Virus record (IMG/VR): IMGVR_UViG_3300029749_000251
Location: 1-6,336 of that record
Length of the DNA: 6,336 bases
DNA from: a virus
Taxonomy: Duplodnaviria; Heunggongvirae; Uroviricota; Caudoviricetes
Reading direction: 5' to 3' (one strand)
Shown: piece by piece, positions 1 through 6,336 of the stretch
Layout of the letters: each line of letters begins with the position of its first letter
How positions within the stretch are numbered: the stretch's first letter is position 1
Notes under the pieces: generated by a model
Told to the model about the DNA's origin: nothing
What the model saw: the letters and a program-made list of their open reading frames with translations, nothing else
Database searches by the model: none
Position numbers and translations under genes: made by a program

Positions 1-699
1 ACTTCAGCGGGTAGTCATCAAACTCACCATAACGAGCATCGTTGATGATGTATGCGATCACCACAAATATCACATCTGGACTAGTTCCGTCTTCATGCGC
101 AGGTATCTGTTCACGCCTCCCTTTCTGCAAATCCTAAAGATGAGATTTTGGGGTTTTGGGATATCTTTTTCTCCTCAGTTCTCTATCCATTCTACAAAGC
201 AGTAATGAACCATCACTATGTGAAAGTGAGGCATCCGCTACATTAAGCGCAGAGAAATGATGCAGTGGTGGGCGGACTGGCTTGATGAAAAGGTGGAGTG
301 AACCACCTTAGCTATCGAATGACACAAAGCCTTGTAATCCAGTGCAAAGTCTTGTGTGCCTCAGTTTTGTCTAAGCGTTCTACTGAAACATAGTAAAATC
401 GATAACGGCTGGAGATCATTCAATATCCGCACTATTGACTCCCCTCCAATAAACCGTGTAACGTACACCGTTTATAAGACAACCAAACAATAATAGAGCG
501 AGTGAAATCATCAGTCTCAAATACCATTTATTGACGCAATACTATCCAGTTCTGAACTAAATGACATAATTCGGTAATTAAATTAATGCATCGACATACC
601 TTATAGATACGCCCCAATAATATAATGCTAATCCTCTTTGAATAGAAAACGTTCAATACTCCTCACTAAATAGCATAGTATTTATATCTTCCCTTACAA

Positions 700-891
700 A
701 AAAAATTAAGGCATAATAATAAGCTTCCTTTAACGCTAGATATTGAGGTTTGTATGTATCGCAGCATCGCAGCATTTAACACATTTTGCTTTTCATTGGT
801 ATTTATTTCATTAGCAAATGATATATATTACCAATTAAAACACTCGTCATCTCTCAATACATATATTTCCTATGCATTTTGAGGGATTGCC
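700..891 (+). promoter_or_regulatory. AT-rich upstream/promoter region and RBS of the membrane-protein gene
   Basis: GAGGGA at 881-886 lies 5 nt before the ATG at 892. The preceding DNA is very AT-rich, with A/T tracts and TATA-like hexamers. Short tandem repeats are present (ATCGCAGC x2 at 758-773, TGTA x2 at 751-758). The exact -35/-10 could not be assigned confidently. Confidence 0.4.
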
Positions 892-1971
892 ATGACATAC
901 AATACTATATTCAAAATATACATCTCAATTTTCATTTCTGTTATTGTCACTATAATAGCCATATCCGGTATAACATTCCTGGGGGACAACTGGATTATTC
1001 CAGACACATATCATCTATTTAATACTGCAAAATATGATACCACATTTTCACTCAGCGATATTTATTCCCAGCATAAAACATCTGTTTTATTTCTCTTTAT
1101 AAACAAAGTGCTCTATAGCATAGGGTTATATTCTTTCTGTATCGCGAACACAGCAATGATTATCTATGCTTTTTTCAAACATCACGAAGACCGTAGATTT
1201 TGTTTTGTGTTTTTGGTTTTGTCACCTCTATTTTTCATTAATATACCGTTACCATCCAAAGATATAATGGTGACATTTCTTTTTTGCATATGGGTATATG
1301 CAGTTTACTCTGAGGCAAGCCTGACAAAAACAATCCTGCTGTCTTTAATCATCCTATTAGTTAGAGATGGCTTTGGGATAATTTTAATTGCCACTTCAAT
1401 TATCTTAAAACAAAAGATAATATATAAAGCACCAATACTACTGATTATAATAGCAACTCTCATCGCATCTTTAATATCGGATGTTTTGCCTAACTATGCA
1501 AATGACTTTTTTCTGTTCCAGAGAGTAATTGATATAGCCAATGAATATAATAGTTCAAGTTATATTCTTCGTATATTTGGGAATGTAACAAATTTCTCAT
1601 CACGCAACCCATTGATTACTGATAAGTCCACATTAAACATTACATTTATGTGCTATACAATCACGGGAGTTACTATATTGAGTACATTCCTTCTTTCAAT
1701 TAAAGCAATACGTTCAAATTATAAAAGTGATGTCAGAATATCATTTTGTTATTTTTTAATTACCATTGCTTTTTCTATTTCACCACTTATTCAAGCAAGA
1801 TACATGGCTCCGTTAATTTTAATGCCGACATTTTATAAGTGTATTTCAAAAAAAGATGTCTTTATTTGCTATATGGCAAGCATATTTATCTCAATAATAT
1901 TATCATTATTATATGTATATTTAGGTGTTTACCCTGAAAAAGCACCAGTGGAAAACTTTACAATAAATTAA
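892..1971 (+). CDS. Polytopic inner-membrane protein, probably horizontally acquired surface-polysaccharide modification function (Wzy/EpsG-like polymerase or serotype-converting transferase candidate)
   Basis: 359-aa ORF with a good RBS. The translation is dominated by I/L/F/Y-rich hydrophobic segments consistent with about 9-11 transmembrane helices. Very low GC and AT-rich codon usage are typical of wzy/gtr-type cargo genes. It occupies the position that the serotype-specific gtr gene (yfdI) holds in CPS-53, but is shorter and has no gtrA/gtrB upstream in the window. Function is inferred from composition and topology only. Confidence 0.75.
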   Translation: MTYNTIFKIYISIFISVIVTIIAISGITFLGDNWIIPDTYHLFNTAKYDTTFSLSDIYSQHKTSVLFLFINKVLYSIGLYSFCIANTAMIIYAFFKHHEDRRFCFVFLVLSPLFFINIPLPSKDIMVTFLFCIWVYAVYSEASLTKTILLSLIILLVRDGFGIILIATSIILKQKIIYKAPILLIIIATLIASLISDVLPNYANDFFLFQRVIDIANEYNSSSYILRIFGNVTNFSSRNPLITDKSTLNITFMCYTITGVTILSTFLLSIKAIRSNYKSDVRISFCYFLITIAFSISPLIQARYMAPLILMPTFYKCISKKDVFICYMASIFISIILSLLYVYLGVYPEKAPVENFTIN

Positions 1972-1990
1972 CAAGAGAAAACCACCTATG

Positions 1991-2036
1991 GCACCATCTC
2001 ACAATAATAATATGATAAACATATTAGAGATGGTGC
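1991..2036. repeat. Perfect 10-bp inverted repeat (GCACCATCTC ... GAGATGGTGC) with a 26-nt AT-rich spacer, in the intergenic gap between convergent genes
   Basis: Read directly: 1991-2000 is the reverse complement of 2027-2036. No U-tract follows on either strand, so it is not a classical intrinsic terminator; it may be a protein-binding site or a weak bidirectional stop. Confidence 0.5.
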
Positions 2037-2089
2037 TACTCCGAGCCACCCACAAGCAACACATTGAATTTATTCCAAAATAATTCATC

Positions 2090-2683
2090 TTATACTTCAT
2101 AAAGGGCAGGCCAGATGACATCAGGCGCGGTGCTGGTATCTGTTGCCGCCACCGCGTCAATGTAATCCAGCACAGCGTTAAGCCGGGTGGTTTCTGCCTG
2201 CGTCAGCTTCCGCCCGGCCTGTAATTTCAGCTGAATCAGACTGATGGAAGCCATTGCAGCATCAATCAGCGACTGGCGCTTTACTTCTGCCGCGTCTAGT
2301 GCGGCGCTATGCTGTGCCTCGGTATCCGTCACCCATTTCTCACCATCCCATTTATCGTATGGCGTTAACGGTGAAAGCGTGACATAACCGTCTTTGATGG
2401 CACCGATATAATCCACTGTAACAGCTACGCCATTTTCTGTTGAGTAAACAGTCTCATTGCGATGGTCTTCTTCATGGCTCCATCCCTTACCCGTAAATAC
2501 TGCCACTCTTCCCGGAATGTATTCGCCCGGGTCAATACCAGTGGAACAGGCGGGCATACTTACGCCAGTATTAATATATTCATCAGACCAGCCAGTATAT
2601 TCATACGTAACTGCCTCATAATAAAAACAACGCATATTACCCGGTACTGTAGCCAGCCCATTTTCATCAAAAACAGGTTTCAT
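2090..2683 (-). CDS. Phage tail-fibre assembly protein (Tfa family)
   Basis: 197-aa ORF. The central EDHRNETVY motif and the C-terminal TSTAPDVIWP motif match the conserved pattern of lambdoid Tfa proteins (TfaE/TfaQ/yfdK-like) as I remember them. Its start overlaps the stop of the upstream tail-fibre remnant (TAATG coupling), as in stf-tfa pairs. Confidence 0.88.
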   Translation of the reverse strand: MKPVFDENGLATVPGNMRCFYYEAVTYEYTGWSDEYINTGVSMPACSTGIDPGEYIPGRVAVFTGKGWSHEEDHRNETVYSTENGVAVTVDYIGAIKDGYVTLSPLTPYDKWDGEKWVTDTEAQHSAALDAAEVKRQSLIDAAMASISLIQLKLQAGRKLTQAETTRLNAVLDYIDAVAATDTSTAPDVIWPALYEV

Positions 2684-3009
2684 TATGCAGCCCTCACAAT
2701 ATAATTAAAGGCGATGTTACGTGGACGGTTTTCATTAGCTGTTGGCACGACACGAGAGGCGTCGAATCCAAGGTCATCGGTTTTGCCTATAGCAGTTGTG
2801 TTATTCGCCATTGTCGTTGATCGTGTTCCTGCATCGTAAAAAGCCCCTCTGATTGCATCAAAAGACATGCCGATCCCGCCATCTGCGAATCCCTCAATAT
2901 TTCTTATTGCATCCCCCTGTGAAGATAATAATTGTCGCCCGGCATCCACACCACGTCCGTCATCCCAGCCACGAATAAATTCACCGCGTAAAGTCGCACT
3001 CGAAGAGCA
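2683..3009 (-). pseudogene. 3' remnant of a side tail-fibre (Stf) gene: only the C-terminal ~108 codons, bounded upstream by an in-frame stop
   Basis: The translation ends ...FDASRVVPTANENRPRNIAFNYIVRAA, the conserved C-terminus of lambdoid side tail fibres, and contains LRGEFIRGWDDGRG (tail-collar-like motif) near its 5' end. Reading upstream in the same frame hits a stop at 3010-3012, and the sequence beyond is not fibre-like. No ATG is present; the listed start at 2949 is a GTG. Confidence 0.8.
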
Positions 3010-3191
3010 TCAGCCAACTGTTTCCTGATTTTTTCAGGTAACTCGTCGGCATCGCAGAAACAACAACGCTCGATCATGTTGAAAGCCGATTCGTAGAACT
3101 GTTTTTGCTGAGTGTCGCTGAGACAGGAAAAGAGCGACGTTACGATGATTTTATTAATTGCATTATCAAGTTCTTTTTCATCAAAAGTCAT
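2904..3191 (-). CDS. Small hypothetical protein (95 aa) with a Cys cluster (CCFC); its 3' end reads out of frame through the tail-fibre remnant (chimeric or truncated)
   Basis: ATG at 3189-3191 is preceded by AGGA at appropriate spacing on the minus strand. The N-terminal ~60 aa are encoded by unique DNA (3012-3191), while the last ~30 codons overlap Stf-remnant DNA in another frame, so the native C-terminus is likely lost. I recognise no family. Confidence 0.4.
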   Translation of the reverse strand: MTFDEKELDNAINKIIVTSLFSCLSDTQQKQFYESAFNMIERCCFCDADELPEKIRKQLADALRVRLYAVNLFVAGMTDVVWMPGDNYYLHRGMQ

Positions 3192-3444
3192 TTGATTTTC
3201 CTTTTATGTATACGGGCTTAAAAGGATACCACCGAGCCTGAAGTGGTGAAAAGACAGGCACATAACAGCTAAGTATTTTCAACCAGAGAGAATCCTTAGC
3301 GTTGTGGTGAATGCGGCTCAGCGTACGCGGGTTAAGGTTGAGGCTGACAGTCGACCTTCTGTGGATACCCACCCGCCTGGTGTGCAACCTTCGCCAGGCA
3401 CCGGGAGGCACCCGGCACCACAACTTTATGCTGTGTGTAGTCTT

Positions 3445-3491
3445 GGCGGTACCAGCTTGTACCCTTGCTTCCGGCTGGTACCGTCCTTTTT
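3445..3491 (+). terminator. Terminator-like hairpin: 10-bp perfect stem (CGGTACCAGC / GCTGGTACCG) followed by CC-TTTTT
   Basis: 3447-3456 pairs perfectly with 3474-3483, extendable by G-U/G-C pairs at 3445-3446 with 3484-3485. The loop is 17 nt. A T5 run lies at 3487-3491. Three GTACC copies, two of them full GGTACC palindromes (3448-3453, 3459-3463, 3477-3482), allow mutually exclusive alternative pairings. Confidence 0.35.
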
Positions 3492-3704
3492 GCAAAACAG
3501 AGAAGAGCATCACCGGACGACGGGCTCATAACCCAATCCATCCGGGCGGCTGCCACCGCAGGTGTTCTTCTCTGTTTTGTGGAGAAACTAACCGCCCCTA
3601 CGGGGGCATTTATGGAAATGTAATTGACTCAATAATCGCCGGACGGTGAGGGCTTCCTTTTACCCGAATTCAGCGCGGTGCAGCGCATATACGTGGAGAA
3701 CAAA

Positions 3705-4241
3705 ATGTCATTTATTAAAACTTTTTCCGGGAAGCATTTTTATTATGACAGGATAAATAAAGACGACATCGTTATTAACGATATCGCGGTTTCCCTTTCA
3801 AATATCTGTCGCTTTGCAGGACATCTTTCACACTTCTACAGTGTCGCCCAACATGCGGTGCTTTGCAGCCAGCTGGTGCCGCAGGAATTTGCTTTTGAAG
3901 CGTTAATGCATGATGCAACAGAAGCGTATTGCCAGGACATCCCCGCACCACTGAAACGACTTCTTCCTGACTATAAACGGATGGAAGAAAAAATAGACGC
4001 CGTAATACGTGAGAAATACGGGTTACCTCCTGTTATGAGCACGCCAGTGAAATATGCCGATCTCATTATGCTGGCAACCGAACGCCGCGATCTCGGGCTT
4101 GATGATGGCTCTTTCTGGCCTGTACTGGAAGGTATCCCGGCAACAGAGATGTTCAAAGTGATTCCACAGGCACCGGGCCATGCCTACGGGATGTTTATGG
4201 AACGTTTTAACGAGTTATCGGAGTTACGCAAATGCGCATGA
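3705..4241 (+). CDS. yfdR: HD-domain phosphohydrolase, YfdR-like 5'-deoxynucleotidase (178 aa from the ATG at 3705; the ORF track starts at an upstream GTG at 3678)
   Basis: The HD signature (…H…ALMHDATEAY…) is visible in the translation. GGAG at 3695-3698 lies 6 nt before the ATG at 3705, whereas the GTG at 3678 has no RBS. The length (178 aa) and operon context (followed by 120-aa and 101-aa ORFs, then an Xis-like gene) match my recollection of CPS-53 yfdR-yfdS-yfdT. Identity to K-12 YfdR was not verified by alignment. Confidence 0.8.
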   Translation: MSFIKTFSGKHFYYDRINKDDIVINDIAVSLSNICRFAGHLSHFYSVAQHAVLCSQLVPQEFAFEALMHDATEAYCQDIPAPLKRLLPDYKRMEEKIDAVIREKYGLPPVMSTPVKYADLIMLATERRDLGLDDGSFWPVLEGIPATEMFKVIPQAPGHAYGMFMERFNELSELRKCA

Positions 4242-4594
4242 ATGTTTTCGAAATGGAAGGGTTTCTTCGTGGGAGATGTGTACCGCGAGATCTGAAAGTA
4301 AATGAAACAGATGCTGAATACCTGGCGCGTAAATTCGATGCGCTTGAAGCTAAATGTGCAGCACAGGAAAACAAAGTAATACCAGTGTCAGCTGAACTGC
4401 CACCAGCAAATGAAAGTGTTTTGTTATTCGATGCTAACGGAGAAGGCTGGCTAATTGGCTGGCGTTCTCTCTGGTACACCTGGGAACAAAAAGAAACCGG
4501 AGAATGGCAGTGGACATTTCAGGTCGGGGACCTTGAAAACGTCAATATCACTCACTGGGCAATAATGCCAAAAGCACCGGAGGCTGGAGCATAA
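4232..4594 (+). CDS. yfdS: Small phage-associated protein (120 aa), YfdS-like, possibly DUF551 family
   Basis: Its start overlaps the yfdR-like stop (ATG 4232 versus TGA 4239-4241), with GGAG 8 nt upstream. Length and position match yfdS as recalled. The Trp-rich C-terminal segment (…WRSLWYTWEQKETGEWQW…THWAIMPKAP) is consistent with my memory of DUF551. Confidence 0.7.
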   Translation: MRMNVFEMEGFLRGRCVPRDLKVNETDAEYLARKFDALEAKCAAQENKVIPVSAELPPANESVLLFDANGEGWLIGWRSLWYTWEQKETGEWQWTFQVGDLENVNITHWAIMPKAPEAGA

Positions 4595-4899
4595 TGATCA
4601 CTTTTACCGACAAAGAACTGATTAAAGAAATTAAAGAGCGTATCAGCAGCCTTGACGTGCGAGACGATATTGAGCGCCGTGCTTATGAAATCGCACTCCT
4701 ATCGCTGGAAGTAGAACCAGATGAACGCGAAGCTTATGAATTATTCATGGAAAAGCGTTTCGGTGACTTAGTAGATCGTCGGAGAGCAAAAAACGGCGAT
4801 AACGAATACATGGCATGGGATATGACTCTCGGTTGGATCGTCTGGCAGCAACGAGCTGGTATCCATTTTTCAACAATGTCACAGCAAGAGGTGAAATAA
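4594..4899 (+). CDS. yfdT: Small hypothetical protein (101 aa), YfdT-like
   Basis: TAATG stop/start overlap with the preceding gene, with GGAG 5 nt upstream. The translation is charged and helical-looking. Length and position match yfdT as recalled. Confidence 0.65.
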   Translation: MITFTDKELIKEIKERISSLDVRDDIERRAYEIALLSLEVEPDEREAYELFMEKRFGDLVDRRRAKNGDNEYMAWDMTLGWIVWQQRAGIHFSTMSQQEVK

Positions 4900-4948
4900 T
4901 GGAGCCATACAGCCTCACACTCGATGAGGCCTGTTCATATCTGATAGA

Positions 4949-4972
4949 GCCGCTATATGGCGGTTTATTTTT
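4949..4972 (+). terminator. Candidate intrinsic terminator of the yfdRST-like operon (short GC stem followed by a U-rich tract)
   Basis: GCCGC (4949-4953) pairs with GCGGT (4960-4964) around a 6-nt loop, followed by TTATTTTT (4965-4972), 50 nt downstream of the yfdT-like stop. The stem is short, so this is weak to moderate. Confidence 0.35.
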
Positions 4973-4987
4973 GCCTGGAGAATTAAG

Positions 4988-5179
4988 ATGACCGATACCA
5001 GCCTGATTCCTGAGAAAGAAGTGATGAACAAGCTCGGTGTTTCATCACGTCAGACAATCTGGAACTATACCAAACGGCACGGATTTCCGAAGCCAGTCAG
5101 AACCCACCCCAAATCATACCTTCGTGAAGCTGTTGAGGGGTGGATTCTTAACGGTGGCGTTAATCAGAAATGCTCCTGA
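4988..5179 (+). CDS. AlpA/Xis-family small DNA-binding protein (prophage excisionase / transcriptional regulator)
   Basis: 63-aa ORF with GGAG 7 nt upstream. The translation (…KEVMNKLGVSSRQTIWNYTKRHGFPKPVR…YLREAVEGWI) fits the AlpA/Vis/TorI-type winged-helix pattern (hydrophobic-x-x-hydrophobic, TGLSRSTIY-like, FPKP). It occupies the position of torI/ypdJ in KplE1. Confidence 0.8.
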   Translation: MTDTSLIPEKEVMNKLGVSSRQTIWNYTKRHGFPKPVRTHPKSYLREAVEGWILNGGVNQKCS

Positions 5180-6336
5180 TGTGCCAGAACAATTTATCAG
5201 CGTGAAGCTCATACACTTTGCGCTGAGCCTCTATCCAGTCGTGTTTATTGTATACTGACATTATCCCGCCAAGTTCATGACCGAGCATTCGCTCAGTAAC
5301 ATGAGGCTCGACATTCATCTCGGACAGACGTGTAACAAGCGTTCTTCTGAAATCGTGTGTTCGCCAGTAACCTAGATCCATCCCTCCCCTTATTCTATTT
5401 ACGAATCGGTTGGCTGCAGCGATGCTGATCGGCTTGCTTATGTCTTCTCCAGGGAAAAGAACATCATTATACGTTGTCATGGCCTTTTCGAGGAAAGGCT
5501 TAATTTGTTCGAAGATTGGACGGCGGATAACATTACCCATCTTGCTATGCTCTTTCGGTACGGTCCATACGTTTTCCAGCAGGTCAAATTCTGTCTTTTT
5601 TGCCAGCCTAAGCTCTGAGAGCCTCGCCCCCCACAGCATAAGCATCTGATGAAGTAGCTTATTTGACGTAGACGCACGGCTTCTTTCAATAGCAAGCCAA
5701 ATCTTAGCCAGTTCGTGATACGACAGTACCCGATCCCCTACCTCAGCGCGGGAGCCGAAGTCCCTTGGTTGGATGCTCATAATTGCGCAACTATCTATCA
5801 ACTGACGCCGCATGCACCAACTTATTGCTGATCTTAGTTGACTTAGCACCTGCCTTGCTCGGCGTGGATTATCTCTTTCTTCTTCGGTAAGCAGGTCAAC
5901 CCATTGCTTAACCGTGATAGAAGATGCCGGACGATTAGGAAAGGCGTCATGCATGCGCTTCATAACCGTTGATCGGTAAAGTGCCTGGGTCTTTTCTCTG
6001 AGAGTTGTAGAGACGTAGTTGTCGAACCAGTAGTCGAGACACTGGGCGACCGTCATGGAGTTCTCCACCTTCTCTTCAAAATAAGTGCGTGGATCCGTTC
6101 CTGAGAAATAGAGCTTTCGCAAGTCAGCAGTGATCTGTCTGGCATCCTTCAAAGACAGGGATGGGTATCGACCAAGCCCAAGTCGATTAGGCTTGCCATG
6201 CCAGCGATAGCGGTACTGGAACTGGATGACCCCCTTCGGTGAAATTCGTACGCTGAGGCCATCGGCATCAGCCACTTCTTGTGGGCCCGAATATGGTTTA
6301 CCATAAATAGTACGCAGTTTTGTGTCGCTTATAGCC
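5160..6336 (-). CDS. int: P4-type tyrosine integrase (site-specific recombinase), N-terminus a few codons beyond the window end
   Basis: The N-terminal arm-binding region (…DTKLR…GLSVRISPKGVIQFQYRYRWHGKPNRLGLGRYPSLSLKDARQ) matches the P4/CP4-57 integrase pattern. The C-terminal catalytic residues are visible: R in WGARLSEL, HxxR in THDFRRT, H/W in MLGHELGG, and the Tyr nucleophile in VYNKHDW. The frame stays open from 6275 to 6336 (…AISDTKLRTIYGKPYSGPQEV-ADADG…), so the listed GTG at 6273-6275 is internal and the true start is off-window. Confidence 0.95.
   Translation of the reverse strand, partial: AISDTKLRTIYGKPYSGPQEVADADGLSVRISPKGVIQFQYRYRWHGKPNRLGLGRYPSLSLKDARQITADLRKLYFSGTDPRTYFEEKVENSMTVAQCLDYWFDNYVSTTLREKTQALYRSTVMKRMHDAFPNRPASSITVKQWVDLLTEEERDNPRRARQVLSQLRSAISWCMRRQLIDSCAIMSIQPRDFGSRAEVGDRVLSYHELAKIWLAIERSRASTSNKLLHQMLMLWGARLSELRLAKKTEFDLLENVWTVPKEHSKMGNVIRRPIFEQIKPFLEKAMTTYNDVLFPGEDISKPISIAAANRFVNRIRGGMDLGYWRTHDFRRTLVTRLSEMNVEPHVTERMLGHELGGIMSVYNKHDWIEAQRKVYELHADKLFWHIRSISD

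Follow-up and report, generated by a model that had tools for sequence, protein, structure and literature searches.

Temperate phages can supply a second O-antigen polymerase that overrides the Wzy of their host, as described for Pseudomonas phage D3 (Wzy-beta, together with the inhibitor Iap) and Salmonella phage epsilon15. In both systems the linkage between units changes from alpha to beta and the repeat unit stays unchanged (PMC4815439), and we propose the same for the gene described here. D3 and epsilon15 use a small peptide to inhibit the host Wzy, whereas in the Escherichia coli O86 strains with our gene, wherever examined, the host wzy is mutated instead. The wzy (rfc) of Salmonella enterica group B1 lies outside rfb, and is thus a polymerase gene unlinked to its cluster like the one studied here (PMC12004945). 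According to the account in PMC9241936, the Wzy of Acinetobacter baumannii K127 is prophage-borne and needed to explain the polymer that is made. A different enzyme, GtrC (gtrABC of P22, SfV and CPS-53 yfdI), works with GtrA and GtrB to add one glucose from Und-P-Glc (PMC7685785). GtrC is a polytopic GT-C-type protein that acts on O antigen in the periplasm, and its AT-rich gene occupies the same cargo slot as our gene.

E. coli O86 is a classic model for blood group B mimicry and Wzy biochemistry, and its unit carries alpha-1,2-fucose. Guo and colleagues reportedly found in 2005 that deleting the rfb wzy of O86:H2 had no effect, and are said to have suggested that another wzy lies outside the cluster. 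In the literature searched we found no paper that identifies this second polymerase gene, and the searchable literature examined identifies no extra-cluster wzy in E. coli. There are two O86 polysaccharides, which, going by Yi et al., 2006, have one repeat unit that is joined differently. The rfb-encoded Wzy of O86:B7 makes an alpha linkage (PMC4815439), and in the reference O86 structure the units are joined by the same beta-1,4 linkage as in O90 (PMC7685785). Judging by PMC7685785 and the title of Yi et al., 2006, both published structures consist of the same five-sugar unit with no added branch.

We analyzed a stretch of 6,336 nucleotides (the window) that represents a prophage remnant of 6.65 kb, located between dacD and sbcB at a distance of approximately 20 kb from rfb, the O-antigen cluster. 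The repeats that bound this island lie at window positions -117 to -88 and 6536 to 6565. The features discussed below are:

1 to 440, no strand: generic prophage-end DNA beside attL, with matches in 1,897 E. coli genomes and not specific to the cassette
471 to 2100, no strand: low-GC cassette (maximum-likelihood block), 30.7% GC against 47.5% outside
754 to 882, plus strand: small upstream ORF, a putative gene of 42 aa with a hydrophobic C-terminal half and its own GAGG (745-748), which reads through the 8-nt repeat
758 to 773, no strand: (ATCGCAGC)x2, a two-unit stump of an octanucleotide tandem array, from the sequence and comparison with viral contig L019
881 to 884, plus strand: Shine-Dalgarno GAGG of the main ORF, read from the sequence and overlapping the TGA (880-882) of the small upstream ORF
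892 to 1971, plus strand: main coding sequence, 359 aa, candidate alternative (inverting) polymerase for the O unit of E. coli O86, a multi-pass inner-membrane protein with a GT-C fold
1991 to 2036, no strand: inverted repeat with 10-bp arms and a 26-nt spacer, located where the candidate polymerase gene and the tail-fibre-assembly gene converge; transcripts may end here, but the terminator scan made no call
2090 to 2683, minus strand: tail fibre assembly protein (Pfam Caudo_TAP, E 3.7e-25; PGAP), a backbone gene by which the cargo slot can be recognized
2683 to 2991, minus strand: C-terminal fragment of a tail fibre gene, a pseudogene (PGAP 'phage tail protein, incomplete')
5160 to 6336, minus strand: tyrosine integrase at the sbcB-proximal island end (Pfam Phage_integrase and Arm-DNA-bind_3; PGAP), extending 2 bases beyond the window

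The reduction of the tail fibre gene to a C-terminal fragment indicates that the prophage is a remnant. Positions 1 to 440 also match the left end of a P22-like prophage that is integrated at this site. In strain LR-25 the dacD|sbcB site holds a P22-like prophage with other cargo beside the tailspike. P22-like phages keep their conversion genes, including gtr, between the tail-fibre genes and the attachment site. The main ORF lies in this very slot, and in a 45.8-kb IMG/VR contig the gene adjoins tail-fibre genes as well. A sequence-only reading of the window had placed the gene in a gtr-type cargo position and had proposed it as candidate surface-polysaccharide cargo, horizontally acquired. 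The position is confirmed as one where P22-like phages have conversion genes, and the core idea, a horizontally acquired cargo gene that acts on a surface polysaccharide, is supported.

The cassette stands out clearly in composition, as that reading had also noted, with 30.1% GC in the main ORF and 47.8% across positions 2090-6336. The AT-rich leader is shorter than the ~770 bp it had assumed: positions 441-891 have 32% GC and 120-440 have 42%, so that its AT-rich length is ~420-450 bp, and everything from 1 to ~440 is generic prophage-end DNA. The tandem repeat at 758-773 is present as had been described. At the homologous place in L019 (6748-7001), which represents a related prophage, we found 31.8 perfect copies of ATCGCAGC, against two in the window. 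The copy number is also two in the three E. coli carriers whose sequence was inspected, and nearly all other carriers give a match of constant length; an extra 8 bp in JCH8249 was considered as a third unit and rejected, given that the array there still has 2 copies. The copy number does not change among the E. coli genomes checked. The view that phase variation is not evident calls for a qualification, in that the two units are the stump of a far longer array. Within the first 2100 bases, GATC sites are confined to positions 56 and 414. The counterpart of the small upstream ORF in L019 encodes 122 aa and shares its frame and C-terminus. No family match was found for the small ORF in searches of family libraries. 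It may, together with the repeat stump, be a relic of a slipped-strand switch; that its 42-aa product acts as a Wzy inhibitor is speculative. Promoter and terminator scans showed no excess of sites over shuffled sequence, and no convincing promoter emerged.

The main ORF starts with ATG at 892 and ends with the TAA at 1971 (ORF list). Its product contains ~10-11 hydrophobic spans (Kyte-Doolittle), consists of I, L, F, S, and T for 54% of its residues, and is helical almost throughout in an AlphaFold2 model. The coordinates, hydrophobic spans, and model all agree with the stand-alone multi-pass membrane protein read from the letters. The RefSeq/PGAP annotation covers only 1156-1971 (271 aa, 'hypothetical protein'); this start is 88 codons too short, and the annotated protein therefore lacks D38 and N86, both invariant in the family. 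Compared with a copy in a viral contig with 97% protein identity, the ORF shows 19 synonymous and 10 non-synonymous codon differences, which indicates purifying selection.

No model in Pfam, NCBIfam, PHROGs, or PADLOC matches the 359-aa protein, and none of the NCBIfam O-antigen polymerase models matches its family. Since a word-indexed protein search gave only 2-3 proteins, even with a profile, an exhaustive HMMER scan was needed to recover ~69 distant relatives. Among 48 of these, Pfam and NCBIfam gave stray weak matches only, including one to GT87 (E 1.6e-4). The family profile matched no PDB sequence, tblastn against the phage collection found no match, and a fold search of BFVD returned nothing significant. 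The closest relative beyond E. coli is 60% identical. When the contig that encodes it (L002) was used in distant blastn, the window gene was the only gene-level match in E. coli (~66% identity), and no other variant was seen in serogroups such as O90. The profile searches by which the sequence-only reading had hoped to place the protein (Wzy_C, EpsG, Acyl_transf_3) thus gave no match, and fold and context alone are informative. By these searches, the family is most likely undescribed, being absent from Pfam and NCBIfam. A gene with no family annotation, carried as prophage cargo adjoining tail-fibre genes at a spot also used by exclusion genes, might encode a membrane protein that has nothing to do with glycans (a superinfection-exclusion or abortive-infection factor, or a transporter), which we regard as very improbable.

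The AlphaFold2 model (pLDDT 92.7) adopts the fold of GT-C(A) glycosyltransferases and is structurally similar to solved enzymes of this subclass. Invariant residues of the family are D38 (48 sequences aligned), N86, P121, R158-D159, R238, G259, and R303-Y304. In the model, D38 follows TM1 and precedes the first loop helix, on what the positive-inside rule suggests is the periplasmic side, and thus provides the acidic residue in the first extracytoplasmic loop that is expected of GT-C(A) enzymes. All GT-C(A) families in the table of PMC10920833 are inverting. Clan GT-C3 (GT122-124) consists of inverting polymerases that have a long loop near the N-terminus and share two Arg, one Asp, and one His, aligned across families (PMC10920833). 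The protein has no Wzy_C or O-ag_pol_Wzy domain and no WaaL/RodA-like fold. We dropped the argument that it is therefore no Wzy after a control in which a bona fide EpsG/GT122 polymerase, the rfb Wzy of E. coli SE11 (Pfam EpsG, E 7e-45; PGAP calls it 'O173 family', which is GT122 in CAZy), was put through the same PDB structure search. The two models gave essentially one list of GT-C(A) hits. Their helix boundaries (144-157 and 159-172) match, and the hit lists and boundaries together indicate the long catalytic loop near the N-terminus that is typical of GT-C3. At the break between these helices, SE11 Wzy has an invariant His, whereas our family has R158-D159 and, unlike GT122-124, no invariant His anywhere. 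An hhalign comparison with EpsG aligned D38 with an invariant Asp and K123 with an invariant Arg, in a weak match (E 6.6e-4, probability 27%), and the EpsG HMM matched neither the 359-aa protein nor the 48 relatives at E<=1. The EpsG polymerases (PF14897; GT122, clan GT-C3) thus share the fold of the window protein but differ in their motifs (RYGIGTDY, RQ, and FH, against PD, LPSKD, RDG, GNxTNLAFR, and QPRY) and, for SE11, in location, with wzy in rfb and our gene on a prophage. D3 Wzy-beta was rejected as a relative on account of its Wzy_C/O-antigen-ligase-type domain; it belongs to the other GT-C subclass, GT-C(B), like WaaL and RodA, and its essential Arg and His are located in C-terminal loops. 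The acyltransferases proposed earlier (Acyl_transf_3, Oac/OafA) were likewise rejected, given the lack of a domain match and the GT-C fold.

Fold alone does not separate a polymerase from a lipid-P-monosaccharide transferase, because GtrC and ArnT have the same fold. The protein might thus be a GtrC/ArnT-like periplasmic glycosyltransferase that adds a single sugar from undecaprenyl phosphate as a side branch on O antigen, core, or another glycan, and its role would then be classical serotype conversion, not polymerization. The occurrence of the GT-C(A) fold in ArnT, PimE, the ALG enzymes, and PMTs, all of which use lipid-P-monosaccharides (PMC10920833), is consistent with this, as are the position of the gene where P22-like phages keep gtr genes and the weak GT87 match of one relative. 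Unlike GtrC, however, the gene has neither GtrA nor GtrB at its side: the window contains neither gene, as had been read from it (ORF list and Pfam search), and we found no such partner in the island or beside any homologue examined. The GT2 enzymes next to homologues have no transmembrane helices, except for one weak peak in L014, and without membrane anchors they are not GtrB-like. Instead, the relatives reside in Wzx/Wzy-type clusters with an initiating transferase, GT4, GT2, GT11 fucosyltransferase, Wzz, or Wza, where the flippase (or a candidate flippase) and the relative are the only multi-pass proteins besides the initiating transferase. In L014, a Wzx recognized by Pfam and the homologue are the sole strongly multi-pass proteins among the genes checked. 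Once the flippase and the initiating transferase have been accounted for, the homologue is the polytopic protein that is left in L014, L011, L013, and the P0048 contig, and thus holds the position of the polymerase; the gene in the window is carried by a prophage instead. A side-branch enzyme also fits poorly with the unbranched unit of both O86 structures, as given in the sources named above, and would leave the dead rfb wzy of every examined carrier unexplained. Taken together, we consider this alternative unlikely. Of the enzyme classes listed in the earlier reading, a polymerase is therefore favored by the contexts of the homologues and by the dead rfb wzy, the acyltransferase is excluded, and the GtrC type is disfavored.

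We surveyed 5,426 complete E. coli genomes with the cassette core (500-2050) as query and found the gene in 74, all of which carry the O86 rfb cluster. Conversely, 74 out of 80 O86 genomes have the gene (one labelled ST38). Wherever carriers were examined, rfb wzy was dead, with a G11-to-G9 frameshift, F377L, and L443stop, and the other rfb genes were intact. These strains would thus combine a Wzx/Wzy-type O unit with no other functional polymerase. Six O86 genomes lack the island; in four of them wzy is intact (466 aa), and in a fifth the tract is G10. That the other rfb genes are intact beside three wzy lesions speaks for an O unit that continues to be built and used. Counter to the polymerase reading, the carriers might just be semi-rough. 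The island and the dead wzy may also be linked through a single evolutionary event, since carriers are near-identical across the region (16 differences in 41,028 bases between BE2-5 and NMBU_W05E18), and the 74 carriers may be one or few clones. This bears on another explanation, in which the gene encodes a polymerase or other GT-C enzyme for a different glycan (an O unit, capsule, or exopolysaccharide of an earlier host of the phage) that is idle in O86, and its association with wzy reflects clonal hitch-hiking, because the island is 20 kb from rfb. The near-identity of carriers over >40 kb around the locus, the foreign cassette with its 60% identical closest relative outside E. coli, and the general specificity of Wzy enzymes for their own unit (PMC12004945) are in line with such hitch-hiking. 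In contrast, the ORF is unbroken with at least 99% DNA identity in all 74 carriers while the adjoining prophage genes are fragments, it is under purifying selection, and the rest of rfb is intact. Moreover, GT11 fucosyltransferases accompany the homologues in four out of six contexts examined, consistent with the alpha-1,2-fucose of the O86 unit. On balance, we find an idle enzyme improbable.

Based on the fold, the neighbors of homologues that are 17-39% identical, and the co-occurrence with O86, we suggest that ORF 892-1971 is probably a phage-delivered inverting O-antigen polymerase that replaces the rfb Wzy, and it may be the 'second wzy' postulated for O86:H2. A temperate phage integrating at the 5' end of sbcB would have brought the gene as AT-rich cargo, and its prophage survives only as the 6.65-kb remnant. 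The rfb cluster would assemble the five-sugar unit on undecaprenyl diphosphate and Wzx would flip it to the periplasmic face, where the enzyme would transfer the growing Und-PP-linked chain onto the new unit, inverting the configuration at the reducing-end GalNAc. The base might be D38, in the first loop on the periplasmic side, and the diphosphate might be bound by R158, R238, and R303. This would yield a beta linkage, probably the beta-GalNAc-(1->4)-Fuc of the reference O86 structure, in contrast to the alpha linkage made by the rfb Wzy of O86:B7. After this takeover, rfb wzy would have become dispensable and then decayed. A bolder combination would make the gene the founding member of an undescribed inverting GT-C(A)/EpsG-like polymerase family, the missing second wzy of O86 making beta-GalNAc-(1->4)-Fuc, and the target, in its phage of origin, of a phase switch by the octanucleotide repeat acting through a translationally coupled upstream ORF; that all of this holds at once is doubtful.

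Even if the polymerase reading is wrong, the gene encodes a misannotated GT-C enzyme with a RefSeq start 88 codons short. ORF 892-1971 is a concrete and directly testable candidate for the second polymerase gene of O86. If this assignment is true, in silico O-typing by rfb wzx/wzy lumps two chemically different antigens as 'O86', and most sequenced O86 isolates (74/80) carry the prophage-determined form. Inverting GT-C polymerases would also gain a family that is missing from Pfam and NCBIfam, and the different inter-unit linkages of the near-identical O90 and O127 clusters might be explained in a similar way.

We found the gene that the sequence-only reading had proposed as surface-polysaccharide cargo, a 359-aa ORF with its own Shine-Dalgarno sequence, together with the following features that are used below.

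892-1971, + strand: main ORF (ATG to TAA), 359 aa
881-884, + strand: GAGG Shine-Dalgarno sequence of the main ORF, read from the sequence
2904-3191, - strand: 95-aa ORF overlapping the tail-fibre fragment; weak HD_assoc match (E 0.018)
3678-4241, + strand: YfdR-like HD-domain 5'-deoxynucleotidase (PGAP name); Pfam YfdR-like match weak (E 2.7e-5), under the curated cut-off

The encoded protein is strongly hydrophobic, with ~10-11 hydropathy peaks, in line with the membrane protein that had been described, and the gene is indeed far more AT-rich than its surroundings (30.1% GC compared with 47.8% in 2090-6336). A two-state likelihood scan placed the low-GC block at 471-2100 (30.7% GC inside, 47.5% elsewhere). 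The AT-rich leader of ~770 bp claimed upstream holds for ~441-891 but not for 1-~440, which is ordinary prophage-end DNA common to 1,897 E. coli genomes; the single GATC site across 120-891 (at 414) was also recovered. The corresponding RefSeq/PGAP gene, WP_139499480.1 ('hypothetical protein', 271 aa), covers 1156-1971 only, starting 88 codons downstream of the ATG at 892, and omits D38 and N86, both invariant, along with TM1 and the first, putatively periplasmic, loop. Because two invariant family residues are lost, we consider the RefSeq start too short. Compared with a 97%-identical copy on a 45.8-kb IMG/VR contig, the main ORF is under purifying selection (19 synonymous and 10 non-synonymous codon differences).

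Many E. coli chromosomes match the window at 100% identity, and it corresponds almost exactly to a 6.65-kb prophage remnant inserted between dacD and sbcB. This island is flanked by ~30-bp direct repeats at window positions -117 to -88 and 6536 to 6565 (11883-11912 and 18536-18565 of L001), which derive from the sbcB 5' end, as seen by comparison with the empty site in JE86-ST02. The remnant carries an integrase, an AlpA-like regulator, yfdR- and yfdT-like genes, a tail-fibre fragment, a tail-fibre assembly gene and, at the integrase-distal end, the main ORF. Strain LR-25 has a P22-like prophage at the same dacD/sbcB site that shares the left-end DNA and has different cargo beside the tailspike; this cargo, in the region L015 5508-8981, is a protein of 458 aa that has a Tat signal. 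The slot beside the tail genes thus holds varied cargo. On the IMG/VR contig, the main-ORF copy adjoins tail-fibre, baseplate and tape-measure genes. Together, the layout of the remnant, the LR-25 prophage and this contig identify the main ORF as phage cargo in the slot used for O-antigen conversion by temperate phages. Elsewhere in the island, 3200-3650 has ~56-58% GC and ORFs overlapping on both strands, annotated by PGAP as a frameshifted hypothetical gene, and in two genomes (NZ_CM135148.1 and NZ_CM135147.1) the island is interrupted by the IS21-like element ISEc62 (istA/istB).

Pfam, NCBIfam, PHROGs and PADLOC contain no model that matches the main ORF protein, and a word-indexed protein search returned only the protein itself and one 60%-identical protein. 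The gene for the latter, on a Logan metagenome-assembled contig (L002, region 133-411), comes after a truncated N-terminal piece of an Acyl_transf_3 (OafA-like) gene, with an AT-rich spacer in between, which suggests that this cassette inserted within or next to a different gene for O-antigen modification. When 1.84 billion representatives were scanned exhaustively with HMMER, 69 proteins scored E<=1e-3, most of them 360-400 aa long. In a 48-member alignment, D38, N86, P121, R158, D159, R238, G259, R303 and Y304 are invariant, and the conserved motifs PD(G), LPSKD, RDG, GNxTNLAFR and SxxPxxQPRY are predicted to be periplasmic.

The best-known Wzy relatives belong to the GT-C subclass other than GT-C(A), the fold modelled here, and the resulting interpretation that the protein is not a Wzy was dropped after a control with the EpsG/GT122-type rfb Wzy of E. 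coli SE11. The models of both proteins have helix boundaries at 144-157 and 159-172 in common; the EpsG invariant His lies at the helix break, where the main ORF family has R158-D159. From this comparison, the modelled fold is one already recognised for a class of inverting O-antigen polymerases. GT122-124 form a clan of inverting polymerases with a 'completely different' architecture and a long loop close to the N-terminus (PMC10920833, Meitil et al., CAZy), and all GT-C(A) families tabulated there are inverting. According to the supplement of PMC10920833, the Wzy of E. coli O152 and O173 belong to GT122, and those of O86, O90 and O127 are unclassified. Although alike in fold, the main ORF family lies outside EpsG by sequence. 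Profile-profile comparison was weak (E 6.6e-4, probability 27%), but it does pair D38 and K123 with the Asp and the Arg, respectively, that are invariant in EpsG. The main rival to a polymerase is a GtrC/ArnT-like single-sugar transferase, which shares the fold.

The neighbourhoods of the six homologues that could be placed on contigs are as follows.

P0015 (L014): gmd fragment, homologue, Wzx, DUF268 methyltransferase, GT11 fucosyltransferase, GT2, GT4, epimerase, initiating transferase
P0013: Wza, Wzz-like protein, one other polytopic protein, DUF268, homologue, methyltransferase, GT11, GT2, AsnB, GT4
P0048: Wzz, methyltransferases, DUF268, homologue, GT11, GT2, AsnB, GT4, epimerase, initiating transferase
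P0010: GT10, GT2, homologue, GT4, initiating transferase
P0006: homologue, then GT11 and GT2
P0004: homologue, then GT4

The partner genes of a GtrC/ArnT-like transferase are absent from the neighbourhoods examined: none contains a GtrA-like gene, and the GT2 enzymes have no transmembrane helices, except for one weak peak in L014, and so resemble neither GtrB nor ArnC. Among the clusters open to examination, strongly polytopic proteins beyond the initiating transferase are limited to the homologue and a single flippase or flippase candidate. On the elimination argument by which wzy genes are usually named, the role left for the family is that of polymerase. Moreover, a GT11 alpha-1,2-fucosyltransferase lies beside family members in L010, L011, L014 and the P0048 contig, with a DUF268 methyltransferase in three of these four. 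The recurrent GT11 pairing fits a fucose-bearing acceptor, and these neighbours together hint at a conserved type of repeat unit that contains fucose and is possibly methylated.

The cassette occurs in 74 of 5,426 complete E. coli genomes, each time on the chromosome, in one copy and with at least 99% identity, and all 74 fall among the 80 genomes with O86 wzy (combined query: 80 records, 154 places). The O86 rfb wzy contains a poly-G tract (~nt 508-519 of the gene; L003 25095-25125, also in the O86 loci L004-L008), a slippage-prone site within the cluster's own polymerase gene. Its state in carriers and in five of the six island-negative O86 genomes is as follows:

Res13-Lact-PEB01-20, 88COLEC, JE86-ST05, 1368KP: G11; rfb wzy intact, 466 aa; island absent
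JE86-ST02: G10; rfb wzy frameshifted; island absent
Carriers examined: G9; rfb wzy with frameshift, F377L and L443stop (TGA); island present

The broken carrier allele is found at 100% identity in at least 50 listed genomes, and the remaining rfb genes of carriers are annotated as intact. That the three lesions hit wzy alone indicates that rfb wzy became dispensable some time ago while the O unit is still made, and carriers are presumably smooth. A GtrC/ArnT-like transferase leaves this dead wzy unexplained; a replacement polymerase would account for it. The main weakness is non-independence: around the locus, the sequences of carriers BE2-5 and NMBU_W05E18 show 16 differences in 41,028 bases, so the co-occurrence of island and dead wzy may reflect very few events. 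Island and rfb lie ~20 kb apart, with the his operon between, and could thus travel together by recombination.

Upstream of the main ORF, two ATCGCAGC units are present at 758-773, as had been claimed. In the IMG/VR contig, the 8-nt unit is repeated perfectly 31.8 times at the homologous place (L019 6748-7001), and the array ends 117 nt before the start codon. In both sequences a small ORF with its own GAGG spans the array in frame, and its TGA overlaps the main ORF Shine-Dalgarno sequence; its product is 42 aa long in the window but 122 aa long in L019 (a difference of 240 nt), with an identical hydrophobic tail. In each of the three E. coli carriers whose sequence was read directly, the array consists of two copies, and nearly all other carriers show an unchanged match length. 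Repeat and small ORF could form a slipped-strand switch with translational coupling, a candidate that we regard as a lead. Promoter-like and terminator-like matches in the window did not exceed those in shuffled sequence.

Guo et al. reportedly found in 2005 that deletion of rfb wzy stops O86:B7 from polymerising its O antigen and has no effect in O86:H2, and are said to have proposed another wzy outside the cluster. No paper identifying this second O86 wzy was found in the searchable literature; a 2019 review of E. coli O antigens treats a second wzy as no more than hypothetical, and for O118/O151. The linkage formed by the O86:B7 Wzy is alpha-GalNAc (table in PMC4815439), and the reference O86 structure has a beta-1,4 linkage, as in O90 (PMC7685785). 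According to Yi et al. (2006), two O86 polysaccharides share one repeat unit and differ in how it is linked. An inverting enzyme using an alpha-linked Und-PP-GalNAc donor would produce a beta linkage. We infer the donor, acceptor and linkage of the main ORF enzyme, and D38 and the invariant arginines would have roles in it.

Modelled fold, homologue contexts, O86-only distribution and rfb wzy decay in carriers, alongside conserved residues and purifying selection, thus support the surface-polysaccharide cargo proposal and narrow it to a polymerase. On balance, we favour the interpretation that the main ORF encodes an inverting repeat-unit polymerase, delivered by a phage, which has taken the place of the rfb Wzy in most O86 strains sequenced. 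Alternative polymerases are already known to bring about lysogenic conversion; here, the enzyme family is undescribed and the native gene was lost by mutation instead of being inhibited. The main ORF may also answer a specific O86 question that dates from 2005.

Follow-up and report, generated by a model that had tools for sequence, protein, structure and literature searches.

A structured, noncoding RNA leader of a lambdoid prophage early-left operon combines an STnc100-class core with an undescribed element, LE2

RESULTS AND DISCUSSION

What is the GC-rich block of DNA that precedes the HD-domain gene yfdR in a 6,336-nt stretch of caudoviral sequence (the whole stretch analyzed here, referred to as the window)? 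Sequence of this kind is routinely annotated as hypothetical ORFs, and our analysis gives it an identity. The block is genuine and noncoding: an RNA leader, rich in structure, of a lambdoid prophage early-left operon. It is made up of three conserved RNA modules, namely, a core (positions 3301 to 3424), a terminator hairpin (3444 to 3490), and an element that we call LE2 (3492 to 3606). Known kinds are present in a new variant (an STnc100-class core and a DicF-like hairpin), together with one undescribed leader element, LE2.

The block is noncoding and folds as RNA

GC content is 0.51 to 0.58 across positions 3201 to 3700 compared with 0.38 to 0.41 in both flanks, as the original prediction had observed. 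That prediction also saw no credible ORF in the block, and this assessment holds: the four ORFs of 74 to 112 amino acids that span it overlap one another on both strands, a Pfam search of these ORFs gave no matches, and the open frame differs in the ST64B copy, which is 77% identical to the window block. The + strand RNA of positions 3200 to 3710 folds at -208.6 kcal/mol, compared with -167.1 +/- 6.5 kcal/mol for shuffled sequences (z = -6.35), and the same block on the - strand gives a z of -2.8. The + strand alone accommodates the G-U pairs of helices P4 and S1, described below. The block had been proposed to be either a structured noncoding RNA or a long regulatory leader; the + strand fold, the covarying helices, and the leader position after cI show that both descriptions apply. 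Compensatory substitutions among homologues, which the original prediction had named as a check, were found in the core (89 copies) and in the LE2 helices.

It is barely credible that the block represents a protein gene in decay or other DNA without function. RefSeq carries a "frameshifted hypothetical protein" at the block and the SfII annotation has a 112-amino-acid ORF, but the absence of Pfam matches for every ORF, the different open frame in ST64B, the compensatory nature of the substitutions in the RNA helices, and the retention of the sequence in thousands of Escherichia coli genomes and in viable phages all speak against decay. The block matches at least partly in 3020 of 5426 complete E. 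coli genomes, and at least 80% of it is found in only 413 of those 3020. No tRNA or tmRNA was found in the window (ARAGORN, with Rfam also used for tRNA), a gathering-mode Rfam search of the window found nothing, and the self-cleaving ribozyme classes of Rfam gave only a chance-level hairpin-ribozyme match on the - strand.

The 5' half of the block is an STnc100-class core

The features of the 5' half are as follows.

3228 to 3247, + strand: upstream hairpin ACCACCGAGCCUGAAGUGGU, then GAAAAGACAGGCAC; conserved, left end of the conserved leader
3268 to 3300, + strand: hairpin P0, GCUAAG...CUUAGC, in the minimum-free-energy and centroid folds; abuts the 5' side of the core
3301 to 3424, + strand: STnc100-class core, pseudoknotted and multi-helix (Rfam, model R1, covariation)
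3301 to 3309 with 3416 to 3424, + strand: helix P1 of the core
3312 to 3315 with 3326 to 3329, + strand: helix P2 of the core
3334 to 3340 (AAGGUUG) with 3385 to 3391 (P4 loop, CAACCUU), + strand: core pseudoknot
3375 to 3382 with 3392 to 3399, + strand: helix P4 of the core
3401 to 3405 with 3411 to 3415, + strand: helix P5 of the core, loop AGGCA

This half of the block is a diverged member of the expressed prophage small RNA (sRNA) class STnc100/PasD. The original prediction could match the block to no RNA family, but the core matches Rfam RF02076 (STnc100) over model positions 1 to 206 of 206 with 42.3 bits (E = 9.2e-8), which is below the gathering score of 47 bits, so that membership is not formal; near-identical copies of the core score 39.5 to 45.2 bits. 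A covariance model of our own (R1), made from 29 diverse copies, finds the window core with 72.4 bits (E = 7e-17) and with every helix formed, P2 being offset. The invariant motifs of STnc100 (GGUGAAU, the P2 loop GCG, and ACCGGGAGGCACCCGGCACCA) are present in the window core, the last as an exact 20-mer at positions 3401 to 3420. EDL933 has 11 expressed STnc100-family copies, one of them verified by Northern blotting (PMC5331693), STnc100 overlaps EcOnc27, an Hfq-binding sRNA (PMC12711010), and the STnc100-related RNA PasD was discovered by RIL-seq (10.64898/2026.05.13.724894).

An R1 search recovered 97 copies across 70 phage loci (individual loci are given below as L and a number). Among 89 distinct copies, the helices are 93.4% paired compared with about 44% in slid controls, and 332 cells are changed on both sides compared with at most 82 in slid controls. 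A permutation test of the pseudoknot gave 0/2000. P5 covaries outside the search pattern, being CCUGG/CCAGG in K-12 Qin and GGUGG/CCACC in L181, L222, and L235. Two stems noticed earlier, GCCUGG/CCAGGC at 3375 to 3399 and CCGGG/CCCGG at 3401 to 3415, correspond to helices P4 and P5 of this conserved core. The pseudoknot and the invariant loops are unusual for a plain base-pairing sRNA and suggest a macromolecular partner. A likeness of P2 to CRISPR repeats was considered and dropped as unconvincing.

In about 35 of 85 core copies a sigma-70 promoter ends 3 to 7 nt before P1, a terminator lies within 140 nt in 64 of the 85, and tandem arrays of three to five complete core units exist. In the window, no promoter adjoins P1, and a terminator is present at 3444 to 3490. 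The best promoter candidate in the window, AAGACA-17-TATTTT (8 of 12 matches), ends 22 nt upstream of P1, within P0, and would cut that hairpin. P0 occupies the position of the main STnc100 family's own promoter; its equivalent in ST64B, GAUAAGAGUU...AACUCUUAUC, is in the matching position, and L219 has a longer hairpin. The hairpin at 3228 to 3247 resembles a terminator on the - strand in a pattern scan, and its sequence also precedes differing cassettes in L219 and L138.

The order of promoter or leader, multi-helix pseudoknotted domain with invariant junctions, and intrinsic terminator is the classic order of a riboswitch, in which the core, as an aptamer, would bind a ligand and control the terminator that follows it. 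We regard this explanation as highly improbable: the spacer and terminator vary freely among copies, a pairing alternative to P1 (P1 versus terminator) is not consistent across copies, complete units stand in the tandem arrays mentioned above, and the riboswitch families of Rfam give no match even when E values up to 10 are allowed.

A U-rich linker and a terminator hairpin follow the core

3425 to 3443, + strand: U-rich linker UUUAUGCUGUGUGUAGUCUU, unpaired in folds
3444 to 3490, + strand: T, a 12-bp hairpin GGCGGUACCAGC / GCUGGUACCGUC followed by C and U5; predicted intrinsic terminator (folds)
3444 to 3455 with 3473 to 3484, + strand: stem pairing of T, with U5 at 3486 to 3490

The linker may serve the terminated RNA as a base-pairing (seed) region or as a site for Hfq or RNase E, and UGCUGUGUGUAGUCUU is retained before the terminator in the otherwise diverged loci L222, L181, L235, L137, L142, and L210. 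T is the stem that had been read as 10 to 12 bp before a T run, here at its full 12 bp. The three GTACC copies around which it was said to be built are indeed present, but the alternative-pairing switch drawn from them finds no comparative support, since ST64B and other relatives keep a hairpin of different sequence, with a U-run, in place of the T stem. Positions 3432 to 3486 match the DicF model (RF00039) with 19.4 bits compared with a gathering score of 48, so that DicF membership is not formal; the same model gives 28 to 29 bits in L181 and L215 and 76.7 bits for genuine dicF. T is a distant and weak relative of the DicF 3' hairpin.

LE2 is a covarying three-way junction with an initiator-tRNA-like arm

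3492 to 3606, + strand: LE2, a three-way junction closed by a 19-bp stem, then RUGGAGAAAC, then a hairpin
3492 to 3578, + strand: LE2 junction overall (fold, RNAalifold, pair counts)
3492 to 3510 with 3560 to 3578, + strand: S1 of LE2, 19 bp uninterrupted (fold, RNAalifold, pair counts)
3512 to 3516 with 3540 to 3544, + strand: P_A of LE2
3520 to 3533, + strand: 14-mer CGGGCUCAUAACCC, a perfect match to the E. coli initiator tRNA-fMet anticodon stem-loop (metZ alignment)
3521 to 3533, + strand: P_A tip hairpin, GGG-CUCAUAA-CCC
3545 to 3548 with 3555 to 3558, + strand: P_B of LE2
3578 to 3587, + strand: conserved GUGGAGAAAC at the foot of S1, possible mini-ORF start
3578 to 3622, + strand: possible mini-ORF VEKLTAPTGAFMEM
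3593 to 3606, + strand: hairpin H3, GCCCC-UACG-GGGGC, 5 bp, covarying

LE2 occurs at least 118 times in viral contigs. Its pair counts are 93.1% paired compared with 40 to 51% when slid, and 13 pairs are changed on both sides. LE2 gave only chance-level overlaps with the 4227 models of Rfam (MIR1094, E = 1.2; ar7, E = 1.9), and the LE2 copies of ST64B and other loci likewise had no Rfam match. All LE2 copies have a hairpin at the H3 position, usually with the loop UGCA; the one in the window is the GC hairpin with a UACG loop that had been predicted there. The 3' strand of S1 contains a boxA-like UGCUCUU, which is base-paired.

In 91 of 93 LE2 contexts RUG stands immediately 5' of GAGAAA, and the mini-ORFs are mostly 10 to 14 codons long (range, 2 to 46). 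These features would suit a translational control device in which a leader ORF beginning at RUG (M/V-E-K...) couples into yfdP or yfdR, the RUG being translated only after S1 has been opened or cut by RNase III and the stop codon lying near the downstream Shine-Dalgarno sequence. In the listed yfdP-type loci the stop is about 5 to 20 nt from the downstream start, about 10 mini-ORFs are fused in frame with the downstream gene, and the uninterrupted 19-bp duplex of S1 in the window would also fit. Even so, we think such a device distinctly unlikely. The RUG has no upstream Shine-Dalgarno sequence, the peptide is variable after MEK and in its length of 2 to 46 codons, the window mini-ORF stops 82 nt before the yfdR start, which is too far for coupling, and a reason at the RNA level could explain the conservation of GGAGAAAC.

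The 14-mer CGGGCUCAUAACCC consists of three G-C pairs and a CUCAUAA loop. A 7-nt loop centered on CAU persists in LE2 variants whose stems differ, in a search whose anchor excluded the loop. The function of the block might be tRNA mimicry. Machinery that recognizes tRNA (candidate partners are MetRS, RNase P, an anticodon nuclease of the VapC kind, and IF3 with the 30S P site) would be engaged by the core and the initiator-like arm of LE2, making the RNA a decoy, an initiation device, or a signal for processing. Within the core, P1 would be acceptor-like, P2 D-arm-like, and P5 T-arm-like, stacked beside the 3' strand of P1. Besides the 14-mer common to LE2 and tRNA-fMet and the persistence of the CAU loop, this reading draws on the slot from CAGUGCUCU...CGUUGUGG to CCACAAC, which is occupied by the core in the window and in other phages by tRNA-like elements at or above the Rfam tRNA gathering score of 29 (43.9 bits in L197 and 40 bits in L181), and on a similar hairpin, GGUUCAUAACC, within the tRNA-like inserts. 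Nevertheless, ARAGORN calls no tRNA in any of these loci, the window core is without D-loop or T-loop sequence and has a P5 loop of 5 nt rather than 7, and the 14-mer match was noticed post hoc, with a rough chance expectation of about 0.01. A literature search for prophage mimics of initiator tRNA, or for tRNA-like character in the DicF region, returned nothing relevant. We therefore consider mimicry as the function rather unlikely. A shade less likely still is a more specific version, in which the STnc100 class and LE2 are tRNA-derived mimics, cassette-swapped into one leader slot, and LE2 presents GGG-CUCAUAA-CCC beside RUG-GAGAAA and engages a factor that reads tRNA-fMet; the partner might be the 30S P site with IF3, MetRS, or a VapC-type nuclease. 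If LE2 does engage such a factor, it would be a Shine-Dalgarno-independent, IRES-like initiation device or a decoy against defense toxins that cleave tRNA-fMet.

The block heads an early-left operon in intact relatives

3607 to 3704, + strand: rest of the yfdR 5' untranslated region (homology to SfV 23347 to 23221)
3695 to 3698, + strand: yfdR Shine-Dalgarno sequence GGAG (read from the sequence)
3705 to 4241, + strand: yfdR, HD-domain 5'-deoxynucleotidase (RefSeq annotation of the identical locus); first gene after the leader

In the intact relatives SfV, SfII, ST64B, and SKA5, cI precedes the block and shares its strand, and in intact relatives the block heads the yfdP-yfdQ-yfdR...xis-int operon, upstream of yfdP. 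Of 98 LE2 loci, 94 have a same-strand cI-like gene upstream of LE2; downstream, yfdP-yfdQ-yfdR are found in 64 of 86 loci and yfdR directly in 18 of 86. Gene context of the core copies was taken from clustering, the automated nearest-ORF context being too noisy. The window is without yfdP-yfdQ, a variant also present in the viable phages SfII and SKA5; H3 in the window coincides with the yfdP-yfdQ deletion junction, and window positions 3594 to 3720 match the SfV yfdQ-yfdR intergenic region at 94%. There is no second copy of the block after SfV Q, and what looks like a second place in phage records is the segment between yfdQ and yfdR. The original prediction had the block replacing the yfdN-yfdQ genes of K-12, which must be abandoned given its position upstream of yfdP in intact relatives; it is CPS-53 of K-12 that has lost the block, with no copy present and only the last ~40 nt before yfdP aligning.

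In SfV, the core follows pL and its operators at a distance of ~660 nt. The window is without cI, pL, or a convincing promoter of its own, and therefore the RNA may not be made here at all. On balance, we take the window to be a remnant that has lost the repressor and pL and in which the leader is preserved. The phage mEp460 and Stx2c phages have kept T and LE2 with a degenerate core, indicating that the modules need not work together.

The block sits where lambda has nutL-N, in phages without an N gene, and the strong terminator inside the leader must be passed somehow. Both points would fit a cis-acting processive antitermination element of the HK022 put or lambda nut type for the pL operon of N-less phages, an explanation that we hold to be very unlikely. 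HK022, whose genome was searched by exact motif, fuzzy motif, and covariance model, has neither the core nor LE2, and SfV carries one copy with none after pR. Most family members are stand-alone, with their own promoter, before lysis genes, where constitutive antitermination would be lethal. In mEp460 the terminator is kept and the core is only degenerate, and LE2 cannot act on T because it lies downstream of T. HK022 put is a two-stem RNA of ~70 nt with putL/putR homology, promoter-proximal and in both early operons, and the block is not of this kind.

A model for the leader

We favor the view, with moderate confidence, that the block is a modular untranslated leader of an early-left (pL or dicB type) operon of an SfV/SfII/ST64B-type prophage and works in a dicBF-like manner. 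From 5' to 3' on the + strand, this leader would comprise P0, the pseudoknotted cloverleaf-like core, the U-rich stretch, the DicF-related terminator, LE2, and the first gene. By analogy with Qin dicBF, lifting of the repressor would allow pL transcription to enter the leader. Most polymerases would halt at T, and the RNA would be processed into a stable small RNA, while a minority of read-through RNA would carry LE2 into yfdR. RNase III is likely to recognize the long perfect duplex of LE2, and the 3' part of LE2 may set the context in which the first gene is translated. Observed here are the structures with their conservation and covariation, the homologies, and the position relative to cI and yfdP/yfdR; termination at T, processing, action in trans, and any role of LE2 are inferred.

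If so, STnc100/PasD, DicF, and the leaders of N-less lambdoid phages, so far regarded as separate, would be interchangeable modules of one leader architecture. K-12 itself has an unannotated STnc100-like RNA between dicF and dicB. LE2 adds a second leader element, not yet curated, in which covariation is strong and one arm resembles initiator tRNA. Should tRNA mimicry prove true, it would represent a new phage route to translation initiation or tRNA-directed defense; should it prove false, LE2 would still be a tractable candidate for gating xis/int expression in these phages.

Comparison with known systems

The block resembles a tRNA in its cloverleaf-like layout, with a terminal helix and a hairpin stacked on the 3' strand of that helix, and in the tRNA-fMet anticodon stem-loop sequence of LE2. 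It differs in being without a CCA end or D-loop/T-loop consensus and in having an extra pseudoknot. Like HK022 put and lambda nutL, it precedes the first gene as structured RNA within a lambdoid phage's nascent early-left transcript; unlike them, it lies several hundred nucleotides from pL and belongs to a family mostly of self-contained promoter-RNA-terminator units, and the two have no sequence or structural similarity.

With STnc100/PasD the core shares the closing helix GUGGUG/CACCAC, the GAAU, a P2 hairpin that has GCG in its loop, a P4 that covaries and whose loop base-pairs to the segment following P2, an AGGCA-loop hairpin followed by CACCA, and an intrinsic terminator downstream. The P2 stem is UGCG/CGCG in the window compared with CCCC/GGGG, and the window core has the P0 hairpin in place of a promoter of its own. 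In the window and intact relatives the core belongs to an early-left leader after cI, whereas the main STnc100 family lies in the late region after Q, adjoining lysis, stx, or nanS-p genes.

In K-12 Qin the order is slot element, dicF (76.7 bits), STnc100-like core (56.2 bits with R1 and 34.4 bits with Rfam), and dicB, whereas in the window it is P0, core, DicF-like T, LE2, and yfdR; from our reading of its sequence, Qin is without LE2. The loop of T and its 5' seed are unlike those of DicF, in keeping with the low DicF score (19.4 bits compared with a gathering score of 48). For dicBF, no species longer than ydfABC-dicF was detected (10.1101/2023.04.14.536235). The setting of a repressor-controlled early-left operon, a DicF trait, is seen in intact relatives, the repressor being absent from the window. 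In both systems a repressor gene is followed by a same-strand operon with a long structured noncoding stretch, the terminator stem begins UUGGCGGUAYCAG and finishes in a U-run, and the adjoining STnc100-like core is of the same subtype, GAAUGCGGCUSAGCGYACGCGG.

Block Structure and Setting in the Prophage Remnant

The window is a prophage remnant of roughly 6 kb that many E. coli strains carry between dacD and sbcB. Its layout is as follows.

892-1971, plus strand: AT-rich membrane-protein gene
2090-2949, minus strand: tail-fibre assembly gene and tail-fibre fragment
2904-3191, minus strand: 95-aa ORF, diverging from the block
Between the 95-aa ORF and yfdR: GC-rich block
3705-4241, plus strand: yfdR, with two small genes and the AlpA/TorI-like gene after it
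4988-5179, plus strand: AlpA/TorI-like gene
5160-6275, minus strand: convergent integrase gene

The membrane-protein gene (26-33% GC) encodes a multi-pass-looking product of 359 aa with no Pfam match; RefSeq has only a shorter hypothetical protein there, and the position is that of the serotype-converting gtr genes in SfV-type phages. The 95-aa ORF overlaps a truncated tail-fibre gene (2683-2991, minus strand), and homology to SfV begins only at about window position 2990; recombination therefore produced the 3' part of the ORF. Between these points, the phage has lost its immunity, replication, and structural regions by deletion. The AlpA/TorI-like gene and the integrase gene are convergent and overlap by 20 nt, unlike xis and int of SfV and SfII, which are co-directional, and the integrase may originate from a different element or arrangement.

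The block is real. Its GC content is 0.51-0.58, compared with 0.38-0.41 in the flanks, none of its four overlapping ORFs matches Pfam, and another frame is open in the homologue from ST64B, which is about 77% identical, in agreement with the original prediction of a GC-rich block without a credible ORF. The plus strand of 3200-3710 folds at -208.6 kcal/mol, compared with -167.1 +/- 6.5 for shuffles (z, -6.35; minus strand, z, -2.8), and every stem named in the prediction is present. The proposed reading as a structured noncoding RNA or leader is essentially right. A decayed pseudogene was rejected on the missing Pfam match, the different frame in ST64B, and covarying helices in both halves of the block, which contains the following elements.

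3268-3300: P0 hairpin, just before the core
3301-3424, plus strand: STnc100-class core
3334-3340 (AAGGUUG) with 3385-3391 (CAACCUU): pseudoknot in the core
3444-3490: predicted terminator T (12-bp hairpin, then C and U5)
3492-3510 with 3560-3578: S1, an unbroken 19-bp duplex closing the three-way junction of the second leader element, LE2 (3492-3606)
Junction arms of LE2: P_A (CCGGA/UCCGG, tip GGG-CUCAUAA-CCC) and P_B (GCGG/CCGC)
3' of the junction: GUGGAGAAAC, then the H3 hairpin (3593-3606)
3578-3622: mini-ORF GUG GAG AAA ... (VEKLTAPTGAFMEM), starting from the foot of the LE2 stem

A Diverged Core of the STnc100 Class

The proposed Rfam search of the window gave no match at gathering scores. 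In E-value mode, STnc100 (RF02076) aligned end to end over 3271-3494 with 42.3 bits (gathering score, 47; E, 9e-8). An exact scan of viral contigs for CCGGGAGGCACCCGGCACCA matched at least 120 contigs, and among the matches listed the flanks are highly diverse and the architecture is common: a closing helix (GUGGUG/CACCAC), GAAU, a 4-bp P2 hairpin with GCG in its loop, an optional P3, a strongly covarying P4, and a P5 hairpin with the loop AGGCA. A covariance model, R1, made from 29 copies among these listed matches, gives the window 72.4 bits (E, 7e-17) and found 97 copies in 70 phage loci. In the R1 alignment, which leans towards structure because it was fitted to the model, 93.4% of cells pair, compared with about 44% when partners are slid by 1 to 3 columns; both sides are changed in 332 cells (at most 82 in slid controls), and none of 500 shuffles matches the observed value on any of five measures. 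The strand just 3' of P2 also pairs with the P4 loop, a pseudoknot that is constant in position and made of many sequences. The longest complementary run averages 6.67 nt with a copy's own strand and 4.59 nt with partners from other copies, and 0 of 2,000 permutations attain the observed mean. The sequence of P5 was set by the search pattern, yet P5 covaries in copies that came from other routes, which carry CCUGG/CCAGG (K-12 Qin) or GGUGG/CCACC (phage loci L181, L222, and L235). The first half of the block is a diverged member of a known small RNA class in an unusual genomic position.

T follows the core and is a putative DicF-like terminator. The Rfam DicF model (gathering score, 48) aligns weakly, with 19.4 bits in the window and 28-29 bits in L181 and L215, and the alignment depends on a common UUGGCGGUAYCAG...CCGCCCUUUUU. 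Conservation is higher in the unpaired UGCUGUGUGUAGUCUU ahead of the hairpin than in the loop of the hairpin itself. ST64B and other relatives keep the hairpin and U-run with a different stem sequence, which supports a terminator and undermines the switch between GTACC pairings that had been suggested for this stem.

LE2 Is a Second Conserved Leader Element

LE2 has no Rfam family and appears to be undescribed. A scan of viral contigs for its conserved tip matched at least 120 contigs and gave at least 118 occurrences, with at least 77 distinct sequences. In 22 diverse copies, 93.1% of cells pair, compared with 40-51% in slid controls, and both sides are changed in 13 pairs (at most 6 in controls); the compensatory substitutions that the original prediction had asked about are thus found in LE2 as well as in the core. 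Among the loci listed, 94 of 98 have a cI-like gene upstream in the same orientation (median distance, 959 nt), and LE2 is followed by yfdP-yfdQ-yfdR in 64 of 86 and directly by yfdR in 18. T and LE2 occur together despite a degenerate or absent core in mEp460, Stx2c phages, and most Klebsiella-like loci. Window positions 3594-3720 match the SfV yfdQ-yfdR spacer, and the predicted tetraloop hairpin is therefore located at the yfdP-yfdQ deletion junction; that notwithstanding, a hairpin at the H3 position belongs to every LE2 copy. RUG directly precedes GAGAAA in 91 of 93 LE2 contexts among the matches listed. Nearly all copies have an M/V-E-K mini-ORF, mostly of 10-14 codons, which in the yfdP-type loci listed usually stops just ahead of the next gene's Shine-Dalgarno sequence.

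Block Sequence Heads an Early Phage Operon

Part or all of the block sequence is present in 3,020 of 5,426 complete E. coli genomes (at least 80% of it in 413) and in 76 phage records. In intact SfV, SfII, ST64B, and SKA5 it lies downstream of cI on the same strand and heads the operon yfdP-yfdQ-yfdR...xis-int. Directly after the cI terminator, SfV has pL, with TTGACA and two ATGTACCC..ACA operators resembling those of OR, and the core begins about 660 nt downstream. These intact phages lack an N gene; the block therefore occupies the position of nutL and N in lambda. The window is missing a pL-type promoter. It shares with SfII and SKA5 a leader followed directly by yfdR, which is therefore a natural variant rather than decay. 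K-12 CPS-53 contains no copy of the block, so the idea that it replaces yfdN-yfdQ was mistaken. On the pR side of SfV and ST64B, C4 antisense RNA and IsrK (80-82 and 64 bits, respectively) adjoin within or beside a Rha/antirepressor-type regulator gene (L001 1305-1493 and L003 1409-1597, both minus strand), which points to a P1-like antirepressor module under RNA control.

Two functions were rejected. Against put/nut-like antitermination, both motifs are absent from HK022 and SfV has only one copy, most family members are self-contained and lie ahead of lysis genes, and mEp460 has the terminator but no good core. Against a riboswitch, there is no conserved alternative pairing, and complete units occur in tandem arrays.

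Likeness to tRNA

Other phages with LE2 carry different inserts in the slot between CAGUGCUCU...CGUUGUGG and CCACAAC (P1 in the window). For two inserts, the Rfam tRNA model gives more than its gathering score of 29 (L197, 43.9 bits; L181, 40 bits), and both have consensus D- and T-arms and a 64- to 68-nt insertion; since they occupy the P1-bounded slot, P1 would correspond to an acceptor stem. As further leads, P5 adjoins the P1 3' strand in the manner of a T-arm, and P2 has D-arm dimensions. The tRNA-like elements lie in early-left leaders (L215 3220-3344; L197 1077-1203, minus strand; L181 1800-1925), and ARAGORN called no tRNA in these three inserts. The L215 element scores 28.7 bits with the tRNA model, and the insertion of such elements contains a hairpin, GGUUCAUAACC, with a CAU loop. 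Over 14 nt, the LE2 tip has exactly the sequence of the initiator tRNA-fMet (metZ) anticodon stem-loop. LE2 variants picked up by an anchor excluding the loop keep a CAU-centred 7-nt loop, and one of these variants has different stems (CUU-GUCAUUA-AG). The slot, the LE2 tip, and the RUG/mini-ORF observations are leads that give grounds for rival and novel readings. A tRNA mimic, if confirmed, would sharply raise the significance of a moderately interesting block.

Comparison with dicBF and the STnc100 Family

K-12 Qin is organized along the same lines. There dicA is followed, on the same strand, by ydfABC and a structured element that GUUGUGG...GCUGCAAC closes; next come dicF (76.7 bits), a core that is STnc100-like and of the subtype seen in the window (R1, 56.2 bits; Rfam STnc100, 34.4 bits, under the gathering score), and dicB. 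This core, unannotated (L237 3454-3584; NC_000913.3 about 1,649,453-1,649,583), lies immediately 3' of the DicF terminator and 25 nt ahead of dicB, and its P5 is a compensated variant. The dicBp polycistron yields a 190-nt DicF species with an RNase III-made 5' end and a 53-nt species made by RNase E, and no species exceeding ydfABC-dicF in length was detected (Ragunathan et al., 10.1101/2023.04.14.536235). By position, the 190-nt species is "slot element plus DicF," and its window counterpart is "core plus T." Because of this parallel, we favour a mechanism in which pL transcription, once derepressed, would end mostly at T. The product, after processing, would be a stable small RNA whose 5' domain is structured and whose 3' end is of the Hfq type, with a single-stranded stretch rich in U. 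Transcripts reading past T would contain LE2, which RNase III could plausibly cleave, and would continue into the first gene.

Most STnc100 family copies lie downstream of Q antiterminators (three unrelated Pfam families) and upstream of holin, lysozyme, or nanS-p genes. About 35 of 85 have a TTGACx-17/18-TAAATT-type promoter ending 3-7 nt ahead of P1, and in 64 of 85 an intrinsic terminator lies no more than 140 nt away. Tandem arrays contain three to five complete, diverged units (L021 371-991 and L029 1724-2344, period about 255 nt; L066 4378-5462 and L012 2323-3352, less regular). The lambda late leader between tR' and S has a weak relic (L129 1357-1444, about 44,856-44,943; GUUGUGCUGAAU...CAGCACAAC around ACCGGAAGCAGAACCGGAUCACCA) scoring only 12.8 bits with R1 (E, 0.008 in a 2.5-kb search); CCAGUGCUCUUUCC precedes it and also precedes the slot in other phages. 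In EDL933, 11 STnc100 copies are expressed, one confirmed by Northern blotting (PMC5331693). A copy is located 75 nt downstream of stx2B (PMC12370729) and partially overlaps the Hfq-binding small RNA EcOnc27 (PMC12711010), and STnc100 has been related to the RIL-seq small RNA PasD (Zhu, Shabalina and Storz, 10.64898/2026.05.13.724894). None of the papers found gives a mechanism for the conserved fold. Compared with the main family, the window subtype scores under the Rfam gathering score, has UGCG/CGCG as P2 and the P0 hairpin in place of the promoter, and embeds its core in a longer leader.

Follow-up and report, generated by a model that had tools for sequence, protein, structure and literature searches.

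The window (i.e. the whole stretch of 6,336 nt that was analysed) is identical to a segment between dacD and sbcB in E. coli strain BE2-5 and is a decayed prophage; the structured RNA treated here belongs to the early-left region of this SfV/SfII/e14-type lambdoid element. Two separate parts of the early-left region of SfV (L001) match it at 98%: window positions 2990-3605 correspond to L001 3791-4406, and 3594-4934 to L001 5699-7039, with the start of the homology (2990) falling inside the end of orf33. Following these two separate matches, the window copy has lost the repressor gene cI, PL, most of orf33 (the first PL gene) and orf32-orf31. Positions 3200-3700 find a match in 3007 of the 5426 complete E. 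coli genomes, and a scan of the window for tRNA and tmRNA genes gave none.

The features of the locus are collected in Table 1. The left side of the window (1-2000) is AT-rich and carries a multi-pass membrane protein ORF of 359 aa without a Pfam match. RefSeq has a shorter hypothetical protein within the span of this ORF, which is probably prophage cargo of the serotype-conversion or O-antigen type. The 95-aa ORF, which has a good ribosome-binding site and is transcribed away from the structured RNA described below, occupies the position of ymfI in e14; it belongs to no Pfam family, and SfV has the first 200 nt in common with it but carries no annotation there. The palindrome that is the subject of this study lies in the gene-free block that follows. 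The sequence-only reading had called this block ORF-free, which holds in so far as no coding signature is found there, but mechanical ORFs do cross it and RefSeq labels it a 'frameshifted hypothetical protein'.

Table 1 Genes and predicted RNA features of the window, in map order
Feature	Position	Strand	Description and basis
Membrane-protein gene, 359 aa	892-1971		first of the gene order in the left part
Tail-fibre assembly gene and tail-fibre fragment		-	after the membrane-protein gene
95-aa ORF	2904-3191	-	last of the gene order in the left part
Gene-free block	3192-3704		between 95-aa ORF and yfdR
Inverted repeat TCCTTTTA/TAAAAGGA	3199-3226		8 bp, perfect, around a GTATAC centre; between the divergent 95-aa ORF and RNA
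Small hairpin CCACCGAGCCTGAAGTGG	3228-3247		from 3229 on, most E. coli copies are conserved
STnc100/PasD-family RNA, predicted extent	3262-3491	+	about 230 nt; Rfam match, ends deduced from the e14 homologue
P0 hairpin GCUAAGUAUUUUC/GAGAAUCCUUAGC	3268-3300	+	inverted repeat and fold; adjoins the core on its 5' side
Multi-helix core closed by P1	3301-3424	+	GUUGUGGUG (3301-3309) with CACCACAAC (3416-3424); Rfam structure line
Family signature CACCGGGAGGCACCCGGCACCA	3399-3420	+	P6 hairpin and P1 3' strand; exact 22-mer
Single-stranded linker with conserved UUGCUGUGUGUAGUCUU	3425-3444	+	candidate seed; position of the PasD seed UGUGAG
Terminator hairpin	3445-3485	+	13-bp stem 3445-3457/3473-3485, 15-nt loop (RNAfold)
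U-run	3487-3491	+	C then UUUUU; predicted 3' end T3491
Second structured element	3492-3580	+	Y-shaped, 20-bp basal stem; directly after the terminator
Small GC hairpin	3593-3608	+	junction (3594-3605) of the deletion relative to SfV; orf32, orf31 lost
yfdR (HD domain)	3705-4241	+	RefSeq annotation of the identical locus, Pfam
DUF551 gene	4232-4594	+	yfdS in the order yfdR-yfdS-yfdT-xis; RefSeq, Pfam
yfdT	4594-4899	+	RefSeq annotation of the identical locus, Pfam
AlpA/Xis-like gene	4988-5179	+	RefSeq, Pfam
Integrase gene	right end	-	after the AlpA/Xis-like gene

The arms of the palindrome, CGGTACCAGC (3447-3456) and GCTGGTACCG (3474-3483), make up a perfect inverted repeat of 10 bp whose halves stand 17 nt apart, and TCCTTTTTG follows. 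In the predicted fold the stem extends to 13 bp with an energy of about -22.4 to -23.0 kcal/mol (z = -4.3), a stability equalled in 0 of 200 shuffles, and its pairs have a probability of 0.999, also in the context of the full RNA. The proposed long stem followed by a U-tract is thus borne out, and the U-run exists only for the plus strand, there being none after the hairpin on the minus strand. The three GTACC motifs on which the element was said to be built are present as well (at 3449, 3459 and 3478, being three of the five copies in the window), while the hexamer GGTACC occurs at 3448 and 3477, 29 bp apart. Because GGTACC is itself palindromic, any copy in one arm of a stem must recur in the opposite arm, and the only independent GTACC is the one in the loop, at 3459. 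At least one perfect 10-bp repeat is also found in 10.8% of dinucleotide shuffles of the window, which makes the repeat by itself only mildly unusual; the significance of the hairpin rests on the extension of the stem, the U-run, the z-score of the fold and the conservation.

A consensus terminator scan missed this hairpin because it allows loops of 3-8 nt only, whereas the loop is 15 nt in the window, 18 nt in e14 and about 35 nt in ST64B. In terms of the usual features of a Rho-independent terminator, a GC-rich stem stands directly before a U-run on the transcribed strand, but the loop is not short (about 3-8 nt). Intrinsic terminators typically have a shorter loop than this, and with a U-run of only five U the efficiency of termination may be partial.

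Covariation in the stem was counted over 12 homologues and compared with 500 shuffles and with slid registers. Five of the 13 pairs show double compensatory changes and 91.7% of the cells pair, a percentage that none of the 500 shuffles reaches (nor do any reach the covariation score, while a single one reaches five double-change pairs); the slid registers give 24-55% paired. In ST64B (GUCGGCGUC/GACGCCGAC) and in the viral contig L087 (GGCGGCACC/GGUGCCGC) both GGTACC hexamers have been lost through paired substitutions with the pairing kept. The loops of e14 and phiNP are unrelated to that of the window, and CTTTTT is invariant across all aligned homologues.

Outside this group of close homologues, the same position is taken in other subfamilies by unrelated GC hairpins with a T-run, e.g. 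GCCCCTCTCCGGAGGGGC, GCCTGC...GCAGGC, GGCCGCCGATTGGCGGCC and GCCCGC.... A strict terminator (a hairpin with 7 bp or more and a T4, no farther than 110 nt from the core) is present in 57% of 103 non-redundant family members, versus 2.1% of random windows; a permissive detector gave 97% of members but also 44% of controls, and was therefore discarded for the stricter rule. The strictly defined terminators have 25 distinct 8-nt stem starts. In phiES15 the sequence switches to another terminator (GCCCGC) exactly at window position ~3443, and in mEp460, cdtI and Stx2c phages only 3443-3605 is shared, the GGTACC terminator there standing behind a core that has diverged but retains P1. The family thus swaps its terminators as modules, with their position kept.

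The family in question is STnc100 (RF02076), a prophage sRNA of gammaproteobacteria, of which the complete model (positions 1-206 of 206) matches window positions 3271-3494 with 42.3 bits (E 8.3e-7), the Rfam alignment placing the hairpin on the terminator stem of the model. The score does not reach the gathering threshold of 47 bits; for comparison, PasD1 scores 37.7, SfV 39.5 and e14 29.2 bits. The closing helix, the GGUGAAU 5' motif and the CACCGGGAGGCACCCGGCACCA 3' motif are all present (3301-3312, 3399-3424), as is an intrinsic terminator (3445-3485 plus U5) 25 nt after the core. The signature 22-mer, which is identical to the Rfam consensus, is found exactly in more than 120 viral contigs. 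The RNA of the window is therefore a new member, scoring below the threshold, of the STnc100/PasD family of sRNAs, which is already known; its terminator is an ordinary one, and the palindrome is very probably the Rho-independent terminator that forms the 3' end of this RNA.

With the STnc100 model the RNA shares, besides these motifs, the location in a lambdoid prophage. It differs in the second helix (GCGGC...GCGCACGCGG, versus CCCCC...GGGG in the model), in the extra 5' hairpin P0, which stands where a proximal promoter would, in the terminator loop (22 nt versus 5 in the model comparison) and in its place in an early-left operon, away from stx, Q and lysis genes. A 2026 preprint from the Storz laboratory (10.64898/2026.05.13.724894) relates STnc100 to PasD1/PasD2, which in EPEC E2348/69 are Hfq-dependent sRNAs validated by Northern blot, Hfq dependence and RIL-seq (PMC8550237). 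PasD1/PasD2 (EcOnc13 in EHEC), with a length of about 173 nt, have the same layout of a core, a single-stranded seed (UGUGAG) and a terminator with a U-run. Unlike the window RNA, PasD lies between Q and the holin gene and starts at P1, directly after its own promoter; it has a degenerate core motif, and both seed and terminator differ in sequence. The window RNA has neither the location between Q and the lysis genes nor a promoter of its own at P1.

Within the RNA, P1 is a 9-bp perfect repeat, the outer pairs of which covary over 23 diverse members (UA/CG/UG/GC and GC/AU). Since the MAFFT alignment was poor in the variable middle of the family, only P1, the second helix and the P6 hairpin can be assessed across subfamilies. 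The equivalents of P0 differ in sequence between relatives (GAUAAGAG/CUCUUAUC in ST64B, UGAAGCGCAUU/GAAUGCGCUUCA in phiES15). The linker motif UUGCUGUGUGUAGUCUU, on the other hand, is kept just 5' of the terminator in SfV, e14, ST64B, phiES15, phiNP and the contigs L019, L057 and L067, and is conserved even where the terminators differ. By analogy with PasD, the linker may serve as a seed, and it is plausible that the RNA acts in trans as an Hfq-dependent sRNA that uses it as such.

Term-seq of K-12 (PMC7815308, supplementary file 1) lists RNA 3' ends at 1201423(-), 1201257(-) and 1201195(-) of MG1655, all in the e14 homologue, the last of these standing later in the file than the sheet for LB at OD 0.4. 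With 1201195(-) the e14 transcript ends on the final T behind the hairpin, the equivalent of T3491 in the window, so that an RNA 3' end on the U-run is on record for the e14 homologue only. The end at 1201257(-) corresponds to A3428, just after the core, and that at 1201423(-) to C3261, inside a conserved stretch (AAAAGACAGGCAC followed by AUAACAGC), from which A3262 is taken as the matching 5' end; this 5' end would be made by cleavage at about 3261/3262. In principle, the e14 3' end may also stem from exonucleolytic trimming back to the hairpin instead of termination. The proposal that the element defines the 3' end of a plus-strand small RNA is supported by the STnc100 match together with this coincidence of the e14 end with T3491.

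In K-12 the annotated gene ymfH overlaps the degenerate copy of the RNA (e14, L002 4039-4267, equal to window 3261-3491; its score is the one given above for e14). Together with the three 3' ends, this points to an e14 RNA of about 228 nt that has escaped annotation, with a possible 3' fragment of 62-63 nt that comprises the linker and the terminator. Conceivably, though with low probability, the region of ymfH encodes an unrecognised K-12 sRNA of e14 of which the active species is the 63-nt 3' fragment (seed UGCUGUGUGUAG plus terminator).

As for the operon in which the module resides, PL lies just downstream of the repressor gene (cI) in SfV, e14, mEp460, ST64B, phiNP and phiES15, next to OR-operator-like repeats, and in SfV it contains a strong promoter (TTGACA-16-CATAAT, L001 3401-3428). 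The operator-like repeats and the SfV promoter together give the early-left order PL, orf33/ymfJ, RNA and terminator, second structured element, orf32...yfdR...xis-int, with orf33/ymfJ being absent from ST64B. The distance from PL to the module is about 0.85 kb in intact relatives, and the delayed-early genes come after it. As proposed, the element also precedes the HD-domain (yfdR) genes, in that the terminator stands between upstream transcription and 3705-5179.

The following sequence of events is proposed. Transcription would produce P0, the core (GUUGUGGUG/CACCACAAC), the single-stranded UUGCUGUGUGUAGUCUU stretch and the terminator, in that order, after which the 13-bp GC-rich RNA stem and the U-run would release RNA polymerase at about T3491. 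In the intact relatives (SfV, SfII, SfIV, e14, ST64B, phiNP, mEp460 and phiES15) the module is part of the PL operon, after the immunity region, and from this early-left position it follows that the terminator would both end the accumulating short transcript and bar PL transcription, which would then have to read through it in order to reach orf32...yfdR...xis-int. The window copy, having lost PL, would presumably still be transcribed. A scan for plus-strand promoter-like sites in 2900-3800 found none, including between the terminator and yfdR. The best candidate by eye for a promoter of the RNA itself, AAGACA-17-TATTTT (3251-3279), was rejected, as it has 8 of 12 matches and is conserved neither in the L012-type flank nor in phiES15. 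The window copy may be poorly expressed or a silent relic.

The arrangement resembles that of the lambda tL1-type terminators, in which an intrinsic terminator likewise follows the first PL-proximal gene and precedes the delayed-early genes, xis and int; the difference is that SfV-type phages have no recognisable N. Indeed, no N is annotated in phages of the SfV/e14/ST64B type, and SfV orf33 was rejected as an N-like candidate, being an acidic protein without an arginine-rich motif.

In other STnc100 subfamilies the RNA starts 7-9 nt after a strong TTGACx-17-TAAATT promoter, with Q upstream and a holin gene 250-300 nt downstream, an arrangement (Q, promoter, RNA, holin) that is seen in the viral contigs L014, L028, L035, L069, L072, L088, L119 and others, and that equals the position PR'-6S RNA-tR' in lambda. 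One subgroup of the family has no terminator and runs on into a conserved CCTGGTAAATCGGTAGCTCGGAC. Lambda 6S RNA (PR'-tR') and StxS are short phage transcripts that are ended by a terminator through which lytic transcription reads, and StxS of Stx phages reportedly doubles as an Hfq sRNA. Many STnc100-family copies stand at the same position (Q, promoter, RNA, terminator, holin); the window copy, in contrast, is in a PL operon instead of a PR' operon, and the family is not known to be homologous in sequence to 6S RNA or StxS.

It could be argued that the RNA is not mainly a trans-acting sRNA, but that its conserved body has a cis-acting role towards the transcribing polymerase or an antiterminator of the phage (as put or nut/qut sites have), the terminator being the regulated element of the PL operon and, in other subfamilies, of PR' operons. 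Family members are found after the TTGACx-17-TAAATT promoter between Q and holin, or in a PL operon without an annotated N, and nearly always directly before a terminator that lytic transcription must pass, which fits such a role. However, the RNA occurs with lambda-, 82- and 21-type Q as well as downstream of stxB (PMC12370729), so that no single antiterminator goes with it; convergent terminators face some of the copies, as is the case for free-standing genes, and PasD acts as an Hfq-dependent trans-acting sRNA (PMC8550237). Likeness to the put RNA of HK022 does not extend beyond both being structured RNAs in early operons of N-less lambdoid phages. PutL (72 nt) was rebuilt from the HK022 genome (L009) and checked against the residue numbering of PMC9378689; the window RNA has neither sequence nor structural likeness to it, the two-stem consensus of put being absent and no shared motifs being seen by inspection. 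The blastn homologues of putL are in HK75, O276, phiEt88, HK639, CobraSix, S9-5 and PdC23, none of which is SfV-type. Moreover, putL is promoter-proximal, whereas the SfV RNA lies about 640 nt downstream of PL. A primary action in cis is on these grounds quite unlikely. Its wider form, in which core and terminator are a portable cis-acting gate cassette, used at the heads of PR' operons and in N-less PL operons, and the trans-acting sRNA is a by-product, is likewise regarded as unlikely.

A separate observation concerns the region right after PL, where SfV, e14, ST64B and phiNP have a conserved leader of about 70 nt in common, despite different immunity regions. It lies outside the window (L001 3440-3510, L002 3285-3350, L005 2670-2735, L007 2350-2415) and consists of AACAGGCAGGACGCCCACGAAGTAGCCGCC, a covarying 5-bp hairpin (CCUGG/CCAGG, CCGGU/ACCGG, CCCGG/CCGGG) and then AUGAUUCG. 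This leader is a candidate for an antitermination or processing site in phages without N, although it is not convincingly put-like.

Whether the palindrome acts as a switch depends on the shorter hairpin that was proposed to exclude the long stem. Such a hairpin is predicted, though one base off from where it had been placed, as GGUAC pairs at 3448-3452 (not 3449-3453) with GUACC at 3459-3463. As an attenuator or antiterminator it would form early, block the long stem under some signal and permit read-through into yfdR, and in agreement with this it is predicted to arise transiently in the nascent chain, at a stage when the 3' arm has yet to be transcribed, the two structures are mutually exclusive and the downstream genes appear to depend on read-through. 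At -5.5 versus -22.4 kcal/mol (i.e. 17 kcal/mol weaker) it has, however, an equilibrium probability of about 5e-10, and it shows 0 compensatory changes, while its 76.7% pairing is reached by 93 of 500 shuffles and hence is that of the shuffled controls. Its loop GTACC is absent in e14, phiNP, ST64B and L087, and the commonest E. coli allele, GTACAC (39 of 117 copies), loses the outermost of the five pairs and keeps four. A search of the window against the Rfam cis-regulatory families, with E up to 1, gave no match and no candidate sensor. The attenuator architecture of the sequence-only reading thus finds no support and a regulated switch is very unlikely, while the short hairpin may have a small kinetic effect on termination efficiency in some alleles.

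Another explanation would be that the block is coding, with ymfH-like ORFs at 3304-3531 and 3311-3649 in which the palindrome is incidental. Apart from the existence of such mechanical ORFs, this can appeal to RefSeq, which places ymfH over the e14 homologue and the 'frameshifted hypothetical protein' in the window locus. The substitutions relative to ST64B, phiES15 and e14 are nevertheless spread evenly over codon positions in all three frames, the indels measure 1, 1, 20, 7, 2 and 2 nt, and the length and frame of the ORFs vary among near-identical copies; in addition, the ymfH-like ORFs have no Pfam match and no gene is annotated at the RNA in ST64B, phiNP or SfV. All that a literature search for ymfH returned was a mention of an intE-xisE-ymfH operon and the assignment of the gene to the YmfT iModulon. 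A coding origin is accordingly considered highly improbable.

Finally, that the two GGTACC hexamers, 29 bp apart within the perfect 10-bp inverted repeat, form a DNA-level site for a repressor, a recombinase or a component of a restriction-modification system, as the alternative proposal of a protein recognition site held, is barely credible, as ST64B and L087 retain the stem without the hexamers, other subfamilies have entirely different GC hairpins at the same position, the T-run is strand-specific and invariant, and the e14 RNA 3' end maps to the hairpin; the GGTACC motifs carry no meaning of their own.

Reading the palindrome as the terminator of an STnc100-family RNA explains a structured, gene-free block of more than half of the complete E. 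coli genomes, which is labelled 'hypothetical protein' or ymfH in RefSeq and which Rfam-based annotation misses because its score is just under the threshold. It also means that in SfV/e14-type prophages, which are without a known N-like antiterminator, a barrier separates the xis/int-proximal genes from the immunity region. The modular exchange of terminators at a fixed position is useful for setting sRNA boundaries in prophages, although the practical value is modest.

The structure in this part of the operon continues beyond the terminator. The second structured element (-58.5 kcal/mol, z = -6.9) has been kept in e14, mEp460, ST64B and phiNP, where a few of its pairs show compensatory changes, and always accompanies the GGTACC terminator as the module 3443-3605. 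It resembles a structured 5' UTR belonging to the first of the delayed-early genes, or possibly a site for RNase III. As to the deletion junction, orf32 and orf30 of SfV are each preceded by an identical short GC-hairpin sequence, and the two places are joined in the window locus, SfII and SKA5. Intact relatives additionally carry matches to the C4 antisense RNA and IsrK, above the Rfam threshold, near antirepressor genes (L001 1255-1443, L004 324-512 and L005 409-597, outside the window), and these phages therefore carry several structured regulatory RNAs.

Follow-up and report, generated by a model that had tools for sequence, protein, structure and literature searches.

The yfdQ-less yfdR-yfdS-yfdT cassette of a small prophage remnant is probably an accessory unit of SfV/SfII/e14-type temperate phages

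The best-described relatives of the locus considered here are the yfdQ, yfdR, yfdS and yfdT genes of Escherichia coli K-12, which in multicopy inhibit replication initiation at oriC (Noguchi and Katayama 2016, PMC4776307). K-12 YfdR is an HD-fold 5'-deoxynucleotidase with low nucleotide affinity, whose substrates are ordinary (d)NMPs; it binds domain I of DnaA in a Phe46-dependent manner and is a competitor of DiaA and DnaB (PMC4776307). The minimal set for blocking initiation consists of yfdQ and yfdR plus either of yfdS and yfdT, and suppression of hda-185 similarly needs yfdS or yfdT besides yfdQ and yfdR (PMC4776307). In pull-downs YfdQ, YfdS and YfdT displayed no high affinity for YfdR or DnaA (PMC4776307). 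The inhibition was seen on overexpression and is, according to its authors, possibly an artefact; deletion of yfdQRST from K-12 left both initiation and hydroxyurea resistance unaffected, and a stress-specific role was proposed (PMC4776307). A preliminary description of the present DNA had mentioned the deoxynucleotidase activity, the DnaA binding and the inhibition of initiation by yfdQRST, in agreement with this paper. A second point of reference is provided by the mosaic Ea22/DUF551 proteins of phages (PMC10834534).

The window, i.e. the entire stretch of 6,336 nucleotides analysed here, is a prophage remnant of about 6 kb between dacD and sbcB (Table 1). The ORF listing and the sequence reveal three consecutive ORFs on the same strand, the first of which had initially been read from GTG 3678. 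This is 27 nt too far upstream, as the ribosome-binding site belongs to the next candidate: given that GGAGA lies 7 nt upstream of ATG 3705 and that no Shine-Dalgarno sequence was seen before 3678, yfdR almost certainly starts at ATG 3705, which is also the RefSeq start both in a 100%-identical genome and in K-12. The two overlaps noticed earlier, namely ATG 4232 just before the TGA at 4239-4241 and TAATG at 4592-4596, are both present. At the yfdR/yfdS junction (ATGCGCATGA) ATG 4232 lies 10 nt inside yfdR, and a further in-frame ATG at 4238 forms a classic ATGA overlap with the yfdR stop codon. Shine-Dalgarno sequences (GGAG in both cases) precede ATG 4232 by 8 nt, inside yfdR, and ATG 4594 by 5 nt, inside yfdS. 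The overlaps of stop and start codons, together with ribosome-binding sites within the upstream cistrons, are those of an operon, and yfdR-yfdS-yfdT is thus predicted to be translationally coupled.

Table 1. Features of the window discussed in the text
Feature	Coordinates	Strand	Description	Remarks
95-aa ORF	2904..3191	-	First 67 aa correspond to PHROG 3311 (SfII_36-like, adjoins the block)	Tail enters a tail-fibre gene fragment
Structured non-coding block	3225..3600	+	STnc100-like RNA domain (3271-3494), then a second long hairpin
Cassette 5' leader	3594..3704	+	Left end is the mosaic junction 3591/3594	Site of the 1306-bp yfdP-yfdQ segment in K-12/SfV
yfdR	3705..4241	+	HD-domain 5'-deoxynucleotidase (RefSeq product), 178 aa	WP_000008235.1
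yfdS	4232..4594	+	120 aa; N-terminal helix, then DUF551 domain	10-nt overlap with yfdR
yfdT	4594..4899	+	101 aa, all-helical; N-terminal module and portable core	1-nt overlap with yfdS
Right mosaic junction	4934..4974	+	K-12/SfV/SfII homology stops at 4934-4938	Terminator-like hairpin 4947-4966 with T-run
AlpA-like HTH/excisionase-type gene	4988..5179	+	63 aa; weak match to Pfam Phage_AlpA	PHROG 66 'excisionase and transcriptional regulator'
Tyrosine integrase	5160..6336	-	Arm-DNA-bind_3 domain	Runs past the right end of the window; abuts sbcB

Alignment to the K-12 proteins upholds the proposed identity of the genes: YfdR, YfdS and YfdT are 98, 94 and 95% identical to their K-12 counterparts and have exactly the same lengths (178, 120 and 101 aa), with dN/dS values of 0.08, 0.16 and 0.10, respectively. 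Because the K-12 lengths are kept at such identities and with low dN/dS, we regard the three ORFs as real genes, as opposed to chance ORFs, and by sequence comparison they are shown to be under purifying selection. Antisense ORFs at 4207-4479 and 3971-4156 are without a Pfam match and were taken as non-coding.

YfdR aligns with K-12 YfdR without gaps (174 of the 178 residues identical; the substitutions are K16R, N151K, L155Q and D169E) and falls into PHROG 318 (E = 3.8e-109). The suggestion that an HD-domain enzyme leads the operon is supported by the complete H...HD...D motif (H50, H69-D70, D119), whose residues are aligned in the match to the HD-domain structure 2GZ4 (E = 1.5e-12). The enzymatic label follows the description of the K-12 protein (PMC4776307) and the RefSeq and PHROG names. 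With YfbR, the housekeeping HD-domain 5'-deoxynucleotidase of E. coli, YfdR shares the HD fold, the motif and the reported reaction class, and profiles match it weakly in the motif region, but the nucleotide affinity of YfdR is much lower (PMC4776307). It also scores below the curated cut-offs of the YfbR profiles (PF12917, 24.4 versus 25.9 bits; NCBIfam PRK03826, 19.9 versus 122 bits), and it appears to be a distant paralogue or relative of YfbR of phage origin, not a YfbR itself. Both the dNMP phosphatase activity and the binding to DnaA domain I are known for K-12 YfdR only and are predicted for the protein encoded here.

The upstream partner yfdQ had been suspected to be missing, and this proves correct. 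Homology to K-12 begins at 3594, 17 nt past the position of the yfdQ stop codon, and tblastn searches of the window with K-12 YfdQ, YfdP and TorI returned chance-level matches only. Comparison with SfV shows that window positions 2990-3591 correspond to SfV locus positions 4799-5400 and 3594-4934 to SfV 6707-8047, such that the 1306-bp yfdP-yfdQ segment of K-12 and SfV is absent at a clean junction, across which phage SfII is collinear. Decay of the present remnant was considered as the cause of the missing yfdQ and rejected, as this junction is clean and identical to that of SfII. The same yfdQ-less junction is seen in 468 of 5,426 complete E. coli genomes as well as in phages SfII and SKA5; hence, this layout is a common natural variant and is not peculiar to the locus. 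As yfdQ (DUF2303) is required yet absent from the window, leaving the minimal gene set of PMC4776307 incomplete, the only documented phenotype is not expected from the locus as it stands. Conversely, since the known phenotype needs yfdQ, this locus and the SfII-type phages are natural tests of whether yfdRST acts alone.

The three genes form a cassette of 1.34 kb (3594-4934) with sharp mosaic borders. Beyond its right border, the AlpA-like gene (a helix-turn-helix transcriptional regulator in RefSeq) fills the place of torI/xis of K-12, SfV and SfII. The remnant lacks repressor, replication, lysis and most structural genes; the ORF at 2904..3191 is a deletion scar where immunity, replication, lysis and structural genes were removed. 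A scan of the + strand from 2800 to 5300, restricted to the sigma-70 consensus, found no sigma-70-like promoter, and inspection of the leader by eye revealed poor hexamers only. Terminator-like hairpins flank the cassette, two upstream and one downstream. Weak or activator-dependent transcription starting within 3594-3704, or read-through of the upstream terminators, might still allow expression. Given the lack of a recognisable promoter, the hairpins on either side and the absence of yfdQ, the cassette is most likely silent cargo in this remnant.

It could alternatively have been domesticated, with low-level expression of yfdRST, or its expression under stress, aiding the cell through oxidative-stress tolerance conferred by YfdS or through slower initiation under stress. 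Deletion of yfdS in K-12 lowers survival of H2O2 (PMC3105296), which, like the stress-specific role proposed by Noguchi and Katayama, favours such a benefit. The perfectly intact ORFs with dN/dS well below 1, and the presence of the junction between yfdT and the AlpA-like gene, and thus of this very remnant, in 75 genomes (and in these only), could each owe something to selection in the host rather than to recent descent alone. However, phage lineages were compared to obtain the low dN/dS, which selection in the phage explains equally well; besides, the K-12 deletion was without effect on initiation and hydroxyurea resistance, the terminator-flanked cassette shows no promoter, and the yfdQ needed for the initiation phenotype is gone. 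We therefore consider host benefit unlikely and retain silent cargo as the better account of the remnant.

YfdS is identical to K-12 YfdS at 113 of 120 residues and belongs to PHROG 583 (E = 8e-81); its residues 50-117 match DUF551 (PF04448) at 22.2 bits, against a gathering score of 22. In its relatives this C-terminal domain follows N-termini of Ead/Ea22 type. YfdT (96 of 101 residues identical to K-12 YfdT; PHROG 660, E = 7e-30) matches no model in Pfam or NCBIfam, where no profile family exists for it. Its residues 1-43 form an N-terminal module and residues ~40-90 a core of about 50 aa with the invariant residues E49, Y72, W75, D76, W81 and W84; each half has its own, separate matches among other proteins. 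Among the 95 proteins scanned, the query included, the core co-occurs with DUF551 in 15, with Ead_Ea22 in three and with a dATP/dGTP pyrophosphohydrolase domain in two. AlphaFold2 models, built from alignments of 19 sequences, are too uncertain to interpret (mean pLDDT 61.9 for the all-helical YfdT model and 48.5 for YfdS); Foldseek searches of BFVD with them found nothing at E <= 0.001 (best E ~0.06-0.85), the YfdS hits being merely weak DUF551 look-alikes, and sequence searches of the PDB with both proteins gave chance-level matches only. YfdS and YfdT appear to be shuffled modules belonging to the Ead/Ea22-DUF551 mosaic network that lambdoid exo-xis proteins form, with the YfdT core as a recurrent domain still without a name.

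The neighborhood of yfdR is comparably fluid. In O157:H7 it is followed by a different 116-aa gene and a methyltransferase pseudogene, in strain SCU-122 by an unrelated 288-aa gene after a gap of 109 nt, and in strain FDAARGOS_1256 the yfdT position is occupied by a 206-aa protein annotated as DUF551 domain-containing. This free swapping of the genes after yfdR between prophages disfavours an obligate three-protein machine. In addition, YfdR-family enzymes occur without YfdS and YfdT as neighbours in 332 phage records, including those of virulent Caulobacter, Pseudomonas and Bacillus phages. One could accordingly view the three genes as unrelated morons, with YfdR acting as a solo nucleotide-pool enzyme, YfdS and YfdT having other roles or none, and the overlaps reflecting the usual packing of phage genes. 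The variable genes behind yfdR, the many phage groups with YfdR homologues alone and the pull-downs cited above are consistent with this view. Against it, yfdS or yfdT is needed with yfdQ and yfdR for hda-185 suppression (PMC4776307), the 1.34-kb unit travels as a single block whose borders are identical in K-12, SfV, SfII and the window, and at least 80% of the three-gene stretch is found in 1,892 genomes; the view is conceivable, and we hold it to be doubtful.

The preliminary description had regarded a role in host takeover, superinfection exclusion or anti-defence as plausible. For the latter two, YfdR, partnered by YfdS and YfdT, would have to act on a nucleotide pool or signal by depleting or altering it. 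HD-fold nucleotide hydrolases are indeed widespread among unrelated phages, the cassette sits in an accessory, moron-rich part of the genome, and a dATP/dGTP pyrophosphohydrolase domain is at times found fused to the YfdT core and to DUF551 (PMC10834534). Nevertheless, none of the three proteins has a match in PADLOC-DB 2.0 at E <= 0.01, a literature search found no link of YfdR, YfdS, YfdT or DUF551 to defence or counter-defence, and the freely exchanged genes after yfdR likewise speak against the proposal. The reported substrates of YfdR are ordinary (d)NMPs bound with low affinity (PMC4776307), and deletion of yfdR in an engineered strain did not significantly raise the CMP yield. Such a role is very improbable.

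A different possibility is that YfdR, YfdS and YfdT are a self-sufficient core without YfdQ, as the yfdQ-less form is carried by SfII and the 468 genomes. In it DUF551 and the YfdT core would be portable adaptors directing nucleotide-hydrolysing enzymes to a host target such as DnaA or the replisome, and the upstream block, as an STnc100-like RNA and double terminator, would gate the module together with xis-int. If this were true, the enzymes so directed would be the HD dNMPase here and dATP/dGTP pyrophosphohydrolases in the fused relatives; the idea is speculative and we think it quite improbable.

That the operon is preceded by a structured block, as noted at the outset, is substantiated by a fold z-score of -7.4 and a multi-stem domain (3271-3494) within 3225-3600. 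A terminator at ~3444-3494 ends the STnc100-like domain, and a second long hairpin with a U-run follows at ~3490-3590. The Rfam model STnc100 (RF02076) matches over its full length (model positions 1-206) at 42.3 bits (E = 8.3e-7), below the gathering threshold of 47; the copies in SfII (39.5 bits) and e14 (29.2 bits) also score under it. Conservation of the block extends to e14 ('ymfH'), SfV, SfII and further prophages, with stems kept and loops variable; its place is invariably between the immunity region and the leftward genes terminating in xis-int, and in e14 it sits directly before xisE-intE. A 112-aa ORF across it is broken by indels and marked as frameshifted in RefSeq, and ORFs at 3311-3649 and 3181-3513, which are without a Pfam match, were taken as non-coding. 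The block resembles the prophage sRNA STnc100. The protein 'genes' that have been annotated upstream of yfdR, namely ymfH in e14 and SfII_35, seem to be a structured element of non-coding RNA and terminator.

In light of the above, we propose, with a probability of about 0.8, that yfdRST are intact orthologues of the K-12 genes and make up an accessory cassette of SfV/SfII/e14-type temperate phages, silent in the remnant and with a replication or dNMP role in the phage. In complete phages the cassette lies on the cI strand, downstream of the structured RNA/terminator block and immediately upstream of xis-int, a single strand in SfII and SfV carrying cI, block, (yfdPQ), yfdRST, xis and int in this order. 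In a live phage the cassette would be read within a leftward transcript that extends into xis/int, ribosomes moving on from each of the yfdR-yfdS-yfdT cistrons to the next; during induction or infection it might restrain the initiation of host replication, alter the dNMP pool, or both. YfdS and YfdT would be interchangeable small-domain accessory proteins of the Ead/Ea22-DUF551 network and not dedicated subunits. The finding is correct yet unremarkable: the genes, the HD enzyme and the DnaA link have been described before, and the layout is widespread.

Among known systems, K-12 CPS-53 (KplE1) has the same order, lengths and overlaps of yfdR-yfdS-yfdT and the same 111-nt leader, with a DNA identity of 95.8%. 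It differs in having yfdP-yfdQ directly upstream, torI and then dsdC downstream, and an argW site, where the window has the structured block directly upstream, the AlpA-like gene with a different integrase downstream, and the sbcB site. Shigella phage SfII (NC_021857; SfII_34-32) displays an identical layout of block-yfdR-yfdS-yfdT without yfdP/yfdQ, and window positions 3225-4938 are collinear with it at 98.6% identity; however, SfII is a complete phage genome, in which cI-cro lies upstream of these genes and an xis-int-gtr module of its own follows downstream on the same strand, whereas in the window the immunity region is gone and the integrase is an unrelated one, encoded on the other strand. 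The match of the block to the STnc100/PasD model takes in the closing helix, the CCGGG/CCCGG hairpin and the terminator, and the block is carried by prophages like the described members, but none of the copies tested reaches the threshold, there is a second long hairpin, and the position is a fixed one before the xis-int arm instead of downstream of stx. In its position the cassette corresponds to the exo-xis ('ea') accessory region of lambda, which likewise lies between early-left genes and xis-int and contains small proteins with shuffled modules. YfdS has the DUF551 domain in common with Ea22 variant V2; its relatives bear Ead_Ea22 N-termini and those of YfdT contain DUF551 or Ead_Ea22, whereas YfdS and YfdT themselves, for which no lysis-lysogeny effect is known, are without an Ead_Ea22 domain.

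The proteins encoded by yfdR, yfdS and yfdT are equal in length to their counterparts in Escherichia coli K-12 and are respectively 98%, 94% and 95% identical to them, bearing out the identity that the preliminary description had proposed from sequence alone. What was correctly recognized is an already known and common prophage cassette: of 5,426 complete E. coli genomes searched, 3,262 have a match to some of the three-gene stretch and 1,892 have 80% of it or more. Nei-Gojobori estimates of dN/dS against K-12 (0.08 for yfdR, 0.16 for yfdS and 0.10 for yfdT) show these to be genuine genes under purifying selection. YfdR displays the anticipated catalytic residues of an intact HD motif (H50, H69-D70 and D119), which line up with those of the HD-domain structure 2GZ4, and matches PHROG 318 ("deoxyribonucleoside 5' monophosphate phosphatase") with E = 3.8e-109. 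Its scores against the YfbR families stay under their curated cut-offs; YfdR is therefore a paralogue of phage type rather than a YfbR.

The region is 100% identical to a stretch of E. coli WP2-W18-ESBL-10, in which it constitutes a short prophage remnant between dacD and sbcB (see table).

Features of the prophage remnant from left to right, with window coordinates
Feature	Coordinates	Strand	Source
AT-rich stretch, unannotated
Tail-fibre assembly gene and tail-fibre fragment
Small gene		−
"Frameshifted hypothetical" ORF (structured block)	3225-3600	+
yfdR ORF	3678/3705-4241	+	ORF list and raw sequence
yfdS ORF	4232-4594	+	ORF list and raw sequence
yfdT ORF	4594-4899	+	ORF list and raw sequence
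HTH gene
Tyrosine integrase adjoining sbcB

The start of yfdR should be placed at ATG 3705 rather than at the originally proposed GTG 3678, because GGAGA lies 7 nt upstream of the former, no RBS-like sequence is seen before the latter, and RefSeq uses 3705 in both the 100%-identical genome and K-12. The two stop/start overlaps reported earlier match the sequence exactly: ATG 4232 lies within ATGCGCATGA, with the yfdR stop at 4239-4241, and TAATG at 4592-4596 joins yfdS to yfdT. The GGAG sites of yfdS and yfdT are each located inside the preceding cistron; therefore, the layout expected for translational coupling is present. A 58-aa ORF in another frame (4815-4991, +) overlaps the end of yfdT and is probably no gene here; its first part corresponds to the extended N-terminus with which xis is annotated in phage SfV and Shigella phage SfII, and this homology stops at 4934-4938.

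Pairwise BLAST against K-12, SfV and SfII revealed sharp borders to the cassette: window 3594-4934 aligns collinearly to both K-12 and SfV, window 2990-3591 does so to the SfV sequence upstream of yfdP, and the intervening 1,306 bp of SfV, with yfdP-yfdQ, correspond to 2 nt in the window. Searching the window by tblastn with YfdQ, YfdP and TorI gave nothing above chance level, which together with this junction confirms the suspected lack of yfdQ. The same yfdQ-less layout is seen in the complete SfII genome (98.6% identical, in a single collinear piece), in Escherichia phage SKA5 and in 468 complete E. coli genomes picked up with a 241-nt probe that spans the junction; this wide occurrence marks the lack of yfdQ as a standing natural variant, and decay of the window locus is rejected as the cause. 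The right-hand junction, from yfdT to an AlpA-like gene, is rarer, and its 75 genomes represent the frequency of this particular remnant.

Within the structured block upstream of the cassette, window 3271-3494 is a full-length match to Rfam STnc100, a prophage sRNA family (42.3 bits against a gathering threshold of 47, E = 8e-7), with the SfII and e14 copies scoring lower. STnc100 and the related PasD have been described as sRNAs carried by prophages (bioRxiv 10.64898/2026.05.13.724894; PMC12370729). The segment 3255-3610 folds far better than shuffled sequences (z = -7.4), forming a multi-stem domain with a GUGGUG/CACCAC closure and two hairpins that each carry a U-run, first a terminator and then a second, long one. 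When eight copies are aligned, the stems are kept, the loops vary, and 1-nt indels disrupt the ORF predicted there. These frame-breaking indels and conserved stems disfavour the block's annotation as a protein (YmfH in the e14 locus L008, 2496-2880; SfII_35 in the SfII locus L003, 5001-5376; the "frameshifted hypothetical" here), its behaviour being RNA-like rather than protein-like, that of a non-coding RNA with a double terminator. In strain cS91a (locus L010, ~2590-2715, versus window ~3320-3425) the interior within the GTGGTG...CACCAC closing helix is unrelated sequence, with both flanks and both terminators retained; thus, the RNA core swaps like a cassette. The block invariably lies between the immunity region and the arm ending in xis-int, a placement suggestive of a role in gating this arm.

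YfdS comprises an N-terminal helix and DUF551, a domain for which we found no functional characterisation in the literature and which has been noted as a portable component of mosaic Ea22 proteins (PMC10834534); in relatives of YfdS this C-terminal domain follows N-termini of the Ead/Ea22 type or of other kinds. YfdT has two parts that are shuffled independently: residues 1-43 turn up N-terminally in many unrelated proteins, and residues ~40-90 form a conserved core (DER.AYELFMEKRFG..VDRRRAKNGD.EYMAWDM..GWI.W, encoded within 4594-4899) with invariant E49, Y72, W75, D76, W81 and W84. This ~50-aa core, a portable, unnamed domain covered by no Pfam model, occurs in 336 clusters (50% identity), located at either terminus or internally. 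Among 95 proteins scanned for partners of the core (the query and 94 others), 15 also contain DUF551, three Ead_Ea22 and two a dATP/dGTP pyrophosphohydrolase domain. In light of this module sharing, both YfdS and YfdT belong to a mosaic network of exo-xis-region proteins. The structure predictions proposed earlier for the two small proteins were run singly and proved uninformative (pLDDT 48.5 for YfdS, 61.9 for YfdT), and neither had a significant Foldseek or PDB match. Deletion of yfdS is reported to lower H2O2 survival (Wang et al., PMC3105296).

The genes following yfdR vary: a different 116-aa gene and then a methyltransferase pseudogene in O157:H7; yfdS and then, in the yfdT position, a 206-aa protein with a DUF551-domain annotation in FDAARGOS_1256; and a 109-nt gap and then an unrelated 288-aa gene in SCU-122. 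Enzymes of the YfdR family are also encoded in 332 phage records, among them large virulent Caulobacter, Pseudomonas and Bacillus phages. Thus, YfdR is the constant element and the small downstream genes are interchangeable.

Elsewhere in the remnant, a 95-aa ORF (2904-3191, −) matches PHROG 3311 (SfII_36-like gene) over its first 67 aa, and its tail overlaps the tail-fibre gene fragment (2683-2949, −); this ORF is a deletion scar, where loss of the remaining prophage brought the immunity-proximal region up against the tail-fibre genes. At the left end, window 244-372 shares 86-88% identity with sequence of the K-12 prophage CPS-53 that comprises the intS 3' end and the spacer preceding gtrA, and represents what is left of a second and distinct integrase and attachment region. 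A 359-aa ORF (892-1971, +) in DNA of ~30% GC looks like a multi-pass membrane protein; it has no match in Pfam, NCBIfam, PHROG or PADLOC and no tblastn match among 50,697 phage records, carries no annotation in the RefSeq genome that is identical here, and is limited to 74 of 5,426 E. coli genomes. Its position beyond the tail-fibre assembly gene is that of the serotype-specific gtr glucosyltransferase in SfII and SfV, so modification of the O antigen is a possible function for this uncharacterised gene.

The earlier statements that YfdR binds DnaA and that overexpressed yfdQRST inhibits initiation are accurate: Noguchi and Katayama found yfdQRST as a multicopy suppressor of hda-185, with YfdR alone binding DnaA domains I-II in a Phe46-dependent manner (PMC4776307). 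In the same study a plasmid without yfdQ gave no suppression, deleting the yfdQRST genes had no effect, the overexpression effect may be an artefact according to its authors, and YfdR is described as homologous to YfbR in structure, with nucleotides bound at much lower affinity (PMC4776307). The remnant hence lacks the gene needed for the sole published phenotype. An anti-defence role, as earlier suggested, is unsupported, a PADLOC search of YfdR, YfdS and YfdT being negative. No sigma-70-like promoter was detected on the + strand of window 2800-5300, two terminator-like hairpins precede the cassette, and a third follows it (4947-4966), just beyond the right mosaic junction; the remnant has no repressor and no obvious means of starting yfdRST transcription, and the cassette is probably silent here.

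In SfII and SfV, the gene order on one strand runs from cI and a terminator through a small opposite-strand gene and the structured block to yfdR, yfdS and yfdT, and then to xis, int and the gtr genes, with yfdP-yfdQ between the block and yfdR in SfV only; in e14 the same block directly precedes xisE-intE. Therefore, the cassette is the positional equivalent of the lambda exo-xis accessory region. The best-supported reading is that the cassette serves SfV/SfII/e14-type phages as an accessory module, probably read together with xis-int there, and would act on the dNMP pool and/or the initiation of host replication.

Follow-up and report, generated by a model that had tools for sequence, protein, structure and literature searches.

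The right-hand part of the window (the whole 6,336-nucleotide stretch of DNA analyzed here) holds a small excisionase-like gene and an integrase gene that converge and overlap at their 3′ ends, which raises the question of whether the two form one recombination module, mark the meeting of two elements, or conceal an att site. We find it very likely that a degraded lambdoid prophage of the sbcB-integrating family (2851, Sf101, HK140, HK544, and mEp234) has kept its site-specific recombination module intact here, the small gene being the cognate excisionase of that module. The features concerned are collected in Table 1.

Table 1. Features of the convergent int/xis region, in window coordinates unless another locus is given
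Feature	Position	Strand	Description
Vestigial P22/SfIV-type xis 5′ fragment	4899..4942	+	First 14–15 codons, MEPYSLTLDEAC...
Intrinsic-terminator-like hairpin and T tract	4947..4973	+	Directly upstream of the small gene; terminator scan
Shine-Dalgarno GGAG	4977..4980	+	7 nt ahead of the small gene's ATG; read from sequence
xis-like gene	4988..5179	+	ATG start, 63 aa, 7.2 kDa, pI 9.8, predicted RDF (excisionase)
Tail-to-tail overlap	5160..5179	both	20 bp common to the xis-like gene (+) and int (-)
P4-type tyrosine integrase (int)	5160..6336 in window	-	TAA at 5160–5162, runs off right edge, 392 aa
att core copies	L001 19900–19912 and 26553–26565		Four-way alignment

The open reading frame list and the sequence bear out the convergence and the overlap reported in the initial annotation, the stretch shared 3′ to 3′ being exactly 20 bp; the families assigned there to the two genes also hold. 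On the + strand it encodes the C-terminal end of Xis (part of V58, N59-Q-K-C-S, and the stop codon), and on the - strand the C-terminal end of Int (...R-S-I-S-D and the stop codon). As the genes overlap by their 3′ ends, a change of start codon, which had been put forward as a way to remove the overlap, is unable to do so. Comparing 22 related loci from ten or more enterobacterial genera, plus phages (Escherichia, Serratia, Pantoea, Erwiniaceae, Chimaeribacter, Phytobacter, Candidatus Erwinia, Xenorhabdus, Proteus phage, Stx phages, and metagenomic contigs), we found that 21 keep xis and int convergent, with overlaps of 14–23 bp and Xis identity down to 46%; at the Pantoea dispersa locus L021, a 281-aa gene sits between int and xis. 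Where the genes overlap, the int stop codon always lies opposite Xis codons 58/59, in a conserved GG[V/I/F]N motif, and each Xis residue beyond N59 adds 3 bp to a base length of 8 bp, giving 14, 17, 20, or 23 bp by clade. Because the convergent overlap recurs in 21 of the 22 loci, it is not a product of chance, and the comparison indicates that this layout is ancestral and native to the Int/Xis clade. The overlap is limited to the poorly conserved, variable tails of both proteins, which are probably disordered.

Such a conserved geometry could itself be a regulatory device, a coupling that the initial annotation had also raised, in which colliding transcription units or antisense duplexes act as a functional analogue of lambda sib retroregulation. 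In a lysogen, constitutive, autoregulated transcripts from Pint would run through all of xis as natural antisense RNA and keep leaky excisionase expression off, and after induction, N-antiterminated pL transcripts running antisense through int would limit integrase. This proposal is compatible with the cognate-module reading and would add a function to the overlap. The tail-to-tail overlap and the reading-frame relationship are kept clade-wide, the genes leave no space between them for a terminator, no conserved intrinsic terminator follows either the xis or the int stop codon, and Φ24B Int and Xis are transcribed from separate, opposing promoters (PMC3064807). However, the overlap lies in poorly conserved tails and its length drifts with that of the Xis tail, as is also expected from neutral inheritance of a compact arrangement; the gene between int and xis at the P. 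dispersa locus argues that direct abutment is dispensable; and the Φ24B study explained regulation without antisense effects (PMC3064807). Rfam returned no match in or near the overlap. We regard a regulatory device as rather unlikely, and doubt that selection has maintained the conserved 3′-3′ overlap as an antisense or transcriptional-interference switch.

The small protein is best placed by its similarity to the experimentally validated Xis of Φ24B, with which it is 47% identical over 58 of its 63 residues, and by its match to PHROG 66, "excisionase and transcriptional regulator" (1.9e-8). These two lines are stronger evidence than the AlpA-family label from Pfam, which is weakly supported, the PF05930 (Phage_AlpA) score of 17.8 bits lying below the gathering cut-off of 21. 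NCBIfam gave no match for the protein, and a profile search of the PDB gave only the AlpA-family protein 8c3t at a non-significant E of 0.084. The AlphaFold2 model (pLDDT 84.5) has a β-α-α-β(wing)-α layout, and its closest structural neighbors in Foldseek were MerR-like winged helices, Pukovnik Xis, and RdfS (E ≥ 0.03; best E 0.03 with TM about 0.5–0.6, not statistically significant). Taken as consistency checks only, these PDB sequence and structure comparisons are consistent with, rather than proof of, a winged helix-turn-helix fold for this small basic protein. The open reading frame is under purifying selection when compared with its Serratia homolog (pN 0.21, pS 0.64, dN/dS ~0.17); against locus L007, synonymous sites are saturated. 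Our protein homology search yielded only close relatives (≥62% identity), and more distant ones came from tblastn against phages and a scan of genome contigs. By tblastn, the protein is 100% identical in Sf101, HK544, mEp234, and the phage-2851 record. We predict that it is the cognate excisionase (recombination directionality factor, RDF) of the neighboring integrase; the paper describing Sf101 nowhere mentions an excisionase (PMC4159516).

It is improbable that the protein acts primarily as a transcription factor, whether by activating int, in the manner of AlpA in CP4-57, or as an antiterminator, like Pseudomonas AlpA, rather than as an architectural RDF. It does resemble winged-helix regulators of the AlpA type, members of the AlpA family differ in function, and CP4-57 AlpA acts on int transcription according to the Φ24B paper (PMC3064807). 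Homologs without an adjacent integrase also occur, at loci L009 and L010. By contrast, the closest characterized relative, Φ24B Xis, resolved an attL-attR plasmid when co-expressed with Int from an arabinose-inducible promoter (PMC3064807), which argues for a direct role in recombination, and the gene's position beside int is fixed in 21 of the 22 loci.

By its domains and motifs the integrase is a tyrosine recombinase of the P4 phage type, and the site alignments suggest that it recombines at the core described below. Its ATG lies 2 nt past the window, at the equivalent of position 6338, according to the RefSeq annotation of the 100%-identical strain U1 (RefSeq coordinates of int, L001 25160–26338). 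We found an N-terminal Arm-DNA-bind_3 domain (PF13356, 8.2e-18), a C-terminal Phage_integrase domain (PF00589, 2.3e-16), and a match to PHROG 1 (2.4e-72). All catalytic motifs are there (GAR239LSE, H328DFR331, GH354ELGG, and SVY363), and the catalytic residues are all conserved in an alignment with the functional Φ24B Int, to which the protein is 56% identical. With the integrases of HK140 and Sf101, both intact phages, it shares 98–99% protein identity.

The boundaries of the element place this gene pair within a single prophage. E. coli chromosomes that carry the element between dacD and sbcB match the window at 100% identity, and the window represents nearly the whole of one 6,653-bp prophage remnant that occurs in at least 73 complete E. 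coli genomes. A 13-bp att core, TTTCACGATTACG, which belongs to the sbcB coding sequence at its 5′ end, bounds the remnant on both sides, the left copy lying ~100 bp left of the window and the right (attR) copy 217 bp beyond its end. When the empty site of K-12 is aligned with U1 attL, U1 attR, and HK140 attP, the classic attB/attP/attL/attR relationship emerges; no direct repeat in the region is stronger than the TTTCACGATTACG pair, the only two copies of which lie 6,653 bp apart. The core equals the 13-bp attP reported for phages 2851 and Sf101 from junction sequencing (PMC4159516). In HK140 and Sf101 it lies upstream of int, where the HK140 record marks a putative attP. The initial annotation had expected an att or tRNA target just past the right edge, and attR is indeed there, but a scan of 15 kb around the element turned up no tRNA, and from the alignment the insertion target is the 5′ coding end of sbcB. 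The remnant consists of the prophage ends and a few early-left and tail-fiber genes; attL, attR, int, and xis are intact, and the pL/N/cI region is gone.

The module itself begins at a recombination scar. The window is 99% identical to phage SfIV up to ~4940, inside an SfIV gene annotated "excisionase," after which homology ends. The dead stub of a P22-type xis just upstream of the module marks the mosaic junction, at ~4943, where the sbcB-specific module starts. The hairpin between this junction and the small gene reads GAGCCGCTATATGGCGGTTT followed by ATTTTTG in a terminator scan, and the equivalent site of HK140, in which the stem is kept and the loop differs, is annotated as a "rho-independent terminator." It is missing at the diverged Serratia locus, where just 24 nt separate the upstream gene from xis; since diverged relatives do not have it, the terminator part of the regulatory model given below is lineage specific. 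On the - strand, a weak terminator-like site is present at 5003–4990, within the variable N-terminal codons of xis; it was considered as an int terminator and, given that position, set aside. A + strand hairpin with a T run inside int (5481–5510), considered as a terminator for xis or pL, is conserved in no diverged relative and was set aside as a chance occurrence.

It is very improbable that the integrase belongs to a second, adjacent element whose boundary would fall at ~5160–5179, as the initial annotation had suggested. Support comes only from an apparent contrast with KplE1, whose TorI and IntS genes do lie at opposite prophage ends, as that annotation had noted (PMC2951348), alongside the KplE1-like genes yfdR/S/T in the left part of the window. 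Against it, one att pair brackets everything from an AT-rich membrane-protein gene to int, with the integrase at the right end of the 6,653-bp element; we found no third att copy or extra element boundary between the gene sets and none near 5160–5179; the same xis/int pair is contiguous in the intact single phages HK140 and Sf101; and the true mosaic junction lies upstream of xis and is a scar within one phage lineage. The empty-site alignment refutes these tandem islands. An att core within the 3′ end of the integrase gene, for which nothing speaks beyond the absence of intergenic space, is exceedingly improbable, being refuted by the core mapped in sbcB, upstream of int (attB/attL/attR/attP alignment; published junction sequencing), with no core copy at ≤2 mismatches anywhere near 5150–5200 and no core-like sequence in 5100–5250. 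The locus is instead what the initial annotation had itself named as evidence against its proposals, one element whose att repeats lie at a distance from the gene junction.

The cognate-module reading has close precedents. In Φ24B (vB_EcoP_24B), xis adjoins the 3′ end of an inverted int that has its own 5′-RACE-mapped promoter (Fogg et al. 2011, PMC3064807). The modules of Φ24B and Stx2 phage 86 resemble the one studied here in that the P4-type integrase has the opposite orientation to that of lambda and a promoter of its own, predicted in the present case, beside attP, and in Φ24B, too, an AlpA-like Xis of ~60 aa ends the pL operon and converges on the int 3′ end with an overlap, which is 20 bp here rather than 17 bp because this Xis has one extra C-terminal residue. 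Xis and Int of Φ24B are homologous to the proteins described here (47% and 56% identical), and its int upstream region can be aligned with this one, including three invariant GTAC motifs. The two differ in att specificity (the sbcB 5′ coding end here), in the int start codon (ATG here, TTG in Φ24B), and in that the present module sits in a 6.65-kb remnant without pL, N, and cI. The sbcB-integrating phages 2851, Sf101, HK140, HK544, and mEp234 carry an essentially identical module (Jakhetia et al. 2014, PMC4159516; GenBank annotations), with the same 13-bp core, int/xis DNA that is 98–99% identical (about the same in phage 2851 as in the others), and the same 20-bp overlap, which in HK140 and Sf101 is annotated between an AlpA-family gene and the integrase. 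These phages are complete and inducible, whereas the window is a decayed prophage. The converging int/xis pair is the normal recombination module of sbcB-inserting E. coli phages, previously described and known already. A literature search on convergently transcribed xis and int yielded only papers on actinomycetes and ICEs, none directly relevant.

Two better-known arrangements are partly shared. The IntS-TorI systems of KplE1 (CPS-53), HK620, and Sf6 are alike in that the integrase is transcribed separately from the RDF, as predicted here too (Panis et al. 2010, PMC2951348), and KplE1 also has an integrase promoter within the att arm, as proposed here, and homologous neighboring genes yfdR/S/T. 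However, attP of KplE1 lies between torI and intS, leaving the genes at opposite ends, whereas here attP is upstream of int and both genes are at the attR end; xis and int meet tail to tail because attP is not between them. KplE1 integrates at the argW tRNA and this element in the sbcB coding sequence. As in lambda and P22, xis would be the distal, antitermination-dependent gene of the pL operon, and arm-type-like repeats are found on both att arms, three int proximal and two distal. In lambda, xis and int are co-directional, with a 5′-3′ overlap and control through pI and sib; here they lie on opposite strands and share their 3′ ends.

Together, these comparisons suggest a model for how the two genes might be expressed. 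We propose that int is transcribed leftward from its own promoter, located in the ~215 bp that separate its start codon from the attR core, a stretch immediately beyond the right edge of the window. This position derives solely from alignment with the region around the Φ24B 5′-RACE site, and a σ70 scan with strict settings gave no promoter ahead of int. Three conserved, arm-type-like TGGTACRC repeats lie between the int ATG and the attR core; five of the six copies in 6.9 kb fall in the two att arms and share one orientation, and the three int-proximal GTAC sites do not vary across an alignment with Φ24B among its members, where they bracket the Φ24B transcription start. A second motif, T[GA]GACA, recurs at conserved positions in the int-proximal arm (+62, +102, +166, and +176 from the int ATG), and both motifs are candidate binding sites, TGGTACRC for Int and T[GA]GACA for Xis. 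We predict that int expression would be independent of the phage repressor and negatively autoregulated; in KplE1, an integrase promoter overlapping the att region leads to negative autoregulation (PMC2951348). In intact phages, xis would be the last gene of the early-left (pL) operon and, lying behind the intrinsic terminator in this lineage, would be made only after induction and N antitermination. In the remnant, xis is probably silent and the element locked in place because the pL/N/cI region is gone.

These results correct the view of the locus: a converging integrase/excisionase pair is the standard layout in this phage clade and points neither to tandem islands nor to a gene-internal att site. 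If the overlap did act as a switch, sib-like retroregulation would arise from gene geometry alone and would be common to Φ24B-type Stx phages and sbcB-integrating phages. Both the RDF identity of the sbcB-type Xis and any regulatory value of the conserved overlap matter for how stable Stx2c and serotype-converting prophages are. Because its att sites, int, and xis are still intact, the remnant might be mobilized if Xis came in trans, for example, from a superinfecting 2851- or Sf101-type phage.

The small AlpA-like gene (xis) and the P4-type integrase gene (int) converge, as the initial annotation had described, and 5160-5179, exactly 20 bp, is common to both; because the shared stretch consists of their 3' ends, the overlap cannot be removed by start-codon reassignment. 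In E. coli strain U1, whose chromosome is 100% identical, int encodes, by annotation, a tyrosine recombinase of 392 aa and has its ATG 2 bases outside the window; the protein contains Arm-DNA-bind_3 and Phage_integrase domains (Pfam) and a complete catalytic set (R239, H328, R331, H354, and Y363). The xis ORF is preceded by a Shine-Dalgarno sequence (GGAG) 7 nt upstream of its start and is under purifying selection against its Serratia homologue (pN 0.21, pS 0.64, dN/dS ~0.17). It scores below threshold for Pfam AlpA (17.8 bits, cut-off 21) and matches PHROG 66, "excisionase and transcriptional regulator," at 1.9e-8. The AlphaFold2 model of Xis is a β-α-α-wing-α winged helix (pLDDT 84.5; ~52 for the last C-terminal residues), for which the closest solved folds, none statistically significant, are MerR-like winged helices, mycobacteriophage Pukovnik Xis, and RdfS.

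Coordinates of the xis/int region and attachment-site features in the window and in the identical E. coli U1 locus (L001)
Feature	Window	L001	Strand	Basis or remark
xis-like ORF, ATG, 63 aa	4988-5179		+	ORF list and sequence
int open frame	TAA 5160-5162, runs past right edge		-	ORF list and sequence
Intrinsic-terminator-like hairpin and T tract	4947-4973			Upstream of xis; terminator scan
Dead stub of P22/SfIV-type xis, first 14-15 codons (MEPYSLTLDEAC...)	4899-4942			Directly upstream of the AlpA-like gene
attL core	-100 to -88	19900-19912
attR core	6553 to 6565	26553-26565
Att-arm repeat stretches	6339-6565 (first stretch)	26339-26565; 19969-19988		TGGTACRC, T[GA]GACA

The int/xis DNA has counterparts at ~98-99% identity in Stx phages 2851 and 1717, Sf101, mEp234, HK544, HK140, and others, and in the RefSeq annotations of HK140 and Sf101 an AlpA-family gene, the last of the leftward early block, shares the same 20-bp overlap with the integrase. 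Serratia odorifera, Pantoea, Erwiniaceae, Chimaeribacter, and metagenomic contigs yielded homologues with 62-74% protein identity, whose genes overlap by exactly 20 bp; all of these loci adjoin sbcB except L007, in which attP is unintegrated. At 46-51% Xis identity (Stx phages 86, AU6Stx1, and Φ24B; Proteus phage Brookers; Xenorhabdus; Phytobacter; Candidatus Erwinia), the convergent overlaps measure 17, 23, or 14 bp. In all overlap cases the int stop codon faces codons 58/59, within the conserved GG[V/I/F]N motif of Xis, and the overlap is therefore confined to the variable tails of both proteins; its length equals 8 + 3 × (Xis residues after N59). The sole exception is a Pantoea dispersa locus (L021), where a 281-aa ORF separates int from xis. 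This ORF (L021 3177-4022), downstream of int and sharing 13 bp with the xis 3' end, has a weak, sub-threshold HEPN_RiboL-PSP match and may be a defence-type cargo gene. Two further loci (L009 4001-4192 and L010 1850-2041) encode a 71%-identical homologue of the small protein with no adjacent integrase, downstream of a tape-measure gene and beside a gene of DUF1233, a putative excisionase family.

Antisense or transcriptional-interference coupling of xis and int, one of three readings offered initially, may operate: a conserved terminator is missing after both stop codons, which makes convergent read-through plausible. However, overlap length drifts, the overlapped tails are poorly conserved, and the Pantoea locus departs from the layout, all of which neutral inheritance of a compact arrangement fits equally well. 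A hairpin at 5481-5510 was discounted as a terminator, as it is not conserved.

In Φ24B, int has the opposite orientation to lambda int and is expressed from a promoter of its own, located by 5'-RACE, that frees it from CI control; the sole xis candidate, an ~8-kDa ORF adjoining the int 3' end, is oriented as lambda xis, bears a distant likeness to AlpA, and, when co-expressed with Int, led to resolution of an attL-attR plasmid (Fogg et al., PMC3064807). That paper does not take up the overlap, antisense effects, or terminators; the Φ24B genome record places int at 236-1405 and xis at 1389-1571, overlapping by 17 bp. Over essentially their full length, the window's Xis and Int are 47% and 56% identical to those of Φ24B, respectively.

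We aligned both U1 junctions with the K-12 empty site and with the sequence annotated as a putative attP upstream of int in phage HK140. In attL the left half comes from attB and the right half from attP; in attR the origins are reversed. All four sequences share the core TTTCACGATTACG, which on the opposite strand reads as the 13-bp attP published for phages 2851 and Sf101 (CGTAATCGTGAAA; PMC4159516). The core copies, spaced 6,653 bp apart, belong to the region's highest-ranking direct repeat, which extends over 30 nt at 87% identity and contains the 13 bases as an exact match; no further core-like sequence was found inside the element, including near 5150-5200, where another copy had been envisaged. 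The expectation of an att or tRNA target past the right edge held for the att site; a scan of 15 kb around the element turned up no gene for a tRNA or tmRNA. Integration is into the sbcB coding sequence (L001 19866-19912 and 26520-26565; window -134 to -88 and 6520 to 6565), and the U1 element lies between dacD and sbcB. The phage arm replaces the sbcB 5' end, giving exonuclease I a new N-terminus (MTGTDKQPTFLFHDY instead of MMNDGKQQSTFLFHDY) and a new promoter-proximal region, while the original start is displaced and orphaned at attL. Given the att pair, the core alignment, and the U1 context, the window is nearly the whole of a single decayed prophage; E. coli chromosomes carry it at 100% identity, and 73 complete genomes contain 80% of it or more. 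The single att pair and the contiguity of xis and int within single phages refute assignment of int to a second, tandem island, and the mapped core refutes placement of att within the 3' end of int.

Read from the left, the prophage has an AT-rich gene for a membrane protein, genes for tail-fibre assembly and for a truncated tail fibre, early-left genes resembling yfdR/S/T, and finally xis and int. The first of these (892-1971, +), in a 30% GC block (400-2000), encodes a 359-aa multi-pass membrane protein with no matches in Pfam, PHROG, or NCBIfam; the gene adjoins the attL arm, a position occupied in serotype-converting phages such as Sf101 by O-antigen modification genes (oacB), and may be an uncharacterised moron for modification of the O-antigen or surface. 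The truncated tail-fibre gene (2683-2991, -), which lacks its N-terminus and is followed by an intact assembly gene (2090-2683, -; Caudo_TAP, 3.8e-25), is evidence of internal deletion shrinking the prophage to 6.65 kb. An STnc100 sRNA-like match (Rfam; 3271-3494, +; 42.3 bits, below the gathering score of 47; E 9.5e-7) lies within a hypothetical gene annotated by RefSeq as frameshifted. In E. coli 48956 and 47258 (NZ_CM135148.1 and NZ_CM135147.1), the IS21-family element ISEc62 (istA/istB) interrupts the remnant, and the window matches in two pieces over 8.5 kb.

The terminator-like hairpin before xis, annotated as a rho-independent terminator in HK140 and missing from the Serratia relative, suggests that xis would be reached only by antiterminated pL transcripts. 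SfIV homology ends at the adjacent stub, which Sf101 shares without the start codon; the stub marks a mosaic breakpoint, where a P22-type xis-int module was evidently replaced by the sbcB-specific one through recombination inside the old xis. TGGTACRC occurs six times in the 6.9-kb region, five of them in the att arms and all in the same orientation (three between the int ATG and the attR core, two at 56-80 bp from the attL core). T[GA]GACA has four copies on the int-proximal arm, at conserved distances from the int ATG; its Φ24B version is TGTTCA on the int-sense strand. Att-arm positions of both motifs are conserved across the clade, and the T[GA]GACA copies are, speculatively, candidate excisionase (RDF) or accessory-factor sites. 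The int upstream region can be aligned clade-wide, Φ24B included, with three invariant GTAC positions flanking the Φ24B transcription-start region. IntS and TorI repress the KplE1 IntS promoter, which overlaps attL (PMC2951348); by analogy, we predict that int would be negatively autoregulated.

Together, these results show that the overlap is real, correctly observed, and ordinary: the layout is the native, previously described architecture of a known Int/Xis module at a known integration site. Of modest interest would be experimental proof of the predicted RDF role of the sbcB-type protein and a possible regulatory effect of the conserved 3'-3' overlap.
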